In this document: piece after piece, positions 1 through 64,000 of the stretch
Numbering within the stretch: position 1 is the stretch's first letter
Layout of the letters: each line of letters opens with the position of its first letter
Assembly: GCA_965248535.1 (NCBI GenBank)
Contig: CBDFJR010000002.1
Location: forward strand, 2,304,001 to 2,368,000
Source: Phormidesmis sp.
GTDB lineage: Bacteria; Cyanobacteriota; Cyanobacteriia; Leptolyngbyales; Leptolyngbyaceae
Direction of reading: 5' to 3'
Length of the DNA stretch: 64,000 nt
Program-made: the position numbers and the translations under genes
The notes under the pieces: generated by a model
Told to the model about the DNA's origin: nothing
Databases searched by the model: none
What the model saw: only the letters and a program-made list of their open reading frames with translations

Positions 1-519
1 ATGAAGCGCCGACAACGGTTGGTATCGAGAAAGAAAAAGGGTTCTGGCAATCGTCGCAAGGCAATTAACCAGCTTGGTAGAACTCACCTCAAAATAAGTA
101 GACAGCGAAAAGATCACGCCTGTAAGTTGGCGCGTTCCGTCATCACATCTCACGATGTTGTGGTCTATGAAGACTTGAGGGTGAGCAATCTGGTTAAGAA
201 TCACTGTCTCGCAAAGTCAATCAACGATGCCGGATGGTATCAGTTCAGGGTTTGGATGGAGTATTTCGCGAAGGTGTTTGGACGGTTAGCCATCGCGGTA
301 AACCCTGCCTACACGTCTCAAGAATGTTCTGACTGTGGCGTGATTGTGAAAAAGTCTCTGTCTACTCGCACCCATGCTTGTCAGTGTGGATGCAAGTTAG
401 ACCGAGATCATAATGCCGCTATCAATATCCTAAATAAAGGCTTAAATACCTTGGGGCACAAGGAAATCTACGCTTGGGGAGAAATGACCTCTACTGTGGT
501 TGGAGCAATCCTGCCATGA
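1..519 (+). CDS. tnpB: IS200/IS605-family RNA-guided endonuclease TnpB, C-terminal part (5' end probably outside window)
   Basis: RuvC-II VVYEDL, Zn finger YTSQECSDCG...HACQCG, RuvC-III DRDHNAAINI. Confidence 0.93.
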   Translation: MKRRQRLVSRKKKGSGNRRKAINQLGRTHLKISRQRKDHACKLARSVITSHDVVVYEDLRVSNLVKNHCLAKSINDAGWYQFRVWMEYFAKVFGRLAIAVNPAYTSQECSDCGVIVKKSLSTRTHACQCGCKLDRDHNAAINILNKGLNTLGHKEIYAWGEMTSTVVGAILP

Positions 520-574
520 GCAAGTCGCTTCAAAGAACCAAGAATCCCACTGGCTTCAGCCGTGGGAGTGTCAA
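430..574 (+). ncRNA. IS200/IS605 right end / putative TnpB omega-RNA scaffold (5' boundary approximate)
   Basis: GAAT (542-545), hairpin CCCACTGGCTTCAGCCGTGGG (546-566), terminal TCAA (571-574), matching IS608-type GR/CR motifs. Confidence 0.7.
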
Positions 575-644
575 AGATTTTGTCAACTACCTATCCTGAG
601 GGATGAACGATCGTCTACTTTAAACAGGGTCACTGGAGATCACC

Positions 645-2027
645 ATGAGTCTTAATCAAACAAGTCGCCAACAGACAGAAGCGGGCATCAAAGCACTACA
701 AAGCTTTTATAACCCCGGCACCGGGCTTTGGAATACGGCAGGCTGGTGGAACTCGGCCAACGCGCTTGAAACGACGATCGACTATTGCCGATTGACTGAC
801 TCGCTCACCTATCGAGACAATCTCCTCAACACGTTTGAGAAAAATAAGCGCGGTAACTTTCTCAATGATTTTTATGATGATGAAGGCTGGTGGGCCCTCG
901 CGTGGATTAAAGCCTATGACCTCACGGCCGAACTGCGCTATCTAACGATGGCAAAAACGATCTTCAACGATATGAAAGGCGGCTGGGACTCGACCTGTGG
1001 CGGCGGCATCTGGTGGAGCAAACAGCGTAAATATAAGAACGCGATCGCCAATGAGTTGTTTTTAGCGATCGCTGCCAAACTGCATTTGCGAACGTCAGGA
1101 GACACTGGGGCAGGCAGCTATCTAGACTGGGCCCAACGGGAATGGAACTGGTTTAAAAATACAGGAATGATTAATCGTGACAACCTAATTAATGATGGGC
1201 TAGACAGCACCTGCAAAAATAATGGACAACTCACTTGGACTTATAATCAGGGCGTGATTTTGGGTGGATTAGTCGATCTCTATCGCAGCACTCAAGAGGG
1301 ATCGCTGATTAAACAGGCCCAAGCGATCGCCGATGCCACCCTGCGAAGTTTAGCGCCCAATGGCATTCTGCGAGAACCTTGTGAACCCGACTGTGGCAAG
1401 GATGGCCCTCAATTTAAAGGCATCTTTGTGCGCTATTTGGGCGATCTCTATCAAGTCACCCAGCAGTCAGCCTATAAAGACTTTATTTTGAGAAATGCTA
1501 ACTCGATCTGGTCAACCTGTCGCAATGATGCCAACCAATTTGGACTCTGTTGGGCAAAGTCCTTTGACAGCGCCGATGCAGTCCGTCAATGTGCGGCGGT
1601 CGATGCCCTCAATGCCTCGCTAGTCGTGACGGCTGAAGACACCACCTATCAAGCCGAAAACAGCATCCTACATCAGCTTGTGATTGAGGCCATTTACACG
1701 GGCTATCACGGCTCAGGCTACATCGCCGGGTGGAATCGCGAGGGACAATGGGTTGACTTTAAGGTGAACGCTGCGTCTACGGGGTTTTATACACTAACAT
1801 TTCGCTATGCGGCAGCCGGAGGAAACGCATCTCGCTATATCTATGTCAATGGCAAGAGCATTGCTGATAACCAGGTTTTTCCGAGCACTGCAAACTGGAG
1901 CAGTTGGACTGTGATAACGCTGCCTAATGTGTCACTCAATGCGGGGAGCAATACTATTTCGGTCATTTTTAATCGCGATAAGGGCAGCCGTAACTGGCTC
2001 AACTTAGACGAGTTGACCATTCGTTAG
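645..2027 (+). CDS. Glycoside hydrolase family 76 (alpha-1,6-mannanase-like) with C-terminal CBM6/CBM35-type module
   Basis: FYDDEGWW catalytic DD motif, KNAIANEL, WTYNQGV, FKGIFVRYL; C-terminal YQAEN...GYHGSGYI...LNLDELTI. Confidence 0.85.
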   Translation: MSLNQTSRQQTEAGIKALQSFYNPGTGLWNTAGWWNSANALETTIDYCRLTDSLTYRDNLLNTFEKNKRGNFLNDFYDDEGWWALAWIKAYDLTAELRYLTMAKTIFNDMKGGWDSTCGGGIWWSKQRKYKNAIANELFLAIAAKLHLRTSGDTGAGSYLDWAQREWNWFKNTGMINRDNLINDGLDSTCKNNGQLTWTYNQGVILGGLVDLYRSTQEGSLIKQAQAIADATLRSLAPNGILREPCEPDCGKDGPQFKGIFVRYLGDLYQVTQQSAYKDFILRNANSIWSTCRNDANQFGLCWAKSFDSADAVRQCAAVDALNASLVVTAEDTTYQAENSILHQLVIEAIYTGYHGSGYIAGWNREGQWVDFKVNAASTGFYTLTFRYAAAGGNASRYIYVNGKSIADNQVFPSTANWSSWTVITLPNVSLNAGSNTISVIFNRDKGSRNWLNLDELTIR

Positions 2028-2194
2028 TGCAGGCTAGACTACTGGAACTCGTCCCTTGGTGAAGACCACGATCGCCCCCCATCCGCAGGATCAAGAGGTG
2101 AGGCACTAACCCAGATCGACGGGATCAGCACGGATCTTAGTTTAGTGAGGATCATCGCGCTGGCGCTTTGCTATCTCAGCCTCTGCCCCCTATC

Positions 2195-2452
2195 TTAGTC
2201 TATCCCTAAAGCGCAAACTGTAAGTTCTATAGGCTTACAGCGCTTGATCTCGACGTTGATCCCCTGGGCACCTTCGCCTGTCAAATCTTCGACATAGCCT
2301 GAGTGAGCAAATTTTGCCTCAAAAGGGGTGTCAAACGGGCCAAAATAGTAGACACAACTGGGTTCTGCCGTCTTGATCTCTACCCACCAAGGAGTAAACA
2401 TCGCTTGCATAAATCCCGATACGATTTCCTTGAGAATGGTCAGTAATTTCAT
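2195..2452 (-). CDS. DUF1816-family cyanobacterial protein
   Basis: WWVEIKT..P.C.YYFGPF...GYVEDL..EGA..I...IKRCKP..LT pattern. Confidence 0.8.
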   Translation of the reverse strand: MKLLTILKEIVSGFMQAMFTPWWVEIKTAEPSCVYYFGPFDTPFEAKFAHSGYVEDLTGEGAQGINVEIKRCKPIELTVCALGID

Positions 2453-2770
2453 AAGAGGCGCTATTAATGCTGGGGTAAAAGCCTTTAGGTCGATTGTAGA
2501 ACCTCTCTGTCTATCCTGCCCTCCATAAGCCCTGCCAGAACAGGAGAGCTTACGATCGCAAGGGTTGGTTCAACATCTCTCAGTTATTAGCTAACATCTT
2601 GATCCAAGTTTCGGCAACTGCCTTTAGGTGTTAGATTGCTTGATGGATATCCAACCAATTAAGACAGTAATCCGTTCAGGGTCATGCGTCTGTGCTGTCT
2701 GAAACGTTTTAGGCTCGATTCTGGAGACCTTAACGCTATGCTACGACCCATCGACACTGGTTCAATGCAA

Positions 2771-2855
2771 CGGAGAGGGAGGGATTTGAACCCTCGGAAC
2801 CTTTCGGTTCATCCGATTTCAAGTCGGACGCGATCGACCACTCTGCCACCTCTCC
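2771..2855 (-). tRNA. tRNA-Ser(TGA)
   Basis: Reverse complement GGAGAGGTGGCAGAGTGGTCGATCGCG-TCCGA CTTGAAA TCGGA-long variable arm-GAGGGTTCAAATCCCTC-CCTCTCCG; CCA not encoded. Confidence 0.96.
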
Positions 2856-3009
2856 AGCAGTCAAATCCTATATTACCCTAGTCGAGACCCTTGGGGGATG
2901 GGCTAGAAAAATTAGCCAGGATCAAGCAGGTGACGCTAACAATCCACTAAAGAACGGTTAGGAGTCGTGAGGGCGATCGCTTCTGCTCAACAACGATCGC
3001 CCGTTCCCG

Positions 3010-5982
3010 TTAGTCGGCTCCTTCTATGGGGGCAAAGCCTTGGCGCTGAACATTTTCGGTCACAACGCGAGGCTCTAAAAATTGCAGGAGATAATCCCGC
3101 CCGCCTGCTTTTGAGCCAACTCCTGAGAGCTTAAACCCACCGAAGGGCTGCCGTGCCACGATCGCACCTGTGATCCCGCGATTGATATATAAATTGCCCA
3201 CTTCAAACTCGGCTTGGGCTTGCTGAATGTGCGATGGCGTGCGGGAATATAAGCCGCCTGTTAGCCCATAAGGGGTGCCGTTGGCGATCGTCAGCGCTTC
3301 GTCAAAGGTTTTAGCTTTGATCACGGCCAAAACCGGGCCAAAGATTTCTTCTTGAGCAATTTTGGCATCGGGTAAAACGTTGGCAAAAATCACGGGGCTG
3401 ACGAAATAACCCGAATCAGGAACAGGCATTTCTAACGCAACTTCTGCCTCAGTTCGGCCTTGCTCAATGTATCGCTGGATGCGGCTTTGAGATTCGCCGT
3501 CAATCACGGGGCCAATTTGAGTGCTGGGCAATTCTGCGGCCCCGATGTTGAGCGATCGGGTGGCCTCAATCAAGCGATTCAAAAATAGCTCATAAATGGA
3601 TTCCAGCACAATCACCCGCGAACACGCCGAGCATTTTTGCCCACTGTAGCCAAACGCCGACTGCACCACGCCCTGAACGGCCTGATCTAAATCGGCGCTC
3701 TCATCGACAATCACGGCGTTTTTGCCGCCCATCTCAGCCACAACTCGCTTGAGGTGGCGTTGCCCCGGCTGCAACACGGCTGCCTCGGCATAGATCTGGC
3801 AGCCTACCGCTTGAGACCCCGTGAAGACAATCATGTGGGTGTCGCGATGCTTGACCAGGTGTGCGCCCACGGTCGGGCCGTCTCCGGGCACAAATTGAAA
3901 CACTCCCTGCGGAAACCCAGCGTCAATCAGCACGTCGGCGAGTTTGGCGGCGATCACTGATGACGTTTCGGCTGGTTTGAGCAAGGCACAATTGCCTGTG
4001 ACGAGGGCGGCAACCGTCATCCCTAGCGGAATCGCGAGGGGAAAGTTCCAGGGTGAGATGACGACGACGATGCCTTTGGCGTGATAGCGATAGCGATTGG
4101 TTTCGCCGGGTAGATCGTAGCGATCGCCCAAATCCAGTCGCTCCATCTCGTCGGCATAGTAGTTGCAGAAATCGATCGCTTCTGAGACTTCGCCATCGGC
4201 TTCTCGGACGGGTTTTCCGGTTTCTAGCACCATCCAGGCGATCAGGTCGTTGCGTCGTTGGGTCAGCAGATCGGCCGCTTTGCGAAGCATCGCCGATCGC
4301 TGGGTCGCGGGCGTTTTTTGCCACGCCGGAAATGCGGCTTTGGCGGCCGCGATCGCCGCTTCTGCCTGGTCGATGCTGATCATGCCAACCTGTCCGACGA
4401 CCTCGCTAAACTGAGACGGATTCACCGATGCTAGGGTTTGCTCAGTTTGGACAAATTGCCCATTTACATAGGGCAGGTAAGTTTTGCCCAACTGCTGCCG
4501 CACGGCTTGCAAGGCTTGCTGAAGCTGCTGCCGCGCTGCGGGATCGGCATAGTCAGTATCGGCAACATTCACAAAGTTTTGAGCGTTGACCAACGTGGAC
4601 TTTGAGTCAGATTTTTCAGGCGCGGCTAAGAGTTCTTCGATCGGGCGTTCTTCTAAGTTCTGCCGCAAAAACGAACTGTTTGCCGTGTTCTCTAACAGTC
4701 GGCGAATCAGATACGACATTCCCGGAATCAAGTCACCATAGGGACAATAAACCCGAACTCGATAGCCTTGATCGACGATCGCCTTGGCTAATTTGTCGCC
4801 CATGCCATAGAGAGTCTGAAACTCAATGCGCCGAGTGGGAATGTTGAGGGCTTTGGCGATCGCCATCGCGTGGGCCTGAGTGCGAACGTTGTGACTGCCG
4901 ATCGCGGCATAGAGATGCTCGTGGTTTTCCAGCAGCAAGCGGGTCAAGGTCTCAAAATTGGCATCGGTCGCAGATTTTTGATTATAAACAGGCTGATCCC
5001 AGTCTTTTTGAGCCGCTTTGATGGTTTCTTGATCCCAATAAGCGCCTTTGACTAACCGAATGGTTAGAGGAGTGCCGCGCTGTTTTGCCCAGGCGATCAG
5101 ATCGTGCAAATCGCGCTCACTGTCTCGCAGATAAGCTTGCAGCGTCATGCCGATGTCGGAGCGATCGCGAAATTCTTCTTCTAACAAAATCTGTTTGAGA
5201 ATCGCCAGCGTCAAATCTTTGTAGGCATATTGCTCCATGTCAAAGTGAATGGCGGTGCCCAACTCTTTGGCCCGGCGCAGCAAGATCCGAATTCGTTCAC
5301 TCACGCGATCCTGACTGCCTTGAGCATCCAACGGGTCAAACTGTGAATAGAAAGCCGTCAACTTCACAGACACTTGGACTTTTGGAAGCGGCTGCCCGTC
5401 TGCCTGGTCGATCGCCGGAACCGTTGCCCAATTTTGGGAGGCTGCGGTGAGTTGGCTCATCAGGTCGAGATAGCGATCGAGATAAGATTGTGCCTCCGCC
5501 TCGGTAATCACGGCCTCGCCGAGCAAATCGACGGTAAAGCCCATCTTCTCTTTTCGCAATCGCTCTAGGGTTTTGAGCACCTGCTTGGTGGTTTCTCCAG
5601 AAATGTATTTGTGAGCCAGCGTTTCAACAGCGGTCGAGACCGTGGTGGCGGCAACCTGCCCCGGCATTGAGTCAGCGTTGGCAAAATTGAGCAACCCTTT
5701 TAGCGCTGCGGGTAGCTCGACGCTGGCATCCGTTAAATATTCTTGCAGGTGGCGGGCGATCTCAGCTTTGCTCCGCAGCGAAGGCAGACAGTCAATAAAG
5801 CGAAACAACTGCACCCGCAAACCGGGATTCTCCATCGTCCAGCCGAGAAGTTTGTCATCCCAACGCATCTGATCGCGCATTTGAGCAAAGAACGATCGAG
5901 ATTCGCGAGTGGCTGAGAGCAGTTGACGCGCGATCGCTTGGGTTTGAGTTTCGTAGGTGCGGTCAGACACTTGGGCAACCAT
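3010..5982 (-). CDS. putA: Bifunctional proline dehydrogenase / P5C dehydrogenase
   Basis: PRODH motifs IRLVKGAYWD and YLIRRLLENTANSSF; ALDH motifs AEMGGKNA, GQKCSACS, EEIFGPV. Confidence 0.96.
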   Translation of the reverse strand: MVAQVSDRTYETQTQAIARQLLSATRESRSFFAQMRDQMRWDDKLLGWTMENPGLRVQLFRFIDCLPSLRSKAEIARHLQEYLTDASVELPAALKGLLNFANADSMPGQVAATTVSTAVETLAHKYISGETTKQVLKTLERLRKEKMGFTVDLLGEAVITEAEAQSYLDRYLDLMSQLTAASQNWATVPAIDQADGQPLPKVQVSVKLTAFYSQFDPLDAQGSQDRVSERIRILLRRAKELGTAIHFDMEQYAYKDLTLAILKQILLEEEFRDRSDIGMTLQAYLRDSERDLHDLIAWAKQRGTPLTIRLVKGAYWDQETIKAAQKDWDQPVYNQKSATDANFETLTRLLLENHEHLYAAIGSHNVRTQAHAMAIAKALNIPTRRIEFQTLYGMGDKLAKAIVDQGYRVRVYCPYGDLIPGMSYLIRRLLENTANSSFLRQNLEERPIEELLAAPEKSDSKSTLVNAQNFVNVADTDYADPAARQQLQQALQAVRQQLGKTYLPYVNGQFVQTEQTLASVNPSQFSEVVGQVGMISIDQAEAAIAAAKAAFPAWQKTPATQRSAMLRKAADLLTQRRNDLIAWMVLETGKPVREADGEVSEAIDFCNYYADEMERLDLGDRYDLPGETNRYRYHAKGIVVVISPWNFPLAIPLGMTVAALVTGNCALLKPAETSSVIAAKLADVLIDAGFPQGVFQFVPGDGPTVGAHLVKHRDTHMIVFTGSQAVGCQIYAEAAVLQPGQRHLKRVVAEMGGKNAVIVDESADLDQAVQGVVQSAFGYSGQKCSACSRVIVLESIYELFLNRLIEATRSLNIGAAELPSTQIGPVIDGESQSRIQRYIEQGRTEAEVALEMPVPDSGYFVSPVIFANVLPDAKIAQEEIFGPVLAVIKAKTFDEALTIANGTPYGLTGGLYSRTPSHIQQAQAEFEVGNLYINRGITGAIVARQPFGGFKLSGVGSKAGGRDYLLQFLEPRVVTENVQRQGFAPIEGAD

Positions 5983-6355
5983 AAATTCTTAGCCTCTCAA
6001 AATATTGTCTAGTCAATCGAACGCTTCTAACTACTATTGTCGGTTCTGAAAGCGTTGCTGGAGGGTCAGACGGTCAAAAAAATTAACGCGCCGCCGTCAG
6101 CATTCAGATCTGCCAGTGAGCGTCCACAAACCACTCCGGTTAGAAAGCAAATTTATCTTCCAGGAATCGAGGGTCTGAGATTCGTATTCAAAGTGACCAT
6201 TCACTAAACAGGCAGGCTTATAAAATAGTCTCCGTGCTTGTTCTGAGAACTGAGTAGAACTGTGTAAGATAAGTTAGTTCTTAGAGTCGTTTCCTCTTCA
6301 GCCCACGCTCGATCGTCAGGGAGTCTGCCCCTCCAATCGTTGTTGTGTTTTCCCT

Positions 6356-7003
6356 ATGAATACCCTTGATGACTTAACGCTGGTGCGGCAATTTGTCAAT
6401 CGCGACTCAACGCCAGTCACCAGTCAAAACTTTCGCCTTGAGTCGGCCGCTGAGGTGACTCACCTGCTCTCAAAAAAGGGTGATCTTTTGGCGCGCCTCG
6501 ACCCCTTGACTCAACCTCCCCGGCTGATGGTCAAATCGGGCACCCGCTATTGGGCGCTCTTGCATCAAATTTTGTCTGAGCATGGCTTTATGTTGGCTGA
6601 TCAGACGGCGCGATCGCTGCAAAACCTGCCCACTGCCTGCGGGTTTGTGGTCTATGAGTCGCAGCAAATTCCGGTCGGCTATCAGTTGCACTGCACTCCG
6701 GCCAACGCGCTCTGGAAGGTTTGGTTAGCCCAGGCCCGCCCTCAACATCGCTTAGATATGCGGCTAGAGATGCTGCTGTTTACCCGCAATGCCTGGTTTC
6801 CTATTCAAGAAATTTCGGGCGATCGTGACTCTGTGCTGATTAAAACGTTGATTACATCTACCAGTCTGCAAGCGAGTGACTATGTAAGCTGGCTGCAAAA
6901 AACCAAAGCTGCTGACCTGTCAAAGCCAGCTAATCGTCGCCTACTGCCCAGTGCGCTCACGGTGATCAGAGCCATCATTGGCGCACTCTGGACGACGCAC
7001 TAA
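6356..7003 (+). CDS. Hypothetical cyanobacterial protein
   Basis: 215-aa ORF between putA and the next gene; no recognised motif. Confidence 0.6.
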   Translation: MNTLDDLTLVRQFVNRDSTPVTSQNFRLESAAEVTHLLSKKGDLLARLDPLTQPPRLMVKSGTRYWALLHQILSEHGFMLADQTARSLQNLPTACGFVVYESQQIPVGYQLHCTPANALWKVWLAQARPQHRLDMRLEMLLFTRNAWFPIQEISGDRDSVLIKTLITSTSLQASDYVSWLQKTKAADLSKPANRRLLPSALTVIRAIIGALWTTH

Positions 7004-7135
7004 GACGCACTAAAGATTGTGGATGTACAGTTCATATTAGGATCGGTTGCCTAGGCAGCGCCCTGATGTGGATTCTGGTTTTTTCAGTCCACGTTCCGTA
7101 GGATAATTCAGAGAGTTTCTACGATCGCTATCATC

Positions 7136-7537
7136 ATGCAGCTTGAGTTCGTTCCGGTTGAAGAATTTTATTTTGCGCTGACGCTGGCAGTGCGAACCCT
7201 AGAAGATATTGCGACTCCTAGCCTAGTCGAGCAGATCAAAGCGAAGCTAGAAGAGAAGTTTGGGCAACCTTCAACAGTGGCAGCAGCAAATCAAAATAGC
7301 TTTAACTATGTTTTTCGGGTTAAAGACTATGATTATTCTCCGGCTCCTCAACTCATGATCTCGGTGGCAGATTGGCAGGGCGGTTTGCGCCTCAGCAGTG
7401 ACTATGGTTGGATGTTAGATGAAGAACGCAAACCAGTGCGAACTGAGCGCTTTGAGCAGCGATCGGCGTTTTCTCAAGAGGTGCGATCGTATCTAGGAGA
7501 TTGGCTAGACGTGCCGTTGCTAAAACCTAGTCTATAA
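7136..7537 (+). CDS. Hypothetical protein
   Basis: 133-aa ORF with globular-protein composition. Confidence 0.65.
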   Translation: MQLEFVPVEEFYFALTLAVRTLEDIATPSLVEQIKAKLEEKFGQPSTVAAANQNSFNYVFRVKDYDYSPAPQLMISVADWQGGLRLSSDYGWMLDEERKPVRTERFEQRSAFSQEVRSYLGDWLDVPLLKPSL

Positions 7538-8704
7538 CCGTGCAATGACGCTGGATAGAATGGTTGCCATTGCTTCGACGCTATAGAGTTCAACACATCG
7601 TTTTCTGGCTTGCAGTCCCCGATCGAGGGCTGCTTCATAGTTTTGAAAGATCCATTGAATCTTGTCAGCTAGTTGGTCGGGTGAGTTGGGGGCGACCAGA
7701 TAACCTGTGTGATTGAGAATATCGGGAATATCCCCAACGTAGGTCGATAAAATGGGCTTTGCCATCGCCATGCCGTCGGTGAGTTTGAGCGGAAACTGAG
7801 CCTGAGCCGTGAGCGTGTCTCGCTGCGGAACGACAACCACATGGGCAGCAGAAACGATTTCTGGCATTTTCTCGACGGGTTGCTTGGGCAGCTTAATAAT
7901 CCAGCGTCCCCAGTGTTTGATCAGATCGTCGTCATAGGTGTCATAGGGGCTGCCGCCAATAATCACAAGCCTAAACGTCGGATCATTCAACCGATCGAGG
8001 GCCGCTAACACGTCTTCAACGCCCTTGTGAGGTCGGGGCGCACCGGGAAACATCAAGATTTTATAGTCTGACAACCCATAGCGTCTGCGAATCGCCTCAG
8101 CATCATAGGGGTGAGGACTAAACAAATCAGTGTCTTTACCATTGGGGAGATAAACGCCGCCAAAGCGGTTTTTGAGAAACTGAGTATCGATCGTCACGGC
8201 ATCTGCACACGCCACTAATCCTTCAGTCCACTTCACATAAAGCGCGTGATCGGGGTGTCTTAATTGACCGTTTTTTTTGCAGAGATCGCGATAAAGCTGT
8301 TTAAGAGCGGGGCGATAACTCCACTCATCTCCGCCGTGCCAGCTAAGTTCCCAATCGTCCATATCGAGCATCACAGGACGACGAGTTTGGAGTTTTTTTA
8401 AGAGGGATAACCCGAAGCTGGTGGGCTTTGGTTTAACCGCATAAATAATATCGCCATCGATTTTTTTGAGAAGCTGTGAAGCTGATTTTAAGACTTGGGG
8501 ATATTGACCGCCGGGCACCGATCGCACCCCAATTTCATCGGGCGGAGCGGCGTATAATTCGTGCCCAAATTGAAACCCCACGACCTCGACTCGGTAGCTT
8601 AGTCTCTTTAAAACTTGAGCTAAAAGATAGGCTCGAACTGCGCCACCTCCCGATAAATCACTGACCACTAATGAAACTTTAGTCGTTAAACCAGCAATAC
8701 TCAT
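7532..8704 (-). CDS. Glycosyltransferase family 4
   Basis: GT-B pattern PHKGVEDV...FPLKLTDGMAMAKPILSTYVGDIP. Confidence 0.88.
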   Translation of the reverse strand: MSIAGLTTKVSLVVSDLSGGGAVRAYLLAQVLKRLSYRVEVVGFQFGHELYAAPPDEIGVRSVPGGQYPQVLKSASQLLKKIDGDIIYAVKPKPTSFGLSLLKKLQTRRPVMLDMDDWELSWHGGDEWSYRPALKQLYRDLCKKNGQLRHPDHALYVKWTEGLVACADAVTIDTQFLKNRFGGVYLPNGKDTDLFSPHPYDAEAIRRRYGLSDYKILMFPGAPRPHKGVEDVLAALDRLNDPTFRLVIIGGSPYDTYDDDLIKHWGRWIIKLPKQPVEKMPEIVSAAHVVVVPQRDTLTAQAQFPLKLTDGMAMAKPILSTYVGDIPDILNHTGYLVAPNSPDQLADKIQWIFQNYEAALDRGLQARKRCVELYSVEAMATILSSVIARL

Positions 8705-8711
8705 TCAGCAA

Positions 8712-9731
8712 TCATCTGTTTTTAGACGGCATCCAGCGCGTGAGAGATCTAGACAATAAATTCAAGACTTTTTGAGACAGACGGCCGTTTTCATAAAGCA
8801 GCGTGGTAGGAAGCAGCCGACGAATTGTAAACACAAGATTGAGCCACGATCGTCCCCCAATTTTGATGTTTCTATCTGCTAAATAAACGGGAAATTGAAG
8901 AAACGTTGCGAATTGATCAAACTGAGTCTGATTTTTCTCTTTGATCGCTTGACTGACAAAAAACACCAGGCTTTTCTGACAGAATTGGAGCAGATTTGGA
9001 TGTTGTTCGGCTACTCTTTGATAAAAATTAGCATAGGAGTTGACTAAATGAGTCCAATTGTTGGTCATATTGGACTGATGCTTAGTATAAAAAGCTCCCG
9101 TCAACGGAGTGTAGACAAATGGAATATCTTCAGCAGCAATTTCTAAAGCAAAGTAGCGATCGACCATTGCTTTTAACCCTTCTCGAAGCGGATGTCTTAA
9201 AAAGAGGCTCTTGGGCATCAACATCGCTTGCTGAAGGGCCGGGTGAGGAGAATTTGATAAAAAATCAGGGGTCAATAATCGCTCAATTAATTCTGCGTTA
9301 GTTAAGGCCCCGATCGTATGAGGTTGGTGATCGATGATGGCCTCGTTTGGGTCGATTAAGACTCGATCGTAGTCACTATAAAAGACAACTTCTCGATCGA
9401 GATCTTCTCCTAAATGCTCTAGCTGAAATCTGGTTTTGTCTGCATGAATCCAGTCATCGGCATCAAGACATTGCACCCATTTGCCTTTAGCTTTAGACAC
9501 CCCAAAATTGCGCGCTGAAGCTAACCCCAAATTTTCTTGAAAATAATAGTTGACCCGTGAATCTAGCGCCATCAAACTGTCTGCAACCTGGCGAGTGTTG
9601 TCAGTAGAGCCATCGTCAATAATGATGCATTCTAGATCAGTCAAGGTTTGAGAAAGAACACTTTTGACAGAACGATCGAGATAACGACCCTGGTTATAAC
9701 AATTGACAATAATTGAGACGAGCACTGTCAT
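8712..9731 (-). CDS. Glycosyltransferase family 2
   Basis: VSIIVNCYN...IIDDGSTD...GLASARNFG...LDADD. Confidence 0.9.
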   Translation of the reverse strand: MTVLVSIIVNCYNQGRYLDRSVKSVLSQTLTDLECIIIDDGSTDNTRQVADSLMALDSRVNYYFQENLGLASARNFGVSKAKGKWVQCLDADDWIHADKTRFQLEHLGEDLDREVVFYSDYDRVLIDPNEAIIDHQPHTIGALTNAELIERLLTPDFLSNSPHPALQQAMLMPKSLFLRHPLREGLKAMVDRYFALEIAAEDIPFVYTPLTGAFYTKHQSNMTNNWTHLVNSYANFYQRVAEQHPNLLQFCQKSLVFFVSQAIKEKNQTQFDQFATFLQFPVYLADRNIKIGGRSWLNLVFTIRRLLPTTLLYENGRLSQKVLNLLSRSLTRWMPSKNR

Positions 9732-9776
9732 TTAAATCACTCCCATCAGACTCAAAAATCGCAGCCGCAGAGGAGG

Positions 9777-9983
9777 CTAATCAATCACTTTAATCGTGCC
9801 TTCTTTGATTGAGTCAAAAATATGGTTCATCATCCGCCGTTCTTGAGCAGTGATCTTATGATTAGAGAGCAGAAGTGAAGTCATTTGAGCATATTCTTGG
9901 CGGTTTAGCTGACCCGCACTTAAAATTTGATCGGTTGTGTCTTTGAAAGATGCACTTGACCTAATTTGACCGACTCGAACCAT
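9777..9983 (-). CDS. Small hypothetical protein
   Basis: 68-aa ORF co-oriented with the GT genes. Confidence 0.55.
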   Translation of the reverse strand: MVRVGQIRSSASFKDTTDQILSAGQLNRQEYAQMTSLLLSNHKITAQERRMMNHIFDSIKEGTIKVID

Positions 9984-10170
9984 TTCTTTCGCTCACTGTT
10001 CAGTATTTTTAAGGCTGCTTTCTTTAGTGTTGACCAAAAAATCTGTTGTAGAACAAAGGTTAGATGAGAAGCTCATAAAGAGTTGATTAACTCTCTCCTA
10101 TCACTTTTTATAGGGTGAGTTTCGGCGTTTTGTACTCAGAGAAAATACGGGTTTCCTCGTAATATCACCT

Positions 10171-10944
10171 ATGGACGTTTACAGAATTTCGGCTCTGTCG
10201 GATAACTACATCTTTTTGCTGCATGATCCCGATGCTCAGATCGCGGCGGTGGTTGACCCCGCCGAGCCACAGCCTGTGCTCAAAAAACTTCAGGAACTAG
10301 GAGCAAAGCTGGTCGCAATCTTTAACACACACCACCACGGTGATCACGTTGGCGGCAATCGAGATTTGCTGCATGAGTTCCCCGACGCGATCGTTTACGG
10401 CGGCGCAGAAGATCGCGGCAGAATTCCCGGACAGGGTGTGTTTTTAAACGATGGCGATCGGGTCAAATTTGGCGATCGCTGGGCTGACGTTTTGTTTGTC
10501 CCCGGCCACACTCGCGCTCATATCGCTTACTATTTTCCGCCGATCACGATCGATGCAGCAGGCGAACTTTTTTGCGGTGACACATTATTTTCAGGAGGCT
10601 GCGGCAGATTGTTTGAAGGAACGCCCACTCAAATGGTGAATTCCCTCAGCAAACTTCGCGCCTTGCCTGACAATACGCGAGTTTGGTGCGCTCATGAGTA
10701 CACGCTAAACAATTTGAAATTTGCGGTGACGATCGACCGCGAAAATGCAGATCTACGATCGCGCTTTGCGGCCGTGCAAGCTGCTCGTAGCCAGAATGAA
10801 GCGACAATCCCCGCGTGGCTAGGGGTTGAGAAGCAGACCAATCCATTTTTGCGCTGGGATCAGCCGGGGGTGAGAAAGGCGATGGGCGATCGCGACCCGA
10901 TCGCGACCTTTGCAGCCCTGCGGCGGCAGAAGGATAGCTTTTAA
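10171..10944 (+). CDS. gloB: Hydroxyacylglutathione hydrolase (glyoxalase II)
   Basis: [42 protein letters not shown]. Confidence 0.95.
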
Positions 10945-11873
10945 ATGAGGCGATAGGCGAGGGCGACCCATTCTTGCGATCGCAGACGATCGACTTCTTC
11001 AAACCCCGCTTCGATAAAAGCTTTCGTCACTTCATCGGCATAATCGAGGGTAAACCCCGCCGCGATCACCCTTCCTGACGGGCGCAGGGCTTGACGAAAG
11101 TCTGGTGCGATCGCGATGTGAATGCGGGCAAAAATGTTGGCGACGATCAGGTCAAACTCTGCGGCTGGCTCGATCGTCGGCACCTGTTCTTGAGTGGTTC
11201 CACCCATCCAGTGCCCTAAGTCGCTGCCGCGTCCGAGGCTGCCCTCGATCACCGTGACCTGTGCCTCAACTCCGTTTTGCCGAACCGCTTTTTGAGTCGC
11301 TTGCACCGCAGTGAGATCGTTGTCTAAGGCTAAAACGGTGGCTCCCAGTTTGGCGATCGCGACACTCAAAATTCCCGATCCGCATCCCAAATCCAGAACA
11401 GACATAGCAGGCTGAACCTGTCCTTCGAGCAGTTCTAAACTGAGCCTTGTAGCGGGGTGAAACCCACTCCCAAAGCTCAGAGAGGGTTTGAGCTTTAAGA
11501 GAATGTCTTGGGGCTGGGGTTGATAGCGCGTGTCAGGAGACAGCACGACAAACCGCTGACCGATGCGATGCAAACGATCGCCCGCCTCAATCGGCTTCTC
11601 ATCAACCGTTGCGATTTCGAGCGCGGTGGTCAGTCCGGTTCGCTGCAAGGGTGAGAGCAAGGCTGCAATTTTTTCTAGCTGACTAGCCCCGACGGGATTG
11701 GATAGATATAAACAGAGGGTGACCGCCCAATCGGGTTGAGGGCTGGTCGAGCGATCGGGCGATCGATAGTCAATAATCTGAATCTCATCGGTGTAATTAG
11801 CCTCAGCCAGCAGGGTGCACACCCAGTCAACGGCTTCATAGGTGGCGCTTAGACTCAACTCTATCCACGACAT
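10941..11873 (-). CDS. PrmA-like (ribosomal protein L11) SAM-dependent methyltransferase
   Basis: [30 protein letters not shown]. Confidence 0.82.
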
Positions 11874-11935
11874 CTTCTTTTTTAGGGCAAACAGGAGGAC
11901 AATTTTTTGCCGAATCGAGGCTTGCGACGCTGGGG

Positions 11936-12751
11936 CTAAAGGGATGGAGACGGCTCAACCCACACGCGCATCTCGTTGAGTTGCAGGGGCCCAAACTGGG
12001 TCGCGAGGGCAACATCGGCAGCATCTCGGCCATAGGCGATCGCGACTCGGTTTCCTCGCGGCTGCGGTTGAGTGGCATCAAACGTAAACCAGCGCCCTTG
12101 GGGGTCTTGGCTCTGCGATTCGCCCACAAACGCCTCAAACCAAGCGTGCAGATCCATGGGGTCAAGCTGATAGAGATAGCCCACCACCATGCGCGCCGGA
12201 ATGTTGAGGCTGCGGCATAGGGCAATGCCCAAGTGGGCAAAATCTCGACACACGCCTACCCGATCGTGGGCCGTTTCAAAGGCTGAAGTCGAGGCATCAC
12301 TGGTGCCATATTGATAATCAATATGAGTGTGAATCCAGTCGCGAATCGCGTCTACCTGGTCATAGCCGGGCGCACGATCGCCCACAATTTTAGTGGCTAA
12401 ATCACCCAAGCGATCGCTGGGGCAATAGCGGCTCGGCAGCAAAAACTGAAGCACTCCATCGGGGATATTTTGCACAGGAACAAAGGGGGCACCCGGCTGA
12501 ACATCAATGCTATCGGCAGTTTCGGCACTGGCAATGGCCCGAACTCGAAACGGCCCTTGCGGAGTCACTAACCGCTGGCACAAATTACCATAGCTGTCGG
12601 TATATTCAACCATTGGCACGCTCGGCTCAAGCAGATATTCTTCGCGAAAGATCCACTGTCCTAACCCACTTCGAGGTCTGAGCATGAGAATCACAGGCGT
12701 TGGCACGCTCGCCTCAAACAAGATTTCACACCCCGCATCCAACCGCATCAT
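11936..12751 (-). CDS. Transglutaminase-like protein
   Basis: GVCRDFAHL, HAWFEA, FDAT catalytic triad motifs. Confidence 0.88.
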   Translation of the reverse strand: MMRLDAGCEILFEASVPTPVILMLRPRSGLGQWIFREEYLLEPSVPMVEYTDSYGNLCQRLVTPQGPFRVRAIASAETADSIDVQPGAPFVPVQNIPDGVLQFLLPSRYCPSDRLGDLATKIVGDRAPGYDQVDAIRDWIHTHIDYQYGTSDASTSAFETAHDRVGVCRDFAHLGIALCRSLNIPARMVVGYLYQLDPMDLHAWFEAFVGESQSQDPQGRWFTFDATQPQPRGNRVAIAYGRDAADVALATQFGPLQLNEMRVWVEPSPSL

Positions 12752-12777
12752 TTTTGATCACTGACGACTTAAATAGT

Positions 12778-13071
12778 CTATCGAAGGATCTCGTAGAAAT
12801 GTTCGACAACGGGAACCGGATCATAAAAGTGATGGAGTAACTGTTTCCAGATTTGATAGCCGGGAGATTGGCGAAACCCGATCGTATGGGCTTCAAGCGT
12901 CTCCCACCGAACGAGGAGAAGATAGCGATCGTCCACTTCAATGCACTTTTGCAACTCGTGAGACAAATATCCCGGCATTGAAGCAATGATGGGAGAGGCT
13001 TTTCTAAAAGCGTTCTCAAACTCACCGCTCAGTCCTGATTTAATGGTGAGAACTGCAACTTCAAGAATCAT
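12778..13071 (-). CDS. Antibiotic biosynthesis monooxygenase (ABM) family protein
   Basis: MPGYLSHEL...YLLLVRWETLEAH..GFRQS. Confidence 0.85.
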   Translation of the reverse strand: MILEVAVLTIKSGLSGEFENAFRKASPIIASMPGYLSHELQKCIEVDDRYLLLVRWETLEAHTIGFRQSPGYQIWKQLLHHFYDPVPVVEHFYEILR

Positions 13072-13164
13072 GGTTTTTTTGCTCTATCCGAACCTTCGGA
13101 CGCTATCAATAGACCGATATTGCTTTCTGAATGCCTTTATCACCAGGGCTGAAGTGTGTAGGGC

Positions 13165-14985
13165 TTAAGCACTGGCTAATTGCAGGCAGCGATCGCCCGT
13201 TAACAACGGCTGCATCTCATCAGCCGGGATCGGAGGGCTATAGAGAAAGCCCTGCATAATCTGACAGCCAATCTCTTGCAAAAAGGTCACCTGTTTCTGA
13301 GTTTCTACACCTTCAGCAATCACGTTTAGCTGAAGACTCTGCGCCATCATAATAATCGCGGTTGAGATGGCCGCCGCCCCGCTATTAATAGCCCCCTGCC
13401 GCACAAACGTTTGATCGATTTTGAGAGCATCGATCGGCAGGTCAGACAGGTAGTTGAGCGACGAATAGCCTGTGCCAAAATCGTCAAGAGAAATCTCCAC
13501 GCCGAGTTGTTTTAACTCTCGCAAAACGGCAACGGTTGCGCCGACATCCTCCATCAAAATCGACTCGGTTAGCTCTAAAACCAACAGCTTTGGGTTGAGA
13601 CCCGTTTCGGCTAAAATTTGCCCTACTCTCTGTGCCAGCTTTTCTTGCTGAAACTGCCGCATTGAGAGGTTTACAGCGACTTTTAGGGGCATCAAGCTGA
13701 GAGTCTGCCAGCTTTGAACTTGAGCACAGGCGGCTCTCAGCACCCATTCTCCCAAGGTCACGATCAGCCCCATTTCTTCAGCGATCGGAATGAAGATCTT
13801 GGGCGGAATCATGCCTCGCTGCGGGTGATGCCAGCGCAGCAGGGCTTCTACGCCAATGATCCGTCCGGTCGCTAAGTGCACTTGAGGCTGATAATAAAGC
13901 TGAAACTCAGACGGTTTTAGCCCAGACGCGGTTTGCTCGGCGATCGCGTTGCTGAGATCGGCTTCGATCAGCCGCCGCTCAACCTCTAGAGCATCCATCG
14001 TCAGACTATAGACCATATAGCCACTCTGGCCCTGTTTTTGGCACCAGCGTCTTGCCGTCTCTGCCTGCACCAAGAGCCGTTCGGGGCTGCTGCCGTGCTG
14101 ATGTTGCAGCGCGATGCCAATGCTGACTTGAATCTGAATTTTGTGGGCTGTCAGCAGATAAGGAGCCGTAACTTCGACCAAAATGGCTTGGGCAATGCCC
14201 ACTAAATCTTGTTCTTGAGGATGCCCGGTGACGATGATACCAAATTCATCAGCCCCCAATCGAGCGACGGTCGCCTGACTGCCGATCGCTTTGACGAGGC
14301 GCTTGGATAGCTCTTGCAGCAAGCGATCGCCGATGTGATAACCAAACGAGGTGTTGACGGTTCTAAAGCGGTTGACGTTGAGGCAGAAAACCGCGATCGC
14401 TGCATCGCCTCGGTTGATCTGACCAATGCTCACTAAGGACTGTCTAGCCAAAATCTGCTGAAGCTGTTGATAAAACAGCGTGCGATTGGGAAGATGGGTT
14501 AGGGGGTCTAGATAAGCCGAGCCTGGCAGTAGACTGGGGAGGGGTGGCTGGCGTTTGGCAAAGATCTGGGTCAACCCTACATATTTTCGCAATCGAGACG
14601 AAATCGCTTCTAACAGGTCTTCGATCGCGCAGGGTTTAATGAGATAGTCATCGGCTCCGAGGTTCATTCCTTGACGGATCTCAGCCCGTTCTCCTTTAGC
14701 GGTGAGAAAAATAATTGGAATCGCGGCCGTTTGGGGATCACGACGCAAAACATTGAGCACGCCATAACCATCCAGTTCGGGCATCCCAATATCACACAAA
14801 ATCAGATCAGGCAAGTAGGTCTTGGCTTGCTCTACCCCCATTACCCCCCCGTTGGCCCCGATCGCCTGAAATCCTTCTAGCTGCAAGATCTCCAGTAGGT
14901 TATCAAGAATTATCTCCTCATTTTCGATCACTAGAATGGTCGCCATTTGAACTTTTGTAGGGAACTGGTCAAGTCGGCACGACAT
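13165..14985 (-). CDS. REC-GGDEF(degenerate)-EAL protein, probable c-di-GMP phosphodiesterase (true start may be 14944)
   Basis: REC DLILCDIGMP; GADEF in place of GGDEF; intact EAL motifs VEALLRW, LDDFGTGYSS, AEGVET. Confidence 0.88.
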   Translation of the reverse strand: MSCRLDQFPTKVQMATILVIENEEIILDNLLEILQLEGFQAIGANGGVMGVEQAKTYLPDLILCDIGMPELDGYGVLNVLRRDPQTAAIPIIFLTAKGERAEIRQGMNLGADDYLIKPCAIEDLLEAISSRLRKYVGLTQIFAKRQPPLPSLLPGSAYLDPLTHLPNRTLFYQQLQQILARQSLVSIGQINRGDAAIAVFCLNVNRFRTVNTSFGYHIGDRLLQELSKRLVKAIGSQATVARLGADEFGIIVTGHPQEQDLVGIAQAILVEVTAPYLLTAHKIQIQVSIGIALQHQHGSSPERLLVQAETARRWCQKQGQSGYMVYSLTMDALEVERRLIEADLSNAIAEQTASGLKPSEFQLYYQPQVHLATGRIIGVEALLRWHHPQRGMIPPKIFIPIAEEMGLIVTLGEWVLRAACAQVQSWQTLSLMPLKVAVNLSMRQFQQEKLAQRVGQILAETGLNPKLLVLELTESILMEDVGATVAVLRELKQLGVEISLDDFGTGYSSLNYLSDLPIDALKIDQTFVRQGAINSGAAAISTAIIMMAQSLQLNVIAEGVETQKQVTFLQEIGCQIMQGFLYSPPIPADEMQPLLTGDRCLQLASA

Positions 14986-15969
14986 CTCGCAACGATGTCT
15001 ACATTGAAGAATCTAACAAGCAGAGAGACTGGAGTCTGTTTCAATCAACCTTAGAGAAGAGAAAGCCTGCTGCCACCTGCTTTATTTGGGAACCGTAAGG
15101 TTTGACGATCGCCCCACCTAAGATCAGCCATTAAGTTGGGGTTGCCGCAATTTTAGACAAACCCTAACTAGAGACTGCACCCTGATCAACTGTCGTCATC
15201 TAGTTGAGGTGAGACAACCTGCGTTTAGTAGGTCGCCCGCCTCTTAAATCAATTGTTACAAAGTCTACTGAGGCAGTTAAATGGTCGATAAGTAGTTTGT
15301 TCACGGTCTATGCACCCTTCACCATCTAGCATTAACGAATCAAATTAAGAACTTATGTTCTCAAGTAATGACAATCTCCACTTACCCGTATAGTGCTTTC
15401 TATCACATTTATGTTCGGATAAACCATTAAAAAAACCTAGAATTTAAGAACGCCGCTGCCCACATCATCAGAAAATACCCTCGTTTTTTGGGTGCTCAAA
15501 GACGGTTTAACTCAAGTTTTGTGCGCCATCCGAGAAGCGATTCCCTGTCCTCAATCTGAGAAAGCCCTGGGTTCGGCTTCTCAAAATTTGGGGAAGGATA
15601 GAAACAAGTCTATGGCTGACTGAAAACTTCATAAAACTCCGATTTGATTAACTTAATGATGAATCTTACAGTTTATAAAAGCAAATTGGGTGACTGAGGA
15701 GAGCAATCAGGGATGTTTAGTGAGATGCACCCTGTTAAAAACCTCTAACTGATGAGATCGCAAAATTCTTTATGGGTTTAAGACTAATGAGCGATTAAAC
15801 CCATAAGCTATTAGATAAGCCTCTGAGTTTTTTGGGGATTGGCGGCAATTCTAAAGTCTCAGCATAAATTCTGCCTATGCTCTATGCAGTAGGATTAGAA
15901 TCTGCTTTCATGGTTTAGGCAATCTACTTAACGTCGTTAAATATTTCGTTTCGTTAATTATTTATATCA

Positions 15970-17319
15970 GTGTCGTCACTTAATACTGGAATGCCTCATC
16001 GACCTCAGCAAATAAAAAGAAAACGAGGTATTGTCCTTAGCTCAAAGGGCTGGCAGCGCTTGCAGAGTGCAGAGCAGCGATCGGTGAGCCAAAACAACCT
16101 AGGAAAAGCGTTTACGCTGCAAGAGTTGAGTGAGCGAACGGGACTTAGCCCCAACACTCTGGCCAGAGTGCGAAGCCGTAAGGTTGCTGTCGATCAACAA
16201 ACGTTAGAAAACTACTTTCGGGCCTTTGACCTGACTCTGGGTTTAGATGACTATGCTGACTCAGAGGCAGCGATCGCTAACATTCGACAGCCCGTGCTTT
16301 TGAGCGGTCAACTCCCCCTTGACTCGGCTTTTTATGTGCAGCGATCGCCGATCGAGTCGATGTGTTATGAAGCCATTTTGCAGCCTGGTGCCCTGCTGCG
16401 GATCAAAGCTCCTCGGCAGATGGGCAAGACCTCTCTAGTGGCCCGCGTGTTGGCTCAGGCGCGAGAGCAGCAGTTTGCTACCGCTATTTCTAGCTTGCAG
16501 CTTGCAGATTCGACGGTTTTCACTGATTTGAAGCGATTTTTGCAGTGGTTTTGCGCGATCGTCAGTCAAAACCTAGGCTTGCCCAATCAGGTTGATAAAT
16601 ATTGGGATGATCTGTTTGGCAATAGCTATAACTGCACCAATTATTTTGAAAAGTATATCCTGGCTGAGATCGAAACGCCCATAGCCTTGGCGTTTGATGA
16701 AGTCGATGTCGTGTTTGACTACCCAGACATCGCCACCGATTTTTTTGGCATGATGCGAGCCTGGTATGAGAAAGCCCGCTATGGAGACGGCAGAAGCGAT
16801 CTGTGGCAAAAACTGCGGCTTGTGTTGGTGCATTCCACTGAGGTGTATGTCCCTTTAAATATTCACCAGTCGCCGTTTAATGCTGGGTTAGCGATCGAGC
16901 TACCGCCCTTTAATCAAGAGCAAGTGCAAGACCTAGCGCTGCGCTATGGTGTTGATGACCCAGAAGGCTGTGCAACTGCGCTGTTGACGCTTGTGGGTGG
17001 CAGCCCCTATCTGGTGCAGCTAGGGCTGCATCATTTGAGCTTGCAAGATGTCACTCTCAAGCAGTTGACCGAGATGGCGATCATCACAGACGGCATCTAT
17101 AGCGGGCACCTGCGAAACCTGCTGTGGGATTTGCAGAGATATCCAGAGCTAGTAGCGACTTTTAAGCGAGTTGTGTTGTCACCGATTCCCGTTGAGGTCG
17201 AGGCGATTCAGGCTTTTAAGCTACAAAGCAAGGGGTTGGTGCGACTCTATGGACAGCAACTGGTGCCCAGTTGTCATCTCTATCGCAAATATTTTTCTCA
17301 GGCATTGGTGACTGGTTGA
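15970..17319 (+). CDS. AAA-like (AAA_35-type) ATPase with N-terminal HTH-like region
   Basis: TLQELSERTGLSPNTLARV; Walker A APRQMGKT; FDEVD; SPFNAG. Confidence 0.8.
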   Translation: MSSLNTGMPHRPQQIKRKRGIVLSSKGWQRLQSAEQRSVSQNNLGKAFTLQELSERTGLSPNTLARVRSRKVAVDQQTLENYFRAFDLTLGLDDYADSEAAIANIRQPVLLSGQLPLDSAFYVQRSPIESMCYEAILQPGALLRIKAPRQMGKTSLVARVLAQAREQQFATAISSLQLADSTVFTDLKRFLQWFCAIVSQNLGLPNQVDKYWDDLFGNSYNCTNYFEKYILAEIETPIALAFDEVDVVFDYPDIATDFFGMMRAWYEKARYGDGRSDLWQKLRLVLVHSTEVYVPLNIHQSPFNAGLAIELPPFNQEQVQDLALRYGVDDPEGCATALLTLVGGSPYLVQLGLHHLSLQDVTLKQLTEMAIITDGIYSGHLRNLLWDLQRYPELVATFKRVVLSPIPVEVEAIQAFKLQSKGLVRLYGQQLVPSCHLYRKYFSQALVTG

Positions 17320-17331
17320 TACTCCCCATGC

Positions 17332-18594
17332 CTAAAGGCTAGGGGATTCTTGAAGAGTCCATAAACGAACCTTCAAAGGCGTTAACAAAGCGCCCCTACT
17401 GACTCCCTCAAGGCATAGCCCTAAAGTTGCCGCTACTTTTCTAAGAATGTTCGCCGCTCCGTTGCAATCAGCATTAATGTATTGATTGTTAGCGGGGCGA
17501 TACAAGCCGCGCTTCACCCGCTTACCTGACTCTTTCCACCCTTCGGGTTTTGCACCGATTGTAGGCAGGAAATCGCTATCAACGAATGAAGCCTTTGACG
17601 TGTAGGATTCTTCAGTTTCAACAAATTGAATCCCATGCTGCTCACACATTTGGGAGATTCTCTCTTTTAGTCTGGCTGTGGGAATCTGCACAAACTTCTG
17701 ATTGGTTTTCTTCCCCATGTTCGCGCCGTCTTTTTGCCCCTTATTCCAGCCAAAAACGACGGTGCCTATTTTGTTTTCTAAGCAGTGATTGACAACTTTT
17801 CTAGCCGCTTTGTTGATCGCGTCCCTCACCTGTCGATTGCGCTTTTCAGTGATAGCAGCTAATCGCTTAGACCAAAAGCCTTGAGGTTGATTCTCTTTCA
17901 GTGTGGCAATCCGCTTGTTATAGAACTGATTCAGGCTTTTAAGATGCAACCCGTCCACGATGAACGACGTGCCCACGTTGGAGATGCCTGTTAGCCAGTT
18001 ATTGATCCCGTGATCAATCCCTAGCGCGTTAGCGGGGTCAACATCTGTATGGACGGCTTCAACTTTGTAGATTAGCTCCAAGTAGAAGCAACCATTCCTA
18101 GGCAGAATCCGATACTCTCTAATCGCTTTGAAGTCTAGGTTTGAAGGCATGGGCAGATAAAAGGCATCCAACCCAAACCACGTTTTGACCTTGCTACCTA
18201 GCGGGAATCTCAAACCCTGATCTTTTAGCTTTACCGCTTGACCCGGAAAGGTGATGAGCGCTAACCCTCCATCTCGATAGCCTGGTAGCTTTGGTTTTTG
18301 GGTTACGGTTCCTTTTTTGATGCCTTTCAAAAGCCCAATATAGGACTTAAACGACTCTGCCACCGTCGTTAGGCATTGTTGAGCGACTTGAGAATGCAAC
18401 GCTTGAAAATGTGGGTTTTTACCCATTTCACGATGCAAGTCAAACTTGCTGGGAATTTTGCCAGTCTTGAAATATAGCTGACGAGCGTAGTACGTTCCGC
18501 AATTTCTCAATTTTGAAGACTCAGAGCAAACAAACTCTAAAATCGCTTTTAGCTCTTTATCTGGACTGATTAGAATTTGCTGACATCCAAACAT
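17332..18594 (-). CDS. tnpB: TnpB (IS605 OrfB), variant lacking the Zn finger
   Basis: ALGIDHG (RuvC-I), VFGWNKGQK, ETEESYTSKAS, RVKRGLY, NADCNGAANI; RBS GGAGG upstream. Confidence 0.92.
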   Translation of the reverse strand: MFGCQQILISPDKELKAILEFVCSESSKLRNCGTYYARQLYFKTGKIPSKFDLHREMGKNPHFQALHSQVAQQCLTTVAESFKSYIGLLKGIKKGTVTQKPKLPGYRDGGLALITFPGQAVKLKDQGLRFPLGSKVKTWFGLDAFYLPMPSNLDFKAIREYRILPRNGCFYLELIYKVEAVHTDVDPANALGIDHGINNWLTGISNVGTSFIVDGLHLKSLNQFYNKRIATLKENQPQGFWSKRLAAITEKRNRQVRDAINKAARKVVNHCLENKIGTVVFGWNKGQKDGANMGKKTNQKFVQIPTARLKERISQMCEQHGIQFVETEESYTSKASFVDSDFLPTIGAKPEGWKESGKRVKRGLYRPANNQYINADCNGAANILRKVAATLGLCLEGVSRGALLTPLKVRLWTLQESPSL

Positions 18595-18649
18595 TGATTT
18601 AACCTCCTATGTTATGATTATACAGCATAGAGCTATCTAATTAAAGAAA

Positions 18650-19034
18650 ATGTCTGGCGAATTTAAGTCGAATTCTAATATTGTTTATGCTGCAAGTTTC
18701 ACGTTATCTTTTGCCCCAAATACAGGCGACACGTTTTGATAGATGGGATTGACATTGAAGGAAATCATCGCAGAACTGGCTAAAGAATTGAAGTTTGAAG
18801 TTGAGGAGATTGAAATTATGCCTGACCACGTTCACTTACTGATTGACTGCGAGTTCGGGATTCATCGGACGTGAAAATGATTAAAGGTCGGTCTTCTAGG
18901 TTCTTAAGAAGGAGTTTCCTTGGCTGAAGTCTAGAATCCCAACTCTGTGGACTAACTCGTATTTTGTTGCGACGGTGGGAGGAGCGCCGTTAGAAGTGGT
19001 TAAGAAGTACATTGCTGATCAGAAAATTAGATAG
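18650..19034 (+). pseudogene. tnpA: IS200-type Y1 transposase TnpA, multiply frameshifted
   Basis: Fragments FHVIFCPKYRR, IMPDHVHLLID (HUH), IKGRSSR and LWTNSYFVATVGGAPLEVVKKYIADQ separated by frameshifts. Confidence 0.88.
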
Positions 19035-19209
19035 TCTGTGGCTTGACAGCCACTTGAGAACCCCTTTTCCATCCCTATATCTAAAGCTAGGGGCTTTAAG
19101 GGTTCTCAAACTCTCCGTTCCGGTAATAAAGGGTGACTAAGAGTAGACGTAGATTAACTAGAAAGTGATCATTCAGAGTTCAGCAACGTGAACGATTGAG
19201 CGACACTCA

Positions 19210-19506
19210 TTAATGAATTAATAACATAATGGCTGCGATCGCTACCGATGTGATCACCAATGCAAAAATGATTGCGTTATCTAACTGTTTGCTAAACACT
19301 CTGACAATCACAATTAGACAAATCACCAACACTAGAGCACCCACAGAAGCGATCGTTCCCCAACCGTGGGCCACTAGCGGATCGTTGTTGCTGTCTTGCG
19401 ATCGATAGGGATTGTGCGGATCTTCTAAAATGGCGGCGATTGAGAAGGAGTGAGCTAGGATTGCTCCCTGCAAATTGCTTATTGAATTCAGTAAAATGCT
19501 GTTCAT
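19210..19506 (-). CDS. Small membrane protein, last gene of oxidase operon
   Basis: Two hydrophobic helices; 2 nt after the NDH-2 stop. Confidence 0.55.
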   Translation of the reverse strand: MNSILLNSISNLQGAILAHSFSIAAILEDPHNPYRSQDSNNDPLVAHGWGTIASVGALVLVICLIVIVRVFSKQLDNAIIFALVITSVAIAAIMLLIH

Positions 19507-19508
19507 GG

Positions 19509-20954
19509 CTACACTTTTTTTGTCTGATCGCTGAGAGTGTTGATTAGTTTTTGAGCAATGACTGCCCCGATCGCTAGTCCACCTACGATTTCTGCCGCCT
19601 GCACCGTTCGCTTGACGACGCTGGGTTGAGCACGGTCAAACATCTCTTCTCGAAGCCACTGGGTAGTTGCCTTGAAATTGTGGATAGGAGTCGGCAACAA
19701 CTCAAGATAAGCACCCTGTCGAATCAGATGCCCTGCCTCACCCTCAATTTGGATCGCGTCAAAAATATTGGCAACACTGTTCTCTAAACCCAGTTTGAGC
19801 AAGGTGCCGCGAAGACCGATGTGAGCGGGTTTGAGGTCATATCCTAGGGCCAAAGCTTTTAGGTTATAAGCGATCGCGGCTCCTTGCTGATAGGCAACCT
19901 GGGCGGTTGGCGGCAGCGGCTTTGCATCTGGATGTTTTGCTTCAGCGTGATTTGACTGATCGGGCTGCGGCTGGGAATGCTCGTATTCGTCGCCCTTGCG
20001 ATCGCTAGACTGGAGATCAACTGCACAGTCTCCACCTGCAAACACATCAGGAAAATCGGGGAGTTGTAAGGTCGGCAGGAGGTGCAGTCGGCCCTGCTTG
20101 TCGCGGTGCTGATCGGGAATCGGCAGCGACTTAATCAATGGGTGCGTCGTCGTTCCGGCTGTCCAAATAATGGTGCTTGCTACGGCTTCTCGCGGCTGTT
20201 GATCTAGCTGATATTCGACCTTACCGGGACGAATGGCGCTCACTTTAGCTCTGACCATCATCTCAACCGGGACGGCTCGATCGTGCAGGGCAGCTTCGGC
20301 CGTTTCGCGCAGACGACTGTTGACATCGCCTTCAAGAATCTTGCCATGCGTGATTAACCCAACGCTGACTTCTTGGGGGTTGCCGCCCATCGCTGCATAC
20401 CATTGTGGGATCAGATCAGCCAGGGTGGCCGTCATCTCAACGCCCGTCGGCCCGCCCCCAATGACCACGATCGCCAGCAGGCGGCGACGCTGAATCTCGT
20501 CGCTCAGTTGCATTGCTTGTTGCAGGCAGTCGCGGAGGTGATGATCGATCGCGATCGCGTCCGCTTGAGTCCGAAAGGGCAGGGCGTGTTCGGCTGCGCC
20601 TTCAACGTTGAAATATCCGGTCACGCTGCCCAAAGCTAGAACTAGATTGCTGTAGGAATACTGGTTGCCAGAGGTCAGTTGAATATGCTTTTGAGACAAG
20701 TCGATCGCCTGCACCGTGTCTTGCACCAAGATAACGCCACTGCGATCGAGCAATTCTTGATAGCGGGGCACCACCTGATTTGGTTTCATTTCACCACTGA
20801 AATATTCATAGAGCAGGGGTTTAAAGCAAAAGCGATCGTTTTGATCGATCAGAATCACCGATCGAGGATAGTGCTGATGGCTCAGATGCAGCGCGGTAAA
20901 CAAACCAGCAAATCCGCCACCCAAAATAACCGTTTGATGAACACTATTAGACAT
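19509..20954 (-). CDS. Type II NADH:quinone oxidoreductase-like FAD flavoprotein
   Basis: ILGGGFAG, VIGGGPTGVE, VFAGGDCA, PPTAQVAYQQG. Confidence 0.87.
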   Translation of the reverse strand: MSNSVHQTVILGGGFAGLFTALHLSHQHYPRSVILIDQNDRFCFKPLLYEYFSGEMKPNQVVPRYQELLDRSGVILVQDTVQAIDLSQKHIQLTSGNQYSYSNLVLALGSVTGYFNVEGAAEHALPFRTQADAIAIDHHLRDCLQQAMQLSDEIQRRRLLAIVVIGGGPTGVEMTATLADLIPQWYAAMGGNPQEVSVGLITHGKILEGDVNSRLRETAEAALHDRAVPVEMMVRAKVSAIRPGKVEYQLDQQPREAVASTIIWTAGTTTHPLIKSLPIPDQHRDKQGRLHLLPTLQLPDFPDVFAGGDCAVDLQSSDRKGDEYEHSQPQPDQSNHAEAKHPDAKPLPPTAQVAYQQGAAIAYNLKALALGYDLKPAHIGLRGTLLKLGLENSVANIFDAIQIEGEAGHLIRQGAYLELLPTPIHNFKATTQWLREEMFDRAQPSVVKRTVQAAEIVGGLAIGAVIAQKLINTLSDQTKKV

Positions 20955-20987
20955 GAGAAATCTCCTTAGAGGTTAACAGTATGATGA

Positions 20988-21656
20988 TCAGGGTCGCCAA
21001 AGATAGAGAAGCGAAAATAGAATCAGCCAAATCACATCCACAAAATGCCAAAATAGTGCAGCGGCACTCACACCAAAATGCGTTCTGCTATAGTTACCGG
21101 GAATAAATGAGCGAACGACCATGATCAGTTGCAGAATAATGCCAGCTAACACATGCAGGCCGTGGAATCCTGTCAGCAAAAAGAACGTGGTGCCAAACAA
21201 TCCAGTTGTCACGTTAAACGCAAGACCACGCCACTCGATCGCTTGCCCAATTAGGAAATAGATTCCCATTGCCGACGTGAGCAGCCACAGTAACCGAAAC
21301 ATTTTGAGTTTGTTGCGTTTAAGCGCCCGCTCTGCGAAGTAGATCACAAAACTGCTCGATACTAAAACGGCAGTACTAAGAGCAGGTTTTGCCACTTCTA
21401 ATCCTGAAATGCCCGGCGGCAGCCAGTGTGGAGTTGTCAACCGCAGCGCAAGATAGGCTAAGAAAAAACTGGCAAACACCATGCTTTCAGAGAGCAAAAA
21501 CACGGTGAAGCCAAACAGACCTTTGCCGTGATGATCAAAAGCATCGCCGCCCCCGATCGGCAAATATCGCTTAAGCCAGTCAGGGAGGCGACCATGCAGC
21601 AGGTCAAACCGAATCGGGCTTTCATCAAGGTGGCGAGGCGGCTGAAGATTTGACAT
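20988..21656 (-). CDS. ctaE: Heme-copper oxidase subunit III
   Basis: FLLSESMVF, LTGFHGLHV, FWHFVDVIW. Confidence 0.92.
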   Translation of the reverse strand: MSNLQPPRHLDESPIRFDLLHGRLPDWLKRYLPIGGGDAFDHHGKGLFGFTVFLLSESMVFASFFLAYLALRLTTPHWLPPGISGLEVAKPALSTAVLVSSSFVIYFAERALKRNKLKMFRLLWLLTSAMGIYFLIGQAIEWRGLAFNVTTGLFGTTFFLLTGFHGLHVLAGIILQLIMVVRSFIPGNYSRTHFGVSAAALFWHFVDVIWLILFSLLYLWRP

Positions 21657-21661
21657 GGTGA

Positions 21662-23314
21662 TTACTCCTGCGCCGAGGCTAGATTAGAGCGTTGGCCGCC
21701 ACGATCGTAGTTATAGGGCGGTTCGGTCACGATGGGGAGTTCAGCAAAGTTCTCGATCGGGGGCGGTGAAGTCGTCGTCCACTCTAGCCCGGTGGCGTGC
21801 CAGGGATTATTTCCGGCAGGTCTACCCAAAAAACAGGAGGCAATCATGTTCACCATAAAGGGCAGCGTAGCCAAGCCCAGCAAAAAAGCGCCCAGACTCG
21901 CGATCAGATTTAACCCCTCATATTGAGGAGCATAGGAGGCAATGCGCCGCACCATGCCCTGCAAGCCAAGGGGATGCATGGGGAAAAACGTCAGATTAGA
22001 CCCGATGAGCGTCAGCCAAAAGTGCAGCTTGCCCCAGCCTTCGGCATACACCCGGCCCGTCACTTTTGGAAACCAGAAATAAACGGCGGCAAAGATCGCC
22101 ATCGTGATCGTGTTATAGACAACATAGTGAAAATGCCCGACTACAAAATAGGTATTGTTAACGTGTAAGTCAAAGGGAACAGCAGCTAACATGATTCCAG
22201 TAATGCCTGCAAAGATAAACGAGATTACACCGCTTAACGCGAACAGCATCGGCGTATCGAGGTGCAGTCTACCGTTCCAGATCGTGGCCACCCAGGCAAA
22301 TTCTTTAATGCCTGTGAAGACGGCAATCAGCATTGAGGAAATCATAAACACAAGCCGCATCCAGCCTGGTGTGCCGCTGGCAAACATATGATGCACCCAG
22401 ACGATAACGCTGATAAAGGCGATGCCGATCGAGGCGATCGCCACCGTCCGATAGCCAAACAGGGGGTTGCGCGAAAACGCAGGCAAAATTTCTGAAAAGA
22501 TGCCAAACGCGGGCAGCGCCATCACATAGACCGCCGGGTGTGAGTAAAACCAAAACAAATGCTGATAGAGAATGGGGCTACCGTTTTGAAACGCATTAAA
22601 AATATTGGTGCCCAGCGCTAGGTCAAAAAATAACAATACCAACCCACCCGTTAGCGCCGGGAGACAAAACAGTTGCAGCAGTTGGGCGCTCAACACCGTC
22701 CAGACAAACAGCGGCATCCGAAAAAGCGTCATGCCGGGTGCGCGCATCCAAATAATCGTGGTGATGAAATTTACGCCGCCCATAATCGACGAAACGCCAA
22801 TCAGCACGACGCTGGCGATCCAAATAAATTCCCCGTTGATCAAATGACCTGATGGATTTTGAATGCTCACGGGCGGATAAGACCACCAGCCTGCTTGAGC
22901 CGTTCCGGTGGGCAGAAAAAAGCTTGACAGCAGTAAAATTCCCGCTGGGGGAATGATCCAAAACGCGATCGCGTTCAGCACTGGAAACGCCATATCTCGC
23001 GCCCCAATCATCAGGGGAATCAAATAGTTTGCTAGCCCCGCCAAACACGGAATAATCCACAAAAAGATCATCATCGTGCCGTGAAGGGTCATCAACCCGT
23101 TATAGACCGAGCGATCGACGAGATCTAGCTGCGGCGTGAGCAGTTCGGCGCGAATCAGCATGGCCATCAGTCCGGCGACCAAAAAAAACACAAAGGTCGT
23201 CAAAAGATACTGAATGCCAATGACTTTGTGATCAGTGCTGAAACCCAGATAGTGTCGCCAGTTTTGCTGAGAGGGCGCGATCGCGTCCATCGGGTCGATC
23301 GAGGAATGTGTCAT
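21662..23314 (-). CDS. ctaD: Heme-copper oxidase subunit I (A2-type YS motif)
   Basis: STDHKVIG, TLHG, WFYSHPAVY, VWVHHMF, VGHFHYV. Confidence 0.95.
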   Translation of the reverse strand: MTHSSIDPMDAIAPSQQNWRHYLGFSTDHKVIGIQYLLTTFVFFLVAGLMAMLIRAELLTPQLDLVDRSVYNGLMTLHGTMMIFLWIIPCLAGLANYLIPLMIGARDMAFPVLNAIAFWIIPPAGILLLSSFFLPTGTAQAGWWSYPPVSIQNPSGHLINGEFIWIASVVLIGVSSIMGGVNFITTIIWMRAPGMTLFRMPLFVWTVLSAQLLQLFCLPALTGGLVLLFFDLALGTNIFNAFQNGSPILYQHLFWFYSHPAVYVMALPAFGIFSEILPAFSRNPLFGYRTVAIASIGIAFISVIVWVHHMFASGTPGWMRLVFMISSMLIAVFTGIKEFAWVATIWNGRLHLDTPMLFALSGVISFIFAGITGIMLAAVPFDLHVNNTYFVVGHFHYVVYNTITMAIFAAVYFWFPKVTGRVYAEGWGKLHFWLTLIGSNLTFFPMHPLGLQGMVRRIASYAPQYEGLNLIASLGAFLLGLATLPFMVNMIASCFLGRPAGNNPWHATGLEWTTTSPPPIENFAELPIVTEPPYNYDRGGQRSNLASAQE

Positions 23315-23340
23315 GCAACCTATCCTATTAGCGGGAATAT

Positions 23341-24252
23341 TTAGCGGGAATCATTGACTATAGGCGGCGCAGCAGGCGAAACGGTGATCCAACCGCCGTC
23401 TCCTGCTTGCGATCGCTGTGCGTGTTCGGCAAACGCAGCGTTAGGGGCGGCAGCAGGAGTCTGGGTGGCGGCTTGCGTGAGCCACTGACGATAGGCCGCA
23501 GGCGACTCAACCACCACATCTGCCTCCATCAGGGCAAAATAGGTGCCGCTAAACTGAGAATCGCGTAAGCGATAGCGCCCCTCGCGCAAGGGCGTGACCG
23601 TGAAGGTGATGGCGCGATTGGGAATGATGTCTTGCTTAACGCGAAACTCTGGCACATAAAACCCGTGCAGCACATCCAACGATCGTAGGTTTAAGCGCAC
23701 ACTCTGATGAACAGGCAGATGCAACACCGTGCTGGTGACATTGCCCGGATAGCGAAACGACCATGACCACTGCTTGGCGATGACTTCAACGTCTTCTGAG
23801 GCAGGCTGCTGACGAGGATTTTGCTCACTTGGCTTAGATTGAGCATTGGCAGGTGCTTCTAACAAATGCAAGTGCACGATCGGGGTTAACCCTTGCAGAT
23901 CTAACTCCTGATAAATCTTAAAGCTCTGAGCCGCCAGCCACAGCACGAGCACTAAAGGCGCGATCGTCCAAGCGGCTTCTAGTCGCCAATCTTGACGAGC
24001 GGGGTGTCCATGACTCCAATCGCCACGGGGAGCACGGCAAAAGATCACGGAGTACAGAATCATGCCCGTCAGCCCGACAAACACAAACGTCCCGATCGAC
24101 ACCAAAAAACTAAATAAGCTATCGACGTGCTGCGCTTCTTCCGTTGCCTGGCTGGGCATCCACCCAAAAGCCAGATGCCCTACCCAGCGACTGATGACTA
24201 GATTTGCGGCGATAGAGACGGCGATTAAACCTCGATTAAAGACTTTTTTCAT
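23341..24252 (-). CDS. ctaC: Heme-copper oxidase subunit II lacking CuA cysteines (ARTO-type)
   Basis: LEAAWTIAP, KQWSWSFRYP, DVLHGFYVP; DSQFSGTYFALM replaces the CxExCGxxH CuA motif. Confidence 0.9.
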   Translation of the reverse strand: MKKVFNRGLIAVSIAANLVISRWVGHLAFGWMPSQATEEAQHVDSLFSFLVSIGTFVFVGLTGMILYSVIFCRAPRGDWSHGHPARQDWRLEAAWTIAPLVLVLWLAAQSFKIYQELDLQGLTPIVHLHLLEAPANAQSKPSEQNPRQQPASEDVEVIAKQWSWSFRYPGNVTSTVLHLPVHQSVRLNLRSLDVLHGFYVPEFRVKQDIIPNRAITFTVTPLREGRYRLRDSQFSGTYFALMEADVVVESPAAYRQWLTQAATQTPAAAPNAAFAEHAQRSQAGDGGWITVSPAAPPIVNDSR

Positions 24253-24255
24253 GGC

Positions 24256-24882
24256 TTATTTCGGCACCTCTTTCGGCACCTCTTTCAGCACCTCGCCCGG
24301 ATTCTGTCCTTGTCGCAGCAGCCCTGCCGCAGTGTTGTGAACGCCAAACTCATCGCCAAGTTGCGCTCCCAGGGTGCCCTGCACAAACAGAAGCCCAATC
24401 ATCATGACTCCTGCTAGCAGATAGCTCCACTGCACTTGTCGCGGCGATTCTCTGCGCCAGCGATAGCGCTGAAATCCTCGCCAGACTGTCATGCCGACGA
24501 TCGCCCCCAGCAGCAAAATGCCGCTCAGTCCGTGCAAGATCATGGTGCTGCTGATGCTGAGTCCCCAAGCGCTTAGGTGAGTTGCTGACGAGTCTGCCAG
24601 CATGATCTCAAAAAAGCCTGCGGCAACGGTGAAAAGGGTGATAACAGCGGTGCCCAAAAGGTTATACCACCCGACATCATAAAACCCAGATCGAAGGGCG
24701 GTGACAGAAAAGGCTTTGAACAGGGGACGCTCGATCTCAAAAAAGTTTCCGGCAATGTCAAAAATGAACGCAATGATCAACAATCCCAACGTCAAATGCA
24801 CCAAGGTTGGGTGCAGCGGCAGCGCGTAGGGCAACCCGTTGGCACCCAACTTTAAGCCCACATCCAGCACTAGAGAATTCAT
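24256..24882 (-). CDS. DUF2231-family membrane protein
   Basis: LHPTLVHLTLG N-terminal motif, LGAQLG..FGVH. Confidence 0.8.
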   Translation of the reverse strand: MNSLVLDVGLKLGANGLPYALPLHPTLVHLTLGLLIIAFIFDIAGNFFEIERPLFKAFSVTALRSGFYDVGWYNLLGTAVITLFTVAAGFFEIMLADSSATHLSAWGLSISSTMILHGLSGILLLGAIVGMTVWRGFQRYRWRRESPRQVQWSYLLAGVMMIGLLFVQGTLGAQLGDEFGVHNTAAGLLRQGQNPGEVLKEVPKEVPK

Positions 24883-25373
24883 TGCAAAACTCCCTTACGG
24901 GCTGCTTCGACTACAGGCTCAACATGCAGCCCATAGACCCAAACTAATTGCGTTCCCAAGATCATTTGAACAAACACAATGCAAACTAAAACGGTTGAGA
25001 CTCCTAGATAGATAGGGGAGATTTTAATCGGGTTACGAGTTCGCATTACAAACCGCCACGCTGTGATGCTCACCAGAGTGACCGACAGCGACCAGCCGAT
25101 CGCCGTGTGCAAATTCATCGTCTGTTTAGCGGCGGCATAAGGCTGCGCAAACCCCGCTTCAAACTGACCAAATAGAATAGCAATAAAAATGGAAACCGAA
25201 GCAACGACCAAGTTCCAAAAGCTAACTTCATATAAACGATGATTGCGAGTCAGATAGCCCACCACATCGCAGAAAAATGAGAAAAACACCATCGCGATAA
25301 TGAAGTGAACTACGATCGGATGAATCGGATCGGAATAGGGCAGATTTTGACTATTCAACGATATAGCAAGCAT
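24879..25373 (-). CDS. DUF2231-family membrane protein
   Basis: IHPIVVHF N-terminal motif, LGTQLVWVYGLH; ATGA overlap with the next gene. Confidence 0.8.
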   Translation of the reverse strand: MLAISLNSQNLPYSDPIHPIVVHFIIAMVFFSFFCDVVGYLTRNHRLYEVSFWNLVVASVSIFIAILFGQFEAGFAQPYAAAKQTMNLHTAIGWSLSVTLVSITAWRFVMRTRNPIKISPIYLGVSTVLVCIVFVQMILGTQLVWVYGLHVEPVVEAARKGVLQ

Positions 25374-25713
25374 CTCTATTTAACTTTAGACTAAGGGCTA
25401 CATAAATTATCAACACTAGATGATTCAAAAAGAGATTGACGGTGCAATCACTAGAGCTAACAGAGACTAGCAGAAATGTTATCCCTACAGTTCAACAAGA
25501 TACGTGAATTAGTTAATAAATAGCTCTACTTCTTTGGGTAGATTCATCGGGCTTTTGATGCGGGACATAACTCTATGAACTTGCTGTGTCAACGCAGCGA
25601 AGTTGAGTTGAAATGGCCCCGATCGTTGACCGCATTTGTCACTAGATCTAGACAGACAGGACTCTGGATCTCATGTCTAGATCTAGGGTGCCAGCGCTTG
25701 CTCGGCTAAACTC

Positions 25714-25821
25714 ATACCAATTTCGGATGCAATTGCGACTGATCGTTCAATCCGACGGGGCACGCCGTGCCCCTACCGTGCCCTCGTGCGGATCTGTCGC
25801 ATTCACAAATCAAATTGGTAT
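25714..25821. repeat. MITE-like element with imperfect ~31-bp terminal inverted repeats and an internal REP-like palindrome
   Basis: ATACCAATTT...TGCGACTGATC / GATCTGTCGCA...AAATTGGTAT; internal GGGGCACGCCGTGCCCCTAC. Confidence 0.7.
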
Positions 25822-26273
25822 CAGGTCAATTTAGCAACGCTGACAATGCTCTGGTTGAGAGAGTCTAGGGCGGCGATCGCCGCCTCAGACTTCGACTCTT
25901 TTAAAGCACGTTTTACTCCATCCATTCCCGCTTCGATGTTGTCATAGCCGCTGCGAGACTTTGCCTTGACTCCATCTTCGACCTTTGACCAAGACGCTTC
26001 AAATTGGTCAAAATCTGCCTTTGCCGTGGTGAAGTTGCCCGCTTTGACGGCTGCTTTTGTTTTGGTCACCACCCCTTGCAGGGCTGCAAATCCGCCTTGA
26101 GCCGGGCTTGCAGTCATTTTGTCTGTCATTGCGCTACCCGCTTTGGGCTGAGTTGCCTTTTCAGCGGGGCTGCTAGCGGGAGAGGGCGGTAAGTCAGAAT
26201 TCTTGGACGAACTGCATCCCACTAGCGCCAAAAGAGTGATTGCGCCCACCATGAGAGAGTTGTTAAACTTCAT
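25821..26273 (-). CDS. Putative lipoprotein (DUF4363-like helical domain)
   Basis: Lipobox LVGC after hydrophobic leader; FEASWSKVEDGVK. Confidence 0.7.
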   Translation of the reverse strand: MKFNNSLMVGAITLLALVGCSSSKNSDLPPSPASSPAEKATQPKAGSAMTDKMTASPAQGGFAALQGVVTKTKAAVKAGNFTTAKADFDQFEASWSKVEDGVKAKSRSGYDNIEAGMDGVKRALKESKSEAAIAALDSLNQSIVSVAKLT

Positions 26274-26330
26274 AATCTCAGACTCCTGCCTAATTGAATC
26301 GATTCCCCTCTATTTTCTTATAAAAATCCT

Positions 26331-26615
26331 ATGAAACGTGCCTTCCGGAAATATCATCGCCTGCTAGCGATCGTGCTTTTCCTGCCGCTTGCGCTGACCG
26401 TTTTGACGGGAATGGCAGCCACGATCACTGAGGAATGGTCGATCGATCTTGGGCTTTCGCGAAATCTGCTGCTCAAGATTCACACGGGCGAAATTTTGCA
26501 TCTTCAGGCAATTTATCCCATCCTCGACGGCCTCGGACTGATCGGGCTGTTGGTGACCGGAATCACGATGTCAGGGCTGTTTCGCAGCAAGCCTCAGACT
26601 GCTGTCAAAGATTAG
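26331..26615 (+). CDS. Small PepSY-associated-TM-like membrane protein
   Basis: FRKYHRLLAI...LTG...LLKIHTGE...LLVTGI. Confidence 0.7.
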   Translation: MKRAFRKYHRLLAIVLFLPLALTVLTGMAATITEEWSIDLGLSRNLLLKIHTGEILHLQAIYPILDGLGLIGLLVTGITMSGLFRSKPQTAVKD

Positions 26616-26688
26616 ATACCCTTTTGCCCTACTGAACCCCGATTCTGAACGGCAAACTCAAGACTGACGGGGGACTTGTCCACATTCT

Positions 26689-28218
26689 TTAGTCTTCTAG
26701 AAGATGCTCTGTTCGCCAGTCGGTTGCTTTTTGGCGAATGAGTTGACGTTCTTCGTCAGAGAAGCGCCTTAGGTTAGCCATGATCTGACCCATGCGATGA
26801 TTTTTCTTTAGTTTGTCTTGATGGCGATCGAGAAAATCCCAGTAAAAAAAGTTAAACGGACAGGCGTTTTCACCTGTGCGATCGCGGCGATCGTAGGTGC
26901 ATTTTTTGCAATAATCACTCATGTTGTTGATGTAGTTAGCTGAAGCCGCATAGGGTTTAGAAGCCATCAATCCCCCATCTGCAAACTGACCCATGCCAAT
27001 CACATTAGTCTGCATCACCCAGTCATAGCCATCTACAAACGCTGCATGAAACCAGTCTTGCAACGCTTGGGGTGAGACTCCAGCAATCAGCCCAAAGTTG
27101 CTCAACACCATTAAGCGTTGAATGTGGTGAGCATAGCCCGTTTCTTTAACTTGAGTGATCACTTGGTGTAAACAGTTCATTGTTGTGTCTCCCGTAAAAT
27201 AGAAGCCCGGCAATGGTTGAGTGTGATTGAAATAGTTGAGACTAGGGTAGTCTTTGCCCATGTGCAAATAGATGCAGTGCATATATTCACGCCATCCTAA
27301 AATCTGTCGCACAAATCCTTCAACGCTGTTTAGTTCCCATTCGCTCTGGTGTTGCTCATAGGCTTGTTCTGCCGCTTCTAACACCTCTAGCGGATGCAGC
27401 AATCCCACATTCAGATAAGGAGACAACATTGCGTGCCAGAGGGTTTGCTCTCCGGTCACCATTGCGTCTTGATAAGGGCCAAACTCTGAGAGACGAGTCT
27501 GCACAAAGAATTCGAGCACTTGCAGGGCTTGTTGACGGGTTACCCCCCACTGAAACGGCTCGATCTGCCAGTAGTCTTGGCTGTCTTTAAATGCAGGAGA
27601 TTGTTTCACCCAGTCGATGACTTCTTGGGTGATGCGATCGGGCTTAAACCACAGCGCCTCTGGCAAATTGAGAGTGCCCTTGGGAGGTTTGCGGTTGTCT
27701 TTGTCAAAGTTCCAGCGCCCTGAGATCGGCTGATCGCCGTCCATCAAAACGTTGAACCGTCGCCGTCCTTCCCGATAAAAATCTTCCATCACTAGGCGTT
27801 TGCGAGACTGGGCCCAGTCCATCAAGTCCTCATCGTTCCAGATAAAGCGATTGCTGGCAGTGAAGATGACTTTGCAGGGCAGATCTAGCTGCTGAATTAA
27901 CTGGGCAAAGGGGCGATCGGTGGGAGTCATCACCCGCAGTTCAGTAATCTGATGCTGCTCGATCCAGGCTAGCAGAGGCGTTTTGAAGTCTAGGCTCTGC
28001 TGGTAGGCGACATCCCAGCCATCTTGACGCAGTTCATCGGCAAAGTGGCGCATCGCTGACCACACCAGCACCAGCTTTTGCAGGTGATAAGGCAGTGTTT
28101 GACCGTGATGCAGCGATTCGATAAAAATCACGGGGGTTGACTGGGCACGATTGCAGCTTTGGAGTGCTGATTGCCCTACCCAAAGCTGATCGCCTAAGAT
28201 CCAAACTCCAACGGTCAT
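26689..28218 (-). CDS. Cryptochrome/photolyase family protein, FeS-BCP ((6-4) photolyase PhrB-like)
   Basis: WILGDQL, SAMRHFA, WNFDKDNR, GYAHHIQRLM, DYCKKC...ACPF Fe-S cysteines. Confidence 0.9.
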   Translation of the reverse strand: MTVGVWILGDQLWVGQSALQSCNRAQSTPVIFIESLHHGQTLPYHLQKLVLVWSAMRHFADELRQDGWDVAYQQSLDFKTPLLAWIEQHQITELRVMTPTDRPFAQLIQQLDLPCKVIFTASNRFIWNDEDLMDWAQSRKRLVMEDFYREGRRRFNVLMDGDQPISGRWNFDKDNRKPPKGTLNLPEALWFKPDRITQEVIDWVKQSPAFKDSQDYWQIEPFQWGVTRQQALQVLEFFVQTRLSEFGPYQDAMVTGEQTLWHAMLSPYLNVGLLHPLEVLEAAEQAYEQHQSEWELNSVEGFVRQILGWREYMHCIYLHMGKDYPSLNYFNHTQPLPGFYFTGDTTMNCLHQVITQVKETGYAHHIQRLMVLSNFGLIAGVSPQALQDWFHAAFVDGYDWVMQTNVIGMGQFADGGLMASKPYAASANYINNMSDYCKKCTYDRRDRTGENACPFNFFYWDFLDRHQDKLKKNHRMGQIMANLRRFSDEERQLIRQKATDWRTEHLLED

Positions 28219-28326
28219 GGCTGTAGTCCTGAAAATAACTTGAGGGTCATGAATTAAATAACCACAAGTTTAGCGTGACCCCAGTTCTAGAGGGCTTCCT
28301 AGGAATGGTGTAGGAGCGGAAGTCGG

Positions 28327-28740
28327 CTATTTGCTTTCGATCGCCAACGAGACGCGATCGCCGCCCATGTCGCGCATAGTGCCCAGCAGCTTAACGACTT
28401 GCTCATAGGGAATCTTGCTGTCGGCCTTGAGAATCACCACCCCTTTTGGATTTTGCGCCAGATAAGACTGCACCTTTTGGCCCAACTCACCCGTCGAAAC
28501 TGGCTTATCAGACAAAAGAATCTGATTTTGCAGATTGAGTCCAACAATCAGGGGATCGGGTTCTTTAGTCTCGATCGCGCCAGCACTCGTGCTAGGCAGG
28601 GCGACGTTGACCGTTTGTTGGGTCGTTAACGTCATCGCGATGAGGATGAAAAATGTCAAAATAGTCATTAACACATCCATCATCGGCACGAGATTAACTT
28701 CTGGCATATCCGATCTTTTTTCTTGTGATTTAAATCGCAT
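28327..28740 (-). CDS. exbD: Biopolymer transport protein ExbD/TolR
   Basis: VNLVPMMDVL with conserved TM Asp; LKADSKIPY. Confidence 0.9.
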   Translation of the reverse strand: MRFKSQEKRSDMPEVNLVPMMDVLMTILTFFILIAMTLTTQQTVNVALPSTSAGAIETKEPDPLIVGLNLQNQILLSDKPVSTGELGQKVQSYLAQNPKGVVILKADSKIPYEQVVKLLGTMRDMGGDRVSLAIESK

Positions 28741-28828
28741 TGCTCATTCCATTTTTGATTTCAAACAACGTAGGCTTTAGTGAGGTTCAACCAGGTCTAA
28801 TTCAGAGTGAACGGCCATTCAAAAACCG

Positions 28829-29560
28829 TTAGCTGTCTATTAACTGAATGTTGCTTTTGGCTACATAGTCGCCGTGAGCTTGATGAGTGCTGCTGTGAAA
28901 CGTTGGCTCATACCAAATCTCACGATAGATCAGTTCCAACTCGGTGCCCACTCTGCCAAAATAATCAACCTGACGAGATTGCAGCGTCACCATGACTCGA
29001 AAAATGACAAGAGACAGAATGGCGACCACCATCCCAGAGGCAGTTGCAATCAGCGCTTCACCGATGCCTGCGGCCGCTTTTGTGGTGTCAGCCGAGCTTC
29101 CAGCGCCGCCCAGCTTGAGGCTGGCAAAGGTCGCAATCAATCCCGTAACGGTGCCTAACAGTCCTAAAAGAGGTGCCAGTCCGACGATCGATTCTAGAAG
29201 CTTGTCGCCCTTTCGCATTTGAATAAATTCTCGATCGGCGGCCGCTTCCATCGCTAACCGAAATGTTTCAGGAGTCGGCTGCTTGAGTTTTAACGGAGCC
29301 AACAAAAATCGCCCGATCGCTAGCTCTTGAGCCTGGCTGGCAATCTCGGCGGCTCTGGATAGATCGTGTTGAGCCGCTTCCATGACATCGTGCACAATGC
29401 GCTCTTCTTGGCTCATGAGTCGAAACCAAAACCAGGATCGCTCCAGACCACAGGCAATAGTGGCGATCGACATTCCCACTAGGGGGATCATAGTCGGGCC
29501 ACCTTTGGCGATCGTTTCAAATAAATTAGACATATCCTGGCAGTTACTTTTTAGACACAA
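28829..29560 (-). CDS. exbB: MotA/TolQ/ExbB proton channel (start probably 29533)
   Basis: APLLGLLGTVTG, GIGEALIATASG. Confidence 0.9.
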   Translation of the reverse strand: MCLKSNCQDMSNLFETIAKGGPTMIPLVGMSIATIACGLERSWFWFRLMSQEERIVHDVMEAAQHDLSRAAEIASQAQELAIGRFLLAPLKLKQPTPETFRLAMEAAADREFIQMRKGDKLLESIVGLAPLLGLLGTVTGLIATFASLKLGGAGSSADTTKAAAGIGEALIATASGMVVAILSLVIFRVMVTLQSRQVDYFGRVGTELELIYREIWYEPTFHSSTHQAHGDYVAKSNIQLIDS

Positions 29561-29690
29561 AACCCACGCACCCCTCGACAGGATAGCTGAATTTTCTAAG
29601 GAGCCTGGTTAATCAAGGGTAAGGGTTTAGTTATCTTAACTTTAAGACTCGACTCTAGAGAAATCAGCGATCGGGTCTTAATCCATCATC

Positions 29691-31367
29691 TTAGTGATGA
29701 ACCTTCATATCGATCAATAGAGTGACGAGGGAGCCGAGTTCGTCTTTGAGATGATCGATTTGCTGGCACTCTGCAACCCTTAACGCTGAGTCATCCGCTG
29801 TCTTTATCTTTGTGGTTTGCAACGCTTGCATTGCGGTCTGTAGCTGTTGAGCCTTGGCCAATACCTGATTGAGGTGAGACTCAGTGGCTTGGGCCAAACG
29901 GTGAAGTCGTTTGTTGCGCTCTAGTCGATTGATGATGCGGGTCACTAACTCAGGGCCGACGATCGGTTTGCTGACAAAATCATCTGCCCCAGCGCTAAAC
30001 ACCTGATTGACCACATTGGCATCTCGATGCACCGTCAGAAACACGATCGGCAACTCACTCCAGTGGGGGTGATTGCGAATTATTTGACAGAGTTCGATGC
30101 CATTGAGATGGGGCATTTCAACATCTAGCACCAGCAGGTCAGGCGATATGACTTCTAAGGTTTGCCAAAATTGACGCGGGTCAGCGATCGTGCTCACCTG
30201 CAACCCCCACGGCTGAAGCAACCCTTGCAGCAGGGCCAAAATGGTCGGGTCATCGTCTACCAGCAAAATCTTGGGGGCTGACTGCTCTGAGCGCTGAATC
30301 TGTTCTAAAGGCAGCGGCTGCGCGAGTTCTGCAAGGTCTAATGTTGAGCTGGGGTTTTGAGAAATTTCCTGCCGCAGACAACTCACCCAAGTTTGCACAG
30401 GTGAGCTAATCTCATGCTCTCTCAAAGCCGTCTCAATCAGGGCAGCCAGCCGCGATCCTTCAGGAAACCCAAATGTGCCCAGTGAACCAGCCAGCGAATG
30501 GGACTCTAGTCTCGCGGCGGCGAGCAAATCTGCATCGACGTTGCCCTGGATCATGGCAGCGATCGCTCCTTCGATCACCGAGATTTGGTCACTCACATGC
30601 CCCCGAAACTGCTCCCAGATTTCGGCAATCTTGACTGACATCGCCGCTTGGTCAGCAGACAGCGATCGCTCTCGGCTTTTTACGTCTTCTGGAGGTTTAA
30701 GCCGATAGCCAATGCCATAAACGGTCTCAATCAGCCCTCCTGTCGCCCCGGCCGCCTTGAGTTTTTGCCGCAACCCTTTGATATGGGTTCGCACAGCTTC
30801 TTCTCCGGGCATATCTTGATAAGTCCAGAGATGTTCTAAAATCATGCCGCAGCTAAACACCCGCCGACTGTTTCGCAGAAATAGCTCTAGCAGCGCATAT
30901 TCTTTGGGGGTTAGCGCTAAAAGTTGGGTGCAGTAGGTGACTTCGCAACTGCTGGGATCAAGGCGCAGATGTTCCCATTCCAGCACGGGTTGCAGGGCGT
31001 TGCCGCCGCGTCTCAACAGTGCTCGAATGCGGGCAACTAGTTCTTCTTCTTGAAAGGGTTTGACCACATAGTCATCGGCTCCGGCATCTAGCCCGATCGC
31101 TTTGTCGTGGCTGCTATCTCGTCTAGTCAAGAGCAAAATTGGCATCGGGTAGCCGTGCGATCGGATGTGCTGGCAGAGGCTAATGCCATCGAGCTTAGGC
31201 AACATCACGTCGAGCAACACCAGGTCATAGTCAAAGGTTTCTATCAGGTTCCAGGCAGCTTGGCCATCGGTGACCACTTCAACGGCATAGTTTTGGCTCG
31301 TCAAAATCTCGGTTAGAGTATGGGTCATCAGCGCATCGTCGTCAACGATCAAGATTCGCATTGGCAA
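29691..31367 (-). CDS. Multi-domain response regulator REC-wHTH-Hpt-REC (RcaC-like architecture)
   Basis: OmpR-type REC + wHTH (IETVYGIGY), Hpt SHSLAGSLGTFG, second REC LLVLDVEMP. Confidence 0.88.
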   Translation of the reverse strand: MPMRILIVDDDALMTHTLTEILTSQNYAVEVVTDGQAAWNLIETFDYDLVLLDVMLPKLDGISLCQHIRSHGYPMPILLLTRRDSSHDKAIGLDAGADDYVVKPFQEEELVARIRALLRRGGNALQPVLEWEHLRLDPSSCEVTYCTQLLALTPKEYALLELFLRNSRRVFSCGMILEHLWTYQDMPGEEAVRTHIKGLRQKLKAAGATGGLIETVYGIGYRLKPPEDVKSRERSLSADQAAMSVKIAEIWEQFRGHVSDQISVIEGAIAAMIQGNVDADLLAAARLESHSLAGSLGTFGFPEGSRLAALIETALREHEISSPVQTWVSCLRQEISQNPSSTLDLAELAQPLPLEQIQRSEQSAPKILLVDDDPTILALLQGLLQPWGLQVSTIADPRQFWQTLEVISPDLLVLDVEMPHLNGIELCQIIRNHPHWSELPIVFLTVHRDANVVNQVFSAGADDFVSKPIVGPELVTRIINRLERNKRLHRLAQATESHLNQVLAKAQQLQTAMQALQTTKIKTADDSALRVAECQQIDHLKDELGSLVTLLIDMKVHH

Positions 31368-31602
31368 GCAATCCTTTTAAGCAGAGCACGACTCAAGCGA
31401 TTACTCTGATTTTAGGATCAGGAATGAAATTAAAGATCGCCTTTTAGACCCAAAGACATTAGCCTCGCGATGTCCCTCTACTCTTTGGCAAGGGTTAGCG
31501 ATCGCTCCTTGAGTGCAACGCTTCACTCGTGAGATGCTGGGGGTGCTGAATGAGAATCGGACGATTAATGTTTGGCGATCGCTGCCCTCAAAAACACAAC
31601 CT

Positions 31603-32085
31603 ATGATTATTCTCTTAATGGGTGTTTCTGGCTCTGGCAAAACCACTGTTGGCAAGCTGCTGGCAGACTCTCTGCACTGGGAATTTAGGGATGCTGATGA
31701 GTTCCATTCGCCGCAAAATATTGAGAAAATGCGGCAGGGAATTCCTCTGACTGAAGCCGACAGAACGCCGTGGTTACAAGAATTGCAGGCTGCTCTTAAG
31801 CACTGGCTACAAGAGAATAAGCAGGTAGTTCTAGCGTGTTCGGCGTTGAAAAATAGCTATCGTCAATCACTGCTCATCGATCACGATCGCATCAAGCTAG
31901 TTTATCTTAAAGGCTCGTATTCATTAATTCAAAAGCGATTGCAAGAGCGACACAATCACTATATGTCAGCCGACCTTTTAGAAAGCCAGTTTAACACGCT
32001 AGAAGAACCGCTAGATGCACTGGTGATCGACGTTGCACAGCCCACTCAGTTGATTATAGAGACGATTCGATCGGCATTGGAGTGA
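31603..32085 (+). CDS. gntK: Gluconokinase
   Basis: MGVSGSGKTT, DADEFH, GIPLTEADR.PWL, ACSALK, SQFNTLEEP; ATG 31603 preferred over 31513. Confidence 0.9.
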   Translation: MIILLMGVSGSGKTTVGKLLADSLHWEFRDADEFHSPQNIEKMRQGIPLTEADRTPWLQELQAALKHWLQENKQVVLACSALKNSYRQSLLIDHDRIKLVYLKGSYSLIQKRLQERHNHYMSADLLESQFNTLEEPLDALVIDVAQPTQLIIETIRSALE

Positions 32086-32120
32086 ATTACTTCTATTCAC
32101 GCTAAAAGTTTAGGGACAGC

Positions 32121-33953
32121 CTACTGATATCCCGCAGCTTGCAGGGCAAATAAATGGGCATATCGACCTTCAGCTTTGACCAGATCTTCGTGGCTTCCTT
32201 GTTCTAACACGGTGCCCACAGACAGCACTAAAATCCGGTCTGCCATGCGAACGGTGGAGAAACGGTGAGAGATCAAAATCGCCATCTGATCAGAGGTCAT
32301 TTCTCGGAAGCGATCGAAGATTTGCACTTCTGATTCGGCATCCATGGCAGAGGTTGGCTCATCCAATACCAGAATATCGGCTCTCGTTCGCATAAAGGCG
32401 CGAGAAAGGGCAATCTTTTGCCACTGACCGCCAGACAACTCTCGACCGCTCTTAAACCACCGACCTAGGCGCGTTTCAAACCCTTCGGGCATCTGCTCAA
32501 TAAAGGGCAGCGCGTTGCCTTTTTCGGCGGCTTCAACCCAGCGATCGGGGTCTTCTAAATGCTTCACGTCGCCCACGCCCACGTTTTCACCCACTTTGAA
32601 TTGGTATTGCATAAAGTTTTGAAAAATCACGCCGATGCGCTGCTGCAACACGTCTAAATTCCACACTTGCAAGTCCAATCCGTCGAGCAAGATGCGGCCC
32701 GAACCGGGCGTGTAGAGTCGGGTGAGCAGCTTGATCAGCGTTGTTTTGCCTGACCCGTTTTCGCCCACGATCGCCAGCTTTTCTCCGGGCTTGAGGTGAA
32801 AGGAGACGCGATCTAAAGCCAGGGTGTCATTGCCGGGATATTGAAAGGAGACATTCTCAAAGCGCAAGCCGTCACCGGGATGGGTGCCGCGATCGGCGTA
32901 GCCTTTGGGTTGGGGAATCTCTTGTTCTAAAAACTCATAGAGATTGGAGAGATAGAGACTGTCTTCATACATCCCGCCGATGGAACTGAGAATCGAGGCA
33001 AAGGCGGTTTGTCCCTGACGAAACACAACGAGATACATGGTTAACTCACCGAGGGTAATGGCCCCGACAATTGTTTCGATCACGATCCAAATATAGGCGA
33101 GATAAAAAGCCGCAGTGCTTATGAGACTCAGCAAATAACTCCAGGTGCCTCGCCGAATGGTGAGTTTGCGATCTTCGCCATAGAGCCGATTAAAGATTGT
33201 GTTGTAGCGATCGAGCAGCATTTGCCCCAGTTGATAAAGCTTGACTTCCATCGCGGGGGCTTCATTGGCGATCAGGAATTCTAGATAATTTTGTTCACGG
33301 CTTTCGGGAGTGCGCCAGCGAAATAGCCGAAATGCTTCGCCTGCAAAGCGCGTCTCGGCCACAAATGCCGGAACAGCCGCCACCATCAGCACAATCACCG
33401 CCCAGATCGAGAAGTGAATCAACAGCCCGCCATAGGTGATCAGGGTCAGACTGTCTTGCACCAACCCAAAGGTGCGCCCGACGAGACTGAGCGGACGACT
33501 TGAGGCTTCGCGGCGTGCTCGCGTCATCTTGTCATAAAACTCTGAATCCTCGAAGTGAGGAAGATCGAGCGTTAGGGCTTTTTCTAAGATCAGGACGTTG
33601 ACTTTTTGCCCCAACAACACCCGCAGCAGCGATTGACACAGGGCTAATCCTTGTTTGCTGCCTGCCAGAATTGCGACAACGAAGGCTTCTAAGCCTAAGT
33701 AATGCAGGGCAGTCCATTGGTCTGAGGGGAGCTTCGATCGTGACGCAATCACCACGCTATCGACAATCAGCTTGCCCGCGTAGGCGACGACTGCGGGTAA
33801 TAATCCGGCAATCAGGGTGAGGACGGCTATGAAAAGGGTGAGACGACGATCGGTGCTCCACACTAGGGCGATCGCCCGTCCGCAATATTGAAAGATGGAG
33901 AGAGATTGAGAAACGCCTCGTAAATAGCGTTTGAATGGTGATGTCTGATTCAT
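32121..33953 (-). CDS. ABC transporter, fused permease/ATP-binding protein
   Basis: GENGSGKTT, LSGGQWQ, LVLDEPT, ISHR. Confidence 0.92.
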   Translation of the reverse strand: MNQTSPFKRYLRGVSQSLSIFQYCGRAIALVWSTDRRLTLFIAVLTLIAGLLPAVVAYAGKLIVDSVVIASRSKLPSDQWTALHYLGLEAFVVAILAGSKQGLALCQSLLRVLLGQKVNVLILEKALTLDLPHFEDSEFYDKMTRARREASSRPLSLVGRTFGLVQDSLTLITYGGLLIHFSIWAVIVLMVAAVPAFVAETRFAGEAFRLFRWRTPESREQNYLEFLIANEAPAMEVKLYQLGQMLLDRYNTIFNRLYGEDRKLTIRRGTWSYLLSLISTAAFYLAYIWIVIETIVGAITLGELTMYLVVFRQGQTAFASILSSIGGMYEDSLYLSNLYEFLEQEIPQPKGYADRGTHPGDGLRFENVSFQYPGNDTLALDRVSFHLKPGEKLAIVGENGSGKTTLIKLLTRLYTPGSGRILLDGLDLQVWNLDVLQQRIGVIFQNFMQYQFKVGENVGVGDVKHLEDPDRWVEAAEKGNALPFIEQMPEGFETRLGRWFKSGRELSGGQWQKIALSRAFMRTRADILVLDEPTSAMDAESEVQIFDRFREMTSDQMAILISHRFSTVRMADRILVLSVGTVLEQGSHEDLVKAEGRYAHLFALQAAGYQ

Positions 33954-33970
33954 CTTTTAACGATAGCGTT

Positions 33971-36242
33971 CTAGACGAATTCATCGCATCTTTGCTTTTG
34001 GGCTAGGAGTCGGGATTGGGGTTGAGGAGCACTTGGAAGCGATCGTCTTGCCGAATGCCATCAAAATCTGAGTCTGTTTTTGCCATCTCTCGGCACTCGG
34101 AATATAAGTTGATGGCTTGTTGTAGGGTGGCAATGGCTAAATCAACGTTCTTCTGCAACCCATAACAGCAGGCTTTGTTGTAATGCGTCCTGGCATCATT
34201 TGGCTTGAGCGAGATCGCCCGATCGTAGCTAGCGATCGCGTTCGTCGTTGCGTCCTAAGCTTTGTCAGACAAGCGCCACGCCGCGGTTGTTCCACGCTTC
34301 GTGATAGTCCGGCTTGAATTCCAGGGCTTTGTCATAACTCGCGATCGCGTCGTCGTTGCGTCCTAAGGCAGACAGCGCCACGCCGCGGTTGTACCACGCT
34401 TCGTGATTGTCCTGCTTGAATTCCAGGGCTTTGTCATAACTCGCGATCGCGTCTTCTTTGCGTCCTAAGTCAGACAGCGCCACGCCGCGGTTGTACCACG
34501 CTTCGTGATAGTCCTGCTTGAATTCCAGGGCTTTGTCATAACTCGCGATCGCGTCGTCGTTGCGTCCTAAGGCAGACAGCGCCACGCCGCGGTTGTACCA
34601 CGCTTCGTGCTTGTCCGGCTTGAATTCCAGGGCTTTGTCATAACTCGCGATCGCGTCGTCGTTGCGTCCTAACGCCGCGGTTGTTCCACGCAGACAGCGC
34701 TTTGTCACTCGCGATGCCGCGGTTGTGTACCACGCTTCGTGATCGTCCTGCTTGAATTCCAGGGCTTTGTCATAACTCGCGATCGCGTCGTCGTTGCGTC
34801 CTAAGGCAGACAGCGCCATGCCGCGGTTGTACCACGCTTCGTGATCGTCCCGCTTGAATTCCAGGGCTTTGTCATAACTCGCGATCGCGTCTTCATACCG
34901 ACTCAGGTTGTATAGTGCATTGCCACAGTCAAAACACTCAGCAGCTACCGGATAGGTGGGATCTTGTTTTGCCATTCGACCCAGTTGTTTCAAGATCGCA
35001 GGCACATAGCGCCCCACATCCACCGCGCCCGTTTTCTTCATCTCAATCTGCCCATCCTGTGGCTTCAAGATCTGCTCTGTGGTCATCAAATAGTCCAAGA
35101 CGCGCCGTAACTGCCATTCTTGCCGCCAGCGCCGCACCCCACGCCCCGGCAACAAGCGTTTTGTTGTGGCTTCTAACATCGGTGGCGTTAACCAAAGATT
35201 TAAGCTCCGCAATAGCTCCACCGCATCATAGGCATACACCGCTAACGGATAGCGCTCCACTGCCTTTTTATACTTCTGTCGCCACGTCTCATCCAGCCTA
35301 GGCGAAAACTCCTGATTATTCACCGCCAAACCGCGATTTTGGGCAGTGCCCAAATTCAGTGTGATATTCCGAAACGTGCCGTCATTTCGCCTCGCAATCT
35401 GCCCATACTCCTCCGAGACTCCCCGCAACCCTGCCGCTGCCACGCAGTCTGTCAACAAACTGACAACGGCACCCTCAGACGGCTCCACCAACGAGTAGGG
35501 GTGAAACTGCTGCCAAAACGATCGATACTTCTCCCACTGGAGCTTATCTCGCGGCGATGTGTCCCCCGGCTTATCTGGCTCACGCTCATTTCGCGCCATC
35601 GCAATCACCCGCACATAGCCCAACTTGCCCTGATCTTCAAAATACTTCAACAGTCGCGGCAACCGTTCCTGCACTGGCTCCCGCAGGGGTCGCGCCACCT
35701 CTTCCAGCGCTTTAGGATGACTCTTATAATGAATGCCCGTATACATCCAGCGATTCAGATCATCTAAAAAAAACAGCAGCTTATCGTCAGGGCTAATCTC
35801 ACTGGGGAATTCCTTTGGCACATCTAGCCATTCCCCCGGTCGATCCGCCAGCTTCAGCACCGTCCAGCCCTCCCGGTTGAGCACCTCTGCCAAGTGAGCC
35901 GCTTCCCGCGTCTTGCCCAAGCCCGACTTGCCCAAAATCAAGACCCAGTTCTTTTCACTAAAGGCAATCTCTAGCTCATTACGGATATTGCGATCGGGCT
36001 GGCGCTCTTGATAAGGAATCTTGTAATCAGCCTAGAGCGTTATTTTCATCACCGCCCATGATTTCCTTCAGCAAGTCAGGGGTGTGAGGTTTGAACACCT
36101 TAAACGGGAAGTCGCCAGACGGAAGTTGGCGGAGGCGCTTTGTCTTGCGACGCGCTTCTAACCATTTGGTAGTCCCTAAGATTCCACCTGCGATGGTTCC
36201 GATCAGAGCAAGAATCTTAGTAATGTCGTCAAAATTCGGCAT
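33971..36242 (-). pseudogene. TM + P-loop NTPase + TPR-repeat protein, frameshifted near 36030 and 34240-34270 (pseudogene or assembly error)
   Basis: ORFs 36027-36242 and 34265-35941 join through a 1-nt shift; Walker A GKSGLGKT, Walker B FFLDDL; tail YNKACCY...AKTDSDFDGIR ending TAG at 33971. Confidence 0.75.
34200..34910 (-). repeat. Near-identical 102-nt tandem repeats encoding TPR units
   Basis: Repeated AWYNRGVALSALGRNDDAIASYDKALEFK; one scrambled unit near 34670-34730. Confidence 0.9.
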
Positions 36243-36293
36243 CGTCTACAGGAGTTGAGCAACTTGCTCACAATTCTACTGCGGAAGATTCAA

Positions 36294-36352
36294 GAAATCG
36301 GAGGTCTGATATCGGATCAGGTCAGGTTGGTCTGCGAGAACTTGCCCGATCG
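36294..36352. repeat. Dispersed repeat A, copy 1
   Basis: GAAATCGGAGGTCT...GGTCTGCGAGAACTTGC(C)CGATCG, shared with 37649-37711. Confidence 0.7.
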
Positions 36353-36400
36353 AAGCTCAGAATCTGCAAAGCCACAACGCGATCGCTGAGTTTTATTAAA

Positions 36401-36565
36401 TAGACCTCATGCATGAATAGAAATCTAGAGTAAGCTGCGCTGCGTTGAGTTCGGCTTGTGCCCCCTAAATCCCCATTCTGGGGGACTTTGAGCCAAATTC
36501 TGATTTCAAAGTCCCTCAGTCGTGGAGGATTTAGAGGGCGTTCATAGATTCGTGCAGGAGGTCTA
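36401..36565. mobile_element. MITE with terminal inverted repeats and a long internal hairpin
   Basis: TAGACCTCATGCATGAAT ... ATTCGTGCAGGAGGTCTA; internal CCCCTAAATCC..GGGACTTTGA / TCAAAGTCCC..GGATTTAGAGGG. Confidence 0.75.
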
Positions 36566-36567
36566 AT

Positions 36568-37485
36568 CTACGATCCTAATCCGCGCTGCACTCGGTAGTT
36601 AGCCACTAACCGCGCTTCAGAACCCGGCTCGATCGTCACGACATCATCCGCCGCATTTGCGGTTTCGACACAAATTAAGCGCTGATAGTCGGCATCATCT
36701 AAATCCGCCATACCTGCGGCGATGTCCACCCAAGGATTCCAGACGATCGCGGTTTTGCTGCCTTGAGCCGTGATGCAAATGCGGCGATCAAATACAGGAT
36801 CAGCAATAACGAGTTCTGCTGCTGTCACCTGGGTGTAGACGCGATCGACTTCTTGGGCGATCGTCACGGCACCAGCTTGCGTTTTTTCCACGCCCCCGTC
36901 GGTTTTATCTAAAAAGCTCACGCCGTCGAGACCCAAGACTTGCACTTGAGCAATGTCACCGACCTGAAAGTAAGTATGCAGCGCTTGCGTCAGGGTGAAG
37001 GGTGCATCTCCTTGATTGCGCGTGATCAATTCCACAGTCAAGCTTTCCCCGATCGTCACCCCTAAAGTCAACTCAAAGGCGTGAGGCCAGATGGCTTGAG
37101 TCTCTGGTGTGTCTGACAGACCCAGCACCACTTGGCTATCACCCTCGGCAGTGATCAGCGATCGCACCATAGTCCACATCCGATTGCGGACAAACCCATG
37201 GGCAGCGCGACCTAACCCTTCTGGATCAGCACCAAACCACGGCCAACAGATGGGAATGCCGCCCTTGATGGCTTTACCTGTTTGGTAATAGGCTTTTTCG
37301 CTCAAGAACATCACATCTTGGGTTTCAGATTTGGGCTGAAACGACAGCACTTGTCCAGAGTAGAGTGAGATCACAGCAGTGGCTTTGGCGTGGTTAACCT
37401 CGATGAACGGGAAGCCACCTTTGCCTTCAACAAACGTGATCCGATCGGTCAGACCGTGGTCGGTGTTTAGCTGTGCGATGTCCAT
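36568..37485 (-). CDS. D-hexose-6-phosphate mutarotase (aldose 1-epimerase family)
   Basis: AIKGGIPICWPWFG, HGFVR, ALHTYF, VWNPW, ICVETAN. Confidence 0.9.
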   Translation of the reverse strand: MDIAQLNTDHGLTDRITFVEGKGGFPFIEVNHAKATAVISLYSGQVLSFQPKSETQDVMFLSEKAYYQTGKAIKGGIPICWPWFGADPEGLGRAAHGFVRNRMWTMVRSLITAEGDSQVVLGLSDTPETQAIWPHAFELTLGVTIGESLTVELITRNQGDAPFTLTQALHTYFQVGDIAQVQVLGLDGVSFLDKTDGGVEKTQAGAVTIAQEVDRVYTQVTAAELVIADPVFDRRICITAQGSKTAIVWNPWVDIAAGMADLDDADYQRLICVETANAADDVVTIEPGSEARLVANYRVQRGLGS

Positions 37486-37648
37486 AGTGTTTGCCTACTC
37501 AGATTAGTCAAATTGATTCCGCACTCCAATCTACCGTCTAACTTGACCCAAGTAATAGAAGCTCTATCACTTGTTTTTGAATCTACGGCCCCAGTTTTAC
37601 CGAACCCATAACAGCCTGAGATTCTTTAATAGTTGCAAATTTCTCTAG

Positions 37649-37711
37649 GAAATCGGAGGTCTACCAAGGACTAGGCAGATGAAGTCAGGTCTGCGAGAAC
37701 TTGCGCGATCG
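37649..37711. repeat. Dispersed repeat A, copy 2
   Basis: GAAATCGGAGGTCT...GGTCTGCGAGAACTTGC(G)CGATCG. Confidence 0.7.
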
Positions 37712-37879
37712 CGACGGTCTACCAACAAACGCAACGGTTTGGAGTCTTTGAAACGATGGTAGGTCGAGATCCTGCGAATTTTGAGCAACCGTTTCAGACA
37801 GTCGCACCTTGCAATCGACGGTAGTGGTCGAGCGGGTGATGGCGGGAAACGCAAAAAAGGGAGCAAGGTCACATGGCGG

Positions 37880-38189
37880 TCTAGGAAATACCTTCTTTAA
37901 ATCTGCACCGATGTAGTCGTGAACCAATTTGTCGCGCATCCCTGCCATCAGCCGCCAGGGAATTGGTAGGATAGCGGATTTAAAAGTGCATAACACCCTG
38001 CAAGGATCTGTGGCGGAATGATTTTTTGGTAGCTTCACCCACGATTTCTAAGGCGCGAATGACAGCATAGTGAGTCCGTTTGTCTTGCTCAAAGGTGACA
38101 AAATCTATGCCCACCACAAACTGCATCGCGTCATCTGCATAGTTCACAATGTCTTGAAGGTAGTCTTGACTAGTGCGAGGTGGGGTCAT
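37880..38189 (-). pseudogene. HepT/DUF86 HEPN ribonuclease toxin, frameshifted and C-terminally truncated
   Basis: YLQDI...AVIRALEIVGEATK in one frame, IPWRLMAGMRDKLVHDY (RX4HXY) in another. Confidence 0.8.
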
Positions 38190-38539
38190 AGGGGCAAGAC
38201 CTCTTGAAGAATGCGATCGCCAATTTTAGGCTTGAGCGCACCTTTCTCGACTAGATCAACTTTGATGTGCAGTTCATCGCTCAGTTCATATTCCAGGGCA
38301 ATGAACTGGAGCAGGGTCAAGGGGCGATGGTCAAACTCAATCAGCAGATCAAGGTCACTGTCAGGAGTTTGTTCGCCGCGTCTATAGGAACCAAACACGC
38401 CTAGCGAAATCACTCCATAGCGATCGCGCAACTCTGGCAGCATCGCTTTCAAGGTTTGGATGATGCGCTCTAACGGCTCTCCTTTCTCTGAGGAAGAGAG
38501 ACTAGGGTTTCCTAGGTTAGTCGAAGGGGTAAAAGTCAT
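38186..38539 (-). CDS. MNT minimal nucleotidyltransferase antitoxin
   Basis: VFGSYRRGEQTPDSDLDLL (GSX10DXD), VDLVEK; ATGA overlap with HepT. Confidence 0.9.
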   Translation of the reverse strand: MTFTPSTNLGNPSLSSSEKGEPLERIIQTLKAMLPELRDRYGVISLGVFGSYRRGEQTPDSDLDLLIEFDHRPLTLLQFIALEYELSDELHIKVDLVEKGALKPKIGDRILQEVLPL

Positions 38540-38560
38540 AGGACGCTATGCGTTGGCATT

Positions 38561-38630
38561 GAGAGAAGACCTGCCCAAAATTTTATCGCCAATTCAGAAC
38601 ATAGTCGCGAGTCAGACGGCGATCGGGGCA
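38561..38630. repeat. Dispersed repeat B, copy 1 (70 bp), upstream of MNT-HepT
   Basis: GAGAGAAGACCTGCCCAAAATTTTATCGCCAATTCAGAACATAGTCGCGAGTCAGACGGCGATCGGGGCA. Confidence 0.9.
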
Positions 38631-38638
38631 GTGAGAGG

Positions 38639-39043
38639 TTAGGGAGTGATGAGTTGTAGGGCTGGAAAGTAGGTACGGTAGCGATTGACATCTCTGGTGA
38701 GTAGCGGCATTCCGGTAACGGCAGCGTGAGCACCAATGTAGAAGTCGGGCAGCGGCGATCGCCGCTCTCCCCCACGGCGGCGGTGCTCAAGAAAGCTTTG
38801 CCCTGCCAAAAAAGCAGCCTCGTAGGGTAAGGGGTCGCGCCGGAAGAAGTCGTTAGGCAAAACAGCTTCGAGTTCTTCGACCTGGTTAAACCCGATCGAA
38901 ATTTCGGCATAGATCAAGGGGTTGATCACGAGAATTCCCCGATCGGCATACTCAACAAGCCTCTGGGCTGACCACTCAAACCACTGGAGGTCTTCAGTCA
39001 ACACATCCAGAATGACGTTGCTATCGACCAAAACATCTGTCAT
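38639..39043 (-). CDS. vapC: PIN-domain VapC toxin
   Basis: VLVDSNVILD, IYAEIS, LPDFYIGAHA, LLTRD. Confidence 0.92.
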   Translation of the reverse strand: MTDVLVDSNVILDVLTEDLQWFEWSAQRLVEYADRGILVINPLIYAEISIGFNQVEELEAVLPNDFFRRDPLPYEAAFLAGQSFLEHRRRGGERRSPLPDFYIGAHAAVTGMPLLTRDVNRYRTYFPALQLITP

Positions 39044-39270
39044 AGATCATCACGAGTTAGCTGCATGATGTCTTGAGTGCTTAGGCGATTGGTGGCTTTG
39101 CCTCGCATCGCTGCAAGCAAGCTAAAACCCCGATGTTCAGCCTCCTTTTTACGAAGCTGAAGGGTTTCGCCCACAACTTCAATCTCGATCTCCGTCCCAG
39201 GCAATAATCCAAGCTGCTGTTGAATGTCGGGGGGAATGGTGATTTGTCCTTGTGAGTTGATTTGGCTCAT
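39040..39270 (-). CDS. AbrB/MazE-family antitoxin
   Basis: INSQGQITIPPDI...LGLLPGTEIEI; ATGA overlap with vapC. Confidence 0.88.
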   Translation of the reverse strand: MSQINSQGQITIPPDIQQQLGLLPGTEIEIEVVGETLQLRKKEAEHRGFSLLAAMRGKATNRLSTQDIMQLTRDDL

Positions 39271-39335
39271 AGATCAACGACCTTCTGAAGAATCCGTTCG
39301 TCGATTCGTGGCTTCAGCGCTGTTTTCATGACTAG

Positions 39336-39406
39336 GAGAGAAGACCTGCCCAAAATTTTATCGCCAATTTAGAAGATAGTGGCGAGTCAGACGGCGATCG
39401 GGGGCA
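39336..39406. repeat. Dispersed repeat B, copy 2, upstream of AbrB-VapC
   Basis: Differs from copy 1 by 3 substitutions and one extra G. Confidence 0.9.
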
Positions 39407-39523
39407 AATCGCTCCGCGAAGCTTTGAAGGATCGTCCCGCCCATTGGGAACCCTCAACCTATGCAGCCGCCTACCTTCATCCGAAACCAGTAGGTCGTAT
39501 CAACCCAAAAGAACCTTCACCCG

Positions 39524-40012
39524 ATGCCATACCAAAATATCTCCGCCAAACTCACCGACACCGATCTTCAAGACATCAAAACCGCCTTAGCGACGATCGA
39601 GACCAAACTGCCCTTCCTGATTCATCTCACGGTCGAAGAACGCCGCAAACTGTTCAAAATGGGCAACAAAAGTCTCGCCTTTGTCAACAACAGCCTCACT
39701 GCTGCCCAGTCTAACCCCGACATTTTGCCCGCCAGCTTTGACCTTGACGAATTTAGCAGTGACTATCAGCTTGCCGCCACCCTCTCCGAAGTCCATCTCA
39801 GACTGCAACAACTCACCGAAAAAGTAGACGACACCCTGATGGCCGTCAGCAGCGAAGCCATGACTAGCAGCCTCACCGTCTATGAGTACGTCAAAACCGC
39901 CGCCAAAAAGACCCCCGGACTGAAAGCGATCGCCGAGCAACTCAGCGAACGGTTCAAAGCCTCCCGCTCAAAGGCTGCCAAAGTAGACCCTATCTCCACC
40001 TCTGGCTCGTGA
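39524..40012 (+). CDS. Uncharacterised 162-aa predicted all-helical protein
   Basis: Clean ORF; amphipathic helices; LPFLIHLTVEERRKLFKMG, basic C-terminal tail. Confidence 0.8.
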   Translation: MPYQNISAKLTDTDLQDIKTALATIETKLPFLIHLTVEERRKLFKMGNKSLAFVNNSLTAAQSNPDILPASFDLDEFSSDYQLAATLSEVHLRLQQLTEKVDDTLMAVSSEAMTSSLTVYEYVKTAAKKTPGLKAIAEQLSERFKASRSKAAKVDPISTSGS

Positions 40013-40020
40013 GCTTATCG

Positions 40021-40293
40021 ATCAGAGATCACAACTCATCCATGAAGGAGAGCCTCTCGTCTACGAGTCTTGACGTTACTCTGACGAGTCTTGACATCTT
40101 CCTCCCAAGTCTTTAGGGGTCTCCTGCAAGCCTTTTAGCGTCTCTCGTGAGTGTTTGATGGTCTCTTCCGACTCTTTGCATCTAGGTCACGAGGAGTTGT
40201 ATTAGGTTGACGAGTCTCTACACCTCATTGATGAGTCTTTGCATCTCGATCGCAGAGGGTTGCATCTCCCCCGCGAGTTCTTTAGTGTCCTCA
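40021..40293. repeat. Degenerate 21-nt tandem array, 13 units in unbroken phase
   Basis: Units start every 21 nt from 40021 to 40273; approximate consensus RYGAGTCTTTRCATCTCNNYN. Confidence 0.85.
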
Positions 40294-40450
40294 TCACGGC
40301 AATGAATGATTTCGTCTCAGATCTCCTCTCGATCTTGCAGTCAAGGAACTCGCAGTTGGAGCGATCGCCCTGCGCTCAACAAGCGGAATGTGATTCAGAC
40401 CCCTTTGATTTGTGGAAGCGTTAGGGCAAGACTTGTTCTGCCCTCTGATC

Positions 40451-40483
40451 AAAAAAAGGACGGAAATGAATGATTCCCGTCCT
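40451..40483 (-). terminator. Probable intrinsic terminator of ahcY
   Basis: Minus strand AGGACGGGAATC...TTCCGTCC followed by a T run. Confidence 0.6.
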
Positions 40484-40517
40484 CACATATCAGAACTTTT
40501 TGACGACAAACTGATCC

Positions 40518-41807
<1,290 letters not shown>

Positions 41808-42193
41808 TTAAATACTTCGATGGTGAACTGAGAGGAGTCAAAAACTCCCCTAAAAAAAGTGCTTGCAATCTTCAGACCAAATCCTACCCAAGGTTAAACA
41901 GTTTTCATTCCTGCAGAGGCTTCTGTTACCAATCCAACTGTGATCAACCCAGGGATAGCCGCGAAAGAAACCGCCGCTATGGATTCTCTAGACATAGCCC
42001 GATCGCTTTCAGTCTGGCTAATTCCTGTGAAAGCTGGGCTTGCCGAGAGAGTGTCTTTGCTCTATAGGTTTACCGAGTTTCTGCAATAAGTCAAGTCAAA
42101 CTGAGGCGATTTGCTGAGGGATGCGAGTCTCCCCGATTAAATCTCTTCTAAGAATTAAGCAGTTTTGACCGCGATCGCCGCCCTTCAGACTAA

Positions 42194-42212
42194 AGTACAG
42201 ATTTACTATAAT
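42194..42212 (+). promoter_or_regulatory. Possible LexA box overlapping a TATAAT -10 element
   Basis: AGTACAGATTTACT (one mismatch to cyanobacterial AGTAC-N3-TGTACT) overlaps TATAAT 42207-42212. Confidence 0.45.
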
Positions 42213-42341
42213 TGAAGCGATCGCTGGTTCAAAAAGATCGCCAATCCTCCCTCAGAATGACCCCATTCGTAGTGTCTATGAACTACAATAGAGTTAAGCG
42301 ATTTTTCCTCACTTCTGACCACTCCAGCATTCATCCTCACT

Positions 42342-42719
42342 ATGCAAACGGGTCGATTCTTTTCACTAGGCAAAGGACGAGTCGGACAATATCTTTCTCC
42401 TAGAGTTTTAGTAGTGAAAACTCCGTTTCAAAAAGCTGTCAAGCTTCGAGAGACTTGCTACTTTGGCTTTGACAAATTAAGCCAAGCTCAAAAATTTGCC
42501 CAATCTCTCGCGAGGTCTGGCTATTTATTTCAACTCCAACAAAGCGAACTGCTGACCCAGTTTCCTCACGAAATCAAACTCTCTGGCAGCCCTGGCATCG
42601 CCAAGACTCTCGCCTATTGGGATCGGTTAGATCAAAAGCAACTGACCTCTGACAAGTGCCGTTCTGCTTCTCGTCAATTGGCTCAACCCGATCGAGCGAT
42701 CGCGCCCCTTGCCGCATAG
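42342..42719 (+). CDS. Hypothetical protein (start uncertain)
   Basis: 125-aa ORF, first gene of a co-oriented cluster. Confidence 0.55.
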   Translation: MQTGRFFSLGKGRVGQYLSPRVLVVKTPFQKAVKLRETCYFGFDKLSQAQKFAQSLARSGYLFQLQQSELLTQFPHEIKLSGSPGIAKTLAYWDRLDQKQLTSDKCRSASRQLAQPDRAIAPLAA

Positions 42720-42796
42720 CCATTCCTCCAATTTGCGAGTTGTCGTTGACGTGCATATTCACTACAATAGTACAAACGATTCAAGTTCTTCCCCCT

Positions 42797-43048
42797 ATGA
42801 CGAAACACTACATTCTCAACCTCGACCCCACCGCTAAATACGAATGGGATCGGTGCTCTCTGCGTGACCCCATCACCGCCGATCGTCCCGCTTTGGCTGA
42901 CTTGATTGCCGAAGCCATTGGCGAGCAGCCCGGCTCTTATCTCGTCGCCGTCAAGATCGAAGTCAATGTTTTAGAGCAGGCTCCCGCCCACGCCCACGAG
43001 TTGCCCACCCGCACAGCCCTACCCCAACTGCAAGAATTGGCTGCTTAG
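42797..43048 (+). CDS. Hypothetical protein (MTKHYILNL...)
   Basis: ATG 42797 in frame with track ORF 42656-43048. Confidence 0.6.
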   Translation: MTKHYILNLDPTAKYEWDRCSLRDPITADRPALADLIAEAIGEQPGSYLVAVKIEVNVLEQAPAHAHELPTRTALPQLQELAA

Positions 43049-43136
43049 AGAGCACGCAATAATCTCTGTTTTGTCGTTCGTAGTCTCAGTCTGTGGTGAC
43101 TGGTTTGGCTACTGGCTACTCACACCCTTTTGAGGA

Positions 43137-43520
43137 ATGTCAGGTATGAAACTTCGTTTAGGTCAATATCCCGCCGCGATCGCGCAAGCCGCCCAACACG
43201 TCAACGAGCTAGAGCAAAATATCGCAGAGATTCGTCAACATCTGGCTCGGCTCGAAGGCAATGCCGATATGGTCGTCGCCTTTGAAACGGCTCTTAAAAA
43301 TGACAACCAGCGCAAAGCTCGCCGTTTTGAGGTGCTGCAAGTCAACCAAGAATATTCTCGTGCGATCGACGCTCTCAACCGCGCCGCTACCGAAAAAGCC
43401 AACGCTCTAGCACACTTAGAACACTTGCGAAATGAGTTTAGCGTCGCCAAGCTCGAAACCCGACTGACGATCGCCCAACAGCTAACAGGTCTAGAGTCTC
43501 GTGAACTGGTCGGGTTATAA
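43137..43520 (+). CDS. Hypothetical coiled-coil protein
   Basis: GAGG just upstream; heptad pattern; LKNDNQRKARRFE. Confidence 0.75.
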   Translation: MSGMKLRLGQYPAAIAQAAQHVNELEQNIAEIRQHLARLEGNADMVVAFETALKNDNQRKARRFEVLQVNQEYSRAIDALNRAATEKANALAHLEHLRNEFSVAKLETRLTIAQQLTGLESRELVGL

Positions 43521-43540
43521 AAACCCCAGGTTAAATCATC

Positions 43541-43578
43541 TAAAGCAGTAGTGCCGATCGGGCCTACTGCTTTTTTAT
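43541..43578 (+). terminator. Intrinsic terminator
   Basis: AAAGCAGTAG...CTACTGCTTTTTT. Confidence 0.65.
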
Positions 43579-43701
43579 AGCGCAGGTTTATAGCGTCAGA
43601 CTTCTTATAAAATCTGCTCAAAAAAAAGACCTTCACGTTAAGCGGAGGTCAATAAATTGATTCAAGTTCTTGATCAAAGACTATTAGAAATTGGCACCTT
43701 T

Positions 43702-44073
43702 ATGCAAGAACAAATGGTAGATGTGATTCGTGAGTTGATGAAAACCCAGGGCATGAGCATTCGCAAAATCTCTGCCGAAATCGCGAGAGAACATGGGGGC
43801 AGCGCTTTGGGCTACACCCAGCAGATCAGCCGCATTTTGAACGATCCAGGTTACGATCCAAATTTTTCAACCGTTGAGAAAATTTTGACGGCGCTGAAAT
43901 GTTCGCTTTGGCAAACCAATCAAACCACGGATCTCAAACTTGTAGAAACTCGGCTTGATCGACTAGGCGACGATGTAGCCGAGATCAAATCGACGATCGC
44001 TGATCTCCACTACGCCCTATCAGAGATCAGCGATCGCTTAGAATTTTCAAACCTTACGACTCCTGAATCTTGA
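43702..44073 (+). CDS. XRE-like HTH protein with C-terminal coiled coil
   Basis: IRELMKTQGMSIRKIS...QISRIL...PNFSTVEKILTAL. Confidence 0.72.
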   Translation: MQEQMVDVIRELMKTQGMSIRKISAEIAREHGGSALGYTQQISRILNDPGYDPNFSTVEKILTALKCSLWQTNQTTDLKLVETRLDRLGDDVAEIKSTIADLHYALSEISDRLEFSNLTTPES

Positions 44074-44116
44074 CCAAGAGTGATAGAATTTCCCCTGTAT
44101 TGGCACACAACGCCCC

Positions 44117-44494
44117 ATGAGAATTCTGATTACGCCCCAAGAGCTTGAGCAATATCGAGCCGATCTCGCAGACCATCCTGCTGCTTTAGAGTCCCTGAGA
44201 GTCGTTGAAGACTGTGATGGCGATTTAGAAGACGCGGCGATCGCTCTAGCCATTCGCGCTGGGCAAGAACCTGACACCAGCGATCGCTGGCTCGAAGGCT
44301 TGGCCAAACGCTGGCGACACATTCTCTGCCACGCCGACTTAAAAGAGCAGCTAGAAGATGGGCTAACAGGGGCTGTGGTAGACGCGATCGCGGCAGACAC
44401 CGAGATTCCGACCAGACTTGTCACCCCGGTTGCCATCTATGTTCTCAAAACGGGAGTTCAAGGTTTTTGTCAGCCTCTAGCCGAAAAGTTGTAA
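44117..44494 (+). CDS. Hypothetical cyanobacterial protein
   Basis: 125-aa ORF with EDCDGDLEDAA motif. Confidence 0.7.
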   Translation: MRILITPQELEQYRADLADHPAALESLRVVEDCDGDLEDAAIALAIRAGQEPDTSDRWLEGLAKRWRHILCHADLKEQLEDGLTGAVVDAIAADTEIPTRLVTPVAIYVLKTGVQGFCQPLAEKL

Positions 44495-44623
44495 CCATTC
44501 ATCACAATCTCAGAAATTAGCGGCCGTCTACAATTTCGCCGTTACAATAAATCACGAACACGGGGCAAACATTTCGAGATGCGTTGAACTGCATCGAACT
44601 TTTGTGAGTGGACTAAGGCGACT

Positions 44624-45484
44624 ATGAAAAGAGAACTGAGACGGATCGAAGAGACATTGCACCAGATTGATCGGAAAACGCCCGCTTTATCAATGACAGG
44701 CGACAGTCAGGCTCCGTCTCGCTCTGGTTCGTCGTCTGCTGCACTCAAGCCCGTGTCTTTTGAGTTGCAGCCCAAGACCGCAAAAGTCAGCTCTGCTAAA
44801 GTCACGGCGTTGTCCCAACCTGCGTCGATCGAGACTCACTCGGCGATCGTCAAGCAGCTTTCGCCTGCGATCATTGACCCGGCTCCGTCGGCCATCCCTT
44901 CAGAATCACCCAAAGTTTTTGTTCAACCGTTTTCGGTCGAAGAGACTGGGGCAAAAGCGCCCAATCTGCCTAAGCTCAAGGCCCCCAGTTTTAGCAGCCA
45001 TCGGCATGGGGCAAACCCGGCTCTAGCGACTAATCTGCTCTACGAAATGCAAACGATCGTTGAAGGGTGGCAAACTGAGCTACACCAAATTTTGCGGCAA
45101 ATTCAAGATCTGTACTTAGAAGGGCCAATCGTTGATGGCTGGCTCGAATCTCACTCTCGCGAACCAGAGGTTGACTCGTCAGTGCTGCGCCATGCTGAAG
45201 TCGATCGCCTGATGGATTATGTAGAAGAAATCTGCTCAACGCCCAATCAGCCAATAGCCTGTGAGTCACCCCGCACGGGCTATCGGCTCTGTGGTCTTAA
45301 CCCTGACGGGCAGCTTTGGTCTTATCCCTGCCCGTCTGAGCAAGTGGCCAGTCTGAGTCTAGCGATCGCTCGTCATCAAAAACTTCGTCAGCTTTTAGGA
45401 CGCAAGCAAGATTTAGAAACTCGCCTCAATCATCTCGCGCAAACCCTCGTCATCATGCACAGTCACCTCAAAGAACAGAGTTGA
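44624..45484 (+). CDS. Hypothetical cyanobacterial protein (disordered N-terminus, coiled-coil C-terminus)
   Basis: 286-aa ORF; LYLEGPIVDGWLES, YRLCGL. Confidence 0.7.
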   Translation: MKRELRRIEETLHQIDRKTPALSMTGDSQAPSRSGSSSAALKPVSFELQPKTAKVSSAKVTALSQPASIETHSAIVKQLSPAIIDPAPSAIPSESPKVFVQPFSVEETGAKAPNLPKLKAPSFSSHRHGANPALATNLLYEMQTIVEGWQTELHQILRQIQDLYLEGPIVDGWLESHSREPEVDSSVLRHAEVDRLMDYVEEICSTPNQPIACESPRTGYRLCGLNPDGQLWSYPCPSEQVASLSLAIARHQKLRQLLGRKQDLETRLNHLAQTLVIMHSHLKEQS

Positions 45485-45608
45485 ACCCGTCCCCGGAGAT
45501 CTAACTTCATCTCAACTTTACCCAGAATTCTACGGATCTTAATTTTACGGCTGTGTGTTGTGATGTAAGCAAATGACGAGCGGCGAATTCTTTTGCGGAA
45601 ATTAAATC

Positions 45609-46547
45609 ATGCCTGAACCTCAGGTGTCTGCCATTATTTGCACCCACAACCGAGAACGCTATTTAGGAGCCGCGATCGACAGTCTGCTCTCCCAAACCTT
45701 CGCCGATTTTGAAGTGGTGGTGGTTGATAATGCCTCTAGCGATCGCACCCACGAGGTTGTAGAGTCCCGCTTGAGCGATTCTCGCGCCTGCGCTATGTTT
45801 ACGAGCCAGTCACAGGTCTCTCAGTGGCCCGCAACACCGGAGCCAACCCACGCCAAAAGTGGCATCCTGGCTTACTTAGATGACGATGCGATCGCCAGCC
45901 CTCACTGGCTGCAAACGCTGTGGAACGCCTACCAGTCCAATCAAAAACTCGCGATCGCAGGCGGCAAAGTCACCCTGATTTGGGCCGAGGGCATGGTCGC
46001 TCCGGTCTGGCTCTCAGACGGGTTAGCCGGAAATTTAGGCGCTTATGACTTAGGCGCTGCCGTGCTTTATATCGATCGCCCCGGCCTCACCCCCAGAGGC
46101 TTAAACTATGCCGTTCGCCGAACGTTTTTAGAACAAATTGGCGGTTTTGACCCAAATCTGGGTCGAGTCGGCAGAAATCTTCTGTCTAACGAAGAACTGC
46201 ACATGACAAATCTGGCTCTGCAAACCGGGTGGCAAGTGGCCTATCTACCAGACGCGCTCGTTGCTCACCACGTCTCCCCCGATCGCGTCAGGCGAAGCTG
46301 GTTTTTGAGTCGTGGCTGGTGGCAAGGCATCAGCGAGTGTTATCGAGAACAAATTGCGGGCGAAGCAGGGGTGGGGCAATTTCAACGAGGCGGAGAGCGA
46401 CTGCTGCGGGGACTCTATAAATCAGTCAAATTCGCGGCAGATCCCGCTCAACGGTTTGAAAACCTGGTCTACAGCTATGGTCAAATCGGTTATCTCAGCA
46501 AAGCTGCCCAAGGGCTGATGTCGGCAAAAGCTTTGACTCGATCGTAG
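45609..46547 (+). CDS. Glycosyltransferase family 2 with an internal compensated frameshift (~45781-45855)
   Basis: ICTHNR, VVDNAS, YLDDDA; expected GLSVARNTGA lies in another frame. Confidence 0.85.
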   Translation: MPEPQVSAIICTHNRERYLGAAIDSLLSQTFADFEVVVVDNASSDRTHEVVESRLSDSRACAMFTSQSQVSQWPATPEPTHAKSGILAYLDDDAIASPHWLQTLWNAYQSNQKLAIAGGKVTLIWAEGMVAPVWLSDGLAGNLGAYDLGAAVLYIDRPGLTPRGLNYAVRRTFLEQIGGFDPNLGRVGRNLLSNEELHMTNLALQTGWQVAYLPDALVAHHVSPDRVRRSWFLSRGWWQGISECYREQIAGEAGVGQFQRGGERLLRGLYKSVKFAADPAQRFENLVYSYGQIGYLSKAAQGLMSAKALTRS

Positions 46548-46762
46548 AAAAAACTCCCGCGATCGCATCCCAACCGATTTGCCCAGCCAAAACTTAAGAA
46601 ACCCCGTAAATTAGACTTGATTAATTTTCTCGACTAAGATCTATGGAACTATAATTTTTAAGCTCGATCGGTCTTTCCTGAATGCGTCTTTCCTAACCTT
46701 CTCAGGTTTCACTAGTGCACTTTTCGGCTACAGCTTTCTACCCACTCTCGACGCGATTTGCC

Positions 46763-48259
46763 ATGAATGCGATTCAGGTTTCTGACAACCCCGCGCCCCA
46801 GGCAGCTAATTCAGTCCGGTTGCTCATCCAAGATGCTTATAACCAAGGGGCCACTGCTCTCTATTTGCAGATTGGTCGCACGCCGTTTTATCGCATTCAC
46901 GGCAAACTGATCTCGCAAGACCATTTGCCCATTCTCACCCCCGATCGCTTCAGTCACTATGTGCAAGAGGTGCTAACCCCCGACCAACTCAAACACTACC
47001 GAGAAGCTCAAAAGCTCGATACCAGTGCTCAAATTCCGGGCTTTATGCAAGCGCGAGTCAACTGCGGGCCAACGACGCAGGGCGTGCAGACTATGAGTTT
47101 AAGCTCGATCGTCCTCGACCTGCCCAGTGAGCTAGAGCGCCAAGGCACCATCCGCTCTATGGTTGATGATGCCTGCAAAAAAGGAGCTTCTGACATTCAC
47201 CTACAGGTGGGTGAGGTGCCCCGCTATCGCATTCAGGGGCACATTCGACTGCAAGAGCAATATGGAGTCATTACGCCACAACAGTTTGAAGAGTTTTTGT
47301 CAGAAGTCTTGTCAGCCGAACAAACCGAGCAGTTTCGTAAACGACAGGAGCTAGATACCGCCATTTTCTATAAAGAATTGGTGCGTTGTCGAGTCAACTG
47401 TGCCCAGTCGGTGATGGGCGGCGTAATGGTGCTGCGATTAATTTCTCTAGAAGTGCCGACGATCGCCAAAATCGGGCTGCCAGACATCTTGAGCAAATTA
47501 GCAGAAGAGCGGCAGGGCTTAATCTTAGTCACCGGGCCGGTCAACTCTGGTAAGTCCACCACTTTGGCGGCAATGCTGCGTCACGTCAATGACTCTCTAG
47601 CGCGCAAGATTGTGACGATCGAAGACCCGATCGAATATGTCCACACCTCCAACCAGTGTTTAATCACTCAGCGAGAAGTCGGGCTGCACACCCAAGAATT
47701 TAAGGAAGCCCTGCGGGCCGCCTTGCGACAAGATCCCGACATTATTTTGATCGGAGAAATGCGCGATCGTGAAACCGTTGACACGGCCATCCGAGCCGCT
47801 TTAACTGGGCACTTAGTTTTAGGCACGCTGCACACAAAAGGCACGGTGAATGCCGTCAAGCGATTGCTCAACTTTTATTCGCCTGAAGAACAAGATATCG
47901 TCAGAATGCAGATCGTAGAAGGGCTGCGGGCAGTTATCGGTCAAGCCCTAGTGCCGACCGTTAAAGGAGGACGGGTCGCAGCTTTAGAAATTATGCTCAA
48001 CACCGATACAATTCGTGACTATCTGCAACGAGGCATCATTGATGAAATTTATCAATTGATGGAGGAGGGCAAAGATGGCTCTCAAACCCTCAATCAGGCG
48101 CTCTTTGACCTCTATGAAGGAGGAATAGTCAGTCAGAGCGATGCCTTATCAGTCGCGCTCAACCCTGAAGATCTCGGCTACATGATCAAAAACTATACCC
48201 GTCGCTCTAGTCGCTCAGGCTTGATGACGACCGAATATTTTAATAAGACTCCGACTTGA
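46763..48259 (+). CDS. PilT/PilU-family type IV pilus ATPase with duplicated N-terminal domain
   Basis: GPVNSGKSTT, TIEDPIEY, LRQDPDIILIGEMRD, TGHLVLGTLH. Confidence 0.88.
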   Translation: MNAIQVSDNPAPQAANSVRLLIQDAYNQGATALYLQIGRTPFYRIHGKLISQDHLPILTPDRFSHYVQEVLTPDQLKHYREAQKLDTSAQIPGFMQARVNCGPTTQGVQTMSLSSIVLDLPSELERQGTIRSMVDDACKKGASDIHLQVGEVPRYRIQGHIRLQEQYGVITPQQFEEFLSEVLSAEQTEQFRKRQELDTAIFYKELVRCRVNCAQSVMGGVMVLRLISLEVPTIAKIGLPDILSKLAEERQGLILVTGPVNSGKSTTLAAMLRHVNDSLARKIVTIEDPIEYVHTSNQCLITQREVGLHTQEFKEALRAALRQDPDIILIGEMRDRETVDTAIRAALTGHLVLGTLHTKGTVNAVKRLLNFYSPEEQDIVRMQIVEGLRAVIGQALVPTVKGGRVAALEIMLNTDTIRDYLQRGIIDEIYQLMEEGKDGSQTLNQALFDLYEGGIVSQSDALSVALNPEDLGYMIKNYTRRSSRSGLMTTEYFNKTPT

Positions 48260-48304
48260 AGCGATTAGCGCTTTTGAGCGTCCCGTTTTGAGATCACCGA
48301 TCGA

Positions 48305-48332
48305 GGAGGCATAACCCCTATGCCTCTTTTTT
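48305..48332 (+). terminator. Intrinsic terminator
   Basis: GGAGGCATA-ACCCC-TATGCCTC followed by a T run. Confidence 0.6.
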
Positions 48333-48713
48333 ATGGCCGCTTCAAGAATGGCTCAAAGTTCTATCAGGCTGTCGCTTCAGCCAATTCTTAAGGTTTGAGA
48401 GATTGGATTTCTTTGCTCATACACTATTAAGGAATGTGAAGAAGTAGATAAGTGTGTGCTCAAAGATACAAAAGCGCCATCTTAGCCGACTTTAACCCTG
48501 ATGAATAGCGGAATCTGGGGCATCTCCGACGATAAATTACACCAAAAGTTAAAACATTCTGTTGCTTAAGTTCATCTAACTTAACAAACTAGGGTAATAT
48601 AGGGCGGTAGGTACAAATTCTTACAGCTTCACTTAGTTCCTACTGAATCCGTTAAAAAACGGTGCTTTACATCGAACAGAACTCTCTCCCTTCATCCCTA
48701 CATTTTTGTTCTC

Positions 48714-50321
48714 ATGGTGAGTACTCAATTTCCTTGGTTAACGACCATCACTCTGTTGCCCCTGGCAGCGTCTCTCTTCATCCCAATCATTCCCGACAAA
48801 CAAGGTAAAACCGTTCGCTGGTATGCTCTTGGCGTTGGTTTAGTCGATCTGGCACTGATGATTTATGCCTTCTGGCAGCATTACGACTTTCAAAATCCTG
48901 GCTTTCAGTTAGCTGAAACCTACGCCTGGGTGCCTCAAATTGCAATCAACTGGTCGTTGGCGATCGACGGTCTCTCAATGCCGCTAGTCGTCTTAACAGG
49001 GTTAGTGACAACGCTCTCACTTTTGGCCGGGTGGAAGGTCACCGAAAAACCTCGTCTGTTTTATTTTCTAATGCTGGCGATGTATAGCGCTCAACTGGGC
49101 GTGTTTTGCGCCCAAGACATGATCCAGTTTTTCCTAATGTGGGAAATTGAACTGGTTCCGGTCTATATCTTGATCGCGATTTGGGGTGGGCCCAAGCGTC
49201 AATATGCCGCGACTAAATTTATTCTCTATACCGCGATCGGGTCTATTTTTATCTTGATTGCGGCGCTAGCAATGGCTTTCTTTGGCGATCATGTGACATT
49301 TAACATGACTGAGCTAGGGCTGAAAGACTATTCGCTAACCTTTGAGCTATTGGCTTACGCTGGCTTTTTGATCGCCTTTGGGGTCAAACTGCCGATTTTC
49401 CCCTTTCACACTTGGCTGCCCGATGCTCACGGCGAAGCGTCTGCTCCCGTCTCAATGATTTTGGCAGGCGTTTTGCTCAAAATGGGTGGCTATGCGCTGA
49501 TTCGCATCAATATGGAGATGCTGCCCGACGCTCACGTTTTCTTCGCCCCCATGCTGGCCATCTTGGGAATCGTCAACATTATTTATGGGGCGCTGGCTTC
49601 CTTTGCCCAACGCAATCTTAAGCGGCGCATGGCTTACTCCTCGATTTCGCACATGGGGTTTGTGATTTTAGGTCTGGCCTCATTCACCGAGCTTGGGACG
49701 AGTGGCGCAGTGCTGCAAATGGTGTCTCACGGTTTGATTGCGGCGGCGCTGTTCTTCTTGGCGGGGATCACCTACGATCGTACCCACACGCTCAACCTCG
49801 ACGACATGGGCGGACTGGCGAAGAAAATGCCGACGGTGTTTGCGCTGTTTACAGTTGGGTCGATGGCATCCCTGGCGCTCCCCGGCATGAGCGGGTTTGT
49901 GGGAGAGTTGGCAGTGTTTTTAGGATTCACAACGAGTGATGCTTACAACTCAACCTTCAAGGCTGTCGTCATTCTATTATCGGCAGTTGGGCTGATTGTC
50001 ACCCCGATTTATCTGCTGTCAATGCTGCGAGAAGTGTTTTATGGTCAAGAAGGCAAGGCAGGCGCAGGAAAATTTTTGCCTGATGCGAAGCCTCGTGAGT
50101 CATTCATCGCGGCTTGTTTGCTGATTCCGGTGATCGCGATCGGGTTATATCCCAAGCTAATCACTCAAACCTACGATGTGAAGACCGTTCAGATCGCTGC
50201 CCACGTTCGGCATTCGATTCCTCTGGTTGCTGGCAAGCCCTTGGATGATCTGCCTCACTTCTCGATTGCGCCTACTTTTTCAAACTCTGTAACGAGTGAG
50301 CTTCTAGGAATCGTGAAGTAA
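48714..50321 (+). CDS. ndhD: NAD(P)H-quinone oxidoreductase subunit 4 (NdhD1/D2-type)
   Basis: [50 protein letters not shown]. Confidence 0.95.
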
Positions 50322-50338
50322 CCGTCTATCAGTTCAAA

Positions 50339-50378
50339 CTAAAAGCTTGGAGGTCAGGTGTCTCCAAGCTTTTTTAGT
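50339..50378. terminator. Bidirectional terminator between convergent ndhD and nblB
   Basis: AAAAGCTTGGAG...CTCCAAGCTTTTTT. Confidence 0.75.
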
Positions 50379-50398
50379 GGGTTGAAATCACAGCCCCT

Positions 50399-51076
50399 TT
50401 ACGCGGGGTCTACTAACTTTTGCAGCGACAACGTAGCGGATTGACTGACGTTAGAGTTGGAGTCTTTCTCTAAATACTTCAGGGCAGCAATGCTTTTCTC
50501 GCTGGGCAACTGACCTAACGCCTCAGCGAGTCGTTGCCGCACCAACCAATCTTCAGACTGAGCAAACCGGAGGATTTGATCGACTGCATCCACGGCTTTG
50601 ATTTCACCAAGCGCGGCGATCGCGGCCTGCTGCAACACCACTTCATCACTGTCCAACGCTTGAACCAACACGTCTCTAGCACGAGGATCTTTGAGGTTGC
50701 CCAGTGCCACTGCCGCGCTAAATCTCACTAACCAATCTGTATCTTCATAAAACGCTCTGACGAGTGGCTCAAGCGCTCGAATATCTTCGAGATAGCCCAG
50801 GGCACCTGCGGCATCAGCCCGAATGCCATAGTCTTTCTCAGACTCTAAAAGCTTAACCAGGATGGGATAGCACTCTTCGGTGGGCTTGAGTCCTAACGCA
50901 AAGACGGCCATTGAGCGAATTTGTAGACTCTGATCGTTCAGCACTTTTTTAATCAACGGCACAGCATCTTCGGCAGAGACATTTCTCAGAGAAGCCAACG
51001 CTATCATGCGATCGCGAGAGTTTTCGCTGTCTAGTTGGCTCGAAATTTGCTCTAGGCTGAGACTCATAGTTTTCAC
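50399..51076 (-). CDS. nblB: Phycobilisome degradation protein NblB (HEAT repeats)
   Basis: DYGIRADAAGALGYL, AFYEDTDWLVRFSAAVALGNL, EDWLVRQRLAEAL. Confidence 0.85.
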   Translation of the reverse strand: MKTMSLSLEQISSQLDSENSRDRMIALASLRNVSAEDAVPLIKKVLNDQSLQIRSMAVFALGLKPTEECYPILVKLLESEKDYGIRADAAGALGYLEDIRALEPLVRAFYEDTDWLVRFSAAVALGNLKDPRARDVLVQALDSDEVVLQQAAIAALGEIKAVDAVDQILRFAQSEDWLVRQRLAEALGQLPSEKSIAALKYLEKDSNSNVSQSATLSLQKLVDPA

Positions 51077-51409
51077 AAATCTTTATATTCTTACGTCTAT
51101 TGTAAGCAACGCTAGGGCGGTTGATCAATCTTCTCGACACCAACCCCGGTAGCTACGCCAGTCTGGGCGACGCTCAAGTTGTCGATCGCCTTGCCAATCT
51201 CACCGATTCATCCGTCTCAAGTTGCGCGATCGTCCAAGGAGAATAGATTGACCTAGCTGCACGATCGAAACAGCATTAATCAACCCTTACGCTCATTCAA
51301 CATTTTCTCACTGGCATTCAATCCACGATCGGACTGCTGATGCGCTAACGTTGTTCCGATTTTCTTTCTACGAAATTTTCCCAATTTCTCCTCTAAATTC
51401 CTAAAGTGC

Positions 51410-51748
51410 TCAAACCCAAAACAGCGGATTGGGATAAAGCAGGATAGCAAGAAGACCGTCCATAAGCCAGTCATTAGAAAGGGTAGCGATCGAGCCATCA
51501 GCCGTGATGGGGGGCGGCAATGGTTTGAAGAAGTTAATCACTAGGGCCAGCCCGGCGGCGATCGCCATTGCCCCTAACCCAACTGAGAGCCAAACGAGGC
51601 TATCGTTTTGGGCTTTGAGTTGCTCGAATAGTTGCAGGGGCACTAATTGGTAGTTGATGCCCTGGTTGGTGACGATCGGAAAGTCTGTCTGAGGTCTGGG
51701 GGGCGGTGGATTCCACGGAATCACTCTAGGCTTTGTGATTTGGTTCAT
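51410..51748 (-). CDS. Hypothetical membrane protein (mobile-element remnant)
   Basis: 112-aa ORF, Pro-rich, one clear TM helix. Confidence 0.45.
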   Translation of the reverse strand: MNQITKPRVIPWNPPPPRPQTDFPIVTNQGINYQLVPLQLFEQLKAQNDSLVWLSVGLGAMAIAAGLALVINFFKPLPPPITADGSIATLSNDWLMDGLLAILLYPNPLFWV

Positions 51749-51926
51749 AATTTTGGGTGAGATGATTTAGACAAAAAAGGACGATCGCTTCCCGGCTAGT
51801 GGGGAGGCGATCGCCCTTTTTTAATTAGATGCAGCGATTGAATAGACAATGTAATTCTCCATAGGTGGTTTAAGTCTTCTGTGAAGCATCCAGGGAGAGT
51901 GAGCGCTCTGCCCTGGTTTTGAGTTT

Positions 51927-52181
51927 TTAGCGACATACCTCCCGGCGATGCCCGACGGCGACGACTGTGACGACTAGAACTTCGTCGTAGATTTCGTAGA
52001 TGACTCGGTAGCCACGAACGCGAATGCGGTAGGCATCTTCTGCTGACATTTTCTTCACACCCATTGGTCTAGGTGTTGTGGAGAGGCAGTCAACAGCCTC
52101 TCGAATCTCAAGTTGGATGTCTGATGGCAACTTTTTGAGTTGCCGTCGAGCAGATGAAGAGAACTCAGTCCGATAGGTCAT
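51927..52181 (-). CDS. relE: RelE/ParE-family toxin
   Basis: MTYRTEFSSSARRQLKKL...PRPMGVKK...YRIRVRGYRVIYEI...VGHRREV. Confidence 0.9.
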   Translation of the reverse strand: MTYRTEFSSSARRQLKKLPSDIQLEIREAVDCLSTTPRPMGVKKMSAEDAYRIRVRGYRVIYEIYDEVLVVTVVAVGHRREVCR

Positions 52182-52492
52182 TGGGGCAGCCCTAGCTCTT
52201 GCTTGACTTGCTCCCAAGGAATGGTGCCTTCTCGTTTCATTTCTTCACGAGCGGCGTGAAGGGCTTCAAGGTCTTCTTGCAGTTCGAGTGCTTCTTGTTC
52301 TCGCTGACGAGTGACGAATTCAATAAAGTGGAGAGCTTTTTCCTCTATCGGCTCTGAGTCTACTTCGGGTTGTTCTTGCTGTCGGCGGTGATTGAGGTAT
52401 AGAACAAAGTCTAAAACCTCGTACTGCACTTGCTCTGGTGTCTGTTTGAGTTCTTCAAGAAGCTCATTCAGAATGAGTTGTGTGATGTCCAT
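52178..52492 (-). CDS. Cognate antitoxin (DUF2281-like)
   Basis: EVLDFVLYL, acidic; C-terminal TIPWEQVKQELGL; ATGA overlap with toxin. Confidence 0.78.
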   Translation of the reverse strand: MDITQLILNELLEELKQTPEQVQYEVLDFVLYLNHRRQQEQPEVDSEPIEEKALHFIEFVTRQREQEALELQEDLEALHAAREEMKREGTIPWEQVKQELGLPQ

Positions 52493-52635
52493 GTTTTGAC
52501 GGGGTTGTAATGGATATCTTCATTGTCTGACATGATTGGGGTGTCCTTTTGACGGGACGGGTCAGGGTCTATGACACGCTGACTTAAAAGTTTTTACCTC
52601 CTAATGAATCGTTGATAGCGCTGAAGTGTGATGGG

Positions 52636-52911
52636 TCACGCCTCAGCGCTTTTATTTTGCTCCTCCATATCGTCTGGGATGCCTGCTACATCAATCCCCA
52701 TATCCATACAAAGTTGCTTTAGAGGTAAGCGCAGAGATCGCGCTAACAAGACAGCACGATCAAGCCGTGGAAGGAACTTTCCAGTCTCCCAGTCGTAGAT
52801 GTTGCGTTCAGAGACACCAACATCTCTACCCACCTGAACCCTTGTCTTGCCTAGCTCTTCCCTACGTTTTCTCAATGGGGATTTCTCCTGAGAGTTACCT
52901 TTGTCAACCAT
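52636..52911 (-). CDS. XRE-family HTH regulator
   Basis: LRKRREELGKTRVQVGRDVGVSERNIYDWETGKFLP. Confidence 0.88.
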   Translation of the reverse strand: MVDKGNSQEKSPLRKRREELGKTRVQVGRDVGVSERNIYDWETGKFLPRLDRAVLLARSLRLPLKQLCMDMGIDVAGIPDDMEEQNKSAEA

Positions 52912-52915
52912 AACG

Positions 52916-52984
52916 TGAGGTGTACTTCATGAGGCATACCTCATTTTTAATCGAATCGCACGAAAAAACATGAGGTATGCCTCA
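52916..52984. promoter_or_regulatory. Three palindromic operators TGAGG-N4-C(C/T)TCA
   Basis: TGAGGTGTACTTCA 52916-52929, TGAGGCATACCTCA 52930-52943, TGAGGTATGCCTCA 52971-52984. Confidence 0.8.
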
Positions 52985-53132
52985 TCTTGTGGGGTAAATA
53001 ACATCCACACGGGGCAGATTTGCCGTCCTCCCCGTGTGGCTAAAACTCATGATCCACGAGAATCACCCATCTGAGGAACCCAACCCCTCAGACCCCTTAC
53101 CGTGATTCCCTCTCGCACCCGGAGGCTTATCG

Positions 53133-53306
53133 ATGACCCAAGACGAAATGACCGTTTTAGAAGCAGACCATCAAGACCACGACGAACTCAAAGACAGAAT
53201 CGTGACTCTCTTTGAGCAACTGCCGCCCGATCGACAAGAAGCCCTGCTAGACGAGCTACAGCAAATCTTTGACCTCTGCGTTGAAGAGTCAGAAGAAGAA
53301 GAATGA
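53133..53306 (+). CDS. Small acidic hypothetical protein (57 aa; below ORF-track cutoff)
   Basis: GGAGG at 53121; MTQDEMTVLEADHQDHDELKDRIVTLFEQLPPDRQEALLDELQQIFDLCVEESEEEE. Confidence 0.65.
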   Translation: MTQDEMTVLEADHQDHDELKDRIVTLFEQLPPDRQEALLDELQQIFDLCVEESEEEE

Positions 53307-53405
53307 CCACAAAAAAGCGATCGCGCTGCCGTCTGGGGAGTGCGAACAGCCTCGCTGCACGGGACGTGTGCGCCCAATGACTTTTGTTTTTAACGATCGA
53401 AAAAA

Positions 53406-53612
53406 CTATGCAGCTTGAAAAACTTTCGGCTCTGGTAGAGATTTGCCCATCGCCTGATACTGCTCTACCAAACTTTCTAGAACCTCCTGAGCATTCTGAA
53501 ATGCCTCCTCATAGGTATCGCCGTGAGTGTGGGCGTATGGGCCAAACTCAGGCAGGCTCACCACAAATGCCTGATCGACTTCAGACCACTGAATCAAGAT
53601 TGTGTATTTCAT
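53406..53612 (-). CDS. hicB: HicB antitoxin
   Basis: YTILIQWSEVDQAFVVSLPEF...THGDTYEEAFQNAQEVL. Confidence 0.9.
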   Translation of the reverse strand: MKYTILIQWSEVDQAFVVSLPEFGPYAHTHGDTYEEAFQNAQEVLESLVEQYQAMGKSLPEPKVFQAA

Positions 53613-53836
53613 TCTTCCGATTCCTCCTTTTTCAACCTCTCCAGGTCAGCAAGAGCATCCATCACATCTTCCTCTTGATAGGGTTTAGCGTCCGCCCCAT
53701 CCTTACCAGAAATCGTAATCGGGTAGGGAAGCAATGGGTGATACCACATCGTGTGGCTACCCTTCCCTCTCCCCGGCTGGTAGACAAAGCCCACTTTTTT
53801 CACCAGCTTTTTTAACTCTCTGACCTTTTTGGGCAT
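53609..53836 (-). CDS. hicA: HicA toxin
   Basis: VRELKKLVKKVGF...GKGSHTMWYHP. Confidence 0.9.
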   Translation of the reverse strand: MPKKVRELKKLVKKVGFVYQPGRGKGSHTMWYHPLLPYPITISGKDGADAKPYQEEDVMDALADLERLKKEESEE

Positions 53837-53946
53837 TCACTCGCACTCACGACTAGGCCCATTATCCCAACAAAAAAGCGATCGCCCGTTAGTCCTGGAG
53901 CGATCGCCTATTCATTAATCAAATTCATACAACCAAAGGTTAACCC

Positions 53947-54159
53947 ATGACCCAACTCACGGCCCAACTTCTGCTGCTCACGTCAGACCAAAAAGTCCAA
54001 CTCATTCACGCCCTGACTGAGCAAATCAGCTATCCCTCTGCCCACAAGCCCCTGGGCTTTCACGTCGATCGCCTGCCAGCGCCGCTAGAACCTCAGATCG
54101 CAACCCTGTCACCTGAGCAGAAGAAAGCCCTGATTCGCACGATCGTCAATCACATTTAA
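53947..54159 (+). CDS. Small hypothetical protein
   Basis: 70-aa ORF with internal repeat LTSDQKVQLI / LSPEQKKALI. Confidence 0.55.
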   Translation: MTQLTAQLLLLTSDQKVQLIHALTEQISYPSAHKPLGFHVDRLPAPLEPQIATLSPEQKKALIRTIVNHI

Positions 54160-54252
54160 AAGCCAAAGGGCAGACCGCTAGCTACGGACTGCCCCTTTTT
54201 AAGGCTAAAGGTTGCCTTTTCTTTCTCTTGTCCATAAAACCTTGCCATCCCC

Positions 54253-54600
54253 ATGAATCCTAGCGTAAAAACACCCAAAACCCAACACCACCATAGACTG
54301 ACCGTTAAAGATGTCATTCAAGACTATCAAAATGGTCTACTCACAGCCAAAGGAGCCATCTTCTATATCGTGGCCGCTAGCCGCAAATTAGGAGAAGCCG
54401 TCAGAGTTAGCTCAAAAACGAGACTTTTTTTCTCACGAACGAGACGACAAACCGTCAGAACCCTTGCCCGATATCGGGTCTGGATTGCCTCTATCTCTAC
54501 AGTCTTTACAATCTTTCTCTCTCTACAGAGAGCGATCGAGAGAGAGACAAAAATGCTGACGCAAAACAGGAGATCGAAGCCACCCACAAAGCCTGGTTAA
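54253..54600 (+). pseudogene. Decayed mobile-element gene (possibly a replication-protein remnant)
   Basis: Plausible N-terminus that degrades into CT/AG-rich low-complexity sequence; function is a guess from position. Confidence 0.35.
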
Positions 54601-54760
54601 TCGCAAAAGCGGAAAGTCTCCCAGTTCGGCCCACCTTCTTAGAGCAGTGGGTCAGAAAGCAAGCTGCGTTAGAAGCCAAGATGTACGTTAAAAAATACGT
54701 GCAGCCGAGTTTGTTTGAGTGATGGCAAAAAAACGAAACATCAAGCCATCATGATTACTC

Positions 54761-55015
54761 GTGCTGTGGCAAAAATACACGATCTTTCAAGCGGCCCAGC
54801 TTGCCCCATCCACGATCGTTCGCGACTACCACAAAGTAGAGCGGCAAATTGAGAAGATGCCCTCCCACCTCGAAACCTCTATTCAGATTCGAGATTGGCT
54901 CATTGACCATCTCGCTGGTGAAACGGTTCGTCGTCTGATCATGCAGAACACTCCCCACATCACCTGGAAACACTATGCAAGCCGCAGCCGAAACATTGAA
55001 CTTCCAGAGTTTTGA
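54761..55015 (+). pseudogene. Tyrosine integrase remnant with large internal deletion
   Basis: Core-binding-like LWQKY...LAPSTIVRDY...IRDWL fused to C-terminal NTPHITWKHYA...LPEF; next to a tRNA fragment. Confidence 0.72.
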
Positions 55016-55210
55016 GCTACTGCTCAGTCCGCAGAAGTGCTACGCAGAAAGGCTGATTCTACCGTTGCCACTGTGACAGTTTGGGAACGAGAGAATCAGC
55101 CTTTCAGAGCATTCCCGATCGGCGATTAAGTCCAAAATTAGTCCACTTGAAAAATATGGCTTCAAGTGGACAGTTTCTTGCTTTCTTGAAAGATTAAAGA
55201 CTGTGAGAGA

Positions 55211-55257
55211 TGCCAGGAACGAGACTTGAACTCGTGACACGAGGATTTTCAGTCCTC
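55211..55257 (-). tRNA. 3' fragment of tRNA-Phe(GAA), probable att site (not a functional tRNA)
   Basis: Reverse complement GAGGA CTGAAAA TCCTC GTGTC ACGAG TTCAAGT CTCGT TCCTGGCA; D arm and 5' acceptor strand absent. Confidence 0.88.
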
Positions 55258-55361
55258 GATACAATGCTGCTGTGCGGTCGTTTTAGCCTTTGGTCTTCGG
55301 CTTTCCCCCAATTTTCCCCCAATGCCCAAATGAGCCAGCTTTGTCAAAGAATCATGACATT

Positions 55362-56057
55362 CTAGGGCAGTTTCCAGCCTCTGATTTCTGCGAGTGCAGA
55401 AGCAACTTCTGCGTCGCTCACTTTTGGCAGTCGATTTGTGATGTAATCTTTCTCCAAACCTGTGGTTTGGCTAAATTCTGTCTCGATACCGTCGAGGAGT
55501 TGAGGTGCGATCGTGCTCATTTGCCAATCTCGATCCCAAAAGATGCGATCGGCAAGTTCGTCAATAATTTCTTCCCACAAGTTGAGGTTGGTGGAGCGCT
55601 CACTGAATTCAGCCTCTTCTTCACGTTCGCCATACTCAGTCACGGCATCTCGCCATCGGGGACGAACAAACTCCTCAAACGCTTTCCAAATCAATCGACG
55701 AAAATAGTACTTAATCGCTGTCTCGTCCTCATGCCAATCGTCTTCCTCAGAAATTTCTTCCTCTACACGCATTTGGAGGTAAGCGAAGGGGAAATAAGCA
55801 CCTGCTTCAAGGACATTGTTGAGTTCGGGGGCTTCGACTTCAGGTTTTAGAAGAGCGGACAGGCAAATGTGGAGAATAATAATTTTTTGACCAGGATTTG
55901 CGAAATCGAAGATGCGATCGCCGGTTTTTACGTCCAATCCGCCTTCACCATCATCCATGAGTTCGATGTAGTCGATCGCAGATTGCACTGCCGTTAAATA
56001 AACTTCCGCTTCGACACCCTCAAGAACGCGCATCCCTGCATTTGTGTGCCAAGTCAT
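55362..56057 (-). CDS. Acidic hypothetical protein
   Basis: 231-aa ORF; MTWHTNAGMRVL, LADRIFWDRDW. Confidence 0.7.
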   Translation of the reverse strand: MTWHTNAGMRVLEGVEAEVYLTAVQSAIDYIELMDDGEGGLDVKTGDRIFDFANPGQKIIILHICLSALLKPEVEAPELNNVLEAGAYFPFAYLQMRVEEEISEEDDWHEDETAIKYYFRRLIWKAFEEFVRPRWRDAVTEYGEREEEAEFSERSTNLNLWEEIIDELADRIFWDRDWQMSTIAPQLLDGIETEFSQTTGLEKDYITNRLPKVSDAEVASALAEIRGWKLP

Positions 56058-56108
56058 AATCGTGTGAGTTGTCCCATAGCCTTTGTTGTACCTTTGAATG
56101 TAGGTCGG

Positions 56109-56315
56109 TCAGCTTTTGAAATCTCTGTCATGTTTGGGTGAGCGATTGCTCTCATTGGTCTCAGCTTGGAGGTCAATCACAACGGGCTTTCTCACTACTT
56201 CAGGTGCATCAATCCTGCTGGCAGCACGTTCCGCTTCCAGATCTCGATCGGTGTTTTTGGGCGAACGAATTACGTCTGGGGTTTTCGGATCAGGTTGTTG
56301 TGTCTCTTCGCTCAT
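56109..56315 (-). CDS. Small hydrophilic hypothetical protein
   Basis: AGGAG RBS upstream; 68 aa. Confidence 0.55.
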   Translation of the reverse strand: MSEETQQPDPKTPDVIRSPKNTDRDLEAERAASRIDAPEVVRKPVVIDLQAETNESNRSPKHDRDFKS

Positions 56316-56404
56316 CGTGAATCTCCTAATGATTTTGAAAGCATAGGGCGTTAAACTTCTGATGCTTTCAACTCTACCGCTCCCAGTGCCTTTAAGGTTG
56401 TTCT

Positions 56405-56985
56405 TTAGGCTGGGGTCAAGCTGATCGCGCCTGTAATGTTCATACCTTCATAGAGGCGATTGACTCTGAGGATTTTCAGACATTCTCCAGCGTCAGCATC
56501 CCACATTCTGATGGTGCCGTCTTTACTGCAACTAGCGACTGTTTGTCCATTAGGACTAAAGGCGATCGATGCCAGGCAGTTGCTATGAGATTCCAGGGCA
56601 GTCAAACATTGTCCCGATCGTAGATCACAGAGCCGCCCTGTGTGGTCATCACCACTGCTCGCGAGGGCTTGTCCATCGGGGCTAACGTTGACTAACCAGA
56701 CTTGGTGGGTATGCTCCTGAAATGTCTTCGGGCATTGCCTGGTGTAGACATCCTACAACCGCACCGTTTTATCTTCACTGCCCGTAGCGAAGATATGACC
56801 ATCGGGACTAAACACAACTGTCCAAACTTTAGTCTTGTACTTCGGTAGCGTTCTCGTGCTGTCACCTGTGTGGAGATTCTAGAATGTTACTGTTTGGTTG
56901 TCATTTCCCGTAACCAACGTTTTGCCATCAGGACTCAAGGCTGTGGACAACACCCAGTAGATATGCGTAGAGATGATTTGTTAGA
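56405..56985 (-). pseudogene. WD40-repeat gene remnant
   Basis: FSPDG..ATGSEDKTVRL and FSPNGQTVASCSKDGTIRMWD units with stops and frameshifts; tail RLYEGMNITG..LTPA typical of cyanobacterial NTPase-WD40 proteins. Confidence 0.8.
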
Positions 56986-57878
56986 ACGCATCCATAGCAC
57001 AATTGCCAAACCTTGAGAAGCGCTTAATGAATACCAACAAGCCCGAACAGAATTCCTATTTTTGGGAGACACTCAACGAGCAGCCGTTCTCGATCGTCGG
57101 ATCGGCAAATTAGAAACACAGTAAATTCCACAAATTTATTTTCTAATTATTGTCAGAAATAACACTCTGAACAGAATCATGCATTGACAATGCCGTAGAA
57201 GTGAAGACATTTTATGGTTGATATAGATTGCATAAACTATGAAGATATATTCTGTGTGTTGACCCAGTGCTGAATACAGTTAAAACATCTTTGTAATCAC
57301 AAAATCTCTTGTTTTATCAGTCTGTTTTTGAGACTAAATCACCAAATCTGTGCTTCAGCTTCAGCCTTAATTTGACTTTCACCGAGCGCTCCGCCGCAGT
57401 TCGGCTTAATTTCTGCGATTTTTTGAAGCAATACATTCAATCAGACTGAGATTATGAAGAAATTCTGTAGGGGGTTGATTTATAATTCAAACTTCACTAA
57501 AAAGAGAAGAAGCATCTTCCACTCAATTCATCCTTTTGTAGTTCTAAATACCAAAACCTAGCTGTTACTCATTTCTATTTCTGGGTGTGTTTACAGATTA
57601 ATAGTTTGAAGGAATTGTGCGTTTAGTGTAACTACACAGCAACCGCTAATTAGGTCAGTTTTGAAAGATTTCTCTGGATCAATCACGTAATTTCTAGAGC
57701 CGAGACGACCTTCTCACATTGATTTTTAGCCTTTTTTAGAACTCATTGAGTTCACTCGTTACCCTTCGTAGCCCATTGAAGAGATGACCCGATCCTCAGA
57801 CGATTCGTGCATCTCGCCGCTAGTATTTTCAGATCAGAAAACTACCTGAGTGAGCTTTAGCCTTACCGAAGGAGGAAT

Positions 57879-58466
57879 ATGCCGTCACCGATCTCGCGAA
57901 CGTTTAAGCGTCGAGTTCAGACACCATTGCATCTTGGTGCAGTTCCAAAGTTTCGTCTGCTTGTAACTTCAATTCTCATCTCTGTGAGCATTCTGCTTAT
58001 GAATGTGATCGTGAACCCAGCTACGATCGCGCTTGCAGGATTTATCATTCTGGGTTACGTCGCTGTTGCACTGATTGTGATTAATTCGCTACCTGAACTG
58101 TTGAGATTCTTACGCTCTCGACTGTGGTTCAGCGTTTTTCTCGGTGAAATTTTCTTTGCCATCATTACTATTCCTGCGAACGCTGCAATCTTTGACACTG
58201 CCGAAAGATATACGAGTGGAATTTTTGGGCAATACATTGATGGCAGCATGATCACCCTCATTTTTGGGTTCCTGAGAATCAGTTCTTTTATCATGGGAGC
58301 CGCATTTGTGATGCTGGCATTAGAGAAAGCAAGACATGGTGAGAACTGGCAACCGTTTGCTTGGAATGCGTTTGCCGTCTTGATGGTCGTTGTGCTAGTC
58401 GAGGGGATGTCTACACTATTTCTTTCCACAACCGCCGCAACGCCCTCTGCATCCCCTAGACCTTAA
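57879..58466 (+). CDS. Putative VirB2/pilin-like membrane protein of conjugative T4SS
   Basis: GGAGG RBS; TM helices, PANAAIF cleavage-like site; first gene of the VirB4 operon. Confidence 0.55.
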   Translation: MPSPISRTFKRRVQTPLHLGAVPKFRLLVTSILISVSILLMNVIVNPATIALAGFIILGYVAVALIVINSLPELLRFLRSRLWFSVFLGEIFFAIITIPANAAIFDTAERYTSGIFGQYIDGSMITLIFGFLRISSFIMGAAFVMLALEKARHGENWQPFAWNAFAVLMVVVLVEGMSTLFLSTTAATPSASPRP

Positions 58467-58481
58467 GAGCGTCAAAGAGAG

Positions 58482-58823
58482 GTGAATGTGTCTGACTCTC
58501 GAAAGTTTCGTCGCGTCAATCCTAGTTTGGGTAGTCATCCCAGTTTTGGTCCGATTCCCGTGGGACAGTTGTTCCCGGTGGGCATTAGCATTGGGGTCTC
58601 TTACCTGATTTTTGAGATGTTGCTGGGCTGGGGACTAACTTGGGTCGCTTTATCGGCTCTTTGGTCAGCGAGTTCTTGGTGGATTTTGACGGGGGACAAG
58701 AATTGGAAATTGCTAAATAAATTCGTCACGGTTCCACAGTGGACGTGCAAATTTCGGTCATATCAACGATTGTTAGGAGCGTCTCATGCCAAACAAGCTC
58801 GGAACCGAAAAGCTGATTTTTAA
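58482..58823 (+). CDS. Putative VirB3-like protein
   Basis: FRRVNPSLG..P.FGPIP, two TMs, WWILTG; overlaps virB4. Confidence 0.6.
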   Translation: MNVSDSRKFRRVNPSLGSHPSFGPIPVGQLFPVGISIGVSYLIFEMLLGWGLTWVALSALWSASSWWILTGDKNWKLLNKFVTVPQWTCKFRSYQRLLGASHAKQARNRKADF

Positions 58824-61587
58824 GCCGTTTGAAGATGAATCGGATTTGGAATGTCTATTCTCTCTATTGCTGGGAGAAAGAAGGATTGGGGGATGCCTGC
58901 TGCGACAGGGGCGAGACCGCTTCTGCTTGCGATTTGCTTTTCGGATCTCTAGTATTCACACCTTCTTGTCTGATGAGCAGATTGAAGCGACGCTGTTACG
59001 GTTGGAGGAAGGATTGCGAGGACTGCCAGAAGGGGAAAGCCTGCGGATTCATTTCCGATCGTTTGCCAGTGACTCTGAGCGACAACAAGAACTTGAAGCA
59101 CTAGCCGAAGCCTCATCGATTCCTGAACTTCAGTTTCTATTGTTCAGCCAGCAGCGCTATACCCGTGAATTGAGTGAACAAGGATTCCGTCAACCCAAGG
59201 AGATTTTGCTCTTTGCAACGTTCACTATCGAACCTGGAAAAGCTACGACAGCCGACACGATCGAGCGCATGATCGCTTCACTTGTGGAATCCTACGAGGC
59301 TTTCAAAGGGCGAAAATCGCAATTGGAGGAAGTTCGGTATCAGCACGTTCTGACTCAGGGCTTTAAAGCGGGGTATCTGCATTGGGAACAACAACTCAAC
59401 ACACGGATGGGATTAGGAGCCGTTCCGTTAACCGTTGAGGAGTTGTGGCAAGTGATTTGGTCAGAGTTTAACTGTTCTGCGCCTCCACCTATTCCTCAAT
59501 GCTTGGTGTTGAGTGAGAGCGAAGAGGGGTTGGTTCTGAATGAGGAAGTCAATGATTCATTTCATGCGGCGACGGTGGCGATTCGAGGGGAACGAGGGCA
59601 GCGATCGACTCCCAAGGGCGATCGGGAATGGGCGTATGTGAAAGATCGGTTCGTGGGGGTGATGACCTTTGATGCGAAGCCTGGGGGCTTTGCCAGCCAT
59701 GAGCATCAGTTGTACTACCTATGGAAAGCCATCAGCCAATTTTCAGATTGCGAGATTGTGTGTGAAATTAGTCGCGCTGATGAACATTCAACTCGTGCGA
59801 GTTTGCAGCTATTGACCCGGCAAAATCTCACGCTAACCGAACGTGCGAGTACCAAAAACAATCTGGATGTCGTGGCACAACTGAAAGCCCAAGGCGGAGC
59901 CGAAGCCCAAGCCAAGATTTGGCAAGGAGCAGCGCCGATTTGGTTTGCAGGAGTGGTGCTCATTCATCGCACCAGTCCAGAAGCATTGGATGAAGCTTGT
60001 CAAAAGCTAAGTAATTGCTTTGGAAGTGGAGAACTGAATCGAGAGCGAGAAATCGCTTGGAAGATTTGGCTGCAAACGCTGCCGATTACTTGGCATCGTT
60101 TGTTGGATGGGCGACGGCAACTGTATTTCACGGATGAGGTGGTTGGGCTGTTGCCATTGGCTTGCACGAGAGCGATCGACGCAGAAGGGATGGAATTCAT
60201 CTCGCGTGAAGGTGGAATGCCCGTCTATCTTGATTTTGTCACTCAGCATCGCAGCGCTGCCTTGCTGGGGCAGACTCGCATCGGGAAATCTGCTGTCAGT
60301 TCTGGCATGATTACTACGGCTATGGCATACGGATTTAGTGTGGTTGGATTAGACTACGCCCGTGAGGATGGCACGACTACGCTAACTGATTTGGTCAATA
60401 GCTTCGGAGAGGCTGGAGCATGGTTCGATGTCGGAACTTCAACCAACAATCTGTTTGAAATGCTGGATTTAAGAGCGCTCTCCCTCGATCAACAAGACAC
60501 CCGGAAGAACAGCTACTTGGCGTTTCTGGTTCGGGCGTTAGAAGTGATGGTGATGGGAGCCACCAGCGATCAACGATTAGGGAAACGCATTCATGCCATC
60601 TTGTGGAAAGGATTGTCTGCTTTCTTCGCTGATTCAGACATTCAACATCGCTATGATGCGGCTTACGATCAAGGCTTTGGCAGTTTTGCATGGCAGCGGA
60701 TGCCAACAATCATAGATTTTCTAGAGCTTTTAGAACGGTTTGATTTTTCTGGCTTAATCTCGGTTGGCAGCATTGCAGAAGCCTTGGCGGAAATTCGATT
60801 GCAGTTATTGTCTTGGGTGCAAAGCCCGGTGGGGAGGGCGATCGCGCAACCCAGTAATGTACGATCGGATGCTCAATTGATGATCTATGCCTTGCGAAAT
60901 CTAACCAATGACGATGAAGCCGCTGTTTTAGCGTTGTCGGCTCAGGCGTTGGCTCTAAGGCGTGCGCTAGAGTGTCCGAATAGCCTGCTGATTATCGATG
61001 AGAGTTCGGTACTCTACAAGTACGATGGCATTTCTCAAATCATTGGGCAAATCTGCGCCACAGGTGGCAAAGCGGGAATTCGGACGCTGATTATCAGCCA
61101 AGATCCTGATGCAATTTATAACTCTGCGGCAGGACAACAGATCCTTCAAAATCTGACTGTGCGCTTGATTGGCGCGATTCAAGGGTCAGCCGTTGAATCT
61201 TGTTGCCGAATTTTTGGGTACGATCGCTCCGTTTTGCTTCCCAACACTGACGAGAGCTTTTTGCCCGATCGTGCTCGGCTTTGCTCCCATTGGTTGATGG
61301 ATGTGGATGGACGATTGCAGCAGTGCGATTACTATCCATCTCCCGAATTGCTGGCAGCCGTAGCTAGTAATGTTCCAGAACAACAGGCACGATCGCGAGT
61401 CATGGCACAGTTTGCAAATAAGTTCGAGGGGTGGTCAGTGTTCGCCCAGCAATACACGGCTGCTTTACGCTCTGGTCAATCTCTACAGACGTTAGGGAGA
61501 AGCCCTCAGTTAAAAGTTTTGAGCAACTTGCCAACGCCTGAAGATACATCGGATCTAATAGTTTCTGAAATGCAGGAGGTGACGTAA
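58786..61587 (+). CDS. virB4: VirB4/TraC-like conjugation ATPase
   Basis: 933 aa; Walker A GQTRIGKS, Walker B LLIIDES, GGKAGIR..IISQ. Confidence 0.82.
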   Translation: MPNKLGTEKLIFKPFEDESDLECLFSLLLGERRIGGCLLRQGRDRFCLRFAFRISSIHTFLSDEQIEATLLRLEEGLRGLPEGESLRIHFRSFASDSERQQELEALAEASSIPELQFLLFSQQRYTRELSEQGFRQPKEILLFATFTIEPGKATTADTIERMIASLVESYEAFKGRKSQLEEVRYQHVLTQGFKAGYLHWEQQLNTRMGLGAVPLTVEELWQVIWSEFNCSAPPPIPQCLVLSESEEGLVLNEEVNDSFHAATVAIRGERGQRSTPKGDREWAYVKDRFVGVMTFDAKPGGFASHEHQLYYLWKAISQFSDCEIVCEISRADEHSTRASLQLLTRQNLTLTERASTKNNLDVVAQLKAQGGAEAQAKIWQGAAPIWFAGVVLIHRTSPEALDEACQKLSNCFGSGELNREREIAWKIWLQTLPITWHRLLDGRRQLYFTDEVVGLLPLACTRAIDAEGMEFISREGGMPVYLDFVTQHRSAALLGQTRIGKSAVSSGMITTAMAYGFSVVGLDYAREDGTTTLTDLVNSFGEAGAWFDVGTSTNNLFEMLDLRALSLDQQDTRKNSYLAFLVRALEVMVMGATSDQRLGKRIHAILWKGLSAFFADSDIQHRYDAAYDQGFGSFAWQRMPTIIDFLELLERFDFSGLISVGSIAEALAEIRLQLLSWVQSPVGRAIAQPSNVRSDAQLMIYALRNLTNDDEAAVLALSAQALALRRALECPNSLLIIDESSVLYKYDGISQIIGQICATGGKAGIRTLIISQDPDAIYNSAAGQQILQNLTVRLIGAIQGSAVESCCRIFGYDRSVLLPNTDESFLPDRARLCSHWLMDVDGRLQQCDYYPSPELLAAVASNVPEQQARSRVMAQFANKFEGWSVFAQQYTAALRSGQSLQTLGRSPQLKVLSNLPTPEDTSDLIVSEMQEVT

Positions 61588-62628
61588 ATGGTCATTAAGC
61601 GGAAACGCAAGCATCAGTTTCTTCAAATTGGAATAGGCGGGGCTGCGATCGCCTCTCTCGCCCTCTCGTCTTTGGCAGTCGCCTCGCTACTGCCCGGAAC
61701 TCCTAATATCTTTGGTGCGCTCAATCAAGTTAAGGATAATTCGCTCAATTCTATTCTGAACGGTGGAAGTAATTCGCCTTGGTCTGAGAAGATTCCTGTG
61801 GTTTCGACGCAATCTCCTGGGGTTAATTCAGGCAATTTGTGGGGGAGAAATGCACCTTGGTCAGAGGGAATTCCTGGACAAGCTGAACGGATTGCAAGTA
61901 ACTATCTGCTCTGTCAGTTGGTCGGTGATTTCGGATCGCTTCCCATTTCGATTCCAGGGCTTCCGGTGAGCCAGTGTGCTTCTCAGAGTCAAAGTGCGAC
62001 CACAACCCAATCGGGTGACGTGATTGTACCAACAGAAAGCGCAGGAACTCCAATTGCAACGATCGGGACACTCGGACCTAATCCCTTTGAGATTCGGGGA
62101 GAACAGCCCGGACCTCCTAAAACGGCTTCGGCTTACGATGCTCTAACTCTTAGCCCGATCGTGCGGCAGCGTGATTTGTCAAATCTCTATGATCAAACGC
62201 TGTCTCGCTCAACGGCTGCGCCGATGGTCGGCAAAACGGGAACGCAGTGGATGACTAACTCTGTTCAAAGCACTAGCCAGGTGATTGAGAACTCTCAGAA
62301 ATCCGCAAAAGCAATTCATCAGTTAGCAGAAGCGTCTAAATCTCTGTCTGTCACTCAGAATGTGATGAAGAATGCTGCACAGATGCAAGATTTAACGGCA
62401 TTGCTGCTGGTAGATCAAGCAGTGATTAACGGAAAAGTTCATGCGTCGTTATTGGGAGTGCAGCAAGAACAAGCCATGCTGCTGCTCAATCAAGCGAATC
62501 TCGGCGAAGGTATTGATGAAATGAATCGGCGACAGCGATCGGATCGGTTGATCGAAGCATCTGCGGCTGCTCGATCTCCGCTCTACATTCCTGGTTTATA
62601 TCCTTCGGAATCCCAAGGAGGACAGTAA
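61588..62628 (+). CDS. Exported T4SS component (VirB5/TrbJ-like)
   Basis: Signal peptide; Gln-rich helical C-terminus; lies between virB4 and virB6-like. Confidence 0.5.
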   Translation: MVIKRKRKHQFLQIGIGGAAIASLALSSLAVASLLPGTPNIFGALNQVKDNSLNSILNGGSNSPWSEKIPVVSTQSPGVNSGNLWGRNAPWSEGIPGQAERIASNYLLCQLVGDFGSLPISIPGLPVSQCASQSQSATTTQSGDVIVPTESAGTPIATIGTLGPNPFEIRGEQPGPPKTASAYDALTLSPIVRQRDLSNLYDQTLSRSTAAPMVGKTGTQWMTNSVQSTSQVIENSQKSAKAIHQLAEASKSLSVTQNVMKNAAQMQDLTALLLVDQAVINGKVHASLLGVQQEQAMLLLNQANLGEGIDEMNRRQRSDRLIEASAAARSPLYIPGLYPSESQGGQ

Positions 62629-62630
62629 TT

Positions 62631-63755
62631 GTGCATTACGACCTGGTTATCGCTGCTGTAGGCGGCAGTGATTTTGTTGGTGATAGTCTACGTTCAAGCA
62701 AAGATATTTCCGCAGCATGGCAGCAAAACTGGCAAATCATCTTTGAAAAACCGAGTGGCTTGTATCAAAGCCTCAATTACTTTGCCACTTTAATTGCGGT
62801 AGGTGCCTTTTTGTTTTTTGTGGTGGTTTGGACACGAGAGATGATTACAACGGGACTTCTACCTTCTTTAGATCGCCTCATGTGGGTCATTTTGGTCATG
62901 CTGCTGCTGTGGCAGAACGGATTTTGGCTATCCAAGTTAACGCTTGGAATTCACAAGATGATTGAGGGAGAGTCACAGAAAATCTTGAGTATCCAGATGG
63001 GTGAACTCAAAATGGGCGATGCCTTGCAGGATGTCGTATTAACGGCTGATGCTAAAAACACGATCCGCGCTTTGTATGGAGAATGTCAATCGAAAACAGG
63101 ACAGGCGCAAATTGATTGCTTCAACAAAGCAACGGATCAGGCACAAGTGATCATTGATCAGTATGAGAAAGGTTGGGGTAAAGGAACGCTAAATGGGCTT
63201 CGCCGCTGGTTCGATAGTGTCGTCAAAATTCGTGAGGATCTAAAGAAAAAAGCAGGAGAACCGGAAGCTGTTGCTAACGCCGACCCGTTTGTTTTGCTCC
63301 ATGCTGGCATTATTGCAACAACTGACACCGCTCAACAGGCTGCTGCACGACAAACGCTCAAGGGTTGGCAGTGGGCGTTCGCGAATCTGATTGAGGCATC
63401 TCTGCTGTTGACTGCCCTGACCGGACCTGTCGCGATCGCTGGGTCACTTCTCCCGATCGGGACTCGTCCCATTTGGGCATGGCTTACGGGACTGTTCTCC
63501 TTGGGCATGGCAAAAATCTACTACAACATCGTGGTCGGCTTAATCGCAACTGTGATCGTGAATGCTCAAGCTCAGAATGAGAGCGATTTTGGTTTTGTTG
63601 TACTGTTATCAATTCTCGCGCCTGTGCTGTCTGTGGCGCTTGCAGCAGGTGGCGGATTAGCGGTTTACCGCGGACTGAGCAACGGAGTCATCCAAATCAT
63701 TTCGACCGGGTGGCAAGTCGCTCGACAAGCCGCTGGAATTGCACTCAAGCTTTGA
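62631..63755 (+). CDS. VirB6/TrbL-like polytopic membrane protein
   Basis: LLLTALTGPVAIAGSLLP, APVLSVALAAGGGLAV. Confidence 0.65.
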   Translation: MHYDLVIAAVGGSDFVGDSLRSSKDISAAWQQNWQIIFEKPSGLYQSLNYFATLIAVGAFLFFVVVWTREMITTGLLPSLDRLMWVILVMLLLWQNGFWLSKLTLGIHKMIEGESQKILSIQMGELKMGDALQDVVLTADAKNTIRALYGECQSKTGQAQIDCFNKATDQAQVIIDQYEKGWGKGTLNGLRRWFDSVVKIREDLKKKAGEPEAVANADPFVLLHAGIIATTDTAQQAAARQTLKGWQWAFANLIEASLLLTALTGPVAIAGSLLPIGTRPIWAWLTGLFSLGMAKIYYNIVVGLIATVIVNAQAQNESDFGFVVLLSILAPVLSVALAAGGGLAVYRGLSNGVIQIISTGWQVARQAAGIALKL

Positions 63756-63770
63756 TCATGAGGACAATGT

Positions 63771-64000
63771 ATGCAGATTTCTGAATTACGGCGACGGCTG
63801 AAGCGGTTGCCTGTTGACGAAAGTGATATTTTACCGATCGCGTTTGTTGGGTTGGTATTTGGAGAAGTGATTTTGGCGATCGGGTTAGTTTGGGTGGGTC
63901 ATTCTGTGGCTCAAATTGCAAATAAACCTGCTCCAACTTTAGTGCAGCGAGTGGATGGGCAAGCCTTTGCAGTTCGGGCTGCCGATCGTGAGTATCGAGA
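63771..64000 (+). CDS. VirB8-like bitopic protein, truncated by window edge
   Basis: Open to the edge: MQISELRRRL...TM...ANKPAPTLVQRVDGQAFAV. Confidence 0.6.
   Translation, partial: MQISELRRRLKRLPVDESDILPIAFVGLVFGEVILAIGLVWVGHSVAQIANKPAPTLVQRVDGQAFAVRAADREYR

Follow-up and report, generated by a model that had tools for sequence, protein, structure and literature searches.

Tandem arrays of short sites that adjoin the gene of their binding protein are known from plasmid centromeres and iterons, e.g., sopB-sopC of F, repA-incA of P1, and parR-parC of R1. In the CsrA/RsmA systems, by comparison, the protein is paired with sponge RNAs of the CsrB/RsmZ type, and CsrA is small and beta-rich. Constant-size bacterial repeats were reportedly the subject of an earlier paper by Subirana and Messeguer in J Bacteriol in 2020 (202:e00229-20).

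In the accessible sections of a 2021 paper in Int J Mol Sci (PMC8161180), Subirana and Messeguer describe non-coding repeats of constant size (20 to 21 nt) and variable sequence in many bacterial groups, including Cyanobacteria, note that the repeat length equals two turns of DNA, and propose a polymerizing protein or small RNAs; they state there that no function or partner is known. Literature searches found no published link between constant-size repeats and a protein, and those on cyanobacterial 21-nt repeats yielded nothing specific. The array described here fits this class of 20- to 21-nt repeats as presented in those sections, and one sequence family of constant-size repeats is now tied to one conserved protein family (~100 loci). 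The locus lies in a 64,000-nt stretch of a Phormidesmis sp. contig, referred to below as the window.

Array downstream of the 162-aa protein gene

39524 to 40012, plus strand: gene of the 162-aa protein (open reading frame call; TGA stop at 40010 to 40012)
40021 to 40293, no strand assigned: non-coding array of 13 units of 21 nt (lag identity and unit alignment)
40231 to 40251, plus strand: best-preserved single unit, ATGAGTCTTTGCATCTCGATC, with the core common to Leptolyngbya-like and Nostocales arrays

An earlier note on this DNA had reported 13 units of 21 nt after the gene, and these were found at 40021 to 40293, with the five units that it quoted at 40063, 40084, 40168, 40210, and 40231. 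Over 40013 to 40300, identity was 0.517 at lag 21 and 0.451 at lag 42, and 0.19 to 0.34 at the other lags from 1 to 60. Over 40013 to 40293, lag-21 identity was 0.523, above all of 2,000 shuffles, whose best values among lags 5 to 60 had a mean of 0.321 (sd 0.013, maximum 0.381). Tandem Repeats Finder, at a minimum score of 30, reported nothing at the array, whose units have diverged too far for it, and autocorrelation was therefore needed.

The array consensus is approximately ACGAGTCTTTGCATCTCGTTC, to which the units are ~62% identical. The first two units are very degenerate; the eleven from 40063 hold one register, and the units thus diverge yet stay phased, as had been claimed. The array contains the core GAGTCTTTG...CTC plus the arms ACGAG/CTCGT, which also make a near-palindrome, CTCGT-NN-ACGAG, spanning the unit borders. 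RNA folding of the array was no better than that of shuffles (z of +0.52 on the plus strand and -1.62 on the minus strand), and Rfam gave no credible match to the module and no CRISPR repeat at threshold.

The immediate neighbors in the window are toxin-antitoxin (VapBC-like) genes and ahcY. A sigma-70 scan detected no promoter near the 162-aa protein gene, and the sole clear terminator at the locus is that of the convergent ahcY gene. A defense or selfish role had been proposed solely from the toxin-antitoxin neighbors, which are not kept in relatives; with no PADLOC match at E ≤ 0.1, a defense role of the module has no support.

A widespread family of helical proteins

The gene was wrongly described as an orphan. 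One search returned 740 homologues at E ≤ 1e-3, every one named "hypothetical," and a profile search with the family returned 3,977 cluster representatives (50% clusters). The family is large, widespread in bacteria, and unnamed, and has no Pfam model or known fold. Three motifs are kept: LPFLxxLTxEERxxLxKMGxKSxxFV, NPxxLPxxFD, and DDTxxAxGSEA. The 162-aa protein has a pI of 6.13 overall, with an acidic core and a basic C-terminal tail (residues 141 to 162, pI 10.3); the family median is 5.84, and 31 of 99 members have a pI of >8.

The AlphaFold2 model (99-row alignment A2) has a pLDDT of 95.3 and is all-helical, in agreement with the helical protein first proposed; a single-sequence fold was poor (pLDDT 54.6).

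Residues 12-28, 37-42, 48-63, 74-126, and 133-151: predicted helices of the 162-aa protein (AlphaFold2 model)

Foldseek with this model retrieved no known DNA-binding fold (best E 0.89), and a structure-only search with the same model (VIA-align) gave generic helical hairpins (Z ≤ 6.3). In a PDB sequence search there was no solved relative, the best match (E 0.0014) being a protein designed de novo. Nothing credible came from Pfam, NCBIfam, PADLOC, or PHROGs; the best weak library matches were DUF5929 (E 0.033), a holin (E 0.035), and ribosomal protein L16 (E 0.059). The missing fold match does not exclude DNA binding. ESM Atlas contained only unnamed clusters, one auto-labelled "methyl-accepting chemotaxis" and two mostly from Bacteroidota, which are leads only. 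No relative occurred in the phage records or viral contigs searched, and a plasmid collection held a single one.

Linkage of gene and array in relatives

The array accompanies the gene in nearly all cyanobacterial relatives. The strongest lag-21 signal lies directly downstream of the gene in 20/20 loci of relatives' genomes. At the named cyanobacterial loci that could be tested, the best lag within 600 nt downstream was 21 or 42 in 69 of 79, versus 1 of 77 in the upstream control, and in 7 of the 10 misses the array lies 835 to 955 nt downstream, past inserted DNA. Within 1.5 kb downstream, a 21- or 42-nt array is present at 89 of 100 cyanobacterial homologue loci (4 of the 11 array-less loci are cut by contig ends); four of the 100 are duplicates, and 85 of 96 distinct loci therefore carry an array. 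In genome G000, a profile search recovered exactly two members of the family, both with an array. In addition, the array is missing beside two broken gene copies in relatives and present beside an intact paralogue of the same genome. The earlier note had suggested examining homologues for a 21-nt peak that recurs among them while the consensus diverges and no open reading frame is kept, and the outcome favors a protein-array module.

Beyond the Cyanobacteria, the sole homologue with readable DNA, on a Thiodictyon plasmid, has no array (lag-21 identity 0.32), and a metagenome scan with a proteobacterial member gave one partial match, also without an array.

The distance from gene to array ranges from 1 to 955 nt, and the array often starts 1 to 150 nt past the stop codon. 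Nostoc loci have a 92- to 148-nt spacer with stops between gene and array, in which a conserved hairpin with a 14-bp stem may mark the end of the transcript. Gene, spacer, and array stay together at these loci, and the sequence downstream of the module varies. Among 47 orientable gene-linked arrays, the core is on the gene's coding strand in 35 and inverted in 12. Proteins that are 90 to 92% identical can have arrays whose consensus sequences match at chance level on the same strand; we read these arrays as inverted and diverged, and they weaken a strict lock-and-key picture.

Conserved neighbors were considered as functional partners and rejected, as the flanks vary from locus to locus: no upstream cluster is found at more than 15 of 88 loci, and no flanking open reading frame resembles a ParA-type ATPase. 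An HNH-like open reading frame is upstream in just 11 of 88 loci, and HEAT-repeat open reading frames occur downstream in Nostoc.

Selection at the nucleotide level

Pooling 462 units from 43 arrays gave the logo GAGTcTTT[G/A/T]atACTC, followed by six variable positions, and its conservation is block-wise, without a period of three. A specific core of 9 to 15 nt is kept from Leptolyngbya-like to Nostocales genomes. The would-be four-fold third positions of the units are the most conserved (T6, 94%; C15, 92%), whereas true four-fold sites of the neighboring gene have reached saturation, the window and 20 Nostocales genes being identical at 34% of them (322/937). Measured between anchor words, 698 of 742 distances fall on a multiple of 21 and 6 miss it by 1 to 2, a count that is partly circular because the arrays were delimited by their lag-21 score.

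These observations bear on the suggestion that the array is a decayed or recoded gene for a heptad coiled coil, read antisense (..QRLVxE..) or sense (..ESLxLxx..). A unit of 21 nt equals seven codons, antisense hydrophobic residues fall at heptad positions a and d, and the quoted antisense reading, ..MQRLINEV*RLV.., is present in the window. Furthermore, in some relatives (L011, L013, and L015 among them) no stop interrupts the antisense frame over the length of the array, true coding heptad repeats exist elsewhere in the genome, and one array of this type lies in frame inside a large open reading frame. Nevertheless, all six frames of the window array contain stops, as had been noted, with at least three in each, stops interrupt all six frames in 24 of 82 arrays, and no frame is open in all of 62 arrays (antisense open in 11, sense in 27). 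A TAA recurs at the Q position of the antisense "QRL" frame, even in the consensus of near-perfect arrays, and the close relatives L013 and L014 differ in having a stop in this frame. In most cases an open stretch does not continue past the array borders, and a start codon upstream is lacking. Read-through or frameshifting from the gene into the array was likewise rejected: the sense "ESL" frame is +1 to the gene and has 3 stops in the window, and the Nostoc spacer contains stops. The array is non-coding, selection on the core acts on nucleotides and not on codons, and a coiled-coil gene at this site is extremely improbable.

Orphan arrays and other 21-nt repeats

Between polA and an antiporter gene, an orphan array agrees with the window array at 16 of the 21 consensus positions, more than any of 500 random pairs (at most 13). 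It is present in the four same-genus genomes with the close gene (G000, G001, G003, and G007) and absent, with abutting flanks, in the two same-genus genomes without an intact close gene (G002 and G006). Three copies of the core spaced by 21 nt occur in 14 of 25 genomes that have a family gene versus 1 of 36 without, the latter being a single chance-like match. These genome counts refer to related genomes and not to independent events, and one loss could account for both G002 and G006. Core-bearing orphan arrays thus co-occur with the gene, and 20 core-bearing arrays have no family gene within ~2 kb; G011 alone has 7 core-bearing orphans versus 2 family genes. Among 18 orphans, 10 are downstream of and co-oriented with a flanking open reading frame and 8 are not, which is about chance.

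The 5.03-Mb genome of the window has just 34 scan segments with lag-21 identity of ≥0.47 and ~12 non-coding 21-nt arrays, of which just one pair, the window array and an orphan, has a common consensus, in a comparison that leaves aside two coding Uma2-type repeats and in which the remaining pairs are at chance level. The other ~10 have an unrelated consensus and no family gene nearby, and 21-nt arrays as such therefore need no adjacent gene.

Possible functions of the module

The reading that we tentatively prefer is that the 162-aa protein assembles on DNA sites spaced by two turns of the helix, both on its own array and, acting in trans, on the orphans. Probably in dimeric or higher oligomeric form, it would recognize the unit core (GAGTCTTTG...CTC with its short inverted arms). 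All candidate sites face the same side of the helix, and side-by-side assembly into a nucleoprotein complex is therefore possible. Such a complex would form on the array beside the protein's own gene and on core-sharing orphans at other chromosomal positions, and could serve in nucleoid organization, segregation, or local control of transcription. From the comparisons above we infer that the protein binds the array, and that the target is DNA in preference to RNA; inverted arrays, variable distances from the gene, and the orientation of the orphans point to DNA. Unit positions 17 and 20 covary weakly (odds ratio of ~2.2), with a 2-nt center that is too short for an RNA loop, and no hairpin covariation was found between position 20 of the previous unit and position 17. 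Of the three alternatives initially offered, phased DNA sites are thus favored, a repetitive RNA keeps a share of the probability, and the antisense coiled-coil gene is rejected.

A wider version of the preferred reading, possible but somewhat doubtful, is that the family is the missing partner of constant-size 21-bp repeats, polymerizing on scattered arrays as nucleoprotein landmarks, with paralogues each reading their own repeat family. Arrays with the core occur only where the gene is, and the protein may therefore also help arrays to arise or persist.

If the partner were instead a repetitive RNA, which we consider unlikely, the transcribed array, within the 3' portion of the gene's mRNA or as a separate transcript, would bind and sequester the protein as a sponge or control mRNA stability. 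The prevalence of the core on the gene's coding strand and the short distance of many arrays from the stop codon agree with such a transcript, as does a 650-nt metatranscriptome contig (one run), from a ~91%-identical relative, that spans the gene into the array; this contig could, however, stem from library DNA and does not prove a single transcript, and the Nostoc spacer hairpin may terminate transcription before the array. In RNA runs X1 to X3 most of the array was uncovered, which is no evidence of silence, and the accessible part of a report by Subirana and Messeguer (PMC8625621) describes bacterial satellites of another repeat class as transcribed. Nostocales units can form hairpins of 5 to 6 bp (ACGAGT-N7-ACTCGT), and G-T combinations in the arms exceed A-C combinations (260 versus 169), but many arrays have no significant arms, the window array shows no excess folding, and no Rfam family was matched. 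Inverted arrays and randomly oriented orphans would also yield different RNAs, and a strict 21-nt phase despite heavy substitution has no obvious reason in a sponge.

Distinctly less probable is a structural or cis-acting DNA element that is co-inherited with the gene and not bound by its product. Any 21-bp repeat adds bends in phase, and the array could therefore act as curved DNA; it might also give general nucleoid proteins a place to land, block transcription, or terminate or insulate the gene. The absence of a DNA-binding signature in the 162-aa protein, the ~10 unrelated arrays of the same genome, and the constant size and variable sequence of the published class, as given in the accessible sections of PMC8161180, are compatible with such an element, but its core would hardly be expected to persist across genomes in which the synonymous sites of the adjacent gene are saturated, nor would orphans be expected to track the gene and broken genes to have lost their array. 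Very unlikely, in our estimate, is a selfish or array-making element, in which the protein would create, spread, or maintain arrays, e.g., by seeding new loci. The excess of arrays over genes in G011, the clean presence or absence of the polA array, the constancy of the Nostoc gene-spacer-array unit against varying downstream sequence, and the array inside a large open reading frame could be so explained; against this, the protein has no recombinase, transposase, or polymerase-like feature that we could find, and relatives are lacking from the phage and viral collections, with just one on a plasmid.

Assembly of the protein on phased DNA sites is accordingly retained as the preferred reading. 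The puzzle of the constant-size repeats gains a candidate partner protein and so becomes directly testable. If binding is confirmed, the fold of the family would be new among those that recognize DNA or RNA, and the organization of chromosomes or transcripts in cyanobacteria, and perhaps in other phyla, would gain a new layer; if the family is the general partner of such repeats, its members would be polymerizing proteins of a new kind, sequence-reading and helix-phase-dependent.

Comparison with known systems

The module resembles CRISPR in having a short repeat array beside a gene. It differs in that the units of the window array are contiguous, with no unique spacers, and the neighbors are toxin-antitoxin genes and ahcY and not cas, which bears out the original statement that the array is not CRISPR. 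With the CsrA/Rsm sponges it shares one small protein and dispersed loci with many short motifs, some in hairpins. However, the protein of ~160 aa is all-helical and not beta-rich; the strict 21-nt phase, the inverted arrays, and the random orientation of orphans are unexpected of sponges, and transcription of the array is barely documented (the one metatranscriptome contig).

Plasmid centromere and iteron arrays are closer in layout: tandem direct repeats lie beside a small gene, the units contain short inverted repeats, the sites are on one helix face, and distant copies could act in trans. In contrast to these, the module is chromosomal, has no partner ATPase or replication gene, and has no conserved neighbors, and the candidate binder showed no likeness to ParB, ribbon-helix-helix, or winged-helix proteins in the two structure searches.

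The constant-size repeats of Subirana and Messeguer, as described in the accessible sections of PMC8161180, are likewise non-coding, with units of 21 and sometimes 42 nt, and several families of the same size and different sequence share a genome, as they do in the genome of the window. Whereas those sections name no partner protein or gene neighborhood, here a specific protein family is linked to the repeats.

Gene and array in the window

The window is part of a cyanobacterium-like chromosome (G000:C2:2304001-2368000). The 162-aa protein encoded at 39524-40012 belongs to an unnamed family, and its gene (the family gene) directly precedes an array of contiguous 21-nt units. A terminator hairpin forms the far limit of the intergenic region containing the array.

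39524-40012, + strand: 162-aa ORF (ORF call), the family gene
40456-40484, - strand: strong hairpin followed by a T-run, ending the convergent adenosylhomocysteinase gene
40518-41795: adenosylhomocysteinase gene, convergent to the module

Autocorrelation peaks at lag 21 (identity, 0.517 over 40013-40300), with 0.451 at lag 42 and 0.19 to 0.34 at all other lags up to 60. Over 40013-40293, lag-21 identity is 0.523, whereas the best lag of 5 to 60 in shuffled sequences (n = 2000) averaged 0.321 and never exceeded 0.381. Stacking from 40021 gives 13 units, among which all those quoted in an earlier note on this DNA were recovered, and 11 of the 13, from 40063 on, share a single register and a short conserved core (..GAGTCTTTG..). 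Tandem Repeats Finder made no call here because the units are only ~62% identical to their own consensus. All six frames contain stops, as the same note had observed, with at least three in each.

Linkage of gene and array

Family gene and array constitute a real and conserved two-part module, whose parts are coupled in evolution. The family is present in 25 of 61 related genomes, with up to 7 copies per genome, and the strongest lag-21 window lay just downstream of the gene in 20 of 20 loci fetched from these relatives. Among a further 80 named cyanobacterial loci, 79 had sequence enough for the test; in 69 of these, 21 or 42 was the top-scoring lag over the 600 nt after the gene, compared with 1 of 77 upstream controls. 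In seven of the 10 misses the array lay 835 to 955 nt downstream, separated from the gene by insertions of repetitive elements and by a small ORF, and the remainder were mostly cut by contig ends. The earlier note had proposed downstream 21-nt periodicity in homologues as the test of a protein-array system, and over all loci, with a reach of 1.5 kb, an array was found in 89 of 100 (85 of 96 distinct loci once 4 duplicates are removed). Four of the 11 misses had <400 nt of downstream sequence, and four had weak arrays slightly below threshold.

In the window's genome, G000, a profile search finds two family genes and no more, both with an array. Two broken gene copies in relatives lack one, and an intact paralogue in one of these genomes has one. 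Nostoc orthologues keep gene, conserved 92- to 148-nt spacer, and array together, while sequence past the array varies; flanking genes of family loci are otherwise not conserved. No 21-nt array was found at the one non-cyanobacterial family locus read (Thiodictyon plasmid).

Seven Nostoc loci (L054, at 2200-2840, and L055, L057, L063, L076, L077, and L079) carry palindromic miniature elements with G/C runs and a ~120-aa small ORF between gene and array, with the array in addition inverted with respect to the gene. A conserved perfect hairpin (~14-bp stem, GTAGGGGCACAGCA..TGCTGTGCCCCTAC) occurs in the gene-array spacer of Nostoc loci including L041 and L060, ~60 to 90 nt past the stop codon, and could be a terminator or processing site. 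In 11 of 88 loci the family gene is preceded by an ORF of ~140 to 150 aa that mostly shares its strand (L018, L020, L036, L043, L053, L067, L071, L093, L098, L099, and L104); its cysteine/histidine motifs, read by eye rather than by a family scan, suggest to us an HNH-type endonuclease.

Unit architecture and coding potential

The Nostocales unit is ACGAGT-CTTTGAT-ACTCGT with a variable junction of 2 to 4 nt, and therefore 5- to 6-bp arms alternate with a conserved asymmetric spacer. Only GAG...CTC or ACGAG...CTCGT is left of it in Leptolyngbya-like genomes, including the window. Distant paralogues (~45% protein identity) have clearly different units of equal length, and consensus similarity climbs with protein identity, from chance level below 50% to at least 16 of 21 positions above 95%. 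The units keep strict phase, in that 698 of 742 anchor-word spacings are multiples of 21 and another 6 miss a multiple by 1 or 2 nt, a count favored by the delimitation of arrays by lag-21 score.

A 21-nt unit spans seven codons, so that any array can be read as a heptad repeat, and an antisense frame of the window array gives the heptad-like string quoted in the earlier note. When 62 arrays were aligned in register on the core and stops tallied per frame, 27 had an open sense frame (ESLILxx) and 11 an open antisense frame (xEYQRLx), and the other four frames were open in 0, 6, 2, and 36. No frame was open in all 62, in line with the lack of a conserved ORF that the proposed test had included, and 24 of 82 arrays have stops in all six frames. 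In the antisense frame most stops are TAA in place of the glutamine codon; even consensus units of near-perfect arrays contain such stops, and their presence differs between close relatives. Open stretches mostly stop at array borders and have no upstream start codon. A pooled logo (462 units from 43 arrays) has conserved blocks at 1-8 and 12-15, variable positions at 9 and 16-21, and no three-base rhythm. Would-be 4-fold-degenerate third bases in this logo are 94% (T6) and 92% (C15) conserved, whereas true 4-fold sites at conserved residues of the adjacent gene, in comparisons of the window with 20 genes from Nostocales, are 34% identical (322/937); selection therefore acts on nucleotides. 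Given the closed frames, the missing rhythm, and this conservation, a coiled-coil pseudogene, which the earlier note had offered as a decayed or recoded antisense gene, was rejected, and a coding reading of the array is highly improbable.

In L143 (G034:C19:8000-12000, from a related genome), an array of 21-nt units whose core is related (1886-2074) lies in frame within a 1175-aa ORF and reads ..EASIHPK.., so that in-gene arrays can evidently be tolerated. In contrast to the non-coding arrays, G000 also has coding heptad repeats at the C termini of proteins resembling, in our reading, Uma2/DUF820-type endonucleases:

C2:240394-241218
C2:1718484-1719272
C5:261188-261452
C5:1147950-1148238
C5:1182366-1182638

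A 102-nt tandem repeat in the window (34232-34672; 4.3 copies, 94% identity) is probably a coding repeat.

Orphan arrays

A second G000 array lies between an antiporter gene and polA, with no family gene nearby. Its consensus equals that of the window array at 16 of 21 positions; the maximum of 500 random pairs was 13. The polA-locus array is present in all three other genomes of the genus having the close gene and absent, with flanks abutting or nearly so, in the two without an intact close gene. Three cores spaced 21 nt, with ≤2 mismatches, were found in 14 of 25 genomes with the family gene versus 1 of 36 without (one chance-like match), counts that overstate independent events because the genomes are relatives. 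The related genome G011 has seven core-bearing orphan arrays and two family genes. Profile search placed no family gene within ~2 kb of 20 core-bearing arrays whose surroundings were fetched, and with respect to their nearest ORFs, as crudely called, the orphans look randomly oriented, 10 of 18 being downstream and co-oriented. One of the 20 falls, in frame, within a large ORF. Judged from genome sequences, this co-occurrence is what a trans-acting partner would predict.

G000 contains about ten further non-coding 21-nt arrays whose consensus units are unrelated and which have no family gene in their vicinity. TTTG or CAAA, scored by eye, occurs in 7 of 10 of these consensus units, above our chance expectation. 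Examples are as follows:

C2:1410878-1411142
C2:1429205-1429336
C5:941938-942143
C5:1053048-1053133
C5:1782578-1782784
C5:2167570-2167789

The protein family and its neighborhood

Contrary to the earlier note, the gene is not an orphan: a single search yielded 740 homologues, among them sequences from Leptolyngbya, Nostoc, Moorena, and Scytonema, the named ones all hypothetical save a few spurious automatic labels, and 1.84 billion cluster representatives searched with a profile gave 3977 matches at E ≤ 1e-3 and 2276 at E ≤ 1e-10. Non-cyanobacterial members occur in Plasticicumulans and on the Thiodictyon plasmid; an extension to Bacteroidota, from Atlas clusters, is a lead only. The 162-aa protein matches no Pfam or NCBIfam family, and a consistent Pfam match was absent in all of 99 diverse members. 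The AlphaFold2 model (99-row alignment; pLDDT, 95.3) is all-helical, with predicted helices at residues 12-28, 37-42, 48-63, 74-126 (53 residues), and 133-151. Foldseek with this model found no relative (best E, 0.89), and neither did a profile run against PDB sequences or a comparison by structure alone with 48,161 chains, which at best matched generic helical hairpins (Z, 6.3). At pI 6.13 (5.84 for the family median) the protein is mildly acidic, and its C-terminal tail is basic.

The region upstream of the module holds two toxin-antitoxin-like pairs:

37980-38539, - strand: toxin-antitoxin-like pair
38639-39270, - strand: toxin-antitoxin-like pair

One comprises a nucleotidyltransferase (117 aa) and a 69-aa HepT-like ORF that matches the first third of the HepT profile only and is possibly truncated or split; the other comprises a PIN-domain protein and a MazE/AbrB-like antitoxin. 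The close relative L011 has the MNT/HepT pair and lacks the PIN pair. Since toxin-antitoxin genes are not conserved neighbors and the 162-aa protein matched no defense model, the defense role earlier suggested from this neighborhood is unsupported.

Possible function of the module

Tentatively, and at somewhat below even probability, the family protein may assemble on array DNA, where it would occupy sites two helical turns apart. The unit length equals two turns, phase survives heavy substitution, inversion is seen in 12 of the 47 gene-linked arrays that could be oriented, gene-array distance ranges from 1 to 955 nt, orphan arrays are randomly oriented, and weak covariation spans a 2-nt center too short for an RNA loop. 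The main weaknesses are an acidic protein with no DNA-binding signature and the roughly ten other non-coding 21-nt arrays of G000, whose consensus is unrelated and which lie away from any family gene.

That the array acts as RNA is rather unlikely, although the core is mostly on the coding strand of the gene (35 versus 12), arrays are often very near the stop codon, hairpins are possible in Nostocales units, and the arms have more G-T than A-C combinations (260 versus 169). One metatranscriptome contig from a ~91% relative spans the gene into the array, which is not proof of a transcript, and the window array folds no better than shuffles and has no Rfam match. That the array is a structural or cis element unbound by the family protein is improbable, and a selfish element that makes arrays is more doubtful still.

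Comparison with known systems

The arrays differ from CRISPR arrays in having no spacers and, as the earlier note had recognized, are not CRISPR. Plasmid centromere or iteron arrays adjoin the gene of their binding protein. The module is alike in layout but was not classed with them because it lacks a partner ATPase and the protein matched no known fold. Literature searches found no paper linking 20- to 21-nt repeats to a protein. Subirana and Messeguer (PMC8161180) describe “enigmatic” 20- to 21-nt tandem repeats of constant size and variable sequence in many groups, including Cyanobacteria, remark on the two-turn length, and suggest a polymerizing protein or small RNAs. As described there, the class accommodates the present arrays in its constant size, variable sequence, and unit length.
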